64,000 bases of DNA from SAR202 cluster bacterium (GTDB taxonomy: Bacteria; Chloroflexota; Dehalococcoidia; Lucifugimonadales; UBA826), in the NCBI GenBank assembly GCA_009392815.1, contig VFFS01000055.1:66-64065 (forward strand), in the 5' to 3' direction. The notes under the pieces were generated by a model. The model was not told the origin of the DNA. It saw only the letters and a program-made list of their open reading frames with translations, and searched no databases. Both the position numbers and the translations under genes were made by a program. Shown here piece by piece: positions 1-64,000 of this stretch (positions within the stretch are counted from its first letter, which is position 1; each line of letters begins with the position of its first letter).

Positions 1-1
1 T

Positions 2-382
2 ATATCAGGGGGAGAACTGCAGAGAGGTATGTTAGCTCTGGCTTTAGCGCAGGATTCTCCCGTCATGCTGCTTGACGAGCCTACGTCTAATCTAGACCTG
101 TCACATCAATCCAAGGTGATGAATCTCGTATCTAATTCCCACGATAATAGACAAGGTCCAACTGTTATAGGAATTCACGATCTCACATTGGCTGCAAGAT
201 ATAGTAGCAGGATGATCTTGATATCAGAAGGAAATGTACTTGTAGATGGAACACCAAAGGAAGTTCTGACCCCGTCCAACATCCTACAAGCCTACGGCGC
301 TGAGGTAGCCGTTATCCCTCATCCCGAGGGTGGTTCTCCAGTAGTACTACCCGTTTCAAATGCATACCCTAAAGCAAAATAA
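2..382 (+). CDS. ABC transporter ATP-binding protein, iron-siderophore/cobalamin type (5' truncated by window)
   Basis: Frame open from position 2: ISGGELQR signature, MLLDEPTSNLD Walker B/D-loop, IHDLTLAARY H-loop, FepC/BtuD-like tail. Confidence 0.9.
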   Translation: MSGGELQRGMLALALAQDSPVMLLDEPTSNLDLSHQSKVMNLVSNSHDNRQGPTVIGIHDLTLAARYSSRMILISEGNVLVDGTPKEVLTPSNILQAYGAEVAVIPHPEGGSPVVLPVSNAYPKAK

Positions 383-394
383 AAATACCGAAAA

Positions 395-907
395 TCATTC
401 CAGATTACCATCAGATTTATACCGCTTAGCGTTTTCAGAATAGACCCCTACAAGCCATTTCTGCAAGTCTAGATGTTTCTGCTGGACCTCCCCCCGAATC
501 CTACCTGGAATCCCCATTACGATAGAGCCGGAAGCAATTTCCATGTTCTCAACGATCATGGCACCTGATCCAATAATCGTATTTTTACCAATTTTCACTC
601 CGTCGTTGATGATGGATCCATTACCAAGCAGACAACCGTCACCTACTTCCGATGCATGGCACAAAACTCTGTGGGCAATCACTACACTATCCCCAATGAC
701 AACGTCCGCATCGCCATGAACAATGGAATTATCTTGAATATTAGTGTACTTACCAATGATGACTGTCCCCATATCTCCTCGAACTACCGCACCAGGCCAT
801 ACACTTGACCCCTCTCCTATCTCAACATTACCTACCACATAGGCTGCTTCACTGACAAAAGCAGTAGGATGAATTTTTGGAGTATTATTTCCCAGTGATT
901 TAATCAA
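395..907 (-). CDS. Gamma carbonic anhydrase family (hexapeptide repeat) protein
   Basis: PKIHPTAFV...VVGNVEIG...VWPGAVVRGD...NIQDNSIVH...H...H motifs; probable TTG start at 907 behind AGGAGG (ORF track start 931). Confidence 0.9.
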   Translation of the reverse strand: MIKSLGNNTPKIHPTAFVSEAAYVVGNVEIGEGSSVWPGAVVRGDMGTVIIGKYTNIQDNSIVHGDADVVIGDSVVIAHRVLCHASEVGDGCLLGNGSIINDGVKIGKNTIIGSGAMIVENMEIASGSIVMGIPGRIRGEVQQKHLDLQKWLVGVYSENAKRYKSDGNLE

Positions 908-1066
908 ATATACCTCCTGTGACACAGTCAACTAATAACCAGCATTATTTAAACACTTAGCTCATTTTCAAGAATACAGCACGTTCTTCTAACACAACTT
1001 CTATAATAGAGTCCAAGTCAATTAACAAATGCAACACCTATTTTAATCCAACGGAGTCCCTAAACT

Positions 1067-1633
1067 TTGACAATTAATAATAACCTTAAATGTATAGTTA
1101 TTACTTTTTTCATACTACTAACTCTGTCAGGATGTAAACAGACAACATCCGAACTCGTCAGGGAATTATCTACACCATACCCGACATCGACACCGTACCC
1201 GACATCGACACCATATCCAATACTTAGCACTCCAATTCCTCAAGAATCCCCTACGCCAGAATTAGATGCCTTATTTATATACAACAGAGCCGTTCATTCT
1301 CTAAGAATGGAAGAATACGATGATGCAATCAATGGCTTTTCGCAGGTAATCAAACGTATGCCGAACTTATCTATAGGATATAAGGGCAGAGGAGGTGCAT
1401 ACTACTATTCAGAAAGAGTAGATTTTGCAACTGAAGATCTCGAATACGCTGTATCCCTAGATCCAAATCTCGGGGGATCATACCTCTATCTTGGCATGAT
1501 ATACCGGGATCAGGGAGACCTAAGCAAAGCTGAGGAATATATGACCAGAGCCCTCGAACTAATACACCCAATCCGAGAGAGATGGGAACTGGAGGTGGCA
1601 GTCAAAGCCTTGACAGATTTGAATGAAAAATAA
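1067..1633 (+). CDS. TPR-repeat lipoprotein with P/T-rich linker
   Basis: Lipobox LSGC, TPYPTS repeats, about three TPR helical pairs (YNRA...AINGFSQVI; YKGRGGAYY; YLYLGMIY...A..Y..RALEL). Confidence 0.8.
   Translation: MTINNNLKCIVITFFILLTLSGCKQTTSELVRELSTPYPTSTPYPTSTPYPILSTPIPQESPTPELDALFIYNRAVHSLRMEEYDDAINGFSQVIKRMPNLSIGYKGRGGAYYYSERVDFATEDLEYAVSLDPNLGGSYLYLGMIYRDQGDLSKAEEYMTRALELIHPIRERWELEVAVKALTDLNEK
1172..1219 (+). repeat. 18-bp coding tandem repeat (about 2.7 copies, TPYPTS)
   Basis: acaccatacccgacatcg / acaccgtacccgacatcg / acaccatatcca. Confidence 0.85.
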
Positions 1634-1644
1634 ATGAATAACGC

Positions 1645-2079
1645 CTAGAGGAGAGTACAGATAGGATCACCCTGAGAAATTTGGTCTCCTGAGTCAACCA
1701 GCACACTCATTACCTCACCGGACATATCAGCAATAATAGTCTGCTGCATCTTCATAGCCTCCAAAATACAAACGGGATCACCCATTTCGATTAAATCCCC
1801 AACTTTGACTGATATTGATACTATGGAACCGGGCATGGGTGAATTGAAGAATTTATGATCCCCACTCTCAGTCTCCTTAATAGAGACAATATCATCGCCA
1901 TTAATTGGATATATCTCAGGTTGAGGATCTGGTACCTGTTCAGGGGCCACAACTCCGTCTGTAAGGGATACTTCGTACACCTCACCCTCAACCCAAACCT
2001 TCACAGGATAAGAAGTGATATCTTCCACCTCTACTCGGTACCATTTGGTTCCCACACGAATTTGTAATTTACTACTCAT
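1645..2079 (-). CDS. Biotin carboxyl carrier protein (biotinyl domain)
   Basis: SPMPGSIV...ILEAMKMQ biotinylation motif; adjacent to the decarboxylase beta subunit. Confidence 0.92.
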   Translation of the reverse strand: MSSKLQIRVGTKWYRVEVEDITSYPVKVWVEGEVYEVSLTDGVVAPEQVPDPQPEIYPINGDDIVSIKETESGDHKFFNSPMPGSIVSISVKVGDLIEMGDPVCILEAMKMQQTIIADMSGEVMSVLVDSGDQISQGDPICTLL

Positions 2080-2080
2080 G

Positions 2081-3238
2081 TCAATTAACCAAGGAAATGA
2101 ATACGCCAGCTATGACGGCCGACCCAATAACTCCAGCAACATTGGGCCCCATAGCATGAGGTAGCAGAAAAGAATCAGAATTTTCCTCTTGGCCTATTTG
2201 GTGGGAAATTCGAGCTGCCATAGGCACAGCAGAAACACCAGCAGACCCAATGAGTGGATTTATTTTTTCCTTTAGGAAAATATTCATTACACGGGCAAAT
2301 AAAATACCCCCTATAGTTCCACAGCAAAAAGCTAAAAGACCTAGTACCAAAATAACAATAGTTTGTAAATCAAACACTCTCTCAGCAGTTAGTTGGGTAC
2401 CGACGGTAATCATGAGAAATATGGTAGCTATATTCAACACCTCATTTGACGCCGCTTTCGTGAGCCTCGGGACAACCTCACTTTCCTTAAAAATATTTCC
2501 AATCATGAACATAGCAATCAATGGAGCGGATTTTGGTACCAGCAATACTATAGCTATAAGCGCGATATGTGGGAAAACAAGTTTCTCAAACTTCGAAACA
2601 TCCCTTGGAGGAGCCATCACTATTTGGCGTTCTTTTTCTGTTGTGAATAGTTTCATCAGCGGTGGTTGTATAAATGCGACCGATGCCATATACGAGTAGG
2701 CAATTACAGCCGTCACTCCGAGAATTTCAGGAGCTAACCGAGCGGATAGAAAAATTGTCGTAGGCCCATCCGCGCCACCTATAATACCTATGGAAGCCGC
2801 TTCTTCTATCCCAAATCCCATACCTAATGCTCCAGCAAAAAGTGCTCCCCAAAAAGCAATAAATATACCCACTTGAGCCGCAGCTCCTAAAAGCAAGGTC
2901 TTTGGATTAGCAATAACCGGACCAAAATCCGTTAGAGCTCCTATCCCCAAGAAAATTATTGGAGGCAATATATTCCAAAAGGAAAGACCATAATGAAAAA
3001 ATATCCCAAATATCCCCGCTCCTTGAACTTCGTTTGTATCCATAGGAGAATCCACCAACCCAGTAAGAGGTAAATTGGCAGCTATTATTCCCAAACCAAT
3101 TGGCAATAATTCATAAGGTTCCAATTTCTTTCGAATCGCCAGGGCAATGAACGAAATACCTATCAGTATCATAATGGCCTGACGCCAATCTAAATTAGCT
3201 ATTCCAGTATTGGAGAAAAAATCAGAAAATTCTTGCAT
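2081..3238 (-). CDS. oadB: Sodium ion-translocating decarboxylase beta subunit (OadB/GcdB/MmdB family)
   Basis: LGIGALTDFGP, LLLGAAAQVGIF, IGIIGGADGPT, AYSYMA, GVSAVPMAAR, HAMGPNVAGVIGSA motifs. Confidence 0.95.
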   Translation of the reverse strand: MQEFSDFFSNTGIANLDWRQAIMILIGISFIALAIRKKLEPYELLPIGLGIIAANLPLTGLVDSPMDTNEVQGAGIFGIFFHYGLSFWNILPPIIFLGIGALTDFGPVIANPKTLLLGAAAQVGIFIAFWGALFAGALGMGFGIEEAASIGIIGGADGPTTIFLSARLAPEILGVTAVIAYSYMASVAFIQPPLMKLFTTEKERQIVMAPPRDVSKFEKLVFPHIALIAIVLLVPKSAPLIAMFMIGNIFKESEVVPRLTKAASNEVLNIATIFLMITVGTQLTAERVFDLQTIVILVLGLLAFCCGTIGGILFARVMNIFLKEKINPLIGSAGVSAVPMAARISHQIGQEENSDSFLLPHAMGPNVAGVIGSAVIAGVFISLVN

Positions 3239-3256
3239 CTTGCTTCTACAATCTTA

Positions 3257-3514
3257 TCAATCTTTGATGTTTAAACCGCGATCCTTAGTTTTAGCACTGA
3301 TAACAGCTACGGCAGCGGCGGCAGCAACAGACCTATTGTGGGTTTCTAAGATTTTTTCGGCAATATATAATTCATATTTCGAAACTATTTTCTGTTTGAA
3401 CGTTCTGACGGCAATAATAGACCCAATAAGAATCAACAAAAGTGAAAAGGCCGTTACCATACCAATAACGGTCAAATACAGGGCTTGAGTCAGAGTAGAC
3501 GAATCGATTTGAAT
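3257..3514 (-). CDS. OadG-family gamma/delta subunit of Na+ decarboxylase
   Basis: ALYLTVIGMVTAFSLLLIL single TM helix and AAAAAVAVI motif; frame stays open upstream of the TTG at 3475, so the start is uncertain (ATT near 3514?). Confidence 0.7.
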   Translation of the reverse strand: MQIDSSTLTQALYLTVIGMVTAFSLLLILIGSIIAVRTFKQKIVSKYELYIAEKILETHNRSVAAAAAVAVISAKTKDRGLNIKD

Positions 3515-3537
3515 AATATTACCTACGGTGGGATTAT

Positions 3538-3560
3538 ATAGTGTGAAAAGTTTACACTAT
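3538..3560. promoter_or_regulatory. Palindromic candidate operator between the divergent oad cluster and Yip1 gene
   Basis: atagtgtgaa-aag-tttacactat, 9/10 inverted repeat. Confidence 0.4.
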
Positions 3561-3594
3561 TAGTGTTTATATCTCTTACATCAAATCGATTATC

Positions 3595-4206
3595 ATGACA
3601 AAAAGTACAACCCCCCCACCTAAGAAAAAAGAATCTTACGATGACAACTCTCCTAAAAGGGGGAATCCTTCACTGGTGGAATATGGGTTCAGAGCAGCCA
3701 CATTGGACCCGTCAGTATCCATTGTATTTCGGTCTAAAGCAGAGTTAGTTCTTCATTCTCTTGGAGCTGTGGCTGCAACAGGGTTATCACTAGCGATTTG
3801 GGTTCAATATTCGGGAAATAATCCAATTCCGACAGAAGGAATACAAAGCATATATCCAGTCCTAGTATCATTTAGCACTGTGATGGTAGGTTGGATGATG
3901 TGGGCGTTTGTCGCGAAAGCTATTTGCAACATGATGGGAAGTGAAATTGACTTCAGGGCAAGTATGCGATCAATTGGAATCGCTTATAGTCCTGGAATTT
4001 TTCTCGTATTTGCGAGCATTCCATTAATCGGATCTTATTTATTTCTTATCATTTCAATCTGGCTGATGGTAACAGTAACAAGAGCAATCGGATCGGCAAA
4101 TAACGTTGGCTTCCTGAAAGCCCTTATTCCAGGCTTTCTAGGATGGCTCATGTCTTGGATACTTCTCATGGGATGGATGGTTATATATCCATTCGCTCTC
4201 GTGTAA
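3595..4206 (+). CDS. Yip1-family membrane protein
   Basis: About five TM segments; W.....K..G....F....R.IG.AY.P pattern typical of Yip1 domains. Confidence 0.7.
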   Translation: MTKSTTPPPKKKESYDDNSPKRGNPSLVEYGFRAATLDPSVSIVFRSKAELVLHSLGAVAATGLSLAIWVQYSGNNPIPTEGIQSIYPVLVSFSTVMVGWMMWAFVAKAICNMMGSEIDFRASMRSIGIAYSPGIFLVFASIPLIGSYLFLIISIWLMVTVTRAIGSANNVGFLKALIPGFLGWLMSWILLMGWMVIYPFALV

Positions 4207-4210
4207 TGCT

Positions 4211-5008
4211 CTAGTCACAGGAAATATATTTTTCCACTATATCCCAGCGCTTAGATAGTATTTTTTTTGTGTTAGCAAACACTTTCTCTTCAACTTCATT
4301 CACAGATTTTCCCTGCAATTCGGCAATTTTTTCGATAATGGGCCTCAAATGCCTTGGTTCCGTCCAATTATTACGGTTATTTTTAAAAGGCTGAGGAGAA
4401 GAATCCGTTTCTACGACGATGTGATCGAGGGAAATTTGGCTAACCACATCGGCCAGATGACCAAGTCGGAAGATAGGTCGAGCTATTGAAACATAAAATC
4501 CTAGGTCAATAACCCTCTTTGCATCATCTAGGGTTCCTTGAAAATAATGCATCACACCTGGTACTTCATATGCTTTCTCTTCTAAAAGAACTCGAAAACA
4601 ATCTTCGTGAGCCTCCCGACTATGAAATACAATTGGGAGACTTAGCTCCTTAGCGATGGAAATTTGTCTCCTAAAAGCATCAAACTGCAAAGCTCGATCT
4701 GGAGACGATTCTAGATAATCTAATCCTATTTCGCTCATTACGATCACTTTTTCGTTGCTGGAAGCCATAGACTGAAGTACATCACAATCTGCAGAGCTCA
4801 GTGGATCTTCTATATCCATTGGATGCACCCCGACTCCTGAAAAAAAACGATCATGGCGAGACGATAGTTCTACAGAAACTGAAGAGGTCTCGAGGGTTGT
4901 TCCGGCATCAATTACCAAGCCTACACCCACAGAACTGGCTCTTTGTAGGATCTCATCGATTTCATCTTCCGGATAGGAATGAATATGGACGTGAGTATCT
5001 ATAATCAA
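4211..5008 (-). CDS. tatD: TatD-family hydrolase
   Basis: IIDTHVH, GVGVHP, EIGLDY, VFHSR, VMHYF, VETD motifs. Confidence 0.92.
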   Translation of the reverse strand: MIIDTHVHIHSYPEDEIDEILQRASSVGVGLVIDAGTTLETSSVSVELSSRHDRFFSGVGVHPMDIEDPLSSADCDVLQSMASSNEKVIVMSEIGLDYLESSPDRALQFDAFRRQISIAKELSLPIVFHSREAHEDCFRVLLEEKAYEVPGVMHYFQGTLDDAKRVIDLGFYVSIARPIFRLGHLADVVSQISLDHIVVETDSSPQPFKNNRNNWTEPRHLRPIIEKIAELQGKSVNEVEEKVFANTKKILSKRWDIVEKYISCD

Positions 5009-5119
5009 TTTATTCTTATTCTTTCAAATTACTTTTTTACGGTGTTACAGGCCATGTTGCAGATTATACTTAACTCTAAGAACAGCTTTATATGAATACG
5101 CGGATTCTAGGTTAATACA

Positions 5120-6871
5120 TTGCTTATTCAATCACACAAATGGAGATGGTTTTTCTATATTTCGCTTGTTGCAATATTTTCAGCCGTCTCATGTAACAAC
5201 TCACAGGAGCAGCAATTTTCCATTCAAACTCCCACACCGGTAATTTTTTCAGATAATGAAACATTAAATGAACCAACCGCCCCCAAATCAACAGAGCCAC
5301 CGACACAACCGCACATGGAAGTATCAAAGCCCATTTTACCAACGAATGTCCCGACGGAAATAGCAGCTGTAAACACCAATATTCCCACTCCTCACATAAC
5401 ATCGATAGGAAATTATGGTGGGACTTTAACTATTCCCACGGAGGCTTGGTTTGAGAGTTTAAATCCCCACATGGAAGGATCCGATGCCTTTGCCGCGTGG
5501 GGGCCAGGGATTGCCTACAGTAGGCTTATGAAATTTAAAACAAATGAATCTATATCACTACCATCTCTCTCGACAGAATGCGATTTATGTTCTAACTGGA
5601 TAATGGTGTCACCCAAAGAGTTTCTATTTGAAATTCGAAAAGACATCAACTGGCATTACGACAATGTCCAAAAGTCCGAACGGGTAACCGCAAAAGACAT
5701 TGCATACAGTTTGCAATTGCAAGGTCATGACTCTTCTCCTAACTCACACATCATCCATATGATAGAGAACGTTGAAGCCATGTCTGACGATGAACTTCGC
5801 ATCAATCTAGTATGGCCAGACGCGGATTTCTTTGCCGCATTAGCGAATGGTAGAACGAAAATAGTCTCTCCACACAGAACCGACTCATATCAGGCCGATC
5901 AATCATATTTTAAGAGCGCTACTTCAGGCTCCTGGACTCTCGACAAATATGACGAGAACGGAATAGCTAAAATGATCTCAAGAATGGGAATAACAGATCC
6001 CCCTCGCCTGGATGCTATTCAATTTAATTTTGTCCCAGATTCCACTGCACGTGTAGCTGGGTATAGAGTAGGACTGCTTGATCTAATTAATCTTCATACC
6101 ACGAACACTGATTCAAAACATATACAAGCGCGTTTTCAAAATCCAGTTCCTGGGTCTGGATTTGAGTTAGCTTTCAATACAAATCATAAACCACTAGATT
6201 CAAAAGTTGTACGACAGACAATTATGGCCTCAACAAACCCAACCTTAGTCATAGACAACGCCTGGGAAGGACAGGGGTTTTTCTCATTTGGTTTCCCCTG
6301 GTCAAACTCAAAATGGGCTCCAAGCCCCAACTTATTACAAACATTTTTCTCTAATACTAACCCCAAGATTGCAACAAATGAAAATCAAATTTTACGTATT
6401 GATATAACGGTAGGTAATTTCAACAAAAACCACAATGATTCTGTGGAATTACTATCCAAACAGCTAACAGAATCGGGGTTCAATCCCGTAATCAATTATG
6501 TTGACCGAAGAACCTATGCCAATCACTGGCAAACAGGCGATTTCCAAATATTGGCAGGCCCTACTTTCCCACAATCCACTCCCAACGGATACTTACTGCC
6601 AGTGCTACATAGTGATGGGAAATGGAACACTACTAAACACAAAGACAACACATTGGACTCCCTGCTGGAGAAACAAGCAATTGAATACGACTCAGATGCC
6701 AGAACAACCATCATTCAAATGATAAATGTGCATCTACTAGAAAATGCTTATAGATTCATGCCAATTACCAATATGGAAGCATGGGCTTGGCCAAACAAGA
6801 TGATAAATTTTCACCCAAACTTTTCATCTGGCGAATACTCTCACTGGCAACATGTTTGGATTGAACCCTAA
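5120..6871 (+). CDS. ABC transporter substrate-binding lipoprotein, family 5 (orphan)
   Basis: Lipobox AVSC, P/T linker, YGGTL, VTAKDIAYS, FN....PL.S..VRQ, LDSLLEKQ. Confidence 0.85.
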   Translation: MLIQSHKWRWFFYISLVAIFSAVSCNNSQEQQFSIQTPTPVIFSDNETLNEPTAPKSTEPPTQPHMEVSKPILPTNVPTEIAAVNTNIPTPHITSIGNYGGTLTIPTEAWFESLNPHMEGSDAFAAWGPGIAYSRLMKFKTNESISLPSLSTECDLCSNWIMVSPKEFLFEIRKDINWHYDNVQKSERVTAKDIAYSLQLQGHDSSPNSHIIHMIENVEAMSDDELRINLVWPDADFFAALANGRTKIVSPHRTDSYQADQSYFKSATSGSWTLDKYDENGIAKMISRMGITDPPRLDAIQFNFVPDSTARVAGYRVGLLDLINLHTTNTDSKHIQARFQNPVPGSGFELAFNTNHKPLDSKVVRQTIMASTNPTLVIDNAWEGQGFFSFGFPWSNSKWAPSPNLLQTFFSNTNPKIATNENQILRIDITVGNFNKNHNDSVELLSKQLTESGFNPVINYVDRRTYANHWQTGDFQILAGPTFPQSTPNGYLLPVLHSDGKWNTTKHKDNTLDSLLEKQAIEYDSDARTTIIQMINVHLLENAYRFMPITNMEAWAWPNKMINFHPNFSSGEYSHWQHVWIEP

Positions 6872-7329
6872 GCTAAGTCAGAAATACCCTTGTCGAGTGC
6901 TGTCCAGGCTAAAAGAGCACATTTAACCCTTACGGGAAACTCCCTCACCTTATACAAAGCTGACAATTCACCAAGATTTATAGCCTCCTTGTCTGCTGCA
7001 ACAACGTCTTCTGGTAAAGAGGCCCTCATTAGGTTCGAAAAATTTTTTGAAAGCTCAACCACCTCATTCAATGTAAGACCGATAAGGGAATCGGAAACAA
7101 TGGAACCGGCTGCCTGATTTATTGCACAACCTTCACCTTGAAACCCAACTTCTTTGATCCTACTTTTATAGTCAAGCTTAAGTTGAAACCGAATTTCATC
7201 GCCGCAAAATGGATTTACAGCCTCACAACATATATCAGGTGAATTTGGTACAACTGAGTTCCTAGGGTGACGGCAGTGATCCAAAATCACCTTGTCCCTA
7301 TATAAGTCATTAAGACTACCTAACGCCAT
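6868..7329 (-). CDS. sufU: SUF system NifU-like sulfur-transfer protein SufU (copy 2)
   Basis: LYRDKVILDH..HPRN, NPFCGD, GEGCAI, RVKCALLAW. Confidence 0.9.
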   Translation of the reverse strand: MALGSLNDLYRDKVILDHCRHPRNSVVPNSPDICCEAVNPFCGDEIRFQLKLDYKSRIKEVGFQGEGCAINQAAGSIVSDSLIGLTLNEVVELSKNFSNLMRASLPEDVVAADKEAINLGELSALYKVREFPVRVKCALLAWTALDKGISDLA

Positions 7330-8569
7330 CCCGGAAATACCTCATTGCCTCAAGAATTCCCTCAACCAATATATCAACTTCCTGTTTTGTGTTGTACACA
7401 TAAAAGCTGGCCCTAGAAGTTGCTGATACTCCCAAACTTCTGACCAATGGCATCGCACAGTGATGCCCAGTGCGAACGGCGATACCCATCTGATCTAACA
7501 ATGTGCCCAAGTCGTGAGGATGAATGTCTGGGGTATCAAAGGAAATTATTCCACCTCTTTGAGTTGGATTTCTAGGGCCGAACAGTTTCCCCCCCTCCTC
7601 TTCTACGTCAACAAATTTATTCATTGCATAGCTTGTTAGTTCCCGCTCATATTCATCTACATTTTCCATGCCTATATTTTCTAAGTAATCTACAGCAGCT
7701 CCTAAAGCAATAGCATCTCCTATATTCGGAGTACCAGCCTCAAACTTCATGGGTAAATCAGCCCATGAAGCTTCCTCATATGAAACCTCCAACACCATTT
7801 CTCCACCCGTCAGAAAAGGCTCCATTCCTTCCAAAAGATTCTTTTTTGCGTAAAGACACCCAATACCCGTAGGTCCCATCATTTTATGGCCTGAAAACGC
7901 CATGAAATCACAATCTATTTCTTTAACATCTATCACCATATGTGGCACACTTTGTGCCCCGTCAACTAGGAACATAGCTCCTTTGCTATGTGCCAAGTCA
8001 CATAGTTCCTTGACGGGGTTTATAGTACCTAGAGCGTTAGACATATGTACGATAGATACAAGGCTTGTATGGTCATCGATTATTGAATCAATAGTTGATA
8101 AGTCTAGGACACCTTCGTCATCCATGGGAATATATCTAATATTGATGTTCTTATCTCTAGCTAATTCCTGCCACGGAACAAGATTGCTATGATGTTCCAT
8201 AGGGGTTAGAACTATATTATCTCCACTCTCAATATTGTCCTTCGCCCACGAGTGGGCAACCAAATTTAGGCTCTCGGATGCATTGCGAGTCCATATGACA
8301 GTATCGGGATCCCCAGCATTTATGAACTTTGCTACTTTATTTCTAGCAACCTCATACATATCCGTTGCTTCCATACTGAGAGTATGTACACCCCTGTGAA
8401 CATTGGCATTGAAGTTTTCATAGTAGTCAACCAGAGCCTGAATCACTTGCCTAGGCTTCTGTGTTGTTGCGGCATTATCCATATAAACGAGAGGGTGACC
8501 GTTAACTTCTCGACTCAAAATCGGAAAGTCATCCCTTATTTTTTCTACGTCCAACATATTTAAATGCAC
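7316..8569 (-). CDS. sufS: Cysteine desulfurase SufS
   Basis: YMDNAATTQKP, NANVHRG, MEHHSN, FSGHKMMGPTG (PLP Lys), RTGHHCA (group II). Confidence 0.96.
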   Translation of the reverse strand: MHLNMLDVEKIRDDFPILSREVNGHPLVYMDNAATTQKPRQVIQALVDYYENFNANVHRGVHTLSMEATDMYEVARNKVAKFINAGDPDTVIWTRNASESLNLVAHSWAKDNIESGDNIVLTPMEHHSNLVPWQELARDKNINIRYIPMDDEGVLDLSTIDSIIDDHTSLVSIVHMSNALGTINPVKELCDLAHSKGAMFLVDGAQSVPHMVIDVKEIDCDFMAFSGHKMMGPTGIGCLYAKKNLLEGMEPFLTGGEMVLEVSYEEASWADLPMKFEAGTPNIGDAIALGAAVDYLENIGMENVDEYERELTSYAMNKFVDVEEEGGKLFGPRNPTQRGGIISFDTPDIHPHDLGTLLDQMGIAVRTGHHCAMPLVRSLGVSATSRASFYVYNTKQEVDILVEGILEAMRYFRDGVR

Positions 8570-8600
8570 TGACTCCCTATTACTATGAAGCTAATAAAAA

Positions 8601-9059
8601 CTATAGGCTCAGGGTTATCTCATTTTGAAAAGAGCCCAAATCTTTCTTTATTTTCGTTTTTTCTACAAGTTGATCAATCGTAACGGAATCAAGTATCCCA
8701 AAAACCGCATCCTCCACACTCCTCCATACTTCTCTTTGAGCACAATCAGGACAATGGACGCAGAAACCAGTGTTATCTAGGCATTCCACAAGGTTTTCAG
8801 AACTATCGAGACAATCGACAACTGCACTGAGGCGAATTTGATCGGCAGGCATAGCCAAAGAGTGTCCACCTCCTGGACCTCTTGTACTGCTGACCAGCCC
8901 CGATTTCTTCATCGTATGAAGCACTTGAGCCAAATAAGGTTGTGGTATAACCGCCCGCCTAGAAGTATCGGCAGCACGTACAAATTGACCATCTTCTCCA
9001 TACATCGCTATATCAATGAGAGCTCGAACGCCGTAATCTACTTTGATGGGTACGTGCAT
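8601..9059 (-). CDS. Rrf2-family transcriptional regulator (IscR/CymR-like, Cys-rich)
   Basis: DYGVRAL, YLAQVL..MKKSGLVSSTRGPGGG..LA, C-terminal CLDNTGFCVHCPDC. Confidence 0.92.
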   Translation of the reverse strand: MHVPIKVDYGVRALIDIAMYGEDGQFVRAADTSRRAVIPQPYLAQVLHTMKKSGLVSSTRGPGGGHSLAMPADQIRLSAVVDCLDSSENLVECLDNTGFCVHCPDCAQREVWRSVEDAVFGILDSVTIDQLVEKTKIKKDLGSFQNEITLSL

Positions 9060-9107
9060 TGAATACCTCCTTTCATAGCGCTGTCAATGGCTGATTTTAA
9101 ACAATAG

Positions 9108-9560
9108 TTACTCAGTACTGACATCACTCCCACTACCTTGAAGAGCTGCTTGTAGGGTGTGCCAGGACAAAGTCGCACATTTTATTCTCGTGGGATATTG
9201 AGATACTCCTTTGAGTATTTCCAAATCTCCTAGTATCTCGGAGTCTTCCACTTGATCACTAGTTGTCGTAAGCATTCTCCTGAACGCTTGAAAAACTATG
9301 AGTGCTTCCTCAACAGATTTGCCCTTTACTCCCTCAGTCATCATAGAAGCAGAGGATTTCGAAATAGCACATCCAACACCTTCAAAAGAAACATCCTCAA
9401 CAATCTCATCTGAAACCTTCAAAAATACGGTTACCTGATCACCACAAAGTGGATTAAAGCCTTCCGAACTTGAAGTCGAATCGGCAATGGAACCAAAGTT
9501 TCTCGGCCTGCGGTTATGATCCATCACGATTTCTTGATAAAGATCTTGAGCGTCAAACAC
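9108..9560 (-). CDS. sufU: SUF system NifU-like sulfur-transfer protein SufU (copy 1)
   Basis: LYQEIVMDH..RPRNFG, NPLCGD, GVGCAISKSSAS, RIKCATLSW. Confidence 0.93.
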   Translation of the reverse strand: MFDAQDLYQEIVMDHNRRPRNFGSIADSTSSSEGFNPLCGDQVTVFLKVSDEIVEDVSFEGVGCAISKSSASMMTEGVKGKSVEEALIVFQAFRRMLTTTSDQVEDSEILGDLEILKGVSQYPTRIKCATLSWHTLQAALQGSGSDVSTE

Positions 9561-9562
9561 TG

Positions 9563-10870
9563 TTAAAACTCAAACCTGTAGCTTGGCAGTGATGTCAGAA
9601 AAGCTTCTTCTAAGTAATCTCGTAATTCGGACACTTCAACCTTGTCAATAACCTCTCCGGCAAAGCCATAGATCAGGAGCTTACTAGCAGTCTCTAAGTC
9701 AATCCCCCTGCTTCTCATATAAAAGAGAGTGTCAGCGTCTACGTTACCAGCTGTTGCTCCATGCGCGCATTTAACATCATCAGCATAAATAAACAATGCA
9801 GGTTTACTATCGACTTCTGCATCAGGGGACAAAATCAAATTTTTGTCTGACTGTACCGAATCCGTTTTTTGAGCAATTTTTCTAACAAGGACAGTCCCAC
9901 CAAAAACGGCCCTAGATTTGCCATCCAAAATACCCTTATAGAATAAATTGCTTGTACCATGTGGCTGTGCATGGTCAATGTTAATAAAATTGTCCATATG
10001 CTGATCGCCGCTGGTGAAATATAATCCCTGAAGATCGCAGGAAGCGTACTCCCCATCAATCAAAACATTAAGATCATAGCGACCTATATTCGCTCCCTTG
10101 AAAAAAGAACGGGAGTTAAAAACGCTATTGTCGGACAAATTTACCCTGCCATAACCAACGTCAAACGTGTGCTCTGACTCCGACAGTAGCCTGTAATGAT
10201 TGACTTCGGCATCTTCTCCTACAAATATCTCAGATACAGAGTTTGTTAGGCTATAATCTCCGCCTCCTCCGACGTAGTTTTCTATGACAGATACTGAACT
10301 CCCTCGGTCAGCTTTTACAAAAATACGAGGATGTGACACCACCCCTGGAGTCCCATCTGAATAAAATACCAGGTTTATAGGTGATTTAACCTTTTTCCCT
10401 TCCTCAACTCTCAGTACTATTCCGTCCTGAAGAAAAGAGGTGTTTAAAGCAGCAAACCCATCGTCACTTATATCAATAAGAGAGCCCAGCTCATCAACTG
10501 GAGTATCTTTTTGATCTAATTCTGCCAGAGTAGACATGTCCAACTCATCTGACGAATCAGATAAGTCTTTCCTGAAATGACCGTTAACAAAAACAACATT
10601 AGTCCAATCGGCACTCCAAGGAGATACGGACTTAATTACGTTAATAGGAGTATTACTGGAACCTGCCAGTTTAAAAGGAAGTCTAGCAATAGGAGCTACG
10701 TTAGTGTACTTCCATTTCTCATTTCCTTTCCTGGCAATCGGAAGGCCAATATCTGTAAACGTCTCCATCGCACGACCACGGATTTCTGTAATCCAATTGT
10801 CCTTATTGGAGCCTTGCAGTTTCTGGAAGTCGGATGAGTAATGATCCAGTTCAGCAACGTTACGAACCAT
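9563..10870 (-). CDS. sufD: Fe-S cluster assembly protein SufD
   Basis: EKWKYT, KGILDGKSRAVFGG, AQKTD, KPALFIYADDVKCAHGAT, FYMRSRGI. Confidence 0.95.
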   Translation of the reverse strand: MVRNVAELDHYSSDFQKLQGSNKDNWITEIRGRAMETFTDIGLPIARKGNEKWKYTNVAPIARLPFKLAGSSNTPINVIKSVSPWSADWTNVVFVNGHFRKDLSDSSDELDMSTLAELDQKDTPVDELGSLIDISDDGFAALNTSFLQDGIVLRVEEGKKVKSPINLVFYSDGTPGVVSHPRIFVKADRGSSVSVIENYVGGGGDYSLTNSVSEIFVGEDAEVNHYRLLSESEHTFDVGYGRVNLSDNSVFNSRSFFKGANIGRYDLNVLIDGEYASCDLQGLYFTSGDQHMDNFINIDHAQPHGTSNLFYKGILDGKSRAVFGGTVLVRKIAQKTDSVQSDKNLILSPDAEVDSKPALFIYADDVKCAHGATAGNVDADTLFYMRSRGIDLETASKLLIYGFAGEVIDKVEVSELRDYLEEAFLTSLPSYRFEF

Positions 10871-10876
10871 TAAAAA

Positions 10877-11650
10877 CTAAACCTTTGTCCCTGAAGATTC
10901 TCTAATCCATTCATACCCTTTTTGCTCAAGTTCTAGCGCAAGCTCTGCATCTCCAGATTTAACTATCCTCCCATCAACCAAAACATGAACAAAGTCCGGA
11001 GATATATAATCTAGAATCCGCTGGTAATGTGTAACAAGTAGAACAGACTTTTGTGGGCCTCTAAAGTTATTAACTCCTTCTGACACAATCCTCAAAGCAT
11101 CTATATCAAGACCTGAATCTGTTTCATCCAGCAAAGCTAATTTAGGGTCTAATAAAGCCAATTGGAGAATCTCGTTCCTTTTCTTTTCACCACCAGAAAA
11201 GCCTTCGTTTACTGATCTCTTGACAAGGTCTGGATCCATCTCTACCAGCTGCCGCTTTTCCTCCAAGAGTTTATCGAAATCCCGAACACCCATCTCCTCT
11301 TCACCATTTTCTTTTCGTATAGCATCTACAGCTGACTTCAGAAACTGCCACGTACGTACACCTGGAAGTTCCACTGGATATTGAAAAGCTAGAAATATTC
11401 CTGACCTTGCCCTAATTTCAGGCTCGGTTGAAAGGATATTAACTCCTTCATAGATTATCTCCCCATCCGTTACCGTATATCCAGGCCTACCCGCAATAAC
11501 ATTAGCTAAAGTGCTCTTACCTGAGCCATTAGGGCCCATAATTGCATGTACCTCACCCACACCAATTTCTAGGTCAATCCCGTTGAGAATTTCAGTATCT
11601 TCAACGGAGGCGTGCAAATTTTTTATTTCAAGAAGATTATTTTTGCTCAT
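10877..11650 (-). CDS. sufC: Fe-S cluster assembly ATPase SufC
   Basis: GPNGSGKST, FLAFQYP, NEGFSGGEKKRNEILQ, LDETDSGLDIDAL, THYQRIL. Confidence 0.97.
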   Translation of the reverse strand: MSKNNLLEIKNLHASVEDTEILNGIDLEIGVGEVHAIMGPNGSGKSTLANVIAGRPGYTVTDGEIIYEGVNILSTEPEIRARSGIFLAFQYPVELPGVRTWQFLKSAVDAIRKENGEEEMGVRDFDKLLEEKRQLVEMDPDLVKRSVNEGFSGGEKKRNEILQLALLDPKLALLDETDSGLDIDALRIVSEGVNNFRGPQKSVLLVTHYQRILDYISPDFVHVLVDGRIVKSGDAELALELEQKGYEWIRESSGTKV

Positions 11651-13114
11651 CTATCCAACTGTACCTTCCAAACTAACCCGAAGTAACTGTGATGCTTCCA
11701 TGGCAAATTCAAATGGCAGTTCCTTAAATATGCCGCGGCAAAACCCATTAATAATCATGTAATTTGCTTCTTCCAAGTCAATACCTCTTTGTTGCAAATA
11801 AAACAACTGATCATCATTGACTTTAGAGGTGGTTGCCTCATGACCCATTTGAGCGGAAGGATTACGAACTTCTATATACGGAACGGTATGGGCTCCACAT
11901 TCATCTCCAATTAACAGGGAATCACATTGAGTGAAATTTCTAGCATTGTCTGCATTAGGCAGAATTGACACTTGACCTCTATAAGTATTCTCAGCCTTGC
12001 CAGCCGAGATACCCTTGGCAATAATCGTGCTTCGGGTATTTTTTCCGATATGAATCATCTTCGTACCCGTGTCAGCCTGTTGGTGATTATTAACAAGCGC
12101 AACGGAATAAAACTCTCCAACAGAGTTGTCCCCCTGAAGAATCACACTAGGATACTTCCAAGTAATGGCTGAACCAGTTTCTACTTGAGTCCAAGATATC
12201 TTGGAATTTTCTCCTCTGGCAGCACCACGCTTCGTCACAAAGTTAAATACCCCACCATTACCGTCCTTATCGCCAGGATACCAATTCTGTAACGTGGAAT
12301 ATTTAATTTCCGCATCTTTAAGAGCTACTAACTCAACCACCGCAGCATGAAGTTGGTGAGTCTTCCTCATCGGAGCCGTACAACCTTCTAAGTAGCTTAC
12401 GTAACTACCCTCATCGGCAATTATCAAAGTACGTTCAAATTGACCGCTATCGACCTCATTGATCCTGAAATAAGTCATCAATTCTATGGGGCAACGTACC
12501 CCCGGGGGAACGTAACAAAAGGAACCATCACTGAACACAGCAGAGTTCAAGGTGGCATAGAAATTGTCACTGTAGGGTACTACCGAGCCAAGATATTTCT
12601 GCACCAACTCAGGATATTTTTGAACTGCCTCACTAATGGGGCAGAAAATGACTCCAGCCTCCTCCAGCATATCTTGATAAGTAGTGGCAACTGAAACACT
12701 GTCAAGAACAGCATCAACAGCGACCCCTGTGAGTTTTTTCTGCTCCTCCAATGGAATGCCTAATTTGTCAAAAGCCTCTATAAGCTCTGGATCAACCTCA
12801 TCCAGACTTTCAGGAGCATCATCTTTCGACTTAGGAGCTGAATAATAGATAATGTCTTGGAAATCTATTTCTTCAAATTTAACCTTGGCCCATTTGGGTG
12901 ATGCATCCTCTCCCTGCTTCTTCCAATGGGAAAAGGCTTTAAGTCTCCACTCAAGCATCCAATCAGGTTCATTTTTTTTTGCAGAAATAAACCGAACTAT
13001 ATCTTCATTAAGTCCTCTAGGGGCATTGTCGGATTCAATGTCGAACTCAAAACCCCACTTATATTGTTTTTCCTCGACGCCTGTCTGGCGGGAAATGACC
13101 TTTTGTTCGGTCAT
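11651..13114 (-). CDS. sufB: Fe-S cluster assembly protein SufB
   Basis: [49 protein letters not shown]. Confidence 0.97.
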
Positions 13115-13241
13115 AGGGCGTTATTCTCCTTCTTCTATCAAAATATCCAACAATTCGAGCAATCAATCGATTTGAAACAACAGTCTGGACTGCTATAACC
13201 GCAATATTAAAACGCCATACACAAATCGATAAGGTTCAATA

Positions 13242-13266
13242 GTTCTTGAGTTAATCGGTCAACAAT
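13242..13266 (-). promoter_or_regulatory. IscR type-1-like Rrf2 operator upstream of sufB
   Basis: Minus strand ATTGTTGACCGATTAACTCAAGAAC, resembling the IscR type-1 site pattern (ATA..TGAC-N7-TC...AT); lies just downstream of the predicted promoter. Confidence 0.6.
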
Positions 13267-13275
13267 AACAGGTAA

Positions 13276-13305
13276 AATATATCATCCTAGCGTAGATAAG
13301 GTCAA
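13276..13305 (-). promoter_or_regulatory. Sigma70-type promoter for suf operon
   Basis: TTGACC-N18-TATATT with extended -10 TG. Confidence 0.55.
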
Positions 13306-13320
13306 AAATATGAGCCTAAT

Positions 13321-13803
13321 TTAGGTCTGACCTAAAACCTGAACAACAACTTCTCGATAACCTATTTGTTGAGCTTTCTCTCCGTCGAGTTCCACCATGA
13401 ATACCCTTTGCCACTCACCAAGCGCCATTTTACCGTCAATAACTGGTACAGATTCACTAGAACCGAGTGTCAGGTGTTGGCAGTGGGAGTGTCCGTTGGG
13501 ACATTCATTATCGTGCATGTGCACAGTCCGAACATCGAAGTCATTATGACTATATTTGGCATCAGAAGAAGCTATGCTATCCAACAGATTTCTAAAATCA
13601 TCTAAAAGAAGTGGTTCATCTTCCTGTATTACTATGGCCGCCGTCGTATGCTTTGAAAAAACAACAACAATTCCATTTAGAACGCCTGAAGACTCTATAA
13701 ACTCCTCAACTTCATCCGTTATGTCAATAAATTCGGGTGAAGTCTCCGATCTCACTTTTAATGTAATCGTAGAAGTCCTCATGACTGCGTCAAAAACGTT
13801 CAT
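13321..13803 (-). CDS. yjbQ: YjbQ/UPF0047 family protein (secondary thiamine-phosphate synthase-like)
   Basis: DITDEV, HTTAAIVIQE, YSHN, NGHSH, LGEWQRVFMVELDG. Confidence 0.9.
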   Translation of the reverse strand: MNVFDAVMRTSTITLKVRSETSPEFIDITDEVEEFIESSGVLNGIVVVFSKHTTAAIVIQEDEPLLLDDFRNLLDSIASSDAKYSHNDFDVRTVHMHDNECPNGHSHCQHLTLGSSESVPVIDGKMALGEWQRVFMVELDGEKAQQIGYREVVVQVLGQT

Positions 13804-13877
13804 AACCTATCTCTAATTATGTCCCTATATAAATTAATGCAAGAAGAATAATCTTCGCTTCGGATTATCACTATTTT

Positions 13878-13896
13878 AGCTGTCAAATTGACAGCT
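13878..13896. promoter_or_regulatory. Perfect 9-1-9 palindrome upstream of yjbQ, candidate operator
   Basis: agctgtcaa-a-ttgacagct. Confidence 0.5.
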
Positions 13897-13973
13897 TAGT
13901 ACCATTCTAACCCTTTTTGGGCAACGGTTCACACTTTTTTATCACATAGTCTTTTTCTACATCAAAACGAACA

Positions 13974-14726
13974 TTATTCATGAAGCGAGAGCGCATTTAT
14001 CCTGGTTAAGACCTGATCCATCCTAGTGGATGCGGTTCTCACTCCGAGACGAAATTTGATGTAATCAAATATACCTACTGGAGTTATAACCCTTTTCGAT
14101 TTAGCACTTCGGGTACTAGAGCCTGCTCGATATCTGGACAGCGAAAAATTACTGGACTCTTGTGACGTTATCCCTCTGATTATTGCGAACGGTATAGACA
14201 TTTCTGAACAAGCTAATGCGATATAAGAAGCGTCCTGATCCATTGCGTCGACCCCTAATCTTCTACCCAACCATGCTCTCATATTGGAGTTTGTTGCTAT
14301 ATGTGGTGCAGTTACCATAGATCCTGTAAACAATTTTCTTTCGCTCTCATCAATGTGCCTGAAAAGCATTTCCATAGGCTCCAATTTGGCAATCTTAAGT
14401 TCACCCACCGAACTAGGAGACCACAAAGCCATATCTCCCTCAAGCTTCCTAAGACGTTCACACAACATGACACTCCCTATTCTGACTGTCTTAACTAAAG
14501 CGGCTGCCGTGCCTACAGAGGCAATAAATGTGACTTCCGACATACCCCCTAGCATCCTGGCACCGCCATATGCCCTCTGTCCGGCAGCACCTGTCATAAC
14601 GACAAGTTCAGTCAACTCAGTGGATTTGTAAGTTATATATCTATCTTTAGAACTTGAAACACTGAAGTGATGTTTTTTTAGAAATCTTCGCACCATTTTT
14701 GTGTCTGAAGTTAATATCCCTTTCAT
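13974..14726 (-). CDS. Nucleoside phosphorylase/MTA nucleosidase-fold protein (degenerate; HpnG-like?)
   Basis: VMTGAAG, IASVGTAAAL...IGSV, TGSMVT, DAMDQDA..IA..C...IPFAIIRGIT follow the PNP_UDP fold layout. Confidence 0.6.
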   Translation of the reverse strand: MKGILTSDTKMVRRFLKKHHFSVSSSKDRYITYKSTELTELVVMTGAAGQRAYGGARMLGGMSEVTFIASVGTAAALVKTVRIGSVMLCERLRKLEGDMALWSPSSVGELKIAKLEPMEMLFRHIDESERKLFTGSMVTAPHIATNSNMRAWLGRRLGVDAMDQDASYIALACSEMSIPFAIIRGITSQESSNFSLSRYRAGSSTRSAKSKRVITPVGIFDYIKFRLGVRTASTRMDQVLTRINALSLHE

Positions 14727-14756
14727 ATCCGTGTTCCACTTTACTGAATGGGGGAC

Positions 14757-15806
14757 CTAGTACTGCCTTACCGCTAAAAATCGAGCGAGTACTCCAAAAT
14801 CTAATTGGTGGCTATCAGATAGCCTTGTCTGGGAAAATAGTTTCAATGCCTTCCCCTCATACTCATATGCTAGTTTCTGGGCGTAATCTCTAGTGCCGGC
14901 CTGCTCCATAATCTCCAAAACTGCCGCAACCTCTTGCTCTCCTGGATGTTCTAGGGAATAAATCTCCCGCAACAATTCTTTACCTTTTTTATCGGCTTTA
15001 TCCATAGCGTGAACGATGGGAAGAGAATTCTTTTTCCTCAAAATATCTATCCCTACTGGTTTGCCAGTTGACTTTTCCTCACCCCATATGCCGAGAATGT
15101 CATCCCTTATCTGGAAAACAAACCCCAAGGAAGTTCCTGTCTTTCGAAAAGTTTCTAGTGTCGCCAAATTTTCAGTACCCATTGCAGCACCTAATTGAAG
15201 AGAACAGCGAATTAATGCACCAGTCTTTCTCGATATCATAGCCATGTACTGATCCAAAGTTATATCGATTCTCCCCTCAAAAGATATGTCCATATATTGA
15301 CCTTCAATCATCTCGAGACAGGCTTCCGTCAAAAGTTCTACTCCTTTCACTACCCGTTCTGCATCCTTACCTTCATCAATTTTCATCATCTCCATAGAAC
15401 GATCCGCAACTATTCTCAAAACGTTTCCAGCCACTAGGGCTTTATTTATTCCCCACAATGTCCAGAGAGTTGGTCTGTGATGTCTGGTCTCATCAAAATC
15501 TTCAATTTCATCATGAATCAACGAAAAATTGTGTATCAGCTCTAGGGATGCAGCAGCCGGTAAGGCATGCCTAATTTGCCCTCCCACCGCTTCGCAGGCA
15601 AACAAGCACAGGGATGGTCGTAGTGACTTCCCCATCGCCCCGTCAACAGGATTCCCATCTTTATCAGACCATCCCATGCAGTACCTAAGCATGTCATAAA
15701 CAGGTAAAAAATCCTGACTTAATCTCTTCTTAAGGGTAGTTACAATGATGTCTCGGTATCTAACTAGCATCTCAGGGGCAGGTATAGATTTTTCTTTATG
15801 TTGCAA
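14757..15806 (-). CDS. Polyprenyl diphosphate synthase (GGPP synthase-like)
   Basis: GKSLRP, ELIHNFSLIHDEIED...RHHRPT, EGQYMD, KTGALI, FQIRDDILG, GKPVG.D...KK. Confidence 0.93.
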   Translation of the reverse strand: MQHKEKSIPAPEMLVRYRDIIVTTLKKRLSQDFLPVYDMLRYCMGWSDKDGNPVDGAMGKSLRPSLCLFACEAVGGQIRHALPAAASLELIHNFSLIHDEIEDFDETRHHRPTLWTLWGINKALVAGNVLRIVADRSMEMMKIDEGKDAERVVKGVELLTEACLEMIEGQYMDISFEGRIDITLDQYMAMISRKTGALIRCSLQLGAAMGTENLATLETFRKTGTSLGFVFQIRDDILGIWGEEKSTGKPVGIDILRKKNSLPIVHAMDKADKKGKELLREIYSLEHPGEQEVAAVLEIMEQAGTRDYAQKLAYEYEGKALKLFSQTRLSDSHQLDFGVLARFLAVRQY

Positions 15807-16036
15807 TGTTCGAGAAGACCCACACGGTATAATTATTATGGACTGGTATACCTGATTTTCTAAAGGATACTAGATAGGACCTAACTAGTCACAACATCTA
15901 ACTTAACTAGTGGAGCATTTTTACTTGCTAGCCGATCGGACCCTGTGCTATATTTTCGACTCATAACTGCCCATCGTTTGGGGATTGGGTAAGGAACATT
16001 TTAGCCTCCAACTATATGCAATAAACTGCAGGGAAT

Positions 16037-16432
16037 ATGCTCGACGAATACTTCAGACAGTACGGCGTAATCGCGATATTTGCAGCGTTAGCAGTTGCTG
16101 TACCAGCAGGGATGCTAATAATATCGTGGCTTTTATCAGTATTGAAGATAAGGCCTAACAACCCATCCACAGTAAAAAACAGTATCTATGAGTGCGGTTT
16201 TGAAACAATCACCGAAAGATGGAGTAATTTCAATTTTCGGTACTATAGCATCGCTCTTCTTTTCGTAATTTTTGATGTTGAGGTCGTATTTTTATTCCCT
16301 TGGGCTGCTAGTTTTGGGACCATGTCGGTACAATTCGGAGCATACGTTTTCATCGAAATGGCGATTTTCATCGGGATACTAATATTGGGCTGGCTTTATG
16401 CATGGAAAAAGGGGTCATTAGAGTGGAGTTGA
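16037..16432 (+). CDS. nuoA: NADH-quinone oxidoreductase-like subunit A
   Basis: [34 protein letters not shown]. Confidence 0.96.
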
Positions 16433-17055
16433 ACACTTCTGAAACGATAGAAGAATCCTCGGGACTTATACCGCTACACGACACGACTTGGGGGTTGGAT
16501 CAGCAAGAGGGCGAATACGTTAATCATCTCAAGTCAACCCATCTGGAGGCACTCACAGAACCTATCATAGAGGTGCCAGATGATCTGCAGAGAAACATTG
16601 CCGTTACATCGGTAGATGCCATCATAGGATGGGGAAGAAAGTCGGCAGTATGGCCCCTTACATTTGGATTAGCCTGCTGCGCGTTTGAGATGATTGCCAG
16701 TGCAATGTCTAGATTTGATCTCTCACGCTTCGGCATGGAAGTGTTTAGACCATCACCAAGACAGGCAGATTTAATGATAATTGCAGGAACGGTCACCTGG
16801 AAAATGGCTCCTGCCATCGAAAGGGTTTACGAACAGATGGCTGAACCAAGATGGGTAATTTCGATGGGAGTATGTGCCACAAGTGGTGGGCCATATTACG
16901 GGTCTTATAGCGTTGTACCAGGGGTTAACCACATCATTCCTGTTGACGTTTATGTTCCTGGCTGTCCTCCAAGACCAGATGCACTACTCTACGGAATCAT
17001 GCAGCTTCATGAAAAGATAAAAAGATATTCCGTAAAGACGCAGAATAGATCTTGA
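16423..17055 (+). CDS. nuoB: NADH-quinone oxidoreductase-like subunit B
   Basis: [37 protein letters not shown]; start probably GTG 16423 or TTG 16429. Confidence 0.96.
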
Positions 17056-17507
17056 CCAAGATTATAAGTGGAAGTGAATTAGCTTCTTCTCTGGAAAAGA
17101 GTCTACCTGGCTCTGTTACTGACAGTAATGAGGTGGACGTCTGGGTATCACCCGATTCACTGTTTGAAGTATGCGAAGCACTAAAAAATCCCAAAGGGTT
17201 AGATTTCTCATACCTTACTTCAATATCCGCCGTAGATTACATTGATAGTTTTGAGCTCGTATATCACGTGCTTTCAATGAGAAACAATTACAGTGGTGTC
17301 ATAAAATGTCGATGTAGTAGTGACGGAAATGGTAGAGGTGAACCTACTGTTCCATCAGTCACCGGAATCTGGAAAGGCGCGGATCTTCAAGAAAGAGAGA
17401 TATGGGACCTCATGGGAATAAAATTCGACGGGCATCCTAATCTTAAAAGAATCCTCCTTTGGGAAGGTTTCGATGGGCATCCCCTGAGAAAAGACTACCT
17501 AGGATAA
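17052..17507 (+). CDS. nuoC: NADH-quinone oxidoreductase-like subunit C
   Basis: [21 protein letters not shown]...GHPLRKDY. Confidence 0.95.
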
Positions 17508-17511
17508 CCAA

Positions 17512-18618
17512 TTGACAGGAATTAGAACGGAACCGATCACTATCAATCTAGGGCCTCAGCACCCCAGCACACATGGCGTTTTTAGGTTGCGAGTCACCTT
17601 TGATGGTGAGGAGATCATCGACGCCGAACCAGTTTTTGGATACCTGCATAGGGGAACAGAAAAACTGGCTGAGACCAGGAATTATGTCCAGATAGTGACT
17701 CTCACTGACAGAATGGATTATCTAGCCAGTATGTCAAACAATCTAGCATATGTAAGAACTGTGGAAAAGCTTGCCAATATTGAGGTCCCTGAAAGAGCAC
17801 AATACATAAGAGTTATCAGTGCCGAACTGCAAAGAATCGCTAGCCATCTTATGGCAACTGGGTTTCTGCTAAACGACCTAGGGGCTCTTGCCACTCCACT
17901 TGTTTATTGTTTCAGGGAGCGGGAAAGAATCCTTGATCTTTTCGAAATGTTATGCGGAGCAAGGATAACCCTAAGCTACATGAGACCTGGGGGCGTTTTT
18001 CAAGATGCCCCAGAGGATTTTTGGCCATCTCTGGAGTCCTTAGTAGGGGATTTGCCACATTATCTGGACGAGCTAGAATCCTTGATAACTTCCAATGAAA
18101 TTGTCTTAGCAAGAACAAAAAACGTTGGCTTGCTAACGGATGAACAAGCAATCGACAACTCGATTTCAGGTCCGAACCTTAGAGCCTCAGGAGTGAAATG
18201 GGATTTGCGCAAAGCGGACCCGTATGAAATCTACGATCGAGTGAAATTCGATGTCCCCATAGGTGCGATCGGGGATACTTTCGACAGGTATCTAGTCCGG
18301 ATTTTAGAGATGAGAGAGAGCGTTAAAATTATTGAACAATGCTTAGAGCAGATAGCCCCAGGCCCTATAAGAGCAAATACACCTTTTTTCATCAGGCCTC
18401 CTGCAGGAGAAGCTTATTCTGCTGTGGAAGGGCCCAAAGGAGAGCTGGGATTCTATATGGTGAGTGACGGTGGAGTAGCCCCTTATAGGTGCAAAGTAAG
18501 AGCGCCATCCTTCATCAACATCACACCTCTCAGGGATATGTTGAAGGGCTGGAAAATGGGTGACCTAATTATCATATTTGGATCCATTGATATCGTTTTA
18601 GGAGAGGTGGATCGCTGA
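17512..18618 (+). CDS. nuoD: NADH-quinone oxidoreductase-like subunit D
   Basis: NLGPQHPSTHGVFR, GYLHRGTEK, DRMDY, EGPKGE, SIDIVLGEVDR; no NiFe CxxC ligands. Confidence 0.96.
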   Translation: MTGIRTEPITINLGPQHPSTHGVFRLRVTFDGEEIIDAEPVFGYLHRGTEKLAETRNYVQIVTLTDRMDYLASMSNNLAYVRTVEKLANIEVPERAQYIRVISAELQRIASHLMATGFLLNDLGALATPLVYCFRERERILDLFEMLCGARITLSYMRPGGVFQDAPEDFWPSLESLVGDLPHYLDELESLITSNEIVLARTKNVGLLTDEQAIDNSISGPNLRASGVKWDLRKADPYEIYDRVKFDVPIGAIGDTFDRYLVRILEMRESVKIIEQCLEQIAPGPIRANTPFFIRPPAGEAYSAVEGPKGELGFYMVSDGGVAPYRCKVRAPSFINITPLRDMLKGWKMGDLIIIFGSIDIVLGEVDR

Positions 18619-19835
18619 TGAACTATCTCCCTGGATTCATAGACTTTTATACCTTGTACGACTTTTGTCTGACGCTTTTTCAGAATTTCGGTTTTGGTGA
18701 TAATGCGGAATGGCTATCATATTTGACTGCAGGGGTAATCATTTCGTTCATAGTAATCAACCTGATGATACTCTCAACGGCATTTTACACATGGTTCGAA
18801 AGACGAGTCTTAGGGCGCTTTCAAGTAAGACGAGGCCCTAACAGGAACGGACCTTTTGGCATTTTCCAACCATTCGCTGATGTTGTAAAGCTCATAATGA
18901 AAGAAGATACCATCCCTACAGAAGCCGACAGACCCGTCTTCACATTGGCTCCCATAGCATTGGTCGCCCCTACCTTATTGATCATGACAGTGATACCAAT
19001 GGGGGAAAGCTCCTTCTTAGGAAGTTTAAATATTGGAATACTTTTCATTGTGGGTGTCACATCGGTCAACTCCATAGCCATTTTCATGGCTGGATGGGGC
19101 TCAAGAAATAAATATGCGATTTTGGGATCAATGCGTGGCGCAGCTATGCTAATCAGTTATGAGATTCCAATGGCACTTGGAATAACGAGTGTACTACTTA
19201 TGTCAGGTTCATTGGCTATGACAAGCATAGTGAGCAGCCAAGATATTTGGTTCATCGTCGTGATGCCATTAGGGTTTTTTGTATTTATGGCAGCTGCGAC
19301 CGCCGAAATCAGTAGAACGCCTTTCGACCAGATAGAGGCCGAATCAGAGCTTGGATCCGGATACAATACGGAATTCAGTGGGATAAAATTTGCCATATTG
19401 TTCCTAGCAGAATTTATGGCCCCTATTGTCACCGCCGCCGTCGTAGCAACTTTATTTCTAGGCGGTACAAAAGGATTCGATCCAATCCCTGGTCAAATCT
19501 GGTTTGTATTAAAGATGTTTGTGGTAATTTTCGTATTGCTGTGGTTTAGAGCAACGTGGCCAAGGCTACGCGTAGATCAAATAATGGGATTCGCATGGAA
19601 AGGTTTGTTCGGATTAGGCATATTGAACATATTCATTGTTGCCATTGAAATTATGATATTCAGAACAGAAGAAGGAACAGTAGGCACTTCCAATATGTTG
19701 ATAATGTCTGCCATAAACTGGGTAATAGCAGTTGTGACACTACTAACGCTCATGCGCATTTATGGTCAAAAGAAATTGGAGAGGCCAATCCCTGTTCCAT
19801 CTCCTCTTGCAAACATGGGCGTGGAGGCTGACTAG
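18618..19835 (+). CDS. nuoH: NADH-quinone oxidoreductase-like subunit H
   Basis: ERRVLGRFQ.R.GPN, QPFAD..KL..KE, ISYE, R.PFD..EAESEL..GY.TE, PRLRVDQ. Confidence 0.96.
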   Translation: MNYLPGFIDFYTLYDFCLTLFQNFGFGDNAEWLSYLTAGVIISFIVINLMILSTAFYTWFERRVLGRFQVRRGPNRNGPFGIFQPFADVVKLIMKEDTIPTEADRPVFTLAPIALVAPTLLIMTVIPMGESSFLGSLNIGILFIVGVTSVNSIAIFMAGWGSRNKYAILGSMRGAAMLISYEIPMALGITSVLLMSGSLAMTSIVSSQDIWFIVVMPLGFFVFMAAATAEISRTPFDQIEAESELGSGYNTEFSGIKFAILFLAEFMAPIVTAAVVATLFLGGTKGFDPIPGQIWFVLKMFVVIFVLLWFRATWPRLRVDQIMGFAWKGLFGLGILNIFIVAIEIMIFRTEEGTVGTSNMLIMSAINWVIAVVTLLTLMRIYGQKKLERPIPVPSPLANMGVEAD

Positions 19836-19837
19836 TT

Positions 19838-20509
19838 ATGTACGGTACAGGAATAATAAAGGGCCTAGGCATCACCATGAAAAACCTGGTGATCCCCTCA
19901 CGGCAATTCAACATTCACCAATATCCAAATAGAAAAGCCAGCCCGGCGGACCTAGCGAAACTTGAAGAAAAAAACACTATATCTTTCTTGTTTTCCAATC
20001 CCATTAAATCTGTTAAAGCTTTAGTTGGTTTAGTGACTATAGAAGAACGTTTGCCACAACATGCAAGATTTAGAGGTGAAGAGTTCGCTTGGTATGACCA
20101 AAGATGTACCGGTTGTGCAAGTTGCGCCAAATACTGTCCACTAGGCATTATAAAAATAGTCACCGATACTAGCGGTGCTAATCTGCAAGAAGGTCAAAGT
20201 TACGACATAGAAACTTTTGATATCGATATAGGAAGATGTATGTTCTGCGGACTTTGCGTAGAGGCATGCCCCTATGACGCTCTCCACATGGGAAGTGGAT
20301 TTGAAGAAGGTACCTACCGCAGAAGTGAGCTGGTAATTGATGTCGAACGCTTAAGAAAGGCGGATAAAAAACCAAGCACATGGTTTAGGCCTCAACTTAC
20401 AGACCGTGGACACGATCCTATCAGAGGGTCTCAGGCGGACTGGGATGAAGTAGGAAGGCATGAGAAACCTACTGGAGACCAGCAGCGCGATAGGTGGGCT
20501 AAAAGATGA
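19838..20509 (+). CDS. nuoI: NADH-quinone oxidoreductase-like subunit I
   Basis: Two ferredoxin motifs CTGCASCAKYCP and CMFCGLCVEACP; RFRG. Confidence 0.94.
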   Translation: MYGTGIIKGLGITMKNLVIPSRQFNIHQYPNRKASPADLAKLEEKNTISFLFSNPIKSVKALVGLVTIEERLPQHARFRGEEFAWYDQRCTGCASCAKYCPLGIIKIVTDTSGANLQEGQSYDIETFDIDIGRCMFCGLCVEACPYDALHMGSGFEEGTYRRSELVIDVERLRKADKKPSTWFRPQLTDRGHDPIRGSQADWDEVGRHEKPTGDQQRDRWAKR

Positions 20510-21054
20510 TTTTAGGAGAAGGAACAGAAGGCGCACTAATAACTGAACTAGTGTTCTGGACAATAGCCCTGTCAACCGTGGTGTCAGCCATAGCAGTGGT
20601 TCAAATACGCGACCTTTTTAGAGCATCTCTTTTCCTAATAGTTACTCTTCTGGGGGTCGCTGGGCTATTTATTCTCCTGAGAGCCGAATTTCTCGCAGGG
20701 GTCCAACTGATGATCTATGTTGGGGCAATATCAGTCCTAATAATCTTTGCCATTTTAATGACCAGAGACCTAGAAGATGGAAGCACGGCTCACAATTTCC
20801 GAATTCCTGTGGCTCTGGTTGCTTTGATTCTCATGGGTGTCTCTATATACGCAATCTCTAATACAGAGTGGAATATCATAGGAACTGAAACTCTTAATAC
20901 CGATCAAATGAACCAAGCCGCCGACGTTTTTAGTAATGGCATCCCCACACTGGCAAAATTATTACTAAGAGATTTTGTCTTGGCGTTTGAAGTCGTGTCT
21001 GTACTGTTACTGTCTGCTGTACTGGGTTCACTTGCTCTTGTGAGAGGTCGCTGA
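20506..21054 (+). CDS. nuoJ: NADH-quinone oxidoreductase-like subunit J
   Basis: AEFLA.VQLMIYVGAI.VL..FAI, FEVVSVLLL. Confidence 0.94.
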   Translation: MILGEGTEGALITELVFWTIALSTVVSAIAVVQIRDLFRASLFLIVTLLGVAGLFILLRAEFLAGVQLMIYVGAISVLIIFAILMTRDLEDGSTAHNFRIPVALVALILMGVSIYAISNTEWNIIGTETLNTDQMNQAADVFSNGIPTLAKLLLRDFVLAFEVVSVLLLSAVLGSLALVRGR

Positions 21055-21056
21055 AT

Positions 21057-21407
21057 ATGACCTTAGAACGATTCCTAATTATTGGTGCAATACTTTTTGC
21101 GATCGGCCTGTACGGTGCTCTGTCAAAAAAACATGCGATAGCAGTCCTTATGTCATTAGAACTCATGTTTAACGGGGTTAACGTGACAGCTGTGGCTTTA
21201 TCACGATATACAGTACCCAAGGCACTTTCAGAAAGCTACCAAACCGTAGAAAACGCTGCTGGGTTTCTACTCACAGGACACGTATTTGCGGTATTCATTA
21301 TCACTGTCGCAGCTGCAGAAGTAGCACTGGGACTCGCAATAATAATTGCCATATATAGATCTCGCAGCACAGTGCTAGTAACTGAAGCCGCAGACATGAA
21401 AAAGTGA
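21057..21407 (+). CDS. nuoK: NADH-quinone oxidoreductase-like subunit K
   Basis: LMSLELMFNG, VAAAEVALGLAIII. Confidence 0.95.
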   Translation: MTLERFLIIGAILFAIGLYGALSKKHAIAVLMSLELMFNGVNVTAVALSRYTVPKALSESYQTVENAAGFLLTGHVFAVFIITVAAAEVALGLAIIIAIYRSRSTVLVTEAADMKK

Positions 21408-21423
21408 TGGATAAGTAAGCAAC

Positions 21424-21618
21424 ATGTGGATCGAATATATGAACGCCCCTAATCTCATTACAGCGGAAATGTGGAAAGACACATTTGAAGGCGAAGGGCT
21501 CGCTACAAAAATTATGCCTGAGGGCGAAATTACTGATTGGGCGGAACAAGTTTCCTACAAAATCTACGTTCCAAAGGGTCGTGAACACGTAGCCGACGAA
21601 ATTCTAAGGAAACTTTAG
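21424..21618 (+). CDS. Small DUF2007-like (PII-like fold) protein inside the nuo operon
   Basis: 64 aa; A.N...AEMWK..FE.EG....I...Y.IYVP....VA.EIL pattern; stop 1 nt before the nuoL start. Confidence 0.7.
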   Translation: MWIEYMNAPNLITAEMWKDTFEGEGLATKIMPEGEITDWAEQVSYKIYVPKGREHVADEILRKL

Positions 21619-21619
21619 A

Positions 21620-23704
21620 ATGTTCAATGAGCAACTAGTCTGGGCCATATTTTTTCTACCGCTGATCTCGTTCGCTTTAATATCGTTAATCATTAGGCCT
21701 TTTTTTAATCAGATCTCAGTGGTATCAGGACCTATAGCTGTTCTGTCTATCGGTGCGTCTTTCGTGATATCAATTATTACTTTCATTGAGACAACCATAA
21801 ATCACAATAACCCGGTTGGGGATCCAAAAAATTGGTTGACAATAGGAAACTTTGAATTACAAGTTGGGATCCTACTAGACCCTCTCACAGCCACTATGCT
21901 TGTAGTCGTGACGGGTGTAAGCCTCATGGTGCAAATATATTCCACTTTCTATATGAAAAATCCTGAGTCTCATCACGGGACCGAGAATCAGGATGGCAAG
22001 CGGGAGACACACTCCGCCAAGCCACCGGATGATAAACAAGAAGTACAACCTGCAGAACTTGGTCAGCCGGTATACGCAAGATACTTTGCATATATGTCCC
22101 TGTTCACCGCTTCGATGCTAGGGTTGGTGATGGCCTCTAACGTAGTTCAATTATTCGTATTCTGGGAGCTAGTTGGGCTCTGTTCATATCTTCTAATAGG
22201 CTTCTGGTTCCACCGCCCTGCTGCCGCTGCCGCAGCCAAAAAAGCATTCATCGTAACGAGAGTTGGGGACTTTGGGTTCCTACTCGCCCTAATGTATCTA
22301 TTTTCCAAAACCTACCAGGAAAATATTAACTATTTGGACATTCAGACTATAAATGATCAACTGCCGGGACTGGTTCAAGCAGGAACCCTGGGTGCTGGAG
22401 CATTAACCCTTATAGCAATAGGTTTTTTTGTGGGAGCAATTGGCAAATCTGGGCAATTCCCACTTCACACTTGGCTTCCCGACGCCATGGAAGGCCCAAC
22501 ACCAGTTAGTGCACTTATACACGCTGCTACTATGGTCACAGCAGGAGTTTTTTTGGTCGGGAGATTCTTCCCAATATTCCAGGCTTCGCAGGATGCCATG
22601 ATGGTAGTGGCACTTGTTGGAGGGATTACCGCATTGTTCGCCGCTACGATGGGGCTCGTTAGTAACGATATTAAACGAGTTCTCGCCTATTCGACCGTAA
22701 GTCAGCTTGGATACATGATGCTTGCGCTAGGAATAGGGGCCTATGGAGTAGCTATATTTCATCTATTTACCCATGCCTTTTTCAAAGCCTTGCTTTTTCT
22801 AGGATCCGGCAGCGTCAACCACGCAACCGGCACTTTTGACATGCGATTTATGGGTGGGCTCAGAAAAAAAATGCCTCTAACATATATCACCTTCCTAATT
22901 GGAAGTTTGAGTTTGGCCGGTATTTTCCCGTTAGCAGGCTTCTGGAGCAAAGATGAAATTCTCCTTAACTCGTTTATGTCAGGTACTGATGGGGGAGAAA
23001 TTATCAGTCTGATTGTGTTTGTACTGGCCATAATGGCGGTGTTCATGACTGCCTTCTACATGTTCAGGGCACTCTTCATGACCTTCGAAGGAGAATTTAG
23101 AGGAGGATCAGAGAAAGATCCTGAAGCCAAGCCTCACGGCCCCGTACATTTGGGAGAGTCACCGTTTCTGATGGTGGTTCCAATGGTAATACTGGCAGTT
23201 CCAGCTGTAATTATTGGATTCATAGCTAATCCACCAGGGAATTTGCTCGGCATAGAAGCGCATTGGATGGTTCATACACTGGACCATATGTACCACCTCC
23301 CCAAAGGGGAGGCGTTTAATATACCGCTTGCTGCTGTTTCCACTCTCGTGGCTTTATCGGGAATTGCCTTAGCAATAGCTATGTACAAGCCAAAACCCAT
23401 CATATCTGCAGAGTCAATTGGCAAAACTTTAAAACCTCTTCACACAATTCTGTACAAAAAATATTACTTTGATGAGCTCTACGAAGGTGTATTCGTACGT
23501 CAAATTTATTACAGAGGAATAGCGCTAGCATCCGACTGGTCTGATAGAAATATTGTAGACAGAATCGTAAACATTGTTGGGTGGCTGGGTGCAAATTTTG
23601 GAGGTCTGATAAGGCAATTCCAAAATGGCCAGATACAAATGTATGCCACCGTAACATCGATAGGAATAATAGTAATTGCCGCCATGTTCATTTTTGGTGA
23701 TTAG
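21620..23704 (+). CDS. nuoL: NADH-quinone oxidoreductase-like subunit L
   Basis: WELVGLCSYLLIGFW, KAF..TRVGD, GKSGQFPLH.WLPDAMEGPTPVSALIHAATMV, HAFFKALLFL, amphipathic tail. Confidence 0.96.
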   Translation: MFNEQLVWAIFFLPLISFALISLIIRPFFNQISVVSGPIAVLSIGASFVISIITFIETTINHNNPVGDPKNWLTIGNFELQVGILLDPLTATMLVVVTGVSLMVQIYSTFYMKNPESHHGTENQDGKRETHSAKPPDDKQEVQPAELGQPVYARYFAYMSLFTASMLGLVMASNVVQLFVFWELVGLCSYLLIGFWFHRPAAAAAAKKAFIVTRVGDFGFLLALMYLFSKTYQENINYLDIQTINDQLPGLVQAGTLGAGALTLIAIGFFVGAIGKSGQFPLHTWLPDAMEGPTPVSALIHAATMVTAGVFLVGRFFPIFQASQDAMMVVALVGGITALFAATMGLVSNDIKRVLAYSTVSQLGYMMLALGIGAYGVAIFHLFTHAFFKALLFLGSGSVNHATGTFDMRFMGGLRKKMPLTYITFLIGSLSLAGIFPLAGFWSKDEILLNSFMSGTDGGEIISLIVFVLAIMAVFMTAFYMFRALFMTFEGEFRGGSEKDPEAKPHGPVHLGESPFLMVVPMVILAVPAVIIGFIANPPGNLLGIEAHWMVHTLDHMYHLPKGEAFNIPLAAVSTLVALSGIALAIAMYKPKPIISAESIGKTLKPLHTILYKKYYFDELYEGVFVRQIYYRGIALASDWSDRNIVDRIVNIVGWLGANFGGLIRQFQNGQIQMYATVTSIGIIVIAAMFIFGD

Positions 23705-23715
23705 GAAATAGATAA

Positions 23716-25221
23716 GTGACAGAATTTTCAGGTCTGCTGACGCTGGCAATATTTCTCCCAATAGTGGGAGCGATACTTATTGCTCTCTTTTTGAACGGAA
23801 AAAATGCTAGAACCTTAGCCCTAATAACAACCCTGGCCGAACTAGCACTGACCTCCTATATCTTTTTGCTTTACGATAAAGAAAAAGGCGGATATCAACT
23901 TGTAGATAAATTCGAGGGGTGGATACCTTTCGATACTTTCAGAGTAGATTATTTCCTCGGGATTGACGGGCTCAGTGCCCCGTTGGTCTTACTCACAGGT
24001 ATTCTAGGAATTGTGGCCGTCTTCGCGTCATGGAGTGTCTCTGTGCGCATGAAAGAACATTTCATGTGGCTATTGGTTTTGCAGGGTGCGGTCATCGGAG
24101 TATTCACATCCTTAGACTTTTTCCTGTTTTTCCTGTTTTGGGAACTAGAACTTATACCTATGTTTTTCTTAATATCTATTTGGGGAACGGGTAGAAAAGA
24201 ATATTCAGCGATGAAATTCATAATTTTCACCATACTGGGAAGCGCGTTTTTACTTATCGGAATACTTTCACTCTATTTTTCTACCAACACTTTCGATATG
24301 ACATTGCTACCCGACAAAATAGCAGGCGCAAATCTTATTATGCCAGCCTCTGTTCTATTTTTTCTGACAATCATAGGGTTCGCTATAAAGCTACCAGTAT
24401 TCCCATTCCACACCTGGCTGCCAGATGCCCATACTGATGCGCCGACAGCAGCAAGCGTTATGCTGGCCGGAGTACTTCTAAAGATGGGTGGCTACGGAAT
24501 GTTCCGTGTATCAGCTTCAATGTTTCCCGAACAAATAGTCGATTATTCATGGCTCTTGGCAACTCTCGGACTCATCAATATCCTATATGGTGCCGCAATC
24601 ACTATAAGACAGACAGATCTTAAAAGGTTGATTGCATACAGCAGCGTGAGTCATATGGGATTTGTGCTGCTGGGAATTGCAGCAGCTAAGGGAGGAACCG
24701 CAGAGCTGGGCATGAATGGGGCTGCGCTTCAGATGTTTACTCACGGAACCATCACAGGATTACTTTTCTTGACGGTAGGATTCATTTATGAAAAAGCGCA
24801 CACGCGATATATACCCGATCTTGGGGGATTAGCCAACCGAATGCCTTTCTTGGCTGCAGGGTTATTAGTGGCAGGCCTTGCATCTCTTGGACTACCTGGA
24901 ACAAGCGGGTTTGTGGCAGAAATAACCATATTCATGGGTAGCTTTCCAGCATGGCATTGGTTTGCGGCTCTGGCTGCAATAGGGGTAGTTCTTACAGCAG
25001 GATACATACTATGGATGATACAGAGGGTAATGTTCGGGCCCCAACTGTTACGCCACAATAATCTTTCTGACGCTTCTATCCCAGAAATGATCCCAGTAGC
25101 AATACTAGTGGCTTCCATTTTAGTTGTGGGAATATACCCGGCTGTAATTTCCGATGTATTCAACACAGGTTTGGACCCTATAGTAGGTGAGATAACCAGC
25201 TACGCCATGGGAGGGAAATAA
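23716..25221 (+). CDS. nuoM: NADH-quinone oxidoreductase-like subunit M
   Basis: GIDGLS, FWELELIPMF, K.PVFPFHTWLPDAH, LKMGGYG, IAYSSVSHMG, GLPG..GFVAE. Confidence 0.96.
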   Translation: MTEFSGLLTLAIFLPIVGAILIALFLNGKNARTLALITTLAELALTSYIFLLYDKEKGGYQLVDKFEGWIPFDTFRVDYFLGIDGLSAPLVLLTGILGIVAVFASWSVSVRMKEHFMWLLVLQGAVIGVFTSLDFFLFFLFWELELIPMFFLISIWGTGRKEYSAMKFIIFTILGSAFLLIGILSLYFSTNTFDMTLLPDKIAGANLIMPASVLFFLTIIGFAIKLPVFPFHTWLPDAHTDAPTAASVMLAGVLLKMGGYGMFRVSASMFPEQIVDYSWLLATLGLINILYGAAITIRQTDLKRLIAYSSVSHMGFVLLGIAAAKGGTAELGMNGAALQMFTHGTITGLLFLTVGFIYEKAHTRYIPDLGGLANRMPFLAAGLLVAGLASLGLPGTSGFVAEITIFMGSFPAWHWFAALAAIGVVLTAGYILWMIQRVMFGPQLLRHNNLSDASIPEMIPVAILVASILVVGIYPAVISDVFNTGLDPIVGEITSYAMGGK

Positions 25222-25222
25222 T

Positions 25223-26695
25223 ATGAACCTCCAAGACATATATCTCATATCCCCGGAACTTGGAATAGGTGTGGTCGCAGCCCTTGTGATAATAGTTGAC
25301 TTACTCGTCTCCAATAAGAAGGTACTTCCTATTGTGACCTTAGTCGGGCTGTTGATCCCACTTTTTTTTGTCATCCAGATCGATATAGATGCAGGGTCTA
25401 AAACAGGTTTCTCCGGTACTTTTCAAGTGGACGATTTTGCCATCTTCTTCAAATATTTGATTCTTGGTTCAACCGCTGTTGTGGTCCTGTCCTCTACAGA
25501 ATATGCAAAAAAATTTGAGGGGCATCAGGGCGAGTATTACGCTCTGATATTATTCTCCGCTACCGGAATGATGCTTCTTGCATCGGCCATGGAACTGATT
25601 ACTTTATATGTTGCTCTGGAACTCACAGCGCTACCTTCGGCAGCACTAGCAGCATTCATACGCGAAAGAAAATCTGCAGAATCTGGAATCAAATTTCTCG
25701 TGCTTAGCGCAGTCAGCTCTGCAGTATTACTATACGGAATGGTCTTAGTTTACGGACTCACTGGGTCCACTCACCTTAGTGAAATTGGTTCGTCCATTAC
25801 CGCCTACGGATTAGAAACAAGTCCTGCCCTACTATTTGGAATAGTATTGATCACTGCAGGCTTTGGATTCAAAATATCGGCAGTCCCATTCCAAATGTGG
25901 GCACCCGATGTATACGAAGGAGCTCCAACACCGGTCACAGGATTTTTATCCGTCGCCAGTAAAGCTGCAGGCTTTGCTGTCATATTAAGAGTATTTTATA
26001 CATCATTCGGATTAGATGACGCCAATATTGACTGGGCCAACATGATCGCTGTGTTGAGTGCAGTATCCATGTCAGTAGGCAACTTAATTGCCATTAGACA
26101 AAACAACATCAAAAGGATGCTAGCCTACAGTACCGTTGCACAGGCTGGATATTTGATGGTTGGACTAGCAGCAATAACCGCTTTGCCAGGAGGCGATGAT
26201 AACGCGGGGCCAATAGGAGTGTTGTTCTACCTCGCGGGTTATGCCATGACAAATCTTGCCGCATTCAGTGTCGTCATAGCCGTCTCAAATATAAAGAACA
26301 ATGACTCAATAGAATCATTCTCTGGGCTCGCTAAGGGATACCCGCTAATCGCAGTAGCCATGACTCTGGCGATGATTTCCCTTATCGGCATACCTCCAAC
26401 GGTCGGCTTCATGGCGAAAATATATTTGTTTAGTGCCGCTATGGATACAGGACTTGAATGGCTAGCAATAGTCGGAGTGATCAACAGCGTCATTTCCGCC
26501 TACTACTACCTTAGGGTTGTGAAGGTAATGTTTCTTTCTGATCCCGAATATAAAATGGAAAAGTCAAAAACATCTTATGGAGTTGGGGCTGTATCAGCTG
26601 CCGTCATTGCTATGGTAGGAACATTTGTATTTGGAATATACCCGGCGCCGATTCTTCGAATAGCACACACTGCCGTTGAGTCCCTAATAGGATAA
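25223..26695 (+). CDS. nuoN: NADH-quinone oxidoreductase-like subunit N
   Basis: FKISAVPFQMWAPDVYEGAPTP, KRMLAYS, SLIGIPP..GF..K, SAYYYLR. Confidence 0.96.
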   Translation: MNLQDIYLISPELGIGVVAALVIIVDLLVSNKKVLPIVTLVGLLIPLFFVIQIDIDAGSKTGFSGTFQVDDFAIFFKYLILGSTAVVVLSSTEYAKKFEGHQGEYYALILFSATGMMLLASAMELITLYVALELTALPSAALAAFIRERKSAESGIKFLVLSAVSSAVLLYGMVLVYGLTGSTHLSEIGSSITAYGLETSPALLFGIVLITAGFGFKISAVPFQMWAPDVYEGAPTPVTGFLSVASKAAGFAVILRVFYTSFGLDDANIDWANMIAVLSAVSMSVGNLIAIRQNNIKRMLAYSTVAQAGYLMVGLAAITALPGGDDNAGPIGVLFYLAGYAMTNLAAFSVVIAVSNIKNNDSIESFSGLAKGYPLIAVAMTLAMISLIGIPPTVGFMAKIYLFSAAMDTGLEWLAIVGVINSVISAYYYLRVVKVMFLSDPEYKMEKSKTSYGVGAVSAAVIAMVGTFVFGIYPAPILRIAHTAVESLIG

Positions 26696-26804
26696 ACACT
26701 TACATGGCATCCCATCTGACTTGATTGGCTGTCTATAATATTTACAGATTCAGACCTCTATCCAATAGTTTCTTCTTAAAATACTTCTGCTCCGGTGAAT
26801 AAGT

Positions 26805-27707
26805 ATGTCAAACACAAAAAAAATAGCTTTCATTCATAATTCGCGAATGCCAGCAACGAAAGAGAAAGCAGAAGAAGTCATTCATGAACTTTCCCTGGAT
26901 GATAGAGTATGGGTTGCTTCTGCAGGCGATCTACCAGACAGCGCACATGAACTTGAAAATACATCTCTTGTGGTAGTCGTAGGCGGTGATGGAACTATTC
27001 TGAGAGCTATACGAGCGATAAGTCCTTTCAACGTGCCTGTAGTTGGTATAAAAATGGGAAAGGTAGGCTTCATGGCTGAACTAAATCCTGAAGAAGCAAT
27101 CTCCAGATTGCCAGAGTTTTTATCCTTCATATCCCAAGAAAACCAATCGGAAACGGCTATAAGAGTGGAAGAACGGATGATGATAGAGGCCAACATTATG
27201 CCTTCCTCCGGCACACAACCTCGTATAACAGTTCACGCCTTAAACGATATAACTGTCGGCACCAGTAAAGCAGCCAGACTTGTGGAACTGAAAGCATCAG
27301 TAAATAGGGTCCATCTCACAAACTACAGGGCAGACGCGGTAATAATATCGACTGCTACAGGAAGCACAGGCTATGCTCTCTCCGCCGGTGGCCCCATAGT
27401 TTTTCCAGAAGCTCAAATGATGATATTGCAGCCTGTGGCGGCCCATACTGGACTGAGGGATGGTCTCATCCTAGCCCCTGATTCATTAATTGAACTAGAG
27501 GCATCCGACGGATACCAAGCATCTATAAGTGCTGATGGATTTGTAGATTCGGTACTTGAGTCAGGGGAAAAAGTCATTATACGTAGAAGCCCTCATACCG
27601 CGAAATTTCTCAGGGCGCACCAACCAGATTTTTTTTACACTGCTTTAAACATGAGGCTTGGATTGGCATACCGATCCCAGAGACCACCAGAAGATCCTAC
27701 AACCTGA
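26805..27707 (+). CDS. nadK: NAD(+) kinase
   Basis: GGDGTIL, G.VGFM, ALND, AD.VIIST.TGSTGYALSAGGP. Confidence 0.95.
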   Translation: MSNTKKIAFIHNSRMPATKEKAEEVIHELSLDDRVWVASAGDLPDSAHELENTSLVVVVGGDGTILRAIRAISPFNVPVVGIKMGKVGFMAELNPEEAISRLPEFLSFISQENQSETAIRVEERMMIEANIMPSSGTQPRITVHALNDITVGTSKAARLVELKASVNRVHLTNYRADAVIISTATGSTGYALSAGGPIVFPEAQMMILQPVAAHTGLRDGLILAPDSLIELEASDGYQASISADGFVDSVLESGEKVIIRRSPHTAKFLRAHQPDFFYTALNMRLGLAYRSQRPPEDPTT

Positions 27708-27730
27708 CAAAAATTAAATCGTGAGTGGCA

Positions 27731-28267
27731 ATGGAACAAATAGATTCAGATCGAACAATTAGCTCCCAAATTAAATATCAGGGGAAGATTGTTAACATCA
27801 GAGAAGACACCATCCTATTGGAGAACGGAGCACAGGCTCAACGAGAGGTGGTAGAGCACAGGCCCGCCGTGGCTATTCTCCCTATCGATAGTGAAAATAA
27901 CGCACTATTAGTCAAGCAGTACAGGCACCCAACTAGTCAATATATTCTAGAGGTTCCTGCTGGATTAGTAGAATTGGGTGAAGAACCCGATGAAACTGCA
28001 ATGCGGGAGCTTCGCGAAGAGACCGGCTATGCCTCCAAAAACCTAAGACTCCTAGGGGGGCTTTGGTCAAGTCCAGGATTCACAGACGAATACCTTTATT
28101 GTTACTTGGCAAAAGACCTAGTAGAAAACAGATTGCCAGCGGACGAGGATGAGGAAATAACAGTCGAAAAAATTCCCTTATCCAGAGTTGATCAACTGAT
28201 AAAACTAGGAGAGATCCAGGACGCAAAAACAGTGGCAGTCATTTTAATGGCCACAAAACTATTTTAA
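27731..28267 (+). CDS. NUDIX hydrolase, ADP-ribose pyrophosphatase-like
   Basis: REVVEH, EVPAG...GE....A.RELREETGY Nudix box, SPGF, QDAKT. Confidence 0.92.
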   Translation: MEQIDSDRTISSQIKYQGKIVNIREDTILLENGAQAQREVVEHRPAVAILPIDSENNALLVKQYRHPTSQYILEVPAGLVELGEEPDETAMRELREETGYASKNLRLLGGLWSSPGFTDEYLYCYLAKDLVENRLPADEDEEITVEKIPLSRVDQLIKLGEIQDAKTVAVILMATKLF

Positions 28268-28298
28268 TCAAATAACATTGATCTTAAAGGAACAGATT

Positions 28299-29657
28299 AT
28301 GGCCACTCTAGAAGAAATGCTGGGACAAATAGATGACCTCGAAGAAGAACTCATCACCCTTGAGCAGGAGCTTGTCCGGATCCCATCTGTCAATACAGGA
28401 TCAATGCCAACAGGTAACGAAACACCTGTTTGTAACTACATTAGAAAATGGTTTTTGGATGACGGGATCCAATCGGATATTTTATTTAGGGACCCAGAAA
28501 GAGGAAACATCATTTCTAGACTAGAGGGAACCAGCGGAAAAACTGGACTGATTTTCATGTCCCATACTGATGTTGTACCAGTAGAAGATGAAACCAAATG
28601 GACCTATCCTCCTTTCAGTGCTGAAATACATAATGGCCGCATTTATGGACGTGGAGCTTCTGACTGTAAAGGACTACTCACCGCACAAATGATGGCAATG
28701 CGAGTTCTAAAGCGAAACGGCATCATACTGAAAGATAGCCTGGCTTTAATTTCCGGTGCCGATGAGGAACATGGAGGAAGATACGGTTTTGGCTGGCTCG
28801 CCGAAAAACATCCTGAAGTCTTGGATGCTCCTTTTGCGGTAAACGAAGGCGGTGGTACCCCAATAGAAGCGGCTGGAGCCTTAACTTATGTGCTCGGGGT
28901 CGGAGAAAAAGGAAGACTGCAGGTAGAAATTGATATCAAAGGAACAAGCTCACACGCTTCCGTTCCTTGGCAAGGTACTAATGCCTTGTATAGACTCCAA
29001 AAACTTTTACAGAGATTGGAAGAATATGAGCCTGAAAGGGATACAAGTACAAGTTTGTTTAACTACCTCTCCACGTTTGCAATAGAACACAAACCCTCCG
29101 CTAGCAATATAGATGAAATTATCCTTGAGCAAGAAGAAAATAATCCAAGATTCGCGTCAATGCTCAAGGCACTGTCCAGAATGACAATAACTCCTACCAT
29201 GATTAGTGGCGGGATCAAATCTAATAGCGTGCCAGAGGATATTCATCTGACATGTGATGTACGCACTCTACCGAATCAAAGTGAAGACTATTTGCGACAA
29301 GAGTTAGACAGTCTAATTGATGGAATACCCGGTATCGAATATGAGATCGACTATATGGCAGAACCAAATTCATCGGAATTTGAAACAGAACTTATGGCAA
29401 GTCTCCAGACAGCAACACAAAAGGCATTGGACAGAGATGACATCCAGTTCGTACCAGCCATCAGCACTGGATTTACAGATTCGAGATTCACACGCCCACT
29501 TGGAATTACAACATACGGATTTTCTGGGTCACACCCAGATGATGATCCGATGCTAAGTAGAGCCCATGGTACGGATGAGTCCATAGGTATTAAAAGTCTT
29601 ACTAGCGGAGCGAAGATTATGCTGCATCTAGCTTATGACCTTTTGGCAATGAAATAA
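28299..29657 (+). CDS. M20/M25/M40 family metallopeptidase/amidohydrolase (ArgE/DapE-like)
   Basis: SHTDVVP, YGRGASDCKG, DEEHGG, NEG, HAS, TDSR, AHGTDE. Confidence 0.92.
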   Translation: MATLEEMLGQIDDLEEELITLEQELVRIPSVNTGSMPTGNETPVCNYIRKWFLDDGIQSDILFRDPERGNIISRLEGTSGKTGLIFMSHTDVVPVEDETKWTYPPFSAEIHNGRIYGRGASDCKGLLTAQMMAMRVLKRNGIILKDSLALISGADEEHGGRYGFGWLAEKHPEVLDAPFAVNEGGGTPIEAAGALTYVLGVGEKGRLQVEIDIKGTSSHASVPWQGTNALYRLQKLLQRLEEYEPERDTSTSLFNYLSTFAIEHKPSASNIDEIILEQEENNPRFASMLKALSRMTITPTMISGGIKSNSVPEDIHLTCDVRTLPNQSEDYLRQELDSLIDGIPGIEYEIDYMAEPNSSEFETELMASLQTATQKALDRDDIQFVPAISTGFTDSRFTRPLGITTYGFSGSHPDDDPMLSRAHGTDESIGIKSLTSGAKIMLHLAYDLLAMK

Positions 29658-29661
29658 GTAA

Positions 29662-30795
29662 TCAGACAGGAAAAATTTCTCCTCTTTTTGAAATAACTTC
29701 CCTGTTTAATCCAACCCCTAGCCCAGGCCCTTCATGCAATTGGATATGCCCATCTTTAATCACCTCTGGGGGATCTGTAATTTCATATCTCCAGTCTGAC
29801 TCGAACACAGCATGTTCAAGAGCCATCGAACCTTTCACAGCAGCGGTGGCATGAGCCGAAGCAAGTAAGGACACTGGTCCCGATGGGCTATGTAAGGAAA
29901 AACTCCCTCCTACAGAAAGTGCCGAACGACCAATTCTGACACTTTCAGAAACTCCTCCACAATATTTGATATCTGGCATTATTATTTCCACAGAACCATT
30001 GGATAGAAGTCCATCAAAAAATAATTGCCCGTACCCAGTCTCTCCACCCGCGAGTGGAATTGAGACATTATTTACCAGCTCAGATAGTGCTCTGCCATAG
30101 TCATTGGGTGACAATGGCTCCTCAAACCATCCAATAGAAAGCGCTTCCAATTTTTCAGCTATATGACTGGCTGTTTCAGTAGTGAATCTACTATGACAAT
30201 CTATCAATATAGTGATGGACTCTCCAACAGAGCTACGGATAGCATTCACTCTTGCCAGACCTATATCCGCTGCCTTCAATATATCGGTTGGTGCCTCTAA
30301 TGGATTAACTTCATCGAATGGTGCACACTTAATAATAGAAAAGTTTTGTTTTGCAGCATCTTCAGCAGCAACAGCAAAATCTCGAGGAGTTCTATCAGTA
30401 GCAAATAAGCCTCGATTGATATTTGCATACACCGGGATATTCTTAATGCCACTTCCACCTAACATATGGCCTAAAGATATTCCTTTTTCCATGGAAGAGA
30501 GCTGAGTGATAGCGGTTCTAATAGCACTTATAGCAGCTGCTTCCACCGATCTTCCATCTAAAATACGATCATAATTGAGAATGGATTCAATATCAGCTTC
30601 CGTATCGACTAACTTGCCCGACAGATGGGTAAGGATATTTTGAATTAATTTAGCTACCTCTACAGACGAAGCTCCTTTCGTAAACTCAACAACCGTCATC
30701 AGGCCATTTGAATTCACTATTTCAGCAAAATACCATGTCGTCCTCGGAGTAACCTCAACACTCGCAAAACTAACTTTATCAATCTGCATGCTCAT
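29662..30795 (-). CDS. Mandelate racemase/galactonate dehydratase-like enolase superfamily protein
   Basis: IPVYAN, KCAPF, LIDCH, WFEEP, AGGE, MPDIK.CGG, LHSP.GP, GPGLGV. Confidence 0.9.
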   Translation of the reverse strand: MSMQIDKVSFASVEVTPRTTWYFAEIVNSNGLMTVVEFTKGASSVEVAKLIQNILTHLSGKLVDTEADIESILNYDRILDGRSVEAAAISAIRTAITQLSSMEKGISLGHMLGGSGIKNIPVYANINRGLFATDRTPRDFAVAAEDAAKQNFSIIKCAPFDEVNPLEAPTDILKAADIGLARVNAIRSSVGESITILIDCHSRFTTETASHIAEKLEALSIGWFEEPLSPNDYGRALSELVNNVSIPLAGGETGYGQLFFDGLLSNGSVEIIMPDIKYCGGVSESVRIGRSALSVGGSFSLHSPSGPVSLLASAHATAAVKGSMALEHAVFESDWRYEITDPPEVIKDGHIQLHEGPGLGVGLNREVISKRGEIFPV

Positions 30796-30799
30796 ATAT

Positions 30800-31771
30800 T
30801 CAAGAATCCATTCCTTTGAAGTAGTCTGATAAAAATCTCATGCTACGTGAGGTTGAAGCGTGTTTCCCTGGATCAGACACAATCGAAACCAATATTTCGC
30901 TTGCACCAGATTCAAATAAGGAATCCAATCTGTCAGAGGCTTCATGCTCCGTACCATTGATCAAAATGGATTTGATCATCTCATCTGTCCAGCCTGACAT
31001 AGCCGCATCTGTAAATCCAGCTCTCTCAAACATATTGGTATAAAACGGAATATTGGGGAAATACCCCAATCTTGATCGAACTCCTCTCATCCCTTCGCAA
31101 TTATCATCTGATACGCAAAGCGCAGCGTGCAGAACCAAAGGAGGCGTAGGTCTATTTACCGCTTTTGAACTCTCTCGAAGAATGTTTAGTGCTTCACCAG
31201 TAGCATAAGAATGTGGAGTCACCCAAGTTATAGCACCATCAGCAAATTTGCCTGCTATTTCATAAGACTTTGGACCAAGTGCCGAAGAGAGCACAGGTAC
31301 ATCGTCAGCAATCCCAGGAAGTTCTGAACGAGCTGTATAGCAACTACCTTCAAAGTTAACACTACCCTCATGAAGGAGCGTTCTCACAATATGCACATAT
31401 TCCGTGAGATGGGTCAAGGGACGTTTAAATCTCACACCGAAGGTACGTTCAACCGTATTATTTATCCCGCTCCCAACTCCTAATCGGAACCTACCCGGAG
31501 CTATCGAAGAAATAGTGGCAACTTGTTCAGCTGTTGTTACAGGATGACGGGACCATATCCTCATTATGGAGGTTCCCAGTAAAATCTTATCTGTTCTGGC
31601 TGCTGCTGCTACCAGAACAGATAAGGAATCCCCCGCACCTCCACCAGAAGTCAACCAAACTGCCGGAATACCTTCCTCTTCAGCTTCAACAATTGCATCC
31701 ACCACATATTTGGAACTCGGACCAGAAATCGCGACTCCCACGATATTTTTCGAGAGTTTCTTATCACCCAT
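30800..31771 (-). CDS. LLM-class (luciferase-like, likely F420-dependent) oxidoreductase
   Basis: AE..G...VW, AART.KI.LGTSI, RHP, GRFRLGVG, SALGPK..E.AG..ADG. Confidence 0.9.
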   Translation of the reverse strand: MGDKKLSKNIVGVAISGPSSKYVVDAIVEAEEEGIPAVWLTSGGGAGDSLSVLVAAAARTDKILLGTSIMRIWSRHPVTTAEQVATISSIAPGRFRLGVGSGINNTVERTFGVRFKRPLTHLTEYVHIVRTLLHEGSVNFEGSCYTARSELPGIADDVPVLSSALGPKSYEIAGKFADGAITWVTPHSYATGEALNILRESSKAVNRPTPPLVLHAALCVSDDNCEGMRGVRSRLGYFPNIPFYTNMFERAGFTDAAMSGWTDEMIKSILINGTEHEASDRLDSLFESGASEILVSIVSDPGKHASTSRSMRFLSDYFKGMDS

Positions 31772-32013
31772 TTAGGAACCTCATATTTAAATCACAATAT
31801 TTCCAAGTAAAAAGTTCAATACTCGAGGAAACTCTCGAAAAATATTTCCTTCCGGGTCATATTTCCACAATCACTAATCGATAAAGGCTCTATTATCTAA
31901 ATTATTTAATCACAGGTAAAAACCACAATATAGGCAAATTTAGCCCGCCATCATTGGCATATGTAGGGCAAAATGATACACTCATTTGAAATTAGGACTG
32001 TATGGAGCTTTGA

Positions 32014-32898
32014 ATGAACGGCTTGATCGTCCACGACATTCCAGAAGTTAAGCATTCGACAATGGTAGTGGCCTTTGCAGGTTGGCCTGATGCGGCGGAA
32101 GCCGCCACCAGGGCCATCAGGTATTTGGTCAGAAAATTGCCCACACAAAAGATTATGGAAATTGATCCAGAGTCTTATTACGATTTCACCGTTAATAGAC
32201 CGCAGACTAGGATAAACCGTCGAAAAGAAAGAATAATAAAGTGGCCTTGTAATGAATTCTACAGCTACATACCAGAGGACAATCCAGAAAACGCTGTCTT
32301 GTTCTATGTCGGGACCGAGCCTAATCTGAAATGGAAAACTTTCTCCAACACCGTTCTAGAGGTCGCTGATAAAGTGGGAGTCGACTTGGTTGTGTCTCTC
32401 GGGGCTCTACTAGATGCGGTTCCACACACACGTGAAGTCAGAATTACTGGACGCGCGAGTAACAAGGAACTCAGTAAGAAGGCTCAATGGCTTGGAATAA
32501 AAAACTCGGGTTACCAGGGCCCTACAGGGATCCATTCTGCATTTGCAGACGAATGTAATAAACGAGAAATACCCCATGCCAACATATGGGGTCACTGTCC
32601 CCACTACGTGCAAACAACGCCGAACCCCGTAGCAAGCTATGCCCTTCTAGAAAGACTTAAAAGCCTGGTTGATATTGACATTGACATGAGTGAATTAGAG
32701 TTGGCAGGACAAGCCTTTCAGGAAGAAGTCACCAAAGCAATATCTAATCAGCCTGAAGTCAAGTCCTACGTGACCAAACTGGAACATCAATATGATGAAT
32801 CCGCGAGGGAACCGGATGACATGCCCACCGGCACTGATATGGTTCATGAAATTGAAGAATTTTTGCGCAGCCAAAGTAGCGGTCCAGAAAGCTTGTAA
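32014..32898 (+). CDS. PAC2 family (proteasome assembly chaperone-like) protein
   Basis: AF.GW.DA..AA..A..YL, IDPE.YYDF...RP, G.EP...W, LGALL..VPHTR, YQGPTGI, PHY. Confidence 0.9.
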   Translation: MNGLIVHDIPEVKHSTMVVAFAGWPDAAEAATRAIRYLVRKLPTQKIMEIDPESYYDFTVNRPQTRINRRKERIIKWPCNEFYSYIPEDNPENAVLFYVGTEPNLKWKTFSNTVLEVADKVGVDLVVSLGALLDAVPHTREVRITGRASNKELSKKAQWLGIKNSGYQGPTGIHSAFADECNKREIPHANIWGHCPHYVQTTPNPVASYALLERLKSLVDIDIDMSELELAGQAFQEEVTKAISNQPEVKSYVTKLEHQYDESAREPDDMPTGTDMVHEIEEFLRSQSSGPESL

Positions 32899-32971
32899 TC
32901 TCTTTTTGCGGAATTACAAGCTACTGAATGTGCGAACCTTCAATTATTTACGTTCAGGATGCTTATGAGAG

Positions 32972-33319
32972 TTGTCAGTATTGGAAATTAATCCTTCATA
33001 CTATAGAGAGCTCTTCACTCAATGGACTTCAAACCATGCTTCTCTTCCCGAATTTCCTGAAGACCAGAAGGAACGTCTTGTAGCACTCCATTTTGTGATG
33101 ATGGCCTTTGAGGAAGGTGTTGACTACAGTGAAGAAGATTTGAATCAAGGAATTAGAGACAGAAACCTATTCGCAACAGACCACGTTCAGATCAGATTGA
33201 GCTTGATAAACAACGGATTTATTGCGCAATCTAAAAACAGTCAAACTGCTTCATACAGACCTTCACGTTTATTTTTAGATAAAGCCAAATGGGATCCGTC
33301 AATACCAGGGGTATCTTAA
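32972..33319 (+). CDS. DUF2087-like small protein
   Basis: P.....R...L......FE.G..YSE..LN..I......D...IR..L...GF pattern. Confidence 0.65.
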   Translation: MSVLEINPSYYRELFTQWTSNHASLPEFPEDQKERLVALHFVMMAFEEGVDYSEEDLNQGIRDRNLFATDHVQIRLSLINNGFIAQSKNSQTASYRPSRLFLDKAKWDPSIPGVS

Positions 33320-33323
33320 GTAA

Positions 33324-34220
33324 TTGAAACACAATAAATATCCCCTAGAAAAAAAAGTCTCCGTAGGCAACATAGAGTTAAGCTACCGACAATGGAAAAC
33401 AAATGGCCGACCAATTTTACTTCTTCACGGATTAGCCTCCAATGCAAGGATCTGGGATTTAATAGCACCAATTCTAGCCGAACACTACTCAGTTATCGCC
33501 GTTGACCAAAGAGGTCATGGAAAGTCAGATAAACCTAATGGGGGCTATGATTTTTCTACAGTCACTGAGGATGTCCTTGCCTTTATGGATGCCATGAATA
33601 TTTGTAATCCCATAGTCGTCGGGCATTCTTGGGGGGGCAGTGTCGCACTTTGTCTAGCAACGAAATATCCTAAACGTATTTCTGGTCTCTGCTTCGTAGA
33701 TGGAGGCCTTATCGAAATCTCAAGGATACCTGGAAACAGCTTACAAAAAGCCTTAGTTAGTATGGCACCACCCCTATGGGAAGGGGTCACAGCCGCGGCG
33801 GTTACAGAACGGCTCAAAAATCGTGACTGGGGAGAGCAGGATGAGACCTCAAAAACAGCGAACCTACAAGAAATTGTCATGGCCAATTTGCTACAACATA
33901 ATGACGGAACCATAAGTGCCAGACTTTCAAGAAAAAACCATCTGGAAGTAGTAGAGGCTTTTTGGTATCACAAACCATCAGAACTATTCGAACTGATCAA
34001 ATGCCCTACATTGATCCTATCCGCGCGAATGGGGTCGGATAGAACTGGTAGGCAAGTTATAAAAGAGGAACTGGTCCATGAAGCCATCCATAAAATACCT
34101 TTAAATAAGTCCATATGGCTGGAGAACAGCATCCATGATGTCCCAATTCAAAGACCTGAATTAGTCGCATCTATACTGATAAATAATATAAATGAGAAAT
34201 TCTTTGAGGACTGGAATTAA
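33324..34220 (+). CDS. Alpha/beta fold hydrolase
   Basis: LLHG, DQRGHGKSD, GHSWGG nucleophile elbow, C-terminal His (SIHDVP). Confidence 0.92.
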   Translation: MKHNKYPLEKKVSVGNIELSYRQWKTNGRPILLLHGLASNARIWDLIAPILAEHYSVIAVDQRGHGKSDKPNGGYDFSTVTEDVLAFMDAMNICNPIVVGHSWGGSVALCLATKYPKRISGLCFVDGGLIEISRIPGNSLQKALVSMAPPLWEGVTAAAVTERLKNRDWGEQDETSKTANLQEIVMANLLQHNDGTISARLSRKNHLEVVEAFWYHKPSELFELIKCPTLILSARMGSDRTGRQVIKEELVHEAIHKIPLNKSIWLENSIHDVPIQRPELVASILINNINEKFFEDWN

Positions 34221-34483
34221 GAGATGGCTCTAGCCATTGGCTTGCCTAAGAAATAGTACGGCACATTCCAAATTCCTAAAATACCCAAGTCGACTACTGC
34301 CTTATTCGCGTACAACTTTTTAACAATACCTGAAGACCCAGTGCTTGGACCACCATTCACTTTCCCCAGATATAAAACCCTCTGGCCTGTCCCAACATCT
34401 CTTGAGTTGATAACCGTCTCACATCGAGGTTCCAAATCTACCTCTACCGGCAATTTAAGTTGAATGGGCTGATCACGTTTCAT
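34217..34483 (-). CDS. Hypothetical 88-aa SH3-like protein, predicted LexA-regulated
   Basis: ATG with AAGGAAG RBS, consensus promoter with LexA box directly upstream; beta-rich GQRVLY...GIVKK...AVVDLG..G.WNVPY. Confidence 0.7.
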   Translation of the reverse strand: MKRDQPIQLKLPVEVDLEPRCETVINSRDVGTGQRVLYLGKVNGGPSTGSSGIVKKLYANKAVVDLGILGIWNVPYYFLGKPMARAIS

Positions 34484-34525
34484 AATATTACTTCCTTGTG
34501 TATTTAAGGGAAGCCTGTTTAGAAC

Positions 34526-34554
34526 ATTTTAGAACAGAACACTTGTTCTGTCAA
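34526..34554 (-). promoter_or_regulatory. Sigma70 promoter with LexA (SOS) box in its spacer
   Basis: Minus strand TTGACA-N17-TAAAAT; AGAAC-ACTT-GTTCT at 34536..34549, palindrome extends to 34534..34551. Confidence 0.8.
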
Positions 34555-34659
34555 GAATTAGGTGGCGACCATACCTTATCCACTATACCTACTCGAATGC
34601 TACAATTCTGATCGAAGCCACTGGTTAAGAGAATAAGTTCAGGGACCTAAATTAATAAA

Positions 34660-35415
34660 ATGACTAATCGACTTAAAAATAAAGTAGCCGTGATAACTGG
34701 CGCCGCCAAAGGACAAGGAGAGTTTGAAGCTAGACTTTTCGCTGATGAAGGGGCCGCTGTAGTCCTCTGTGACATAGATGTTGAGGCTTGCGGTATCACG
34801 GCCGAAAACATCTCTTCTTCAGGTGGTCAATCCGTCGCTATGACCCTGGATGTCACAAGTGAATCTGACTGGATCAAAGTAATTGAACAGACCGTAGAAA
34901 TTTTTGGGAAGATTGATATCCTTGTGAATAACGCAGGGATATACAGTCGCATCCCTATCGAAAACACGTCAGTTGAGGAATTCGATAGCATCTTAGGGGT
35001 GAATCTGAGGGGAGTTTTTTTAGGAACAAAGCATGCTATTCCCGCCATGAGAGCGTCGGGGGGAGGATCCATCATAAACATATCCTCTACAGCAGGGATA
35101 GTGGGTAACGTAGGAAGCGGTGCATATGGTGCTTCTAAAGGAGGTGTTCGATCTTTTACAAAGTATACCGCGATTCAACATGCCTCTGATGGAATAAGAG
35201 CTAACTCTGTACACCCTGGACCAATCGATACTGACATGATATCCGACAATCTCTCCACCATTGAAGGAAGAAAATCCACTGAATCTCGAATACCAATGGG
35301 TAGAGTAGGCAGTATCGAGGACGTCGCCCTCGGAGTTTTATTCCTAGCTACTGACGAATCCTCCTATATGACTGGATCCGAACTAGTCATAGATGGGGGC
35401 ATGACAGCCCAATAG
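34660..35415 (+). CDS. SDR family oxidoreductase (hydroxysteroid/cyclic alcohol dehydrogenase-like)
   Basis: TGAAKGQG, NNAG, NISS, YGASK, VHPGPIDT, TGSELVIDGG. Confidence 0.93.
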   Translation: MTNRLKNKVAVITGAAKGQGEFEARLFADEGAAVVLCDIDVEACGITAENISSSGGQSVAMTLDVTSESDWIKVIEQTVEIFGKIDILVNNAGIYSRIPIENTSVEEFDSILGVNLRGVFLGTKHAIPAMRASGGGSIINISSTAGIVGNVGSGAYGASKGGVRSFTKYTAIQHASDGIRANSVHPGPIDTDMISDNLSTIEGRKSTESRIPMGRVGSIEDVALGVLFLATDESSYMTGSELVIDGGMTAQ

Positions 35416-35431
35416 GCGAAATATAAAAGTA

Positions 35432-36253
35432 TTGACTAACCAACCCCTTCATTTTTCAGACCACATCGATACTTGGAAATCCTTGATAGGTTGTCATAAA
35501 CCCGCCTTGATAGTCGACTTCGATGGCACACTTTCAGAGCTTAAACCTGATCCTTCAGACGCCGCCATCGATCCTGTATGCCTTACTCTTCTTAGGAAGC
35601 TAGATACATTTTTACCGCTTATTGCCGTTGTTTCTGGGAGATCTGTAACAGACCTAAAAACCAAAATTCAACTTAAATCAGTTGAATTATATGGAAACCA
35701 CGGTGCTGAAAAATTCATTTCCGGAAAATATATATCCCAATCAAATACAGAAGTGGATTTTAGCCATATTAGTGAACTGCTAACTTTTCTAAAATCAGAA
35801 GTATGTCTGCCTGGATTATTTTTTGAGGACAAGACCTTTAGTGCCTCTGTCCATTATCGAATCTCTGAAGATCATGATTTAGTCAGAAAAAAATTGACTG
35901 AGGCCCTAAGATTAGCACCAAATATAGATAATTTAGAAATTTTCTGGGGAAGAGAAATTCTAGAAATACGACCAACCGCTCAATTAAACAAAGGCTATGC
36001 AATACAAGATATATATGAGCGCCACCAACCTAAATCTATGGTATTTGTCGGAGACGATACAACCGATATAGACGGCCTCGCACATTTAACTAAATTAAGA
36101 AACAGTGGACTAATTATGGGGCTTGCCGTAGCTGTTAAATCCAGCTCTGTGAACCAAAACCTACTTCGGATGGCGGACACATACGTCGAAGACATAGATG
36201 GGGTACGTAATCTACTGAATTGGATGCTTAAAAATTGGTCCCCCGACATTTAA
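35432..36253 (+). CDS. otsB: Trehalose-6-phosphate phosphatase (HAD)
   Basis: DFDGTL, VSGR, YGNHG, E.K...SVHYR, GR..LE.RP...NKG, FVGDDTTD. Confidence 0.88.
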   Translation: MTNQPLHFSDHIDTWKSLIGCHKPALIVDFDGTLSELKPDPSDAAIDPVCLTLLRKLDTFLPLIAVVSGRSVTDLKTKIQLKSVELYGNHGAEKFISGKYISQSNTEVDFSHISELLTFLKSEVCLPGLFFEDKTFSASVHYRISEDHDLVRKKLTEALRLAPNIDNLEIFWGREILEIRPTAQLNKGYAIQDIYERHQPKSMVFVGDDTTDIDGLAHLTKLRNSGLIMGLAVAVKSSSVNQNLLRMADTYVEDIDGVRNLLNWMLKNWSPDI

Positions 36254-36402
36254 TCATGGGATAATGACCATTACTTACTTGACATATATTTTTATCATTT
36301 GCTAGCCTGATCTAAATTGGACGATCCTCCTAGTAGTACGACAATAACATTATTTTTTTCAGAGCTACTTCATGCGCTCAAGGTGTGCTGTCGAGTTGAT
36401 TA

Positions 36403-37767
36403 ATGACTAGGAACGAAACATCTCTGGATATCACTGCTATTGTGTTGGCCGCTGGAAACGGTTCCAGGATGAAATCTCAGACGCCTAAACCACTCCATAA
36501 GGTTTGCGGACGAGAAATGCTCAACATGGTTCTCGATTCAGTAGAACTCAGCGGCATAAAGTCTTCAGTCACGATAGTGCCTTGTGATCATCAGCTTTTC
36601 AAACGCTCAGTTGGAGATCGGACAAAATTTGAAATTCAAAACCAACCGAAAGGTACTGGTCATGCCCTACTTCAGGCAAAAAGATTAGCTAATAATTCCT
36701 CTCACATATTGGTTATTAACGGAGACATCCCACTCATAACCTCAGAAACCCTATCCGAACTCGTATATATCCATCAAGAGAAAAAATCCACCGCCACATT
36801 CCTAACCGCCAGAAAAAATAATCCGTCGGGGTCAGGCAGAGTCATTAGGACATCCACTGGGGCCGTGAAAGCAATAGTGGAGGAAGAAGAAGCAGACAGC
36901 GACATAAAAAATATTACTGAAGTAAACTGTGGTGTTTATTGCTTCACATCGCCTTGGGTTTGGTCCGCACTTGATTCACTCAAACCTTCCACAACTAATG
37001 AATTTTATATTACCGATTTAGTAGCTTTGGCAGTGGCACAAAACCACACTGTAGAAACTCTACAAACTCCCCAGGAAAGCGAAGTTATGAACATAAATAA
37101 CAGGCTACAACTGGCTGAAGCAGAGTCTATTCTCCAAAGTCGCATTAGATCTAAATGGATGGAGTCTGGGGTCACCATGATTGACCCTAAATCAACATAT
37201 ATAGATCAGGACGTTTACATAGGTAAAGACACATCTATATTCCCCAACACTCATATTCAAAGTGGATCCAATATAGGACAAAGTTGTCGGATAGGTCCAG
37301 ATACCACGGTCAAATCTTCAAATATTGGACACAAATCCAAAATAACACATTCATTCGTTGAGGACGCTAGTTTAGGGGAAAATGTGTCTGTAGGTCCTTT
37401 TAGTCGCATTAGAGATGGCACCACCCTAGAAAATAATGTGTATGTTGGCAACCATGTCGAAATTAAGAACAGCACATTAGGTGAAGAAACTAAATGTGGT
37501 CATTTCAGTTATATAGGTGACGCGATTATTGGAAGAAATGTTAACGTAGGTGCCGGAACAATAACCTGCAATTATGATGGGATTTCAAAACACTCAACGG
37601 TAATAGGAAACTATGCTTTCATTGGTTCCAACACTATGATCGTGGCTCCAGTTGTTATAGGTGATAACGCAGTAACTGGAACTGGTTCCATAGTAAACAA
37701 AAATGTACCTGAAGGAGCGAAAGCCATAGGGGCGCCCATAAGAATAATAAAAGGAGAGAGGTCTTAA
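36403..37767 (+). CDS. glmU: Bifunctional UDP-GlcNAc pyrophosphorylase / glucosamine-1-P acetyltransferase
   Basis: LAAGNGSRMKS..PK.LH, GTGHA, GD.PLI, EFYITD, hexapeptide domain, H.SYIGD, GAGTITCNYDG. Confidence 0.96.
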   Translation: MTRNETSLDITAIVLAAGNGSRMKSQTPKPLHKVCGREMLNMVLDSVELSGIKSSVTIVPCDHQLFKRSVGDRTKFEIQNQPKGTGHALLQAKRLANNSSHILVINGDIPLITSETLSELVYIHQEKKSTATFLTARKNNPSGSGRVIRTSTGAVKAIVEEEEADSDIKNITEVNCGVYCFTSPWVWSALDSLKPSTTNEFYITDLVALAVAQNHTVETLQTPQESEVMNINNRLQLAEAESILQSRIRSKWMESGVTMIDPKSTYIDQDVYIGKDTSIFPNTHIQSGSNIGQSCRIGPDTTVKSSNIGHKSKITHSFVEDASLGENVSVGPFSRIRDGTTLENNVYVGNHVEIKNSTLGEETKCGHFSYIGDAIIGRNVNVGAGTITCNYDGISKHSTVIGNYAFIGSNTMIVAPVVIGDNAVTGTGSIVNKNVPEGAKAIGAPIRIIKGERS

Positions 37768-37773
37768 CCCGCA

Positions 37774-39057
37774 TTGGATTTGAACATAAATAACGAAAAT
37801 CTGCCCGTCATAATATTCATCATTTCCATTATCTTATACGGAACAATTGGAATTATTCAGTCCGCTTTATCCTCTGTTACAAGAGAAACAGTCTATGTGT
37901 GGAAAAGTGAAGGAAGAAATCGGGCAGAAAATTTAGAATCTCTACTCAGAAGATTTGATCAATGTAAATCAGCATTTGCCATACTAAAAGCTACCACCCT
38001 AGCTTTATCAATTGTTGCGGCGAACCTAGTGCTCAATAAAGCAATCAGTCAAACTGATTGGGGCATAGCCCACGCCCTCATTACTACAGCTGCAACTCTC
38101 TTAGGTCTTGGCATTTTAGAAACTATTGTCAAAACCTGTGTTGGCCCAAGAGGACCATTAGTTGCAACTTGGCTGTCAGGATTTACTGCATTTGTCGGAA
38201 TCCTTTTAAGCCCTATTACCAGGTCCCAGGAACGAATCATAGAGATAGGTTCAGCTTCTACCGAGGAGGAATCAGCCACTGCGAACAATTCGGATGGTAT
38301 ATCCATGCGCCTAGACGATGAAGGTGAACCACTGGAAGAGCATGAAGTTCGGATGATTAGAGGAGTCTTTCAACTTGATAAAACCATCGCGCGAGAAATA
38401 ATGGTACCGCGAGTTGACATGACGTGCGCGGAAGTCTCCACCTCTCTCGACGAAGTAGCAAATATTATGTTATCCAGTGGCCACAGCAAGTTACCTGTCT
38501 ATAAAGATGAATTGGATCACATCGAGGGCATTGCACACTCTATGGACATATTAAGGTTTATGTCTGATCCTTCTAACCTACAAGCTTCTGATCTCACAAG
38601 ATTTCTGAGACCAGTCTTGTATGTGCCAGAATCAAAAACTCTCGAAGATCTTCTAACCGAATTCCAAGAGAAAAGAATGCAGATGGCGGTCGTAGTAGAT
38701 GAATATGGAGGGGTCTCAGGTTTGGCAACGGTAGAGGATCTTGTGGAAGAAATTGTAGGAGAACTACACGATGAGTTCGACCGTGGTGGCCCGAAAATCA
38801 GAAAAATTAGTGATTCAGAGTACTTTATGGATGCGGGGACAGATATTGATGATGTTTCTGAAATAGTTAATGTTTCTTTCGAAGGGGATGGCTTCGACAC
38901 GATAGGAGGATTTGTCCTACATCAACTAGGTAAAATTCCAAGCCCTGGAGACCAAGTCAAGTATCAAAATATACGGATTGAGATCATATCAACTACAGGT
39001 AGACGTGTTAGATCCCTACGGATAAGGAAATCATCACACAAGTCTGATATACAGTGA
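37774..39057 (+). CDS. Hemolysin/CNNM family protein (DUF21, CBS, CorC domains)
   Basis: N-terminal TM segments, AREIMVPRVDM, HSKLPVY, VVVDEYGG.SGL.T.ED.VEEIVGE..DEFD, DTIGG. Confidence 0.92.
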   Translation: MDLNINNENLPVIIFIISIILYGTIGIIQSALSSVTRETVYVWKSEGRNRAENLESLLRRFDQCKSAFAILKATTLALSIVAANLVLNKAISQTDWGIAHALITTAATLLGLGILETIVKTCVGPRGPLVATWLSGFTAFVGILLSPITRSQERIIEIGSASTEEESATANNSDGISMRLDDEGEPLEEHEVRMIRGVFQLDKTIAREIMVPRVDMTCAEVSTSLDEVANIMLSSGHSKLPVYKDELDHIEGIAHSMDILRFMSDPSNLQASDLTRFLRPVLYVPESKTLEDLLTEFQEKRMQMAVVVDEYGGVSGLATVEDLVEEIVGELHDEFDRGGPKIRKISDSEYFMDAGTDIDDVSEIVNVSFEGDGFDTIGGFVLHQLGKIPSPGDQVKYQNIRIEIISTTGRRVRSLRIRKSSHKSDIQ

Positions 39058-39130
39058 CCCAAAGGGTCAATCCTTGCTGATGGATTTAATCCTCTTTACT
39101 GTGTTTGCAGCATGTTTAACGAGTTTACCA

Positions 39131-39184
39131 ACAATAAAAAAAGGAGCCCCGAACCTTTATAGCCAGGGCTCCCTTTTTTATTGT
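39131..39184. terminator. Bidirectional intrinsic terminator between convergent genes
   Basis: acaataaaaaaaggagccc-16 nt-gggctcccttttttattgt, 18/19 inverted repeat with A/T tracts on both sides. Confidence 0.85.
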
Positions 39185-39212
39185 CGATCCAAATTAGATC
39201 TAAATCACATCA

Positions 39213-40049
39213 TTAATCTTTAGAAGCAACCAAGAATGGTGCCGTGGCTTCAGATCCATCTGAACCAATCGCGGTTAGAGTGTAAACACCCTCACTTAGT
39301 CCAACTGCAACCTCTACCTGAAATGCGCCGTTCTTATTGGCTTCCGCACCGGCAAGTATATTCCCACCAGCCCACAAACTTATCATCTCTCCCTTATTAA
39401 ACCCTGACCCGTATGCCACAGTAGTTTCACCCGGAGATCCCGGACTTATCGCCAAGTTGGAAGAAGGAGAAGTCGCCGCTACAGCGTCGTCACTTATGAC
39501 GATGGCTGTGCTGGCCACACTCCCTGATCCTCCCGTAGCCTCCAATGTCGCGGCTCCACCAGCTCGCGAGATAACATTGCTATCTTCACTGATTGATGCG
39601 AAGGTGACCTCAAACGCTCCTGCGCCATTAGCCGCAACTTGAGCGCCACGACCACCACCAACAATCACAGACAAATTTTCATCCACATGGAGTTGAATAA
39701 TAACGGCCTCGCCAGCCTCAAATCCACCACCTGTAACGGTGAGTTCATCACCCATGCCGACAGATGAACTGCTCGCGGACAAGCTAGCCTTCGGGATTGC
39801 CGGGGCATCAGCACCGGGAGCACCGGCAGGACCTTGTGGTCCGGGAGCACCAGGAGCACCAGGATTACCCGGGAGACCAGGCAGACCAGGCTCACCTTGA
39901 GGGCCCGCAGACCCAGGGGCACCAGGATTACCTGGGTTACCTGGAAGACCGGGAGAACCAGGATCTCCTTGACAACCCACTAGAGCAATTATTACTACTG
40001 AGAAAACCAGGGCTGTCACCAGTCCCCGCACATTTATTAGCTTTCTCAT
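39213..40049 (-). CDS. Collagen-like surface lipoprotein with two C-terminal beta-rich (Ig-like) repeats
   Basis: Lipobox LVGC, 18 Gly-X-Y triplets, duplicated G.....G.GF..GE...AN..GAF.V units; RBS GAGGGGG. Confidence 0.85.
39807..39968 (-). repeat. Collagen Gly-X-Y repeat region (18 triplets)
   Basis: [54 protein letters not shown]. Confidence 0.9.
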
Positions 40050-40159
40050 TTGACCCCCTCTTCTACATGGAGAATCCAGATTTGTACTAGCCCAACAAGT
40101 AGCGCCGCAATGCCGACGCCTGTTCCGGTCGCTGAAACCAACAACTCACGAACGGTCCC

Positions 40160-40189
40160 ATCATATTAATCACTATAAGGCGATGTCAA
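40160..40189 (-). promoter_or_regulatory. Sigma70 promoter for the collagen-like lipoprotein gene
   Basis: TTGACA-N18-TATGAT on the minus strand. Confidence 0.6.
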
Positions 40190-40397
40190 GACATTTTGAC
40201 CTCTACTTTAGGCAGTGATAATCCCTGCCTCCCGCATGCAGGTTATCGACATAACAAACACCACCCAAATACACACAGCAATTCTGGGAAAAAGACTCCA
40301 AATTCACAGCAAGATTTCGAGCTTAGGCTGTTATACTTAGGCAGTTAAATAAGAAAAGATTTATGGCAGCATTTTTAATTCACAAGGGTAATATTAG

Positions 40398-41645
40398 ATG
40401 AATGAGAACGTGAAAAAGAGCTACACATCTTCATGGATCACAATGGGTATCTTTGCAGCCCTAGGGATACCATCATTTATCATAGTCTTCGCTAATCTCC
40501 ACTTCGATCCAGTTCTATTGGCGTTCATATTCGGTATGGGTATTGTGGGCGGCGCCTTCCTAATATCTTGGGGTGCAGAAGCGGCCCAGGTAGACATATC
40601 TGCCTCATTTGCTATCGCTATACTTGCTTTAATCGCCATACTCCCAGAGTACGCTGTTGAAGCAGTTTTGGCATGGGATGCAGGGCAATCATACCTGGAA
40701 GCCTCCGCTGCGGGACAAGTTTTTAGTGCGGGCAGCGCCGTCACAGACGAAATGGAACGTGTGGCAGCGAACGTGACGGGTGCAAACAGGTTACTTATTG
40801 GCCTTGGCTGGTCCGCTGTAATATTAATATTTTGGCTTAAGAGGCGTTCTACTCTAAACATCAGAGGCACGATGGGACTAGAGATAATAATGCTTATAAT
40901 AGCAACCCTGGTCACATTTCTTATATTCTTTATGCAGCAAGTACATATCGTCGTGGCAGTTGCTTTAATTGCACTCTACCTCGTATATCTGTGGATAAGC
41001 TCTACTAAAGAAGCAGAAGAACCTGAACTTATGGGCCCTTCTCTTGCTATTGGTGAACAGAGCAAAATAGTGAGACGCCTGCTAGTACTTGGACTGTTTC
41101 TTTATGCTGCGATAGTAATCATTGTTGCAGCCCATCCATTCGTCCATGCACTGGTTGAAAGCGGTTTGGAACTCGGCATAGACGAATTTATCCTCATACA
41201 ATGGATAGCGCCATTAGCCTCCGAATCACCCGAAATAATAATAGCTGTGTTATTCAGTCTTAGAGCTAACGCTATTGCAGGACTCACAACCCTAATATCC
41301 GCTGAAGTCAATCAATTAACTTTGCTTGTCGGGAGCATGGTAGGTGTATTTAGCCTGTCGGCAGGAGAGTTATTACATTTTCCTCTAAATCACATGCAAT
41401 CTGTCGAATTTTTATTAACAGGTGCAGTATCAGCATTAGGTGTAATGTTTGTCATCAGCCGGGTTATTAGTTGGAAAGCAGGTCTAATACTCCTAGTATT
41501 ATTTATAGCCCATTTGCCTTTCACCGACTCGTCAGAAAGACTCTATTTTACCTACATATATCTCGCCCTAGCCTTACTGTATGGAATTTACAATTTATAC
41601 CTATGGAGGTCCGGAGAACTTTCAAGCAAGAATGCCTCAGATTAA
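40398..41645 (+). CDS. Sodium/calcium (CaCA family) antiporter
   Basis: Alpha repeats AILPEYAV...ANVTGAN and PLASESPE...SAEVNQ; many TM helices. Confidence 0.88.
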   Translation: MNENVKKSYTSSWITMGIFAALGIPSFIIVFANLHFDPVLLAFIFGMGIVGGAFLISWGAEAAQVDISASFAIAILALIAILPEYAVEAVLAWDAGQSYLEASAAGQVFSAGSAVTDEMERVAANVTGANRLLIGLGWSAVILIFWLKRRSTLNIRGTMGLEIIMLIIATLVTFLIFFMQQVHIVVAVALIALYLVYLWISSTKEAEEPELMGPSLAIGEQSKIVRRLLVLGLFLYAAIVIIVAAHPFVHALVESGLELGIDEFILIQWIAPLASESPEIIIAVLFSLRANAIAGLTTLISAEVNQLTLLVGSMVGVFSLSAGELLHFPLNHMQSVEFLLTGAVSALGVMFVISRVISWKAGLILLVLFIAHLPFTDSSERLYFTYIYLALALLYGIYNLYLWRSGELSSKNASD

Positions 41646-41692
41646 CAATCTCTTGTAACTTAGACAGTGGCAATATATATCCCAATTCCTGC

Positions 41693-41767
41693 GCCCCTGT
41701 AGCTCAGCGGATAGAGCACTGGCCTCCGGAGCCAGGTGCGCGGGTTCGAGTCCCGCCGGGGGTACCA
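41693..41767 (+). tRNA. tRNA-Arg (anticodon CCG)
   Basis: GCCCCTG acceptor stem, TAGCTCAGCGGATAGAGC D arm, CTGGC-CTCCGGA-GCCAG anticodon arm, GGTTCGAGTCC T arm, encoded CCA. Confidence 0.97.
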
Positions 41768-41814
41768 GCGACTTCCCACTCTTGATCTTCGTACTCAGTA
41801 ACTGGATGAATAAC

Positions 41815-42702
41815 CTATATCTCTTCAGGAATCCACTTGGCCGGTTGAGTCGAAAGATTTTCCATTCCAGTCTCTTTGCAAAGTTGCGAAAACAGCACCT
41901 TGTGTGCTCCTTTCCATTCCAAATCCAAAACAGTTTCAACTATTGGAACATCGAGTCTCAGCGTAGCTAACTTCTTATAGAGTGCGACATCTTTACGATG
42001 CTCTTCAAGGCTGAGACCTAAAGCAGCTGCAGACCTGACCGTTACATCCCATAATCGGTAATCTGAAGGTATCTGCTCGATATAATGATACCTAGCCAGT
42101 AGAGTAGAACTAGATTTTGCTCCCCATTTAGGTATACCAGGAATGCCATCAGATGTATCCCCCATTAAAGCCAAATAGTCTGGAATAGATTTCGGAGCCA
42201 CACCAAATTTATTTTTTACGCCCTCTTCATCAAGCACTCGATCCCTTCTACGATCCAAACATACTACCTTTTTACCCCTGACCGCTTGCGCCAAGTCTTT
42301 GTCAGGAGAACAAATCACTACTCTCTCTATTGAGGGATCTCTGCAATATTTTGCAGCGGCTGAACCTAGAGCATCGTCGGCCTCAAATTCCTGCATTGGC
42401 CAGCAGACAATACCCAAAGCGCTTACTGCTCTTTCAGCCAAAAGAAATTGCATTTTTAATTCCTCAGGAGTGGAAGATCCATCTTTGTAGTCAGGAAAAA
42501 TTTCATTTCTAAACGATTCAACTTCGCTGTCAAAAGCAACTGCAATATGGGTGGTTTTATTAGCTCTTAACATTGAAAGTAGCGTTTGAATTAATCCTCG
42601 GACGGCGGATACATGCATTCCATCAGGAGCAATTCTGGGTGGCTGTCCAAAATGAGACCTAAACAATTCGTAGGTGCCATCGACTAAATGTACTTCTGTC
42701 AT
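41815..42702 (-). CDS. Stand-alone 5'-3' exonuclease / flap endonuclease
   Basis: LVDGTYELFR, AFD, FRN...YK, EADD, SPDKDL.Q, LMGDTSDGIPGIP..G.K H3TH motif. Confidence 0.92.
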   Translation of the reverse strand: MTEVHLVDGTYELFRSHFGQPPRIAPDGMHVSAVRGLIQTLLSMLRANKTTHIAVAFDSEVESFRNEIFPDYKDGSSTPEELKMQFLLAERAVSALGIVCWPMQEFEADDALGSAAAKYCRDPSIERVVICSPDKDLAQAVRGKKVVCLDRRRDRVLDEEGVKNKFGVAPKSIPDYLALMGDTSDGIPGIPKWGAKSSSTLLARYHYIEQIPSDYRLWDVTVRSAAALGLSLEEHRKDVALYKKLATLRLDVPIVETVLDLEWKGAHKVLFSQLCKETGMENLSTQPAKWIPEEI

Positions 42703-42718
42703 GGAGCTTTTCGCTCAA

Positions 42719-43690
42719 CTAAAACCAATTGGACTTATCCACGATATTCATAAGTTGTTTCCCATCAGAAAATCTCTTGCAATTCTCCAGAAACAACTCT
42801 GTTCTCCTTTCTGGAAGATAAGGACCTTCTCCCGCAACATGCGGAGTAATTAAAATGCCTGGAGCAGTCCAAAGCGGATGATCTTTAGGAAGAGGTTCTA
42901 TCTGAAAAACATCCAGCGCAGCTCCTCTTAGATCTCCTTCCCTGAGCCCTTCATTGAGATCATCCAAAACAACAGTAGCTCCCCTTCCAATATTTATAAA
43001 ATACGCTTCATTTTTCATCTTGGAAAAGAACGTCTTGTCGAAGTAATTCTGTGTACGAGGCGTTTCAGGTACTGTACTCACGACAAAATTTGCCCTTGGA
43101 ATCAAGAAATCAACTTCATCTGGATGAACAAGTTCATCAACAAAATCCAGAGAATCTTCAACCCTTGGATCACTCGCTATCACTGTCATTCCAAAACTTT
43201 TGCATAAGCGTGCAGTTTCGGCACCTATGCCTCCAATTCCAATTATCAACACAGTAGAATCCGGAAGATGAACAATCGGGTAGTTCGGTCTTCGCCACTC
43301 GCCTTTGATTTGATGCGGAAAATAAAGATTTAGACCCCTTGCGAAGGCCAAAATAAAAGACAAAATATGAGTGCTTATATGGTCGTTGTAAATATCCCTT
43401 GTATTGGTCACAACGACATTGCTGCTAATCAAGTCGCTGTGATACCAGCCAGCGGGAGGCCCGGCTTGAGGGCATGCAAGCCATTTTAAATTGTTAGCAT
43501 GCCTAAATATTGTAGGGCCTATATTCCCAAAAGCTGCGTCAACATCCCTAATAGACTCTATCGCTTCACCTTCTGAATCCGCTACTGTGACCTCAATATC
43601 TGGGATTAGGTTTTTCAGAGCTTCCGGCCATGTTTGTAAATTATGTTCCGGATGCCCGTCTGGAGCATAAAGTAGAAGCTTGAAACTCAT
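42719..43690 (-). CDS. D-2-hydroxyacid dehydrogenase family protein
   Basis: IIGIGGIG, NIGRG, AALDVF..EPLP..HPLW, ITPHVAG. Confidence 0.93.
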   Translation of the reverse strand: MSFKLLLYAPDGHPEHNLQTWPEALKNLIPDIEVTVADSEGEAIESIRDVDAAFGNIGPTIFRHANNLKWLACPQAGPPAGWYHSDLISSNVVVTNTRDIYNDHISTHILSFILAFARGLNLYFPHQIKGEWRRPNYPIVHLPDSTVLIIGIGGIGAETARLCKSFGMTVIASDPRVEDSLDFVDELVHPDEVDFLIPRANFVVSTVPETPRTQNYFDKTFFSKMKNEAYFINIGRGATVVLDDLNEGLREGDLRGAALDVFQIEPLPKDHPLWTAPGILITPHVAGEGPYLPERRTELFLENCKRFSDGKQLMNIVDKSNWF

Positions 43691-43776
43691 TAATGCACAC
43701 CTCGATAAATGGAGTGGCCATATCCTAGCACCGAAAGAAATATATCTCTAATCGAATATATTCGCATTTCAGATTA

Positions 43777-44757
43777 CTAGCGCGTATGAGGATTCAATAC
43801 GTCACTCAAAGCATCTCCAAGCAGATTCCAACAGAGTACCAACGACCATGCAACGAACCCAGGTGCAATAAGCATCCAAGGCACAACTCTTAGTGCACTT
43901 ATACTACCTGCCTCCAAAAGCATGGTCCCAAGACTTGGTCTGGGAGGCTGAATACCAAGACCAAGCCAACTAAGGATAATTTCTGTTCCTACTAGGGCCC
44001 CCATGCCCATCGACACTGTGACTATAATCGGGCCAATAGCGTTTGGTAATAGATGGACAAAAAGAACCCTGGGGGTCGATGCCCCGGCAGCGACTGCTGC
44101 ATCAACATATTGGGTCTGTTTGAGAGACAAAACTTGACCCCGAACGAGACGAGCCATCCCTATCCATGAAAAGGAAACGAGAGCTAGTGCAACAACCAAA
44201 TAGTCAGCAATACCAGTCTTCACTAGACCATCCAAAAAAGTATTATCTTCTAGCCAGTAGACAACTTCCAAAACCCGTTGACGTAATGTGGCCGCCAGAA
44301 TAATTACAAGCAAAATATCGGGAAAAGACGCAAATACTTCTCCAATCCTCATGATCATAGAATCCGTCTTTCCACCAAAGTAACCAGAGATAAGACCAAG
44401 GGAAACCCCCAAAATAAGCCCCCCTGTTACCATCGTAACAACGGTAATGACGACCGTATTTTGTATTCCCCACAATACACGGCTTAAAACATCTCTACCC
44501 TTCATGTCAGTACCAGCCCAGTGTTGTAGAGTAGGTGACTCTCTAATGTGGAGGTAGTCTTGATCGTTATATTCATATGGAGCAATCCAGGGAGCAAGAA
44601 TTCCAGCAAGATATATGAGAATTATTACTCCCAGGCATACCACTGCAAGTTTTTTGCGAAGTAGTCTTTCAAATGCCCTTCTTAAATGGCCTCGATTTTC
44701 CTCAAATCCAACCAAAGGTTTGGATATTGATGAAGCACCATCGTTCACTTTATTCAC
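43777..44757 (-). CDS. Peptide/nickel ABC transporter permease (DppC/OppC-like)
   Basis: HWAGTD..GRDVLSR, ARLVRGQVLSLK..YVDAA.A.GAS, HLLPN. Confidence 0.93.
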   Translation of the reverse strand: MNKVNDGASSISKPLVGFEENRGHLRRAFERLLRKKLAVVCLGVIILIYLAGILAPWIAPYEYNDQDYLHIRESPTLQHWAGTDMKGRDVLSRVLWGIQNTVVITVVTMVTGGLILGVSLGLISGYFGGKTDSMIMRIGEVFASFPDILLVIILAATLRQRVLEVVYWLEDNTFLDGLVKTGIADYLVVALALVSFSWIGMARLVRGQVLSLKQTQYVDAAVAAGASTPRVLFVHLLPNAIGPIIVTVSMGMGALVGTEIILSWLGLGIQPPRPSLGTMLLEAGSISALRVVPWMLIAPGFVAWSLVLCWNLLGDALSDVLNPHTR

Positions 44758-44758
44758 C

Positions 44759-45688
44759 TCAGGAAAGCCTTATACGAGGATCGATAAAAGTGTAAGCAAT
44801 ATCCGCTATCAAATTTGCAATGACAAACGCTGAGGAAGTGATAATAGTAATCGCCATAATTACTGGGTAATCTCTATTAAAAATAGACTGTATTGCAAAG
44901 TCCCCCACCCCAGGAATCCCCAATATACGCTCAGTTATAAACCCTGTGGTCAGCATTCCTGCTAATGAAAACGACAAAACAGTCACTATTGGTATGAACG
45001 AGTTTCGAAGTATATGCCTGTAGTCAATTAATATAGGGTGCAAACCCTTTGAATGGGCCGTTCTTATAAAATCTCTTCCCATAACATCGAGAGTACTAGC
45101 CCTCATCAGTCTGGCAAGTCCAGCAACTCCAGGTATACCCATAGTAATGGCAGGCACAATTATCCTAACGTCAAACAAGCCTCCCCAGCCTGAGCAAGGT
45201 ACCCAACTTAACTTTAAACATAGACCCCATAAAACCAATGGAATACTGACCATTATGGGTACCGACATGAGAACCAAGCTTACTGTAACGGCTGCCGGAT
45301 CCAACCAAGTTCCTTGTTTGTGAGCAATCCAAAAACCTAGTGGTAATCCTATAGATAAACTTACAAACATTGCGGCTAAATTGACTTGAAACGAAACCCA
45401 CATTTTTGAAGCCAGCAAAGAACCTACGGATTTACCCCGATATCTCAGACTCTCCCCAAAATCTCCCCTCAAAACACCCCACATATAGTCAGCATATTGG
45501 ACAATTACAGGTCTATTTAAACCAAAGGATTCTCTTAGTCTTTCTGCGACAATCGGGTCATATTTTGTACCCATCATGACCTGAACTGGGTCGCCCGGCC
45601 CGTAGGTACCAAGAACAAATGTTACCGCTGAAACTGCAGTTAATAAAAACGGTACCCACATTATCCGCCGAAGAACAAATTGCCACAT
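44759..45688 (-). CDS. Peptide/nickel ABC transporter permease (DppB/OppB-like)
   Basis: PGDP, GDFGES, AR..R...LDV...DFIRTA.SKGL, RDYPVI, D..Y..IDPRIR. Confidence 0.93.
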   Translation of the reverse strand: MWQFVLRRIMWVPFLLTAVSAVTFVLGTYGPGDPVQVMMGTKYDPIVAERLRESFGLNRPVIVQYADYMWGVLRGDFGESLRYRGKSVGSLLASKMWVSFQVNLAAMFVSLSIGLPLGFWIAHKQGTWLDPAAVTVSLVLMSVPIMVSIPLVLWGLCLKLSWVPCSGWGGLFDVRIIVPAITMGIPGVAGLARLMRASTLDVMGRDFIRTAHSKGLHPILIDYRHILRNSFIPIVTVLSFSLAGMLTTGFITERILGIPGVGDFAIQSIFNRDYPVIMAITIITSSAFVIANLIADIAYTFIDPRIRLS

Positions 45689-45820
45689 GTGTTCTATCCG
45701 TCACAGCTGTTGTAACTAACTAAAAATAGCCTCGTAAAAGGAGTCCAATTTAAACTCAACATTCGTGACTACTCCATATTCTGTTAGAAGCAATAACAGT
45801 GCGATCAGCTTCCCAAGAAA

Positions 45821-47563
45821 TTAATCTTGAATATAAACATGCCTCATTTTTGGCACTATCATAGGCGTGACAACATACCCCTTAACATATGGCTTGATAA
45901 GCAGATGTCTCTCTCCTGCGAACCATAACGGTAACCATGGAGCATCAGCCACTATTGATTCCTCAGCCTGACCGTATAGCTCCATTCGCTTTACAACATC
46001 AACCTCCACCCTAGCCTCCTCCAAAATGCTGTCCACGTCAGTGTTTGAGTATGCCCCGTTGTTATTCTCGCTTTCTGTGTGGAACAGTATATCTAAAAAG
46101 TCCTGTGGATCAGGATAATCAGCCTCCCAACCAAGACCCCCAAAGGCCTGAAATTTTTGCCGATCTAGATCTCTAAGATATGTTGCCCATTCAACCTGTT
46201 GAATTTCAACTTCAACACCCAACACATCTAGCCACATATTAATGATCACCTCCAAATCAAGGTTTGGAGTCCCACCAGAACCGGGAATTGTTACTATGAT
46301 TCTTGGTCTGCTAGAAGGGTCTGCATATGCAGACTCAGAAAGAAGCTTCTTGGCCAAAACTGGATCATATCTAAGGCCTTCTAAATTTTCGTTATGTCCC
46401 GGAAAACCAGGAGGAAGTATTCCATAGGCAGGAACTACAAGATCAGCGAGAACTTCCCTAGCGATTAGTTCCTTGTCTACAGCATGATTTAATGCCTGCC
46501 TGAACTTAGGATCGTCAAATGGAGGCTGCTGAGCATTAAAACCAATATAGGAAATTGAAAAACTAGGATTCGCCACTACCAAGTCAGAGTGTAACGGGTC
46601 ACTGGGGTCTTTTATTCTTTCAAGATCAAAAAGTCCCACGCCTGTTATATCTATTTCATCGTTTTCATACATCGCCATAGATGAACCACCAGCCAGATTC
46701 ATCTGAATCTTTTTTAACCCAACATCACCAAGATGATATGCGTCGTGTCTTTCCAAAATTAATCGCTCACCAATTTTGTATTCGACTAACTTAAACGGCC
46801 CAGTACCATTGGGCTCATCAGTCCAGTTCCTCCCACCAGATTCAACGTTTTCTCGATCCAAAACATATGCCGTCGGATATGTAAGTTTCTGCAGAAAATA
46901 TGCTTTGGGGGAATCAATTTTGATCTGGATCGTCCTATCATCTACTACTGTGACGCCACTTATTTGGTCTGTCATCCCGTCCAAAACCTCTTCAACGCCA
47001 ATGATATCTCCCAGATAGGTCTCGGCCACAGGTGAGGCAGTATCAGGATTAGCTGCTCGTTCTAAAGACCATTTAATGTCAGCCGCTGTAACTGGTTTAC
47101 CGTTGTGAAAAACCGCCGTGTCACGTATAACGAAAGTATAAGTGAGAGAATCGGACGATATTTCAAAACTTTCCGCTAAATCCGGAACTAGATTCAAGTC
47201 TGTGTCGAAAGATACAAGCCCCCCAAATATCTCAACGACCAGCCCTGAGGATGTTGTATCAGACGTCAGGTGAGGATCTAGTGTGGGTGGATCCGACCAT
47301 AGGCGATTAAAGACACCATCTTGTCCTTCATTACCAATTGCAGACGCGTCAGCCAGAGTAAGAGGCTCAGTCTTGGTAATACCCGTTCCAGAAGTCCCTC
47401 CTGTCGCCATAGGAGACTCTTTTACTGGCTCCAAGTCAGCCGGTTGTTCCAAATCCGCAGATCCCCCACATCCGACAGCAGCAATTAAAAACACAACCAC
47501 TAACCCAACTAAAAGTGGTAATTTAATTCTTGATGAGTGATTTTTATTTGACCTAATTCTCAA
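45821..47563 (-). CDS. Peptide ABC transporter substrate-binding lipoprotein (family 5)
   Basis: Lipobox AVGC, PTLDP, PDLAES, FHNGKPVTAAD, GTGPFKL, PPFDD.K.RQA, WEADYPDP. Confidence 0.93.
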   Translation of the reverse strand: MRIRSNKNHSSRIKLPLLVGLVVVFLIAAVGCGGSADLEQPADLEPVKESPMATGGTSGTGITKTEPLTLADASAIGNEGQDGVFNRLWSDPPTLDPHLTSDTTSSGLVVEIFGGLVSFDTDLNLVPDLAESFEISSDSLTYTFVIRDTAVFHNGKPVTAADIKWSLERAANPDTASPVAETYLGDIIGVEEVLDGMTDQISGVTVVDDRTIQIKIDSPKAYFLQKLTYPTAYVLDRENVESGGRNWTDEPNGTGPFKLVEYKIGERLILERHDAYHLGDVGLKKIQMNLAGGSSMAMYENDEIDITGVGLFDLERIKDPSDPLHSDLVVANPSFSISYIGFNAQQPPFDDPKFRQALNHAVDKELIAREVLADLVVPAYGILPPGFPGHNENLEGLRYDPVLAKKLLSESAYADPSSRPRIIVTIPGSGGTPNLDLEVIINMWLDVLGVEVEIQQVEWATYLRDLDRQKFQAFGGLGWEADYPDPQDFLDILFHTESENNNGAYSNTDVDSILEEARVEVDVVKRMELYGQAEESIVADAPWLPLWFAGERHLLIKPYVKGYVVTPMIVPKMRHVYIQD

Positions 47564-47599
47564 TTCCTTCTCCTATAAATTAATATCAACCACTAGAAT

Positions 47600-48701
47600 T
47601 TATTCGTCTCCCACTTGAGACGTAAGATAAGCAGATATGAAGTCGTCTATATCCCCGTCAAGAACGTCACCTGTTGATGACGTTTCTAGCCCAGTCCTAT
47701 GATCCTTGACCATCTGATACGGGTGCAAGACATAACTTCTGATCTGATTACCCCATTCAGCTGATATATGTTCACCTTTAATTTGTGCTATCTCCTCTTC
47801 CTTCTTTTTTCTTTCCAGATCCACAAGGCGTGCCGTAAGTATCCGCATTGCTATTTCACGGTTTTGATGCTGCGACCGTTCATTTTGGCAGGTAACAACA
47901 ATGTTTGTTGGCACATGCGTGAGACGCACTGCCGTGGAGTTTTTCTGAACGTTTTGGCCTCCGTGTCCACCAGCTCGAAAAACATCTAATCGTATATCAT
48001 CGGAATTAATATTTATATCAATACCTTCCTCCACCTTGGGCAATATTTCTGCCAGCGCAAACGATGTATGCCTAGCATGATCGTTATCAAAAGGTGAAAT
48101 TCTCACAAGTCTGTGAACTCCTTTTTCAGACCGCAAATGCCCGTATGCAAAGTCTCCAGACACCTGTATAACCGCACTTTTGACTCCAGATTCTTCCCCA
48201 TATGATCTATCCAAAACATCACATTGGAACCCTCTACGTTCAGCCCATCTGGTGTACATACGAAGTAACATCGACGCCCAATCCTGGGAGTCCACTCCCC
48301 CCGCTCCAGCGTGAAGAGCAAGTATCGCATCACGTTGATCATATTCCCCCGAGAGGGTCAACTGAAATTCCATTTCAGAGAGAAGCCGGGCAATCTCGAC
48401 TGTTTCATCCCTAATACTCTTGATCATTTCAGCATCTGACTCGGCAGCCGCTAACTCCAAAAGTTCACATGCTGAATCTGATCTTTCCTGAAGAGAGTTC
48501 CAGCTAGACACTTGCTTATTCAGTAAAGCTAACTCTTTCATTTTGCCCTGTGCAAAAGAACTCACATCCCAGAAACCCGGATCCGAAGCCTCTATTTCAA
48601 GTTCTTTTATTTCGCGTTCCATGGAAGATATGTCAAAGCCGCACCATGATATGGCCGATCTTTTCGCTCAATTCAATTAACCAACTATTAAGATCCTGCA
48701 T
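47600..48701 (-). CDS. prfB: Peptide chain release factor 2 (programmed +1 frameshift)
   Basis: ORF1 MQDLNSWLIELSEKIGHIMVRL ends at CTT TGA C; +1 frame continues DISSMERE...; SPF and GGQ motifs present. Confidence 0.96.
48632..48647 (-). other. prfB +1 frameshift site with internal SD-like element
   Basis: Minus strand ATGGTG-CGG-CTT-TGA-C. Confidence 0.9.
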
Positions 48702-48837
48702 TTGGTTTACTCCGCATAACATTCATACATAGCAATTCGAGTTAGGAGTTATGATGAACCGATAAAGAGGAACGCAGCAACAATTATACCAACATTGAGA
48801 CAGACTCCCCTTTACCAGTTGTTGGTTTCTCCCCAAA

Positions 48838-51159
48838 TCAAATCGGGGAGAGAAGTTGCCTGGACACAGAAGTTTCATCCACCGCCGTTTCTGTATAGCA
48901 CATGTGAATGGTCTCAACTTTAGACCAAATATCTAACTGATCCGCATAGTGAGGACTCCCAGGATGACCAGAGGAGCCGAGTGGCACGATCCAACGAGAA
49001 TTATCCCAATTAGATGCGTCAAAAACATACCGCGCCACTGACATACCGGTCATTACAAATGGATTTGTATGTGCAAAACTGCCAGCCTGAGGGGTATCTC
49101 CATCTCCCCCCATAGCCACAGATGGCGGATCAAGTTTTTTAGACAGATCCGGATGATATTCTGACAGAGGATGTACTGGATTTGTATGGTGTACTCGACC
49201 CCATTCCCAACTACTAACATCCTCCCCCAAAATATCAATTAGCCATAATATTCCATCGCTAAACGCTTTAGGTACAATACTTTCCCAAGTTTCACCTTCA
49301 GGCAACAATGATTCGTTCCTAAAATCGGCATCCGTCACAAGGTTGGAAGCGAGTTGGCTAACATGCCTCGGTGCACCTCTCCCACCCGCGATAAGAGCTT
49401 CACCAGCTAACGAACCGAAGAGATTTTGAAATACGCGGTCATGCAGTTTCAGTCTAAAAGCCGAATAAATAGTTGCGGCAGTGGAATCAGAATCCATAAC
49501 ACCGTTCCATTCAATCAGAATTTTCTTCGCAGACTCCTCAACGGAACCACTAGGCACAACTTCCTTTAAGATGTCCATATAAACGAGTGCAGGAATAGAA
49601 GTTCGCTCTGAGTGAATAGCCACCATGTCTTCGACAGTAGCTTTCCTAAGTCCTAACACTCTCTCAATGATCCTTCTAGATCTGTACTCTGGAGCATATT
49701 CAAGGGCTATGTAATAAGGATAATCTTCATCCACTATACGATTGTTGGCAGTCACTATGAATCCGTTCTCCGGATTTGTGGATCTAGGTAGCTCATCAAA
49801 GGGGATATATCCTGACCATTCATGATCTCCATCCCATCCGGGAACAGGCAACCAAGCATTGTCCATCGACCTTATAGGAACCTTGCCTCGGTTTAAATAT
49901 CTAATATCACCGTAGACATCCACAAAAACATAGTTATTACATGGATCAACCCAATCTCGCATCGCTTCATCTGCGTCATTAATGGATGCAGCCACCATTT
50001 GGGGAATAAGAGACTGAAAACCAAGATTGGGGCCAAACGTTGATGTATAGCTAAATGCCAGTCCTTTGGTCAAATCTTCATTTTCCAGAAAAATTGGGCC
50101 ATGTTTAGTTACTCTTACATCAATCGACTCAGAATCTTGGCCAGCTACTTTTATAATTTCCTTTCTAATTTCAGCATCTACTAAAGATCCTTTCCATCTA
50201 TATTTAGAGGGATCTGAGAATTCAAAATTTTCCACAAAAATATCTTGATAGTCAGCACCTGCATGAGTAACACACCAAGCTACATTCTGGTTGTGACCAA
50301 AATGTGGAAACCCTGGTACTCCCGGAAAAGAAAGACCAATAACATCAATGGATTCCGAAGTTACATGATTTTGATAATAGCAATTGGGAGTGTCTAGACC
50401 TCTGTGCGGATCCCCACTTAGAAGCGGTTTACCGGAATAAGTCTTAGAACCATGTAATGCCCAACTATTGCTACCAGAATCAGGAGATTCTTTCAACCAT
50501 TCAATTGACTCCAAATTATTTTTAAAATGATCAAACCCAGCGGCGGCAGGACCAGAATATTTGTTAAGTGGAGGCACAATAACAAAATGCCCTTCCTGGT
50601 ACCCTCTCAACAAATCAGAAGCAATATCCGCCCCCAATTCGTTAGCCAATTGAGCACGCCATAATTTGCCTTCGAATACCCCCATCATAATGTGACGCAC
50701 TTTATAGACTGCAATGCAATCTATTGGTGTCCATGGCTCTGGCGCACCTGATACTAAAGTATATTCAATGGGAAAACTTTTTGTAGATTGGATAAATGCG
50801 TTCACTCCAGATGAATAGGCTTCCAACATCTCGCGGGTTTCGACATTAAGTGCCCCATAGTCCAACTCCGCCGAAGATTTGATTTGAAACCTACGCATCA
50901 TTTTGTCACTTTCCACACCACCAATGCCCACAAATTCAGACCATCGCCCATAAGCCTGTCTTCTATCAAAATCCATATGCCACAACCTATCCTGAGCTGT
51001 CGCAAATCCCTGTCCAAAAAAGGCATCATTGTTATTCTTAGCTCGAATATGGGGAATGCCATATTTATCTCTGACAATGGTCACTTCACTATCGATACCA
51101 GGGACGCTAATAAACGATTCCGTATCTGGAAGAGAGGAAGAGAAATTTAGATCAGCCAT
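48838..51159 (-). CDS. Penicillin acylase family (Ntn hydrolase, S45)
   Basis: RD.YGIPHI.A, GQGF..AQDRLW.M, GSNSW nucleophile, DPH, GHN, TANN, GSSGHP.SPHY.DQ. Confidence 0.92.
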   Translation of the reverse strand: MADLNFSSSLPDTESFISVPGIDSEVTIVRDKYGIPHIRAKNNNDAFFGQGFATAQDRLWHMDFDRRQAYGRWSEFVGIGGVESDKMMRRFQIKSSAELDYGALNVETREMLEAYSSGVNAFIQSTKSFPIEYTLVSGAPEPWTPIDCIAVYKVRHIMMGVFEGKLWRAQLANELGADIASDLLRGYQEGHFVIVPPLNKYSGPAAAGFDHFKNNLESIEWLKESPDSGSNSWALHGSKTYSGKPLLSGDPHRGLDTPNCYYQNHVTSESIDVIGLSFPGVPGFPHFGHNQNVAWCVTHAGADYQDIFVENFEFSDPSKYRWKGSLVDAEIRKEIIKVAGQDSESIDVRVTKHGPIFLENEDLTKGLAFSYTSTFGPNLGFQSLIPQMVAASINDADEAMRDWVDPCNNYVFVDVYGDIRYLNRGKVPIRSMDNAWLPVPGWDGDHEWSGYIPFDELPRSTNPENGFIVTANNRIVDEDYPYYIALEYAPEYRSRRIIERVLGLRKATVEDMVAIHSERTSIPALVYMDILKEVVPSGSVEESAKKILIEWNGVMDSDSTAATIYSAFRLKLHDRVFQNLFGSLAGEALIAGGRGAPRHVSQLASNLVTDADFRNESLLPEGETWESIVPKAFSDGILWLIDILGEDVSSWEWGRVHHTNPVHPLSEYHPDLSKKLDPPSVAMGGDGDTPQAGSFAHTNPFVMTGMSVARYVFDASNWDNSRWIVPLGSSGHPGSPHYADQLDIWSKVETIHMCYTETAVDETSVSRQLLSPI

Positions 51160-51214
51160 GAGTGCTCCTTCTAGTGTCGCAATTAACTTTTCAACTTTGG
51201 TTAAATTTTAAAAA

Positions 51215-53695
51215 TCACGTGACAGAAACAGGATTTATATCCACAGACCATCCGTTCAGACCCTCTGCCCTATTTCCATCGTATGCCAATTGGTTTACTT
51301 TATCTAAGAGAATCCTAGGATTTGGACCCTTCAAGATTATTTGCCATCTATACCTGCCTTTCACCCGAGATGGGAAAGCGGGCAGCGGGCCAAAAACATC
51401 CGTGTCAGACAGACCCCATTTGTTTCGTTCATCGAATAACTCATTGACCAAACCCTTGGCCTGTTTCTCAGCTCTAGAGTTATTAGTATCTTCTCTGACT
51501 AAGCGTATCAGTCTAGTAAAAGGAGGATAGGCATTAAGTTTCCTGTAAGCTGACTCCATATCAAAAAACGACCTGTAATCTTGTTTTGACGCCGCAACCA
51601 CTGCATAGTGTTCAGGTTGATAAGTTTGTATTATTACTTTCCCAGGTCTTTCACCTCTGCCCGCCCTTCCAGAAACTTGGCACAAGGTCTGAAATACTTT
51701 TTCTCCCGATCGAAAATCTGGCATATTAAGACCTATATCCGCAGAAATTACTCCAACAAGAGTCACATTTGGAAAATGGTGACCTTTCGCTACTAGCTGG
51801 GTACCAATTAGTATGCTGGAACTTCTGGAACTAAATTGATCAATAATTGATTCATATTGCTTAGGTCGAGTAGCAACGTCTCTGTCCCACCTCAAGGCAT
51901 TGGCATCGGGAAATAATTCATCTATTCGTTTAGCTACCGATTGGGTTCCCAGACCATATCGACCAAGTGAATCCTCCGTACATGAAGGACAATTAGAGGG
52001 AAATAGTCTATTACGGCCACAATAATGACAAACCAATCGGTCATACTGTGAATGATAGGTAAGAGAGATATCACAGCTACCACATTTAATCACCGAACCA
52101 CATGATCGGCACTGTACGAAGGAGGAGGCTCCTCTACGATTCAGAAACAATATGATTTGTTCACCCAACTTCAGGGTCTCGTCGATAGACTGATACAACG
52201 ATCTGCTCAGAATATCCCTATTGCCTACCTTGAGTTCTTCCCTCATATCGACAACAGAGACCGAGGCTAACTCACTTCTACCAATGTCATTTACCCGAGA
52301 ATGGGGAATGAACCTTTGCCTTAGTTCAGCAAATTCATATCTTCCCCGCTTGGATCGAATAAAGGATTCTAAATCCGGCGAAGCTGAGCCAAGAAGTACT
52401 ACAGAACGAGAAATTCCCGCTATCTGCATAGCCACCTCACGAGCATGATATCTAGGAGAAGACTCGTTTTGTTTATATGTCCACTCATGCTCTTCATCCA
52501 AAACTATTAACCCAATATCTGGAAGTGGCGCGAATATAGCCCCCCTAGAACCAATTACAACTTGATACTCCCCATTTTTGATTTTCCACCATTGATCATA
52601 TCTTTCACCGGCTGACAGGCCGCTGTGAGAAATTGCTACTTGACCTTGAAACCTCGACTCAAACCTTTGAATCGTCTGAGGAGTCAAAGCTATCTCAGGA
52701 ACAAGAACAATTGCGTTCTTTCCTAATGAAATGCACTCTTTTACTGCCTCAATATATACTTCCGTTTTCCCACTACCCGTTACTCCGTACAACAAAATGG
52801 CGCGGGGGTTATGCTCGGGATGCTGAAGCATGTTTTTGATCACGCATAGAGCTTCTTCTTGCTCTTCTCTTAGACTTAATGAAGGAGCTGCATCGTATAT
52901 TTTCCCTCTCAAAGGGTCCCGAAATATTTGGATTTTTTCTTGAGTAATAAAACCCTTTTTCAAAACTGAGTTAACGGCAGAGGCACCAAATAGTTTACGA
53001 GCCTCTGGCATTGTTAGGTCATTTTTCCGGATCTGGAGTGTTTGTATAAATTCCTTCTGTTTGTGGGCTCGATCTAGTTCCTGTTTATTCAAGGCATCAA
53101 CTGCAGCCTTAGTGACACGTGGAACAAACTTGAAACGTTCACTTACAGAAGTTCTGCTTCTCTCCACATGTCTCACAACCAAGCCATATTCTTCTAAGGC
53201 TTTGATAGCAGATCGAGCACCCCGTCCGAACCGGGAAACAATCTTATCTAAACGAAAGCGTTCGTTTGTTCCCAAATAGTCCATAATGTCCCCTTGAAAT
53301 CTTGAAATCTTGAAGGTTTCTTCTGAAGATCTTTTAGACCCAGAAGCTGAGATCCAAATAATTTCACGAGTTCGGATTCCTGGGGGAATCATGAGTGAAG
53401 CAGCTTCAAAAAGAGAGCACATGTAGTACTCGCTTAGCCAGGAGACAATTTTTAAATGCAGAGGGTCGACAAGCACCCTTGTGTCAGATATTTCAATAAT
53501 ATCCCGAGTTTTCTCAACCTGGGGCTCACCTGACACTTCAATGACAATCCCCTGTCGAGAACGGGGGCCGAAGGGAACAATCACTAAATGGCCAGGATTA
53601 ACTACGAGTCCATCAGGAATGGAATAACTAAAAGTTCGGCCATATCCGGCAGGGGCATCTACTGCTATCTCTGCAAATTTCAAAACCAAGCCCAC
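51215..53695 (-). CDS. priA: Primosomal protein N' (PriA)
   Basis: GVTGSGKTEVY, VPEIALTPQ, DEEHE, GSASP, NRRG, two Cys clusters, GTQLVAKG, QVSGRAGR. Confidence 0.96.
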   Translation of the reverse strand: MGLVLKFAEIAVDAPAGYGRTFSYSIPDGLVVNPGHLVIVPFGPRSRQGIVIEVSGEPQVEKTRDIIEISDTRVLVDPLHLKIVSWLSEYYMCSLFEAASLMIPPGIRTREIIWISASGSKRSSEETFKISRFQGDIMDYLGTNERFRLDKIVSRFGRGARSAIKALEEYGLVVRHVERSRTSVSERFKFVPRVTKAAVDALNKQELDRAHKQKEFIQTLQIRKNDLTMPEARKLFGASAVNSVLKKGFITQEKIQIFRDPLRGKIYDAAPSLSLREEQEEALCVIKNMLQHPEHNPRAILLYGVTGSGKTEVYIEAVKECISLGKNAIVLVPEIALTPQTIQRFESRFQGQVAISHSGLSAGERYDQWWKIKNGEYQVVIGSRGAIFAPLPDIGLIVLDEEHEWTYKQNESSPRYHAREVAMQIAGISRSVVLLGSASPDLESFIRSKRGRYEFAELRQRFIPHSRVNDIGRSELASVSVVDMREELKVGNRDILSRSLYQSIDETLKLGEQIILFLNRRGASSFVQCRSCGSVIKCGSCDISLTYHSQYDRLVCHYCGRNRLFPSNCPSCTEDSLGRYGLGTQSVAKRIDELFPDANALRWDRDVATRPKQYESIIDQFSSRSSSILIGTQLVAKGHHFPNVTLVGVISADIGLNMPDFRSGEKVFQTLCQVSGRAGRGERPGKVIIQTYQPEHYAVVAASKQDYRSFFDMESAYRKLNAYPPFTRLIRLVREDTNNSRAEKQAKGLVNELFDERNKWGLSDTDVFGPLPAFPSRVKGRYRWQIILKGPNPRILLDKVNQLAYDGNRAEGLNGWSVDINPVSVT

Positions 53696-53803
53696 CTATA
53701 CGATTATCGCATTCAGGAGCAACTACCCAAAGTATAAGGGCTACATGATGTATATGATCAAACCCGTAAGCAAATCACTTACAAGAAATAACCACATAAT
53801 GGT

Positions 53804-54148
53804 CTAACCTCGACGTGCCTCTTTGATCCGTGCAGACCTGCCAGATCTTCCCCTCAGGTAATATAACCTGGAGCGGCGAACTCGTCCTCGGCGTGTAACA
53901 TTGACAGAGTCAACATTGGGAGAGCAGAAAAGAAAAGTTCTTTCTACTCCAACCTGATTGGCTACACGCCTAACAGTGAAAGTTTCGCCCTGACCTTTGC
54001 CACGGCGTCTTATCACGACACCTTCATAAGCCTGTGTCCTGACTCGTTCCCCCTCAACCACCTTAACGTTAACCCTTACAGTATCACCCGAAGAGAAATC
54101 TTCTATATTTGGGTTTTTATCAACCGGTATTAGATCGTGAGCATCCAT
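53804..54148 (-). CDS. rplS: 50S ribosomal protein L19
   Basis: F..GDTVRV.VKVVEG.R.R.Q.YEGVVI, TFTVRR...VGVER.F, G.VRR..LYYLR; probable ATG at 54148. Confidence 0.96.
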
Positions 54149-54397
54149 ATCATATCCACTCTGACATTTGTTACATGTGAAAACCTTAATTTGCATCCCA
54201 CCCCAAAAAGGCAAAAACGCAAGAGCATCAATTTTAACTTCACATCAGGTTAATTATCAATAAGCTGGTCTATACTGTTTGCCATGAACACGATTTAACT
54301 GGGTAATAGATTTGGTAGAATTGACAACGAAACGTTTTTTAGTATGTCGATTAACTAATTCAGAAAATTGCATCAACTTTGAATAGGGGTGAGATAT

Positions 54398-54598
54398 ATG
54401 CCTTTTAGATTCGGCCCCATGGAATTAATAATAGTTCTGGTGGTAGTCCTAATAATTTTTGGCGTGGGTAGGCTTCCTGAGATAGGAGGAGCGATGGGGA
54501 AAGCCCTCAAGGAATTCAGGAACACTCAGAAAAACCAGCCAGGATCCGATGACAATATTATCGACAACGAGTCAAAGGACGATGCCAAACAAGCATAA
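54398..54598 (+). CDS. tatA: Twin-arginine translocase TatA
   Basis: [31 protein letters not shown]. Confidence 0.93.
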
Positions 54599-54702
54599 TT
54601 CTGTTAATAAATCCCTATCGCGAAACGGTAACTGAATCCCAACCATTTTAGTTTTTGCTGAATTGAGTCCTGATGGTTTTTACTAACAGACCCATTCTTA
54701 GA

Positions 54703-55452
54703 CTATTCATCTTTTTTTGTTTTTCTTTCCCTAATTTTGGACCCTAATTTTGAAAGCTGTATTCCAACTTCATAAAGGACGATTATTGGGCCGGCTACGA
54801 GAGCCTGGTTGATTGGATCTAGTGTGGGTGTGATCAGTGCTCCTAGAATAAAAGATAATACTATCGCCCATCTTCTGTTTCGGGCAAGAAACCTAGGCCC
54901 AACTACTCCAATTCTAGAAAGAAAAAAAAGTATGATGGGCAGCTCAAAGACTATGCCCATCCAGAACAAAAGAGACAGCATAAGATTTACATAATTCCCA
55001 ATCCTAATCATCGGAACAGCAACATCACTGCCAAATGTGATGAGGAATCTCACCGCAGGCGGAAATAAAACGAAATATCCGAACAAAGCCCCTATAAAAA
55101 ACACAAAAAGACTCAACGGCATTAGAACGAAAAGGTAACGCCTTTCAGTGGGATTTAATCCGGGGGAAACAAACATTACCATTTGCCACAACAGAAATGG
55201 TAAAGATGCAAAAACTCCCACAAGTAAAGAAGCTTTCATTGCGATACCCAGAAATTCCGTCAAGTCTGTGTAAATAGGTTTACTGTGTGGTAAATCAGTA
55301 AAGTCACCAGCTGGTTCCATGAGAATTAGAAGAATTTGTTGATGGAAAACGAAAGCAATTACCGTAAGAGTAAATATTGATACAGCAGACCAAGTTAGAC
55401 GTCTTCTCAACTCATTAAGATGACCAGATAAACTTTGACCTTCCTCGCTCAC
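54703..55452 (-). CDS. tatC: Twin-arginine translocase TatC
   Basis: HLNELRRRL, F.SPGL...ER, FELP, ITP..DP, LYE. Confidence 0.95.
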   Translation of the reverse strand: MSEEGQSLSGHLNELRRRLTWSAVSIFTLTVIAFVFHQQILLILMEPAGDFTDLPHSKPIYTDLTEFLGIAMKASLLVGVFASLPFLLWQMVMFVSPGLNPTERRYLFVLMPLSLFVFFIGALFGYFVLFPPAVRFLITFGSDVAVPMIRIGNYVNLMLSLLFWMGIVFELPIILFFLSRIGVVGPRFLARNRRWAIVLSFILGALITPTLDPINQALVAGPIIVLYEVGIQLSKLGSKIRERKTKKDE

Positions 55453-55850
55453 CCTTCTCTGACCTCTCCAGAACTTCCTCTCTCGTCTTTGTGGCCTGTT
55501 TCTTCTCCATCAGAAACGGATAAATCTTCGTCGTTATCATCTCGAGCATTTGTAGCAAGTTTTTTTCTGGACCTAAAGGGTATTGGATCGTCCATAACCT
55601 CATTCTTGGTTCTATTGTCCAATCTGCTATCTGCTTCTAGTTGATCTCCATCCACAGTCCTTGATTGATCTAGGATCTCATCCTCATCTATATCGTCCAA
55701 ATCAAGGTGAGGAATATCTGCTGCCATATTCTTAGCTTGGCCAACAAGTTTACCTAGAGCACGTGCAGCCTCTATCATCTTTTGAGGGCCTAGAAAAATG
55801 AAGGCTATTAGAAGGATTACAATAACTTCCAAGCTACCCATTCCCATCAT
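55449..55850 (-). CDS. tatB: Twin-arginine translocase TatB-like
   Basis: G.G..E..VILLIAFI.LGP.K....R.LG, acidic tail; overlaps tatC start. Confidence 0.8.
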   Translation of the reverse strand: MMGMGSLEVIVILLIAFIFLGPQKMIEAARALGKLVGQAKNMAADIPHLDLDDIDEDEILDQSRTVDGDQLEADSRLDNRTKNEVMDDPIPFRSRKKLATNARDDNDEDLSVSDGEETGHKDERGSSGEVREG

Positions 55851-56506
55851 GTCAAAGTCACCGCCTCCACACTGAATTCCCGGGCATCAACCTGATCCCC
55901 ACAATGTATCCCTTCCTCTAAAACACCTTTCTGAGACAAAATATCTGAAAGGGCGCACAACGGTAATCCCACGGCGGACGTATAGCATCCTTCGATCCGC
56001 CTCGCTGGTTGGAAAACCTTATTTTGGATCGCATAACCACCAGCTTTGTCCATCGGATCACCTGTGGTTACATATTCATCAATTTCCATATCGGAGTAAC
56101 TCCTCATATGAATCAAAGTTCTTATTGTTCGAGAACATAATTCGCCATTATGATCAGATACAACAACAGAGGTGATCACTGTGTGAGTTATGCCTCTTAA
56201 TGAATTTAGCATCTCCCTCGCATGGCTAGCACTCTGGGGCTTCCCAAGAATTTCTCCGGCCAACTCCACGGAAGTATCAGAACCTATTACCACCTGGTTG
56301 TCCTTGATATTGCCAACAGCATTTGTCGCTTTAATAACAGCCATCCTTGAAACATACCGACCGGCGGATTCGCCAAACAGTGGTGGCGTTTCAAATGAAT
56401 TTGGAGCAACGAATTTAAGTGGCAAACCCAGCCTGCCAATTAGGAGCTTCCTACGAGGAGACGTGGAAGCAAGTATTAACTCTTTAATTTTTTTTCGTTC
56501 TGGCAT
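55847..56506 (-). CDS. maf: Maf family nucleotide pyrophosphatase
   Basis: LILASTSPRR, GSDT.V, ILGKP, DKAGGYAIQ, EGCY...VGLP. Confidence 0.93.
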   Translation of the reverse strand: MPERKKIKELILASTSPRRKLLIGRLGLPLKFVAPNSFETPPLFGESAGRYVSRMAVIKATNAVGNIKDNQVVIGSDTSVELAGEILGKPQSASHAREMLNSLRGITHTVITSVVVSDHNGELCSRTIRTLIHMRSYSDMEIDEYVTTGDPMDKAGGYAIQNKVFQPARRIEGCYTSAVGLPLCALSDILSQKGVLEEGIHCGDQVDAREFSVEAVTLT

Positions 56507-56573
56507 TATGAAAGGGGCACTGATTTAATATGTAGATGCAATATTAACTGAATAGGAATTTCCACATTTCCCG

Positions 56574-57827
56574 TTAACTAGAAATACTGAGACTGGCGAC
56601 ACATTCAACATGATAAGTTTGCGGAAACATGTCAACTGGCTGAACGTTCATTACCCGATAGTTTCCCTTGACAAGGATATCAAGATCTCTAGCCAGGCTG
56701 GAAGGATCACAGGATACATACGCGACTCTCAAGGGCCGACTATCGATTACTGCCTTCAGAGTGTCAGCATGGCATCCAATTCTCGGTGGATCAAGTATCA
56801 GGGCATCAATGTCATCATCTATTTCACCTAAAACTTTCTCTGTTTTCCCTAGAAGAAACTCTAAATTCTCCACATCCGATAACGCAGAGGCTGCATCACT
56901 AACTGCAGACGCTGATTCCTCTATTGCGAAAACCTTCTTTACACTGGAAGCCAATATAGCAGCAAAAGTTCCAACTCCCGCATAAGCGTCAACGAGGATT
57001 TGTTCTTTCGTAAGTGCAAGATGCTCTGAAACTAGATCAATCAAAGTTTCTGACTGGGGGGTGTTCACCTGAAAAAAAGAGGGCGACGCCACTCTGAAAG
57101 TGCGACCTTTGAGATTTTCGGTATACCATTTTTGACCTGATAAAAATGGTACCTCAGGAGCATGTAATGTCGGCTGTATCAGCCTGTCTCCCGTATTTGC
57201 CCCTACCCTAACAGATAAATTGGTAGTTTCAGAGACTTTATCTTGAAGGCCCTCTAAAACTTTATTGATTTCTGGTTCCATTAGCATACATTGGTCAATC
57301 CGGACAAACCGTCTAGTTATCCTATTAGAAAAACCCATCTGGCCACCAAAGCGGACAGTAAACCGAGCGTGATTTCTATATTCAAATTGCGAAGGAGCCG
57401 GAACAGTCGAGCATATATTAATATCGCTCAGAGTGCTGTAAAAAGAAAAGCTATCACTAACTATCCTACGCTTAAGTTCCAGCTGATGGTCATAGTCAAT
57501 GTGCTGCCATTGGCATCCACTACATGGGCCAAAATTGGGGCACGGGGCTTCAACCCTATGTGGGGATGGCTCAATTACTTGACAGACCATCCCAGATATA
57601 ACCGATCGTTTTCGCCGACGGTACCTATAAATTCTCGCCCTCACCAATTCGCCAGGAATACCACCAAAAACCGAAATATCCTCGCCATCAAAATCCGCTA
57701 CGCAGTCCCCTAGTTCACCTATATCTCCTAACCGAAGGTCAGCATATTCCCTATTATCGTCTTTATTTCTAAGTGGATCGAGTGACATATACCTATTTTT
57801 AGAGACCTTAGAGATTGAAGGATTCAT
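56574..57827 (-). CDS. rlmD: 23S rRNA (uracil-C5)-methyltransferase RlmD/TrmA family
   Basis: TRAM-like N-terminus, CPNFGPCSGCQWQ, SFFQVN, DAYAGVG, LDPPR.G, YVSCDP, DMFPQT.HVE. Confidence 0.9.
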   Translation of the reverse strand: MNPSISKVSKNRYMSLDPLRNKDDNREYADLRLGDIGELGDCVADFDGEDISVFGGIPGELVRARIYRYRRRKRSVISGMVCQVIEPSPHRVEAPCPNFGPCSGCQWQHIDYDHQLELKRRIVSDSFSFYSTLSDINICSTVPAPSQFEYRNHARFTVRFGGQMGFSNRITRRFVRIDQCMLMEPEINKVLEGLQDKVSETTNLSVRVGANTGDRLIQPTLHAPEVPFLSGQKWYTENLKGRTFRVASPSFFQVNTPQSETLIDLVSEHLALTKEQILVDAYAGVGTFAAILASSVKKVFAIEESASAVSDAASALSDVENLEFLLGKTEKVLGEIDDDIDALILDPPRIGCHADTLKAVIDSRPLRVAYVSCDPSSLARDLDILVKGNYRVMNVQPVDMFPQTYHVECVASLSISS

Positions 57828-57963
57828 AATAATTACCCGAAATATTACTGTCGTAATATACAGTCACGATTAAGTATACCGATTCGTCAGATTCTTTCTG
57901 ATAAGATTGAGACTTAAATGACAATAAGTGTACAACCTTTAATCAGAGGTAAATGCATCGATT

Positions 57964-58842
57964 ATGACCACAACCCGTAGGCTCCCCGTGTGGCTAAAGG
58001 TTAAGATGCCTGGCGGCCCAAATTATTCAAACCTGAAGAAGTTGATGCGTCAGGAAGGGTTACATACTGTTTGCGAAGAGGCGAGATGCCCAAATATTGG
58101 AGAATGCTGGGAAAGGGAAACGGCCACCTTCATGATACTTGGTGACACCTGCACTCGAGCCTGTACATATTGTGCCGTTAAAACAGGCAAACCAACGGGT
58201 TTGGATTTGGAAGAACCCTTGAGACTAGCTCAGACGGTCGAAAAACTTCAGCTCAAGTACGCTGTCATAACTTCCGTGAATAGGGACGATCTCGCAGATG
58301 GAGGGGCATTCATATTCTCTCAATGCATCACTCAGATAAAAAAACGAACGCCACGTTGCAAGGTGGAAGTTTTGACTCCTGACTTCCAAGGCGACATCAA
58401 AGCCCTAAAAAGTGTAATAGATTCAGGGCCGGATACATTCAATCACAACATTGAGACTGTAAGAAGGGTATTTCCTCGTATCAGAGCAAAAGGCGACTAT
58501 GACTTATCTTTAGATGTTTTAGCTAATGCAAAGCTCATAAATCCAGAATGCGTGACCAAGTCTGGCATGATGGTTGGATTGGGAGAAACGTTTGAGGAAA
58601 TTATAGACACTATGAAGGACTTGAGAAGGGTCAATTGCGACTTAATGACAATTGGTCAGTATCTTCGACCTTCTGTCAAACACTCCCCAATTTCGAAATG
58701 GTACACGCCACAAGAGTTTGAAGAGCTAAAGGACGAAGGAGAGAACCTGGGATTCAAACATATAGCCTCTGGACCATTGGTAAGAAGCTCATACCACGCC
58801 GATGAACAACACACCGCAGCAACCCTACTTCCCACAAACTGA
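57964..58842 (+). CDS. lipA: Lipoyl synthase
   Basis: CEEARCPNIGEC, CTRACTYC, NHNIET, GQYL.PS, RSSY. Confidence 0.97.
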   Translation: MTTTRRLPVWLKVKMPGGPNYSNLKKLMRQEGLHTVCEEARCPNIGECWERETATFMILGDTCTRACTYCAVKTGKPTGLDLEEPLRLAQTVEKLQLKYAVITSVNRDDLADGGAFIFSQCITQIKKRTPRCKVEVLTPDFQGDIKALKSVIDSGPDTFNHNIETVRRVFPRIRAKGDYDLSLDVLANAKLINPECVTKSGMMVGLGETFEEIIDTMKDLRRVNCDLMTIGQYLRPSVKHSPISKWYTPQEFEELKDEGENLGFKHIASGPLVRSSYHADEQHTAATLLPTN

Positions 58843-58893
58843 ATCCAAGCTGTCTACATCTAGATTCAGTTAGGCTCATTAAGAATTAGAATT

Positions 58894-59037
58894 TCAATCT
58901 GATGACGGAAGCTTTCTCGGCTGCTGAAGTTCCATTTCCGAATCGCAGCACTGTACTATTCCATCGCCAGCTTTAGTACACAACACGGTACTGCCACAGC
59001 TATCACATTCATATCTTCTACCCAATTGATTTGACAT
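58894..59037 (-). CDS. Desulforedoxin-like microprotein 2 (47 aa)
   Basis: MSNQLGRRYECDSCGSTVLCTKAGDGIVQCCDSEMELQQPRKLPSSD; CxxC-X15-CC; RBS AAAGGAAG; not in ORF track (<60 aa). Confidence 0.85.
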   Translation of the reverse strand: MSNQLGRRYECDSCGSTVLCTKAGDGIVQCCDSEMELQQPRKLPSSD

Positions 59038-59068
59038 CTACAACTTCCTTTCTGTGGTTTAGGTTCAC

Positions 59069-59185
59069 CTACTTTTTACTCATCGGCTCCCCGCAACATT
59101 CGATGGTCCCATCCGCACCGCGTGTAACAACAAATTCTGACCCACATTGTCCACATGAGTACCGTTTACCTGTTTCATTAGCCAA
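59069..59185 (-). CDS. Desulforedoxin-like microprotein 1 (38 aa)
   Basis: TTG start, MANETGKRYSCGQCGSEFVVTRGADGTIECCGEPMSKK; CxxC-X15-CC; RBS AGAGGTGA; not in ORF track. Confidence 0.85.
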   Translation of the reverse strand: MANETGKRYSCGQCGSEFVVTRGADGTIECCGEPMSKK

Positions 59186-59249
59186 TTCAATCACCTCTAA
59201 TCATCCGACATATAAAATAGTAAAACACATCATCTCTCAATAAATCAGA

Positions 59250-59278
59250 ATTATAAAAAAGCTATCAAGCATGGTCAA
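59250..59278 (-). promoter_or_regulatory. Sigma70 promoter for the desulforedoxin-like pair
   Basis: TTGACC-N17-TATAAT on the minus strand. Confidence 0.7.
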
Positions 59279-59313
59279 CGACACCTCAAAACCACAATAA
59301 ATAACTCTTCATG

Positions 59314-60174
59314 TCAAAGATCCTCAATGACGGCCTGTGCCGATTCATAATCTCTTCGGCCGCCTTGAAATATCGGTGGCACCAGATAAAAATAGTTGAT
59401 ACCAATTTCGAGGTATCTATGGATCATCTCTAGTGCGATCTCGTATCCAGAATTTCCGAGGTCTAACTCTTTAGTAATATGGTCGGGAACATTAGCAAAA
59501 GAAATGCTTCCTTTTGACATAATCTGAATACCCCAAATGATCGGAATAGGCATCTCTGACATCCGCCTTTCCTGGTATTCCTGCAGAAATTTATGTGCTG
59601 CATCTGGATCGAAATTTGGTTGGGCTATCAAAAAATCGGAGCCGGAGCGAATTTTATTATCCGCCAGAGACATTTCCGAACACCATTTTCGAGATATGTC
59701 TAAGGTAGCACCGACGCAAAATTGTGTTGGGTCTGTCAGACTACGGCCCGTAAAATCGATTCGATTGTTCATTTTTCTTACGGAACGTATAAACGCCGTG
59801 GGAGTAAATCCTTCGACAGGTTTATCAGTACCACATCCAGAATTATTGAAATTATCGCCTTTCACGACTACCAAGTTCCTGAGACCCATAATGTGCGCGC
59901 CTAGCAACGTAGTTTGCATCGCGGTCTTGTTCATATCTCTAGTCACCATAGTGAATAAAGCGGGAGTTTTGATGTTGCTTTCTATCCACTGTGCGATGGA
60001 GGGAGAACTAGCTCTGACCGTCCTTCCAGGATTAGCAGCCACAAAAAACATGTCGGGAGTAACCGAGGAAAGATCACTCAAGGCTTCGGTATTTCCACTT
60101 CTAGGAGGGGATACGTCGCAAACAATAAAAGGTCTTCGTCTATTTTTGGCAACTAATTCAACCAATGTAGACAT
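59314..60174 (-). CDS. Methylenetetrahydrofolate reductase-like flavoprotein (divergent MetF)
   Basis: DVSPPR, RDMN, G.RN.VVVKGD, F.VGA, K...G.DFLIAQP.FD, PIIWGI. Confidence 0.8.
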   Translation of the reverse strand: MSTLVELVAKNRRRPFIVCDVSPPRSGNTEALSDLSSVTPDMFFVAANPGRTVRASSPSIAQWIESNIKTPALFTMVTRDMNKTAMQTTLLGAHIMGLRNLVVVKGDNFNNSGCGTDKPVEGFTPTAFIRSVRKMNNRIDFTGRSLTDPTQFCVGATLDISRKWCSEMSLADNKIRSGSDFLIAQPNFDPDAAHKFLQEYQERRMSEMPIPIIWGIQIMSKGSISFANVPDHITKELDLGNSGYEIALEMIHRYLEIGINYFYLVPPIFQGGRRDYESAQAVIEDL

Positions 60175-60304
60175 AAAGTCAGACTACCAAACTGCTCTCA
60201 ATCCGGAATTTATACTCTTCATGCAGCCGACGGGATCAAACCCAATTGAAAACAGGTTTGATCTCAACATTACATATTGCACTTAAGTATCAAAATGTGG
60301 CCGG

Positions 60305-60799
60305 TTATTTCCAGCCTAAAATACCCTCGGGATTGGGACAAAGAGAAACCCTATGTCCGGAGGTGCACTTATATCGCTCTTCCCTAATCTCTCGCCTTTT
60401 GCCAGACAAAGAAGACTGCGACATCCCTGAGCCACAGAAAGGGCAACTGACTCCAAACACTGCACGATTACGCACCCTGTAAACTTTTACATGGGTCAGG
60501 ACTTCGGTTAAAGCAGGAAACTCTCCGATATATCTCAGTACATAGCGGGTTCCCGTACCGATCACACTGTTTTTAGTTTGTTCAGGACGCTGAACTGTGT
60601 ACTCATAGTCCACATACCCGCAACTCAAACATTCGGCTTCCTCAAAGTTTACAGCTAACCGGGCAGAACATTTTGGGCAGTGACTCTTATTAGTTTTTGG
60701 CTTTCCTGATGTTCCAGGTAACCCAGGTGTTACCCTCCTCGGAACGATAGGAACTCTTGGTTTAGCCGGCGCAAATGGGTTAGAAGTCTGAACAACCAT
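60305..60799 (-). CDS. Hypothetical double zinc-ribbon protein
   Basis: CPKC-X10-CLSCG and CPFCG...CTSGH; RBS GAGGAG upstream. Confidence 0.7.
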   Translation of the reverse strand: MVVQTSNPFAPAKPRVPIVPRRVTPGLPGTSGKPKTNKSHCPKCSARLAVNFEEAECLSCGYVDYEYTVQRPEQTKNSVIGTGTRYVLRYIGEFPALTEVLTHVKVYRVRNRAVFGVSCPFCGSGMSQSSLSGKRREIREERYKCTSGHRVSLCPNPEGILGWK

Positions 60800-60829
60800 A
60801 TCTTAATTTCACTCCTCTTTCAGTCCTCA

Positions 60830-60921
60830 ACGCCACGAGCGGACGGTAGAACAACTTTTTCCCGTGATTCTGATGAGGCAGAGGGAACTGTTCATCAGGT
60901 CATCGAATTAACGTGTGGCGC
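60830..60921 (-). ncRNA. Candidate structured 5' leader RNA (unassigned)
   Basis: GCGCCAC/GUGGCGU closing stem enclosing CUGAUGA/UCAUCAG and ACGG/CCGU hairpins. Confidence 0.35.
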
Positions 60922-61219
60922 ATTTTCTTATATTTGTCAAAAAAATGTCAAGCCCTAAAGGTGGTTGTTTATATTAATTTTTCTTTTTTTAAATTTTGTA
61001 TAAAACTTTTGTTCTATTTATATAGCTAGCTAAAATAGAATCTCATATTAAACAAAAACTTTGAAGAATTTGTTAAACACCCAAATGATTTTAAAATCCT
61101 GAATACCAGTTACAATGCGGAGAGCAAGTTAAATTAAAATTTATATAAGTATAGTTTTTATATGAATTATGTAAAACTAAAAAGTGTCCCTATAGCAAAT
61201 TGTTATCAGTGAAAGTTCA

Positions 61220-61249
61220 TTGACACCTCAACGAAGCGATTGGTAATCT
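61220..61249 (+). promoter_or_regulatory. Candidate promoter for etfBA
   Basis: TTGACA-N18-TAATCT with TG extension; imperfect palindrome tcagtgaa-ag-ttcattga overlaps the -35. Confidence 0.45.
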
Positions 61250-61400
61250 CTAAGCTGATTTATCTAGATTCAATTTCAAGAATTTGCGCTTAATTAACCA
61301 ACTATGAGAACACATCCGTATGTCCATACAGAGAATTCTGCGAAACTATATGTGGCTAAAATCGTAAGTTAACTTTCCCGGTACGGAGGACCTGTTTGCA

Positions 61401-62201
61401 ATGTCCATAAATATTATTGTGTGTGCTAAGCAAGTGATGGACCCAGAAACACCTTCGTCTGCGTTCAGCGTGGATTCAGATATTAAACAAGTCACACCAG
61501 TGCAAGGCATACCCCCAGTCGTGAACGGCTTTTGTGAAAATGCTGTTGAGGCAGCGTTGCAAATCAGGGAAGCAGCTGGAGGTGGTACGGTAACTGTATT
61601 ATCTGTCGGTAACGAATTTGTTATGGATGTTATGAAGAAACCTCTCTCAATGGGTGCTGATAGTATGATCCTCATTCAAGATCAGCTTTGTGAGAACCTC
61701 GATGCTTTAGGAACGGTGAATGTACTCAGTGCCGCAATCACCCGAGCAGGAGAGTTCGATCTCATTTTGTGTGGCCAGCAAGCATCTGACTGGGATAACG
61801 CCCATGTCCCACTAGGGTTGTCAGAAACCTTGGGAATACCCTGCCTCACTGAGGCCAAAAATATTGAGATTGGTGACGACTCAGTAACTGTAAATAGCTC
61901 AAGAACGGATGGGTATGAAGTTTTCGAGGCCAACTTACCAGCCTTGATCACCGTTAATAATGAAATTGGTGAGCCTCGGTATCCAACCCTTCGGGGAATT
62001 ATGCAAGCAAGCAGAAAAACCCCAGAAATTTTGTCACTTTCGGACCTTGGGTTATCAGAAGATCAGATGGCCCCAGCAATGGCGCTCTCGGACCTTTATA
62101 TTCCAGTCAGTGAAGCACAATGTGAAATCATTGAGGGTGAAGACGACGCAGATTCCGGAAGGTTGCTAGCACTAAAACTTCGAGAAGCCAAAATAATATA
62201 A
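61401..62201 (+). CDS. etfB: Electron transfer flavoprotein beta subunit
   Basis: IIVCAKQV.DP, NAVE.AL, MGAD, DLILCGQQASD, LPALITV....EPRYP. Confidence 0.95.
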   Translation: MSINIIVCAKQVMDPETPSSAFSVDSDIKQVTPVQGIPPVVNGFCENAVEAALQIREAAGGGTVTVLSVGNEFVMDVMKKPLSMGADSMILIQDQLCENLDALGTVNVLSAAITRAGEFDLILCGQQASDWDNAHVPLGLSETLGIPCLTEAKNIEIGDDSVTVNSSRTDGYEVFEANLPALITVNNEIGEPRYPTLRGIMQASRKTPEILSLSDLGLSEDQMAPAMALSDLYIPVSEAQCEIIEGEDDADSGRLLALKLREAKII

Positions 62202-62280
62202 GCTCCCTTAATCTGAATTTATTAAATGGTATAGACACCAAAAATCACTAACTCGTGAAAGTAAAAACAGGAACAATAAT

Positions 62281-63273
62281 ATGTCTGAAATTCTGGTTCT
62301 AGCGGAGATAGAAAATGGAACACTACACTCGACAGCAGGAGAGCTACTAGCAGCAGCAAGAAAACTCGCCGCCGAACTAAACCTAGATGTTTCAGCAGCT
62401 TTATTTGGAGAAATAACAGAGGATATTACTGGAGAAGTCGTCGCATTAGGGGCTGATAATGTCTATACCGCTTCCCACCCAAAACTCGCCTCCAATGTAG
62501 CTGACGCCCACGTGGCAGCCCTTGAACAAATATGTCAGCAGGCGTCACCTACAGCTGTGCTAACAGCGAAAACACCTTTGGGTCGCGTAGTTGGACCAAG
62601 ATTGGCTTACCGAATGGGTGTTGGAGTTGCCCAGGACTGTATGAACGTCACAGGTGAAAAGATATCGGGGAAAATAACGGTTACAAGACCCGTGTACGGA
62701 GGGAATGCAATGGCGGCATTCACTTTCACAGATAAGAACCCACAATTCATTGTCGTAAGAGTTAAGGCTTTTGAGGCTCTGGAGAGAGATGATAGTAGGG
62801 TTGGGCGAATAGTTGAGCTGGATATGGACATCGCTGATGATCAAATCAAGGTTAAATTGATAGAAACAGTCAAAGAAGAATCAGAGGGCGTAAAACTAGA
62901 AGACGCGTCAGTTATTGTAAGCGGAGGGCGTGGGCTTGGTGGTCCGGAGCCATTTTCGCAACTAGAAGAGCTAGCTAAGATGTTCAATGGTGCCGTTGGC
63001 GCCTCACGGGCGGTATGTGACGCCGGTTGGCTTGATCACTCCTACCAGGTTGGTCTTACAGGAAAAACAGTTAGTCCAGATCTGTATATAACAGTCGGAA
63101 TATCTGGTGCTAGCCAGCATATGGCAGGGTGCTCATCATCAAAAAGTATTGTGGCTATTAATAAAGATAGTGAAGCAAACATATTCAAAGAAGCTTCGTT
63201 TGGGGTTGTAGGGGATTGGGAGAAAGTACTCCCTTCATTCACGGCAACGGTGCAAGAACTACTTAGTTCGTAA
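62281..63273 (+). CDS. etfA: Electron transfer flavoprotein alpha subunit
   Basis: RPVYGG, VSGGRGLG, VGASRAV.D.GW, QVGLTGKTV.P.LY...GISGASQH.AG, AINKD..ANIF. Confidence 0.96.
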   Translation: MSEILVLAEIENGTLHSTAGELLAAARKLAAELNLDVSAALFGEITEDITGEVVALGADNVYTASHPKLASNVADAHVAALEQICQQASPTAVLTAKTPLGRVVGPRLAYRMGVGVAQDCMNVTGEKISGKITVTRPVYGGNAMAAFTFTDKNPQFIVVRVKAFEALERDDSRVGRIVELDMDIADDQIKVKLIETVKEESEGVKLEDASVIVSGGRGLGGPEPFSQLEELAKMFNGAVGASRAVCDAGWLDHSYQVGLTGKTVSPDLYITVGISGASQHMAGCSSSKSIVAINKDSEANIFKEASFGVVGDWEKVLPSFTATVQELLSS

Positions 63274-63363
63274 ATCACCTTCTGGCAAAATTTATGACAC
63301 ATTCACCAAATACACATTAAAACAAGAAATTCGGAGATTGACTCAGACTCATATCGTTACTCT

Positions 63364-63846
63364 GTGAAAATTCAAGAAGATAGTGGGAAACATATTGAAA
63401 TGATGGGCAATCATTTTTTTGATGAATTAGAAGAAGTAAAGGAGAGCATACTAGAGGCAGATGTTCTGTCGCTATTCTTTCCATATTTTGGCAAGGCAAT
63501 TCTTCTAGATACGAGAAGTAATGAAACTAACGGACCAACCATATTACTAACTAAAATGGTTAGAAACCCTCAAGAACGAATCAGAAGCCTAGAACAGCTC
63601 AGACCCGGATTTCCAGACGTAGATAAAATGATTCTCATACCTTGGGTGCGATACATTTCGACTCTTATAGAAAGTGGAGTTTGGGCTTCAATAGTGACTC
63701 GCTTGGAGCAAACCACCTTCATAGATCCAGAAAAATCTACTGACTCACTACTTTTGGAGCTCAAGGAAATGGAACGTATCGAGTTAATTTCTGCGATAAG
63801 GGGCCCAAAATATGAAACTATCTGGTCTCTACGTAAAGATATATAG
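63364..63846 (+). CDS. Conserved-looking hypothetical protein
   Basis: 160-aa open frame with protein-like composition (SLFFP...A.LLD.R, ER.RSL..LRP.F, IPW) filling the space after etfA; function unknown. Confidence 0.6.
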   Translation: MKIQEDSGKHIEMMGNHFFDELEEVKESILEADVLSLFFPYFGKAILLDTRSNETNGPTILLTKMVRNPQERIRSLEQLRPGFPDVDKMILIPWVRYISTLIESGVWASIVTRLEQTTFIDPEKSTDSLLLELKEMERIELISAIRGPKYETIWSLRKDI

Positions 63847-63905
63847 CGCCCTAGATTTTATATCGCAAACTCCCCTTCGAATCATTTGACGGACAGTAAT
63901 CCACA

Positions 63906-64000
63906 TCAGAAACGTTTTACCAACCAAGTGTATTCATCTGCACCACTTCGAATGGGATTGAGATAAAATTGACCAACTAATTTCTTATTTGGAGGCCTAT
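63906..64000 (-). CDS. Possible 3' end of a gene entering from beyond the window
   Basis: Minus frame open from the window edge: ...RPPNKKLVGQFYLNPIRSGADEYTWLVKRF*. Confidence 0.3.
   Translation of the reverse strand, partial: RPPNKKLVGQFYLNPIRSGADEYTWLVKRF

What the first reader, a model, noticed from the sequence alone, without database searches (positions are those of the whole stretch)
58894..59278. Hidden tandem pair of stand-alone desulforedoxin-like microproteins with their own promoter
Seen: the apparent gap between lipA and the metF-like gene holds two minus-strand ORFs, 38 aa (MANETGKRYSCGQCGSEFVVTRGADGTIECCGEPMSKK) and 47 aa (MSNQLGRRYECDSCGSTVLCTKAGDGIVQCCDSEMELQQPRKLPSSD). Each has an RBS, both sit behind a TTGACC-17-TATAAT promoter, and both have C-x2-C-x15-C-C. 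Known: this spacing and a YxC...G..G...CC..M frame define desulforedoxin, a roughly 36-aa Fe(Cys)4 homodimer from Desulfovibrio, usually found fused to superoxide reductase. No SOR domain is present here. Inference: two divergent co-transcribed paralogs may form a heterodimeric Dx-type electron carrier or metal sensor. Paralog 2 has a fifth Cys and an extra LPSSD tail that could be a docking motif. From memory, and not verified, similar ...LGKRY...LCTK.G.G...LPSSD two-domain hypothetical proteins occur fused in other bacteria, which would support the heterodimer idea.
Basis: partly seen in the sequence, partly recalled or inferred. Interest (0 to 1): 0.85.

Follow-up and report, generated by a model that had tools for sequence, protein, structure and literature searches.

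The report
Split desulforedoxin-fold protein pair, ligase-linked
Two tiny, strongly conserved genes encode the two halves of an uncharacterised desulforedoxin-fold protein that in other bacteria is one fused chain sitting next to a fatty-acid–CoA ligase gene, so it looks more like an enzyme accessory than the iron electron carrier first proposed.

Summary
Window 59185-59069(-) and 59037-58894(-) encode the 38-aa and 47-aa peptides exactly as written, each with C-x2-C-x15-C-C, a ribosome-binding site and a TTGACC-17-TATAAT promoter. Both resemble Pfam Desulfoferrod_N: ORF1 is above the cut-off and ORF2 0.9 bit below it.

The pair is real and under purifying selection. ORF1 lies upstream of ORF2 in 80 of 80 Dehalococcoidia loci, with third-codon-position entropy about three times that of positions 1 and 2. 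A near-consensus promoter is kept in 71 of 78 loci.

The electron-carrier reading is not supported at family level. The fourth ligand varies (C, H or D). Several lineages, including fused forms in Rhodococcus, Mycobacterium and Streptomyces, have lost most or all cysteines. They still keep GKRY, TK.G.G and the C-terminal ...LPS[SA]D.

These genes sit beside one clade of AMP-forming fatty-acid–CoA ligase in Actinomycetota, other Chloroflexota and a soil lineage. They also co-occur with that clade across the phylum.

My best reading is a small accessory partner of that ligase. The mechanism is untested.

The parts
59273..59278 (-). -35 hexamer TTGACC of the pair's promoter
   Evidence: 11/12 match with 17-nt spacer. 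A promoter of 10/12 or better lies upstream of ORF1 in 71 of 78 loci.
59250..59255 (-). -10 hexamer TATAAT
   Evidence: In one search's table TATAAT is kept in nearly all loci whatever the upstream gene.
59191..59198 (-). Shine-Dalgarno-like AGAGGTGA of ORF1
   Evidence: Read. It lies 5 nt before the TTG at 59185. GAGG/GGGG-type motifs stand in the last 20 nt before ORF1 in the loci.
59069..59185 (-). ORF1, 38 aa plus stop (TTG start; the GTG at 59194 is an alternative). Canonical desulforedoxin-like half with C11, C14, C30, C31.
   Evidence: PF06397, 31.9 bits; 52-sequence alignment: G6 K7 R8 Y9 C11 C14 C30 K38 invariant. The start codon at this position is TTG in 49, GTG in 30 and ATG in 1 of 80 loci.
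59044..59050 (-). Shine-Dalgarno-like AAGGAAG of ORF2
   Evidence: Read. It lies 6 nt before the ATG at 59037.
58894..59037 (-). ORF2, 47 aa plus stop. Desulforedoxin-like half with an extra Cys20 and the conserved C-terminal tail ELQQPRKLPSSD.
   Evidence: (22.1 bits, cut-off 23).
58837..58871 (-). Hairpin (12-pair stem) 22 nt after the ORF2 stop. It overlaps the 3' end of convergent lipA and has no U tract. Possible weak terminator.
   Evidence: centroid -12.8 kcal/mol, z-score only -1.04. The terminator scan did not call it.

Best explanation
ORF1 and ORF2 are the two halves of a split member of an uncharacterised family of two-domain desulforedoxin-fold proteins. In other lineages the halves are one 80-120-aa chain. 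Each half has the Dx fold, and the two most likely pack as a Dx-like pseudo-dimer, so here as an ORF1:ORF2 heterodimer. In this genome both halves keep four Cys and probably each hold one metal ion, Zn or Fe (undetermined). At family level that site looks structural rather than redox-active.

The features conserved everywhere are a basic N-terminal G-K-R-Y, T-K-x-G-x-G, a Met, and the free C-terminal ...[KR]-x-L-P-S-[SA]-D of the second half. My best guess (inference) is that the module is a small accessory or partner protein of one clade of AMP-forming fatty-acid-CoA ligase (ANL superfamily, NCBIfam PRK06187-like), docking through that conserved surface or tail. This would be analogous to, but unrelated to, MbtH-like partners of adenylation domains.

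In the window's genome the pair is transcribed from its own strong sigma70-type promoter. The only ligase of that clade lies on another contig (G000 C58:43873-45432).

Shown: genes real; pair conserved; fusion exists; Dx fold predicted for homologues; Cys ligands dispensable in the family; gene linkage and co-occurrence with the ligase.
Inferred: heterodimer; metal identity; physical binding to the ligase; what it does to the ligase.

The confidence given (0.45) is for the whole statement including the ligase partnership. For the part 'real genes, split form of a two-domain Dx-fold family, products pair' I would say about 0.85.
For: Genes and pairing
- Pfam and PDB similarity.
- ORF1 lies upstream of ORF2 in 80 of 80 Dehalococcoidia loci, gap 4-131 nt.
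- The same tandem occurs in 68 of 72 high-GC metagenome loci with at least 200 nt upstream and in other-class Chloroflexota, where ORF1's stop overlaps ORF2's start.
- A profile search of 1.84 billion representatives found 609 clusters at E<=1e-3 and 132 at <=1e-10. Many are 80-120 aa with two matched stretches.
- AlphaFold2 models of two fused members gave pLDDT 83.6 / pTM 0.71 and pLDDT 92.9 / pTM 0.79. Per domain, D. gigas desulforedoxin 1dxg_A was the only convincing Foldseek hit: TM 0.94, rmsd 0.4 A and TM 0.90, rmsd 0.9 A.
- ORF1+ORF2 complex prediction: weak support. Score 0.33, best of 3 controls 0.02. The mark was reached by 58 of 80 solved complexes and 2 of 110 mismatched pairs, but at 0.60 or under by only 7 of those 80 and by both mismatches that passed. 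The runs agree in at least 96% of contacts and the partner's pLDDT is at least 68. A Dx homodimer is solved, so the pass may come from memory.

Metal site not essential to the family
- Ligand patterns.
- CC to CH in 6 of 20 relatives' loci.
- Cys-free or nearly Cys-free forms in L116, L120 and L121 and in 5 actinobacterial plasmid genes. P0040, which has lost both CxxC pairs, still models confidently as Dx fold.

Ligase link
- In 5 of 5 examined hits (6 plasmid records matched) on Rhodococcus (3), Mycobacterium branderi and Streptomyces megaplasmids, the ~100-aa 'hypothetical protein' directly abuts a 'fatty acid--CoA ligase / AMP-binding / class I adenylate-forming' gene. It lies upstream in one and downstream in four, inside beta-oxidation-like clusters.
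- In 6 of 7 non-Dehalococcoidia Chloroflexota genomes the ligase is directly upstream on the same strand.
- In the soil lineage an AMP-binding gene starts within 1.4 kb downstream on the same strand in 33 of 66 loci, and a ligase or enoyl-CoA hydratase in 48 of 66.
- All 8 of 8 linked ligases tested have the same best hit among the 4 ANL genes found in the window's genome: C58 at 266-427 bits against 171 bits or less for the others. C58 is 48% identical to a linked Chloroflexota ligase.
- In one sample of 300 other Chloroflexota genomes, 18 carry a tail-bearing pair or fusion. All 13 genomes with a C58-type ligase at 46% identity or more (one partial at 61%) are among those 18. None of the 282 others exceeds 41%.

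Expression
- Conserved promoter.
- Contigs from three marine metatranscriptome runs (2 studies) cover ORF1 and the ORF1-ORF2 junction. These are contigs only, so this is weak.
Against: - In the window's own lineage the pair is never next to the ligase: 0 of 80 Dehalococcoidia loci have an ANL homologue within +/-8 kb. There the neighbours are an MTHFR-like gene (44 of 79 loci) and lipA (47 of 79).
- 4 of 18 pair-bearing genomes in the phylum sample (G270, G111, G174, G294) show no C58-type ligase at the threshold used. Two of them have CoA-transferases beside the pair instead.
- Co-occurrence is confounded by lifestyle and kinship. In the order-level set, the six genomes lacking both pair and ligase also lack the other ANL paralogue type. 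The identity threshold is measured from the window's own sequence.
- Cross-phylum orthology of the ligases is only 31-34% identity.
No natural ligase-Dx fusion was found (a weak search).
- The window's two proteins keep all eight ligand cysteines, so a redox-active Fe(Cys)4 site in this organism is not excluded.
Confidence: 0.45

Rival explanations
1. ORF1 and ORF2 form a heterodimeric desulforedoxin-type Fe(Cys)4 electron carrier (or metal sensor) serving some oxidoreductase of this aerobic marine bacterium.
For: Both window proteins have the full C-x2-C-x15-C-C set and match desulforedoxin in sequence. Their homologues match it in predicted fold. 76 of 125 family representatives keep four Cys, and 33 have Cys3His, also a plausible Fe site. 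Strong conserved promoter. Redox genes are nearby in the window: ETF beta subunit and an MTHFR-like gene. A ferredoxin gene precedes the ligase in two Rhodococcus clusters.
Against: Family members with the site partly or wholly lost keep the other conserved motifs and the same genomic partner. This argues that the conserved function does not need the metal's redox chemistry. No SOR was found in the genome. No redox enzyme is a consistent neighbour across lineages. The metal cannot be identified from sequence.
Confidence: 0.2
2. A small structural metal-binding (zinc-ribbon-like) heterodimer. Its conserved tail binds some other, still unidentified core partner. The ligase linkage in other phyla reflects shared regulation of acyl-CoA catabolic islands rather than physical partnership.
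For: The pair is autonomous in Dehalococcoidia, with its own promoter and variable neighbours: LexA, luciferase-like monooxygenase, ADH, SDR, RtcB, Amt, ATP sulfurylase, DeoC, GTP cyclohydrolase I. 4 of 18 pair-bearing genomes lack the ligase clade at the threshold used. ORF2 is very conserved, 64-87% identity across an order.
Against: Immediate same-strand adjacency to the ligase recurs in both gene orders in at least three deep lineages. The ligase clade was not found without the pair in 282 genomes.
Confidence: 0.22
3. A protein-borne carrier. The free C-terminal Asp carboxylate of the second half is adenylated by the ANL enzyme and carries a substrate, loosely like the LysW amino-group carrier. 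Neighbouring amidohydrolases or hydrolases would then release the product.
For: Asp is the last residue in 119 of 125 representatives, and the domain ends at the protein's C-terminus in 115 of 125. ANL enzymes activate carboxylates (established knowledge). Amidohydrolase genes flank the pair in other-class Chloroflexota and the soil lineage.
Against: I know of no precedent for an ANL enzyme acting on a protein C-terminus (recalled, not searched). The clusters look like ordinary beta-oxidation sets with thiolase, ECH, ACAD and SDR. No ATP-grasp or E1-like enzyme was seen. There is no direct evidence of any kind.
Confidence: 0.06

Closest known systems
Desulforedoxin (Dx) of Desulfovibrio gigas (PDB 1dxg/1cfw); Pfam PF06397 Desulfoferrod_N
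   Same: About 36-aa domain, C-x2-C-x15-C-C, and sequence similarity. The predicted fold of homologues superposes at TM 0.90-0.94. ORF1 has the same size and layout as Dx itself.
   Different: Dx is a homodimer of one gene (recalled). Here there are two diverged genes or a two-domain fusion. The second half has a conserved 12-residue C-terminal tail ending in Asp. The fourth ligand varies (C/H/D) and the site is lost in whole lineages. ORF2 falls 0.9 bit under the Pfam cut-off, and Cys-poor members have no Pfam hit at all.
Desulfoferrodoxin / 2Fe-SOR (Dx domain fused to superoxide reductase; TIGR00320)
   Same: The Dx-like N-terminal domain. ORF2 aligns to residues 7-40 of the model, including the start of the interdomain linker.
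   Different: No SOR centre-II domain in these genes or found anywhere in the genome. Scores are far below the model cut-off: 22.5 against 146.9 bits.
MbtH-like proteins (small partners of NRPS adenylation domains)
   Same: Functional analogy only. They are a small protein of under 100 aa, encoded beside an ANL-superfamily adenylating enzyme and proposed to bind it (established knowledge for MbtH, recalled).
   Different: Unrelated sequence and fold. No MbtH Pfam match was listed. The partner here is an acyl-CoA ligase, not an NRPS, and binding here is untested.
DUF35-type Zn-ribbon/OB-fold proteins that scaffold thiolase complexes
   Same: A small Cys4 zinc-ribbon module associated with acyl-CoA enzymes. 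Such genes sit in the same actinobacterial clusters: 'Zn-ribbon domain-containing OB-fold protein' next to thiolase.
   Different: Different fold (OB-fold plus rubredoxin-like ribbon) and a different partner (thiolase). They are separate genes from the Dx-like one.
Tandem rubredoxins (e.g. RubA/RubB of alkane-hydroxylase clusters)
   Same: Two adjacent genes for small Fe(Cys)4-type proteins (recalled).
   Different: Rubredoxin uses two C-x2-C knuckles, not C-x2-C plus adjacent CC. Both rubredoxins are monomeric carriers. There is no conserved C-terminal tail and no Cys-free members doing the same job.

Membership tests
Desulforedoxin / Pfam PF06397 Desulfoferrod_N | Score at or above the curated Pfam gathering threshold (23 bits) | tested here: inconclusive
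   ORF1 31.9 bits (met). ORF2 22.1 bits (0.9 below). NCBIfam TIGR00319: 19.0 and 17.8 bits against a cut-off of 36.05.
Desulforedoxin / Pfam PF06397 Desulfoferrod_N | Cys ligand pattern C-x2-C-x15-C-C | tested here: met
   Both window peptides. However, ORF2 orthologues often have C-H. Family-wide the patterns are CCCC 76, CCCH 33, CCCD 5 and other 11 of 125.
Desulforedoxin / Pfam PF06397 Desulfoferrod_N | Dx fold (small beta-sheet domain) | tested here: met
   Tested on fused homologues, not on the window's own chains. 1dxg_A gave TM 0.94 / rmsd 0.4 A and TM 0.90 / rmsd 0.9 A. Foldseek E-values are about 1-3 because the domain is so short.
Desulforedoxin / Pfam PF06397 Desulfoferrod_N | Binds Fe in a distorted tetrahedral Fe(Cys)4 centre with reversible redox chemistry | not testable with these tools
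   Needs metal analysis, UV-vis and EPR of purified protein.
Desulforedoxin / Pfam PF06397 Desulfoferrod_N | Two-fold dimer of two Dx domains | tested here: inconclusive
   Fused two-domain homologues exist, with pTM 0.71 and 0.79. The heterodimer prediction gave weak support, 0.33 against a best control of 0.02. The homodimer alternative was not tested.
Desulfoferrodoxin / class I (2Fe) superoxide reductase | C-terminal SOR centre-II domain (PF01880) | tested here: not met
   The ORFs end after the Dx-like domain. No PF01880 match in the 87.9%-complete genome.
Rubredoxin | Two C-x2-C knuckles; PF00301 match | tested here: not met
   The second ligand pair is adjacent CC, not C-x2-C. No rubredoxin family is listed at E<=10.
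MbtH-like protein (analogy only) | MbtH Pfam domain with its conserved Trp residues | tested here: not met
   No such match. Neither window peptide contains a Trp.
LysW-type amino-group carrier protein (considered for the novel reading) | Zinc ribbon with C-terminal EDWGE-type tail and an adjacent ATP-grasp LysX ligase | tested here: not met
   The tail here is ...LPSSD. No ATP-grasp gene appeared among the annotated neighbours. The LysW motif is recalled, not taken from a call.

The most novel reading that the evidence does not exclude
The pair (or fusion) is a previously unrecognised class of small partner subunit for a clade of AMP-forming acyl-CoA ligases. It is a desulforedoxin-fold pseudo-dimer that has been exapted from metal or redox chemistry. 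Its metal site decays freely, while its invariant free C-terminal ...LPS[SA]D and its G-K-R-Y patches bind the ligase and control or complete it. In the boldest version the C-terminal Asp is itself a substrate or carrier site. In SAR202-type Dehalococcoidia the module is split into two genes and driven by a dedicated near-consensus promoter. That implies the ligase's activity in these abundant deep-ocean heterotrophs depends on a highly expressed microprotein pair that some annotations miss or leave as 'hypothetical protein'.
Probability: 0.3. Interest if true: 0.75.

Novelty: new variant of a known kind. Interest (0 to 1): 0.62.

Why it matters
Desulforedoxin is a textbook Fe(Cys)4 protein of anaerobic sulfate reducers. 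Here the same fold appears as a widespread family that no paper in the library searched describes: 609 clusters at 50% identity. It occurs in aerobic-type Chloroflexota, Actinomycetota and other lineages.

Three things stand out. The family has repeated gene fission and fusion. Its metal site is being lost. Its genomic association is with fatty-acid-CoA ligases rather than with redox enzymes.

If the partnership is real, it would add a new accessory factor to ANL enzymes. That could matter for heterologous expression of such ligases and for reading the catabolic islands of Rhodococcus, Mycobacterium and Streptomyces. It would also give a function to a conserved, strongly promoted microprotein pair in marine Dehalococcoidia. 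Finally, it is a caution against reading a Cys pattern as proof of redox function.

Tried and rejected
RiPP precursor next to a radical-SAM enzyme. Rejected. The neighbour is a bona fide lipoyl synthase (LIAS_N + Radical_SAM), it is convergent, and the peptides are conserved over their whole length.

MTHFR-like gene as functional partner. It lies upstream on the same strand in 44 of 79 loci. But a conserved promoter lies between the two genes, and the adjacency is confined to one lineage.

Read-through fusion of ORF1 and ORF2 in the window. ORF2 is in a different frame (coordinates), so no.

5' leader riboswitch. The 60-nt leader folds worse than shuffles, z +1.63.

Terminator after ORF2. Only a hairpin without a U tract, z -1.04.

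Long open frames ending in the ORF2-like domain (363 aa in L116; P0172; P0190). I read these as high-GC open frames, frameshifted gene calls or chimeric short contigs, not as real fusions.

Alpha/beta-hydrolase next to the window genome's C58 ligase compared with the one beside the soil pair. Only 23% identity over 140 residues, so no support.

Order-level phyletic profile. The ligase orthologue is in all 31 relatives that have the pair. It is missing from six genomes that lack the pair (G027, G030, G031, G038, G039, G040). It is present in three incomplete genomes where the pair was not found (G003, G024, G034). I do not count this as discriminating, because the same six genomes also lack the other ANL paralogue type.

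ESM Atlas. It returned only the protein's own kind (PF06397 on 45-57% of members of the top clusters). No structure is held, so there was no new lead.

RNA contigs. In run X1 there is no contig over 59210-59278, and the depth differs between the small ORFs (17.3) and the MTHFR-like gene (2.4-4.5). Contigs cannot show transcript ends or levels, so this is not used as evidence.

My first neighbour clustering of the high-GC loci was spoiled by spurious long ORFs. It was redone with a GC3 filter.

Supplementary files of papers were not consulted.

G298, flagged unpublished, is only one of the 282 pair-negative genomes counted. No specific claim rests on it.
Full report
**What is in the sequence.** Between the 3' end of lipA (57964-58842, +; LIAS_N + Radical_SAM) and the 3' end of an MTHFR-family gene (59314-60174, -) lie two minus-strand ORFs.
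- ORF1 is listed from a GTG at 59194 (41 aa).
- In 80 related loci the codon at that position is TTG in 49, GTG in 30 and ATG in 1, so a non-ATG start is the rule.
- Both peptides read C-x2-C-x15-C-C.
- TTGACC-17-TATAAT lies at 59278-59250.

**Are they genes?** Yes.
- Pfam Desulfoferrod_N scores 31.9 bits for ORF1 (cut-off 23) and 22.1 bits for ORF2. The NCBIfam Dx models match both below their cut-offs.
- D. gigas desulforedoxin is found in the PDB at E 6e-4 and 8e-3.
- These are the only two convincing Dx-like matches in the window's genome (1.78 Mb, 90 contigs, 87.9% complete). No SOR domain was found there.
- ORF2 is found in 32 of 41 related genomes including the window's own, and in 22 of 24 other genomes of its family. 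Each has a weaker adjacent second match, which is ORF1.
- A scan of one genome per species for the tail peptide gave 134 stretches, of which 131 were confirmed. The best 80 are all MAGs titled Dehalococcoidia, Chloroflexota or Chloroflexi.
- In all 80, an ORF1-like frame ends 4-131 nt before ORF2. My first, stricter pattern found it in 64 of 78.
- Nucleotide entropy is concentrated at third codon positions for both ORFs: 0.54/0.34/1.37 and 0.51/0.36/1.41.

**Its own transcription unit.**
- A promoter matching at least 10 of 12 consensus positions lies 28-100 nt upstream of ORF1 in 71 of 78 loci (54 at 11/12, 17 at 10/12, 7 lower, one of which contains Ns). It nearly always has a perfect TATAAT and holds whatever gene lies upstream.
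- The leader shows no structure.
- Contigs from three marine metatranscriptome runs of two studies cover ORF1 and bridge into ORF2: 59009-59209, 58966-59183 and 58951-59204. Contigs cannot prove a transcript, its ends or its level.

**Fused forms and the heterodimer.**
- A profile of ORF2 relatives searched against 1.84 billion cluster representatives found 609 clusters at E<=1e-3 and 132 at <=1e-10.
- Many hits are 80-120 aa with two matched stretches. They have an N-terminal ORF1-like domain, a variable linker, and a C-terminal ORF2-like domain ending ...LPS[SAG]D.
- Where sources name them they are 'hypothetical protein'. Examples are MAGs labelled Betaproteobacteria, Bacillota and Chloroflexota, and a Streptomycetaceae isolate.
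- In other-class Chloroflexota the two genes overlap by a few bases, and ORF1 carries a linker-like extension. Fission and fusion have therefore happened more than once.
- AlphaFold2 models of two fused members are confident: pLDDT 83.6 / pTM 0.71 and pLDDT 92.9 / pTM 0.79. The only convincing PDB match is desulforedoxin 1dxg_A, per domain: TM 0.94 / 0.4 A and TM 0.90 / 0.9 A. I could not inspect how the two domains pack.
- A direct ORF1+ORF2 prediction gave weak support. The score was 0.33 against a best of 3 controls of 0.02. The mark was reached by 58 of 80 solved complexes and 2 of 110 mismatches, but at 0.60 or under by only 7 of the 80 and by both passing mismatches. The runs agree in at least 96% of contacts and the partner's pLDDT is at least 68. 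The solved Dx homodimer means the pass may be memory.
- Taken together, a 1:1 heterodimer mimicking the Dx dimer is the likely state. Homodimers were not tested.

**The metal site is not what the family conserves.**
- Within the window's own class, ORF2 orthologues switch CC to CH (6 of 20 loci).
- In 125 full-length C-domain representatives the four ligand positions read CCCC 76, CCCH 33, CCCD 5 and other 11, mostly with the CxxC gone.
- The 'fifth Cys' is C in only 82 of 125.
- Almost invariant instead are G6 (124), R8 (124), K7 (116), Y9 (106), M35 (114), P44 (105), S45 (106) and D47 (119). The domain ends at the protein's C-terminus in 115 of 125.
- Chloroflexota loci L116, L120 and L121, and the five actinobacterial plasmid genes, have one or no Cys in the C domain. 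They keep GKRY, VL(V/C)TK.G.G and ...KPLP[SA]SD. These have no Pfam match at all.
- P0040 has lost both CxxC pairs yet gives the most confident Dx-fold model.
- I therefore read the metal, where present, as structural.
- The window's two proteins keep all ligands, so Fe or Zn binding here is expected. A redox role in this organism cannot be excluded.

**What travels with it.** Inside Dehalococcoidia the neighbours are lineage-specific. The MTHFR-like gene is in 44 and lipA in 47 of 79 loci. Elsewhere the neighbours are LexA, luciferase-like monooxygenase, ADH, SDR, DAO, RtcB, Amt, ATP sulfurylase, DeoC, GTP cyclohydrolase I or CoA-transferases. No ANL gene lies within 8 kb in any of the 80 loci.

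Outside that class one neighbour recurs.
- (i) In 6 of 7 non-Dehalococcoidia Chloroflexota genomes an AMP-binding enzyme lies directly upstream on the same strand, with an amidohydrolase downstream.
- (ii) In a high-GC metagenome lineage (80 loci; tandem pair in 68 of 72 testable), an AMP-binding gene starts within 1.4 kb downstream on the same strand in 33 of 66 loci. It is often preceded by an enoyl-CoA hydratase, and one or the other is present in 48 of 66.
- (iii) tblastn against plasmids found 6 records. In all 5 I examined, the ~100-aa fused 'hypothetical protein' abuts a 'long-chain fatty acid--CoA ligase / fatty acid--CoA ligase family / AMP-binding / class I adenylate-forming' gene. 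These are Rhodococcus sp. BH4, R. rhodochrous, Rhodococcus sp. DK180, Mycobacterium branderi and Streptomyces sp. NBC_00564. The small gene lies before the ligase in one and after it in four. The clusters also hold acyl-CoA dehydrogenase, thiolase plus Zn-ribbon/OB-fold protein, ECH, SDR, CoA-transferases and thioesterases.

The linked ligases are related to one another. L112 and L188 are 47% identical. All share NCBIfam PRK06187 as best model, and only the window genome's C58 protein passes its cut-off.

All 8 linked ligases tested pick the same best hit among the four ANL genes found in the window's genome: C58:43873-45432, at 266-427 bits against 171 bits or less for the others. C58 is 48% identical to the Chloroflexota linked ligase but only 34% to the Rhodococcus one.

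**Co-occurrence.** The same sample of 300 other Chloroflexota genomes was searched twice.
- 18 carry a tail-bearing pair or fusion. Nine further hits lack the tail and look like generic Dx domains.
- 13 genomes have a C58-type ligase at 46% identity or more (one is a 61% fragment). All 13 are among the 18.
- A 14th, G116, has its 40%-identical ligase adjacent to the fused gene.
- Four of the 18 (G270, G111, G174, G294) show none. Two of these have CoA-transferases beside the pair.
- None of the 282 genomes without the pair exceeds 41% identity.
- Caveats: kin are not independent, identity is measured from the window's own sequence, and genomes lacking both are also poor in other ANL genes.

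**Conclusion.** The interpretation needs changing. This is not best seen as a stand-alone Dx electron carrier. It is the split form of a widespread, unnamed two-domain Dx-fold family whose conserved features are a basic GKRY patch and a free C-terminal ...LPS[SA]D. The family's only recurrent genomic companion is one clade of fatty-acid-CoA ligase.

I commit to an accessory or partner role for that ligase at about 0.45. I put the pairing and split-fusion part at about 0.85. The redox-carrier reading remains a live rival for this particular organism.

I found nothing on this family in three full-text searches. These used desulforedoxin terms, PF06397 with Desulfoferrod_N and related terms, and the tail motifs. 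I saw only search listings, plus passages of PMC3116461, which treats the Dx domain only as part of SORs.

Noticed in passing
window 60305-60799 (-): A 164-aa Cys-rich ORF (several C-x2-C pairs) has no Pfam match. It lies just upstream of the MTHFR-like gene and is conserved at that position in 31 of 79 related loci. Possibly another unannotated zinc-ribbon protein.
   Followed up: partly
window 59183-59185 and loci L024-L103: ORF1 almost never starts with ATG: TTG in 49, GTG in 30 and ATG in 1 of 80 loci. ORF2 starts at ATG in the window. This hints at tuned, unequal translation of the two halves.
   Followed up: partly
L105, L107 (genomes G111, G174, family f22): In this Dehalococcoidia family the pair is flanked by family I and family III CoA-transferase genes. 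No C58-type ligase was found at the threshold used. This may be a switch of partner from a ligase to a CoA-transferase.
   Followed up: partly
L214-L216 (Rhodococcus, M. branderi, Streptomyces plasmids): The same clusters carry thiolase plus a 'Zn-ribbon domain-containing OB-fold protein' (DUF35-like), a second small metal-ribbon accessory in acyl-CoA metabolism. A ferredoxin gene (fdxA) precedes the ligase in two Rhodococcus plasmids.
   Followed up: no
protein P0027 (122 aa): This member has the two domains in reverse order (ORF2-like first, without the terminal tail, then ORF1-like) behind an N-terminal hydrophobic segment. It may be a secreted or membrane-anchored variant.
   Followed up: no
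window 61401-62201 (+): An electron-transfer flavoprotein family gene (PF01012 ETF domain) lies 1.2 kb from the MTHFR-like gene. It is conserved in 31 of 79 loci. An ETF beside MTHFR might bear on the electron donor of that reductase.
   Followed up: no
proteins P0172, P0143, P0022, P0039, P0046: Several public gene calls run from the Dx-like gene into downstream sequence. P0172 runs into an AMP-binding enzyme. They look like frameshifts or lost stops in assemblies rather than true fusions.
   Followed up: partly
window 58837-58871: A 12-pair hairpin lies between the convergent ORF2 and lipA and overlaps the lipA stop region. It is not significant against shuffles.
   Followed up: yes
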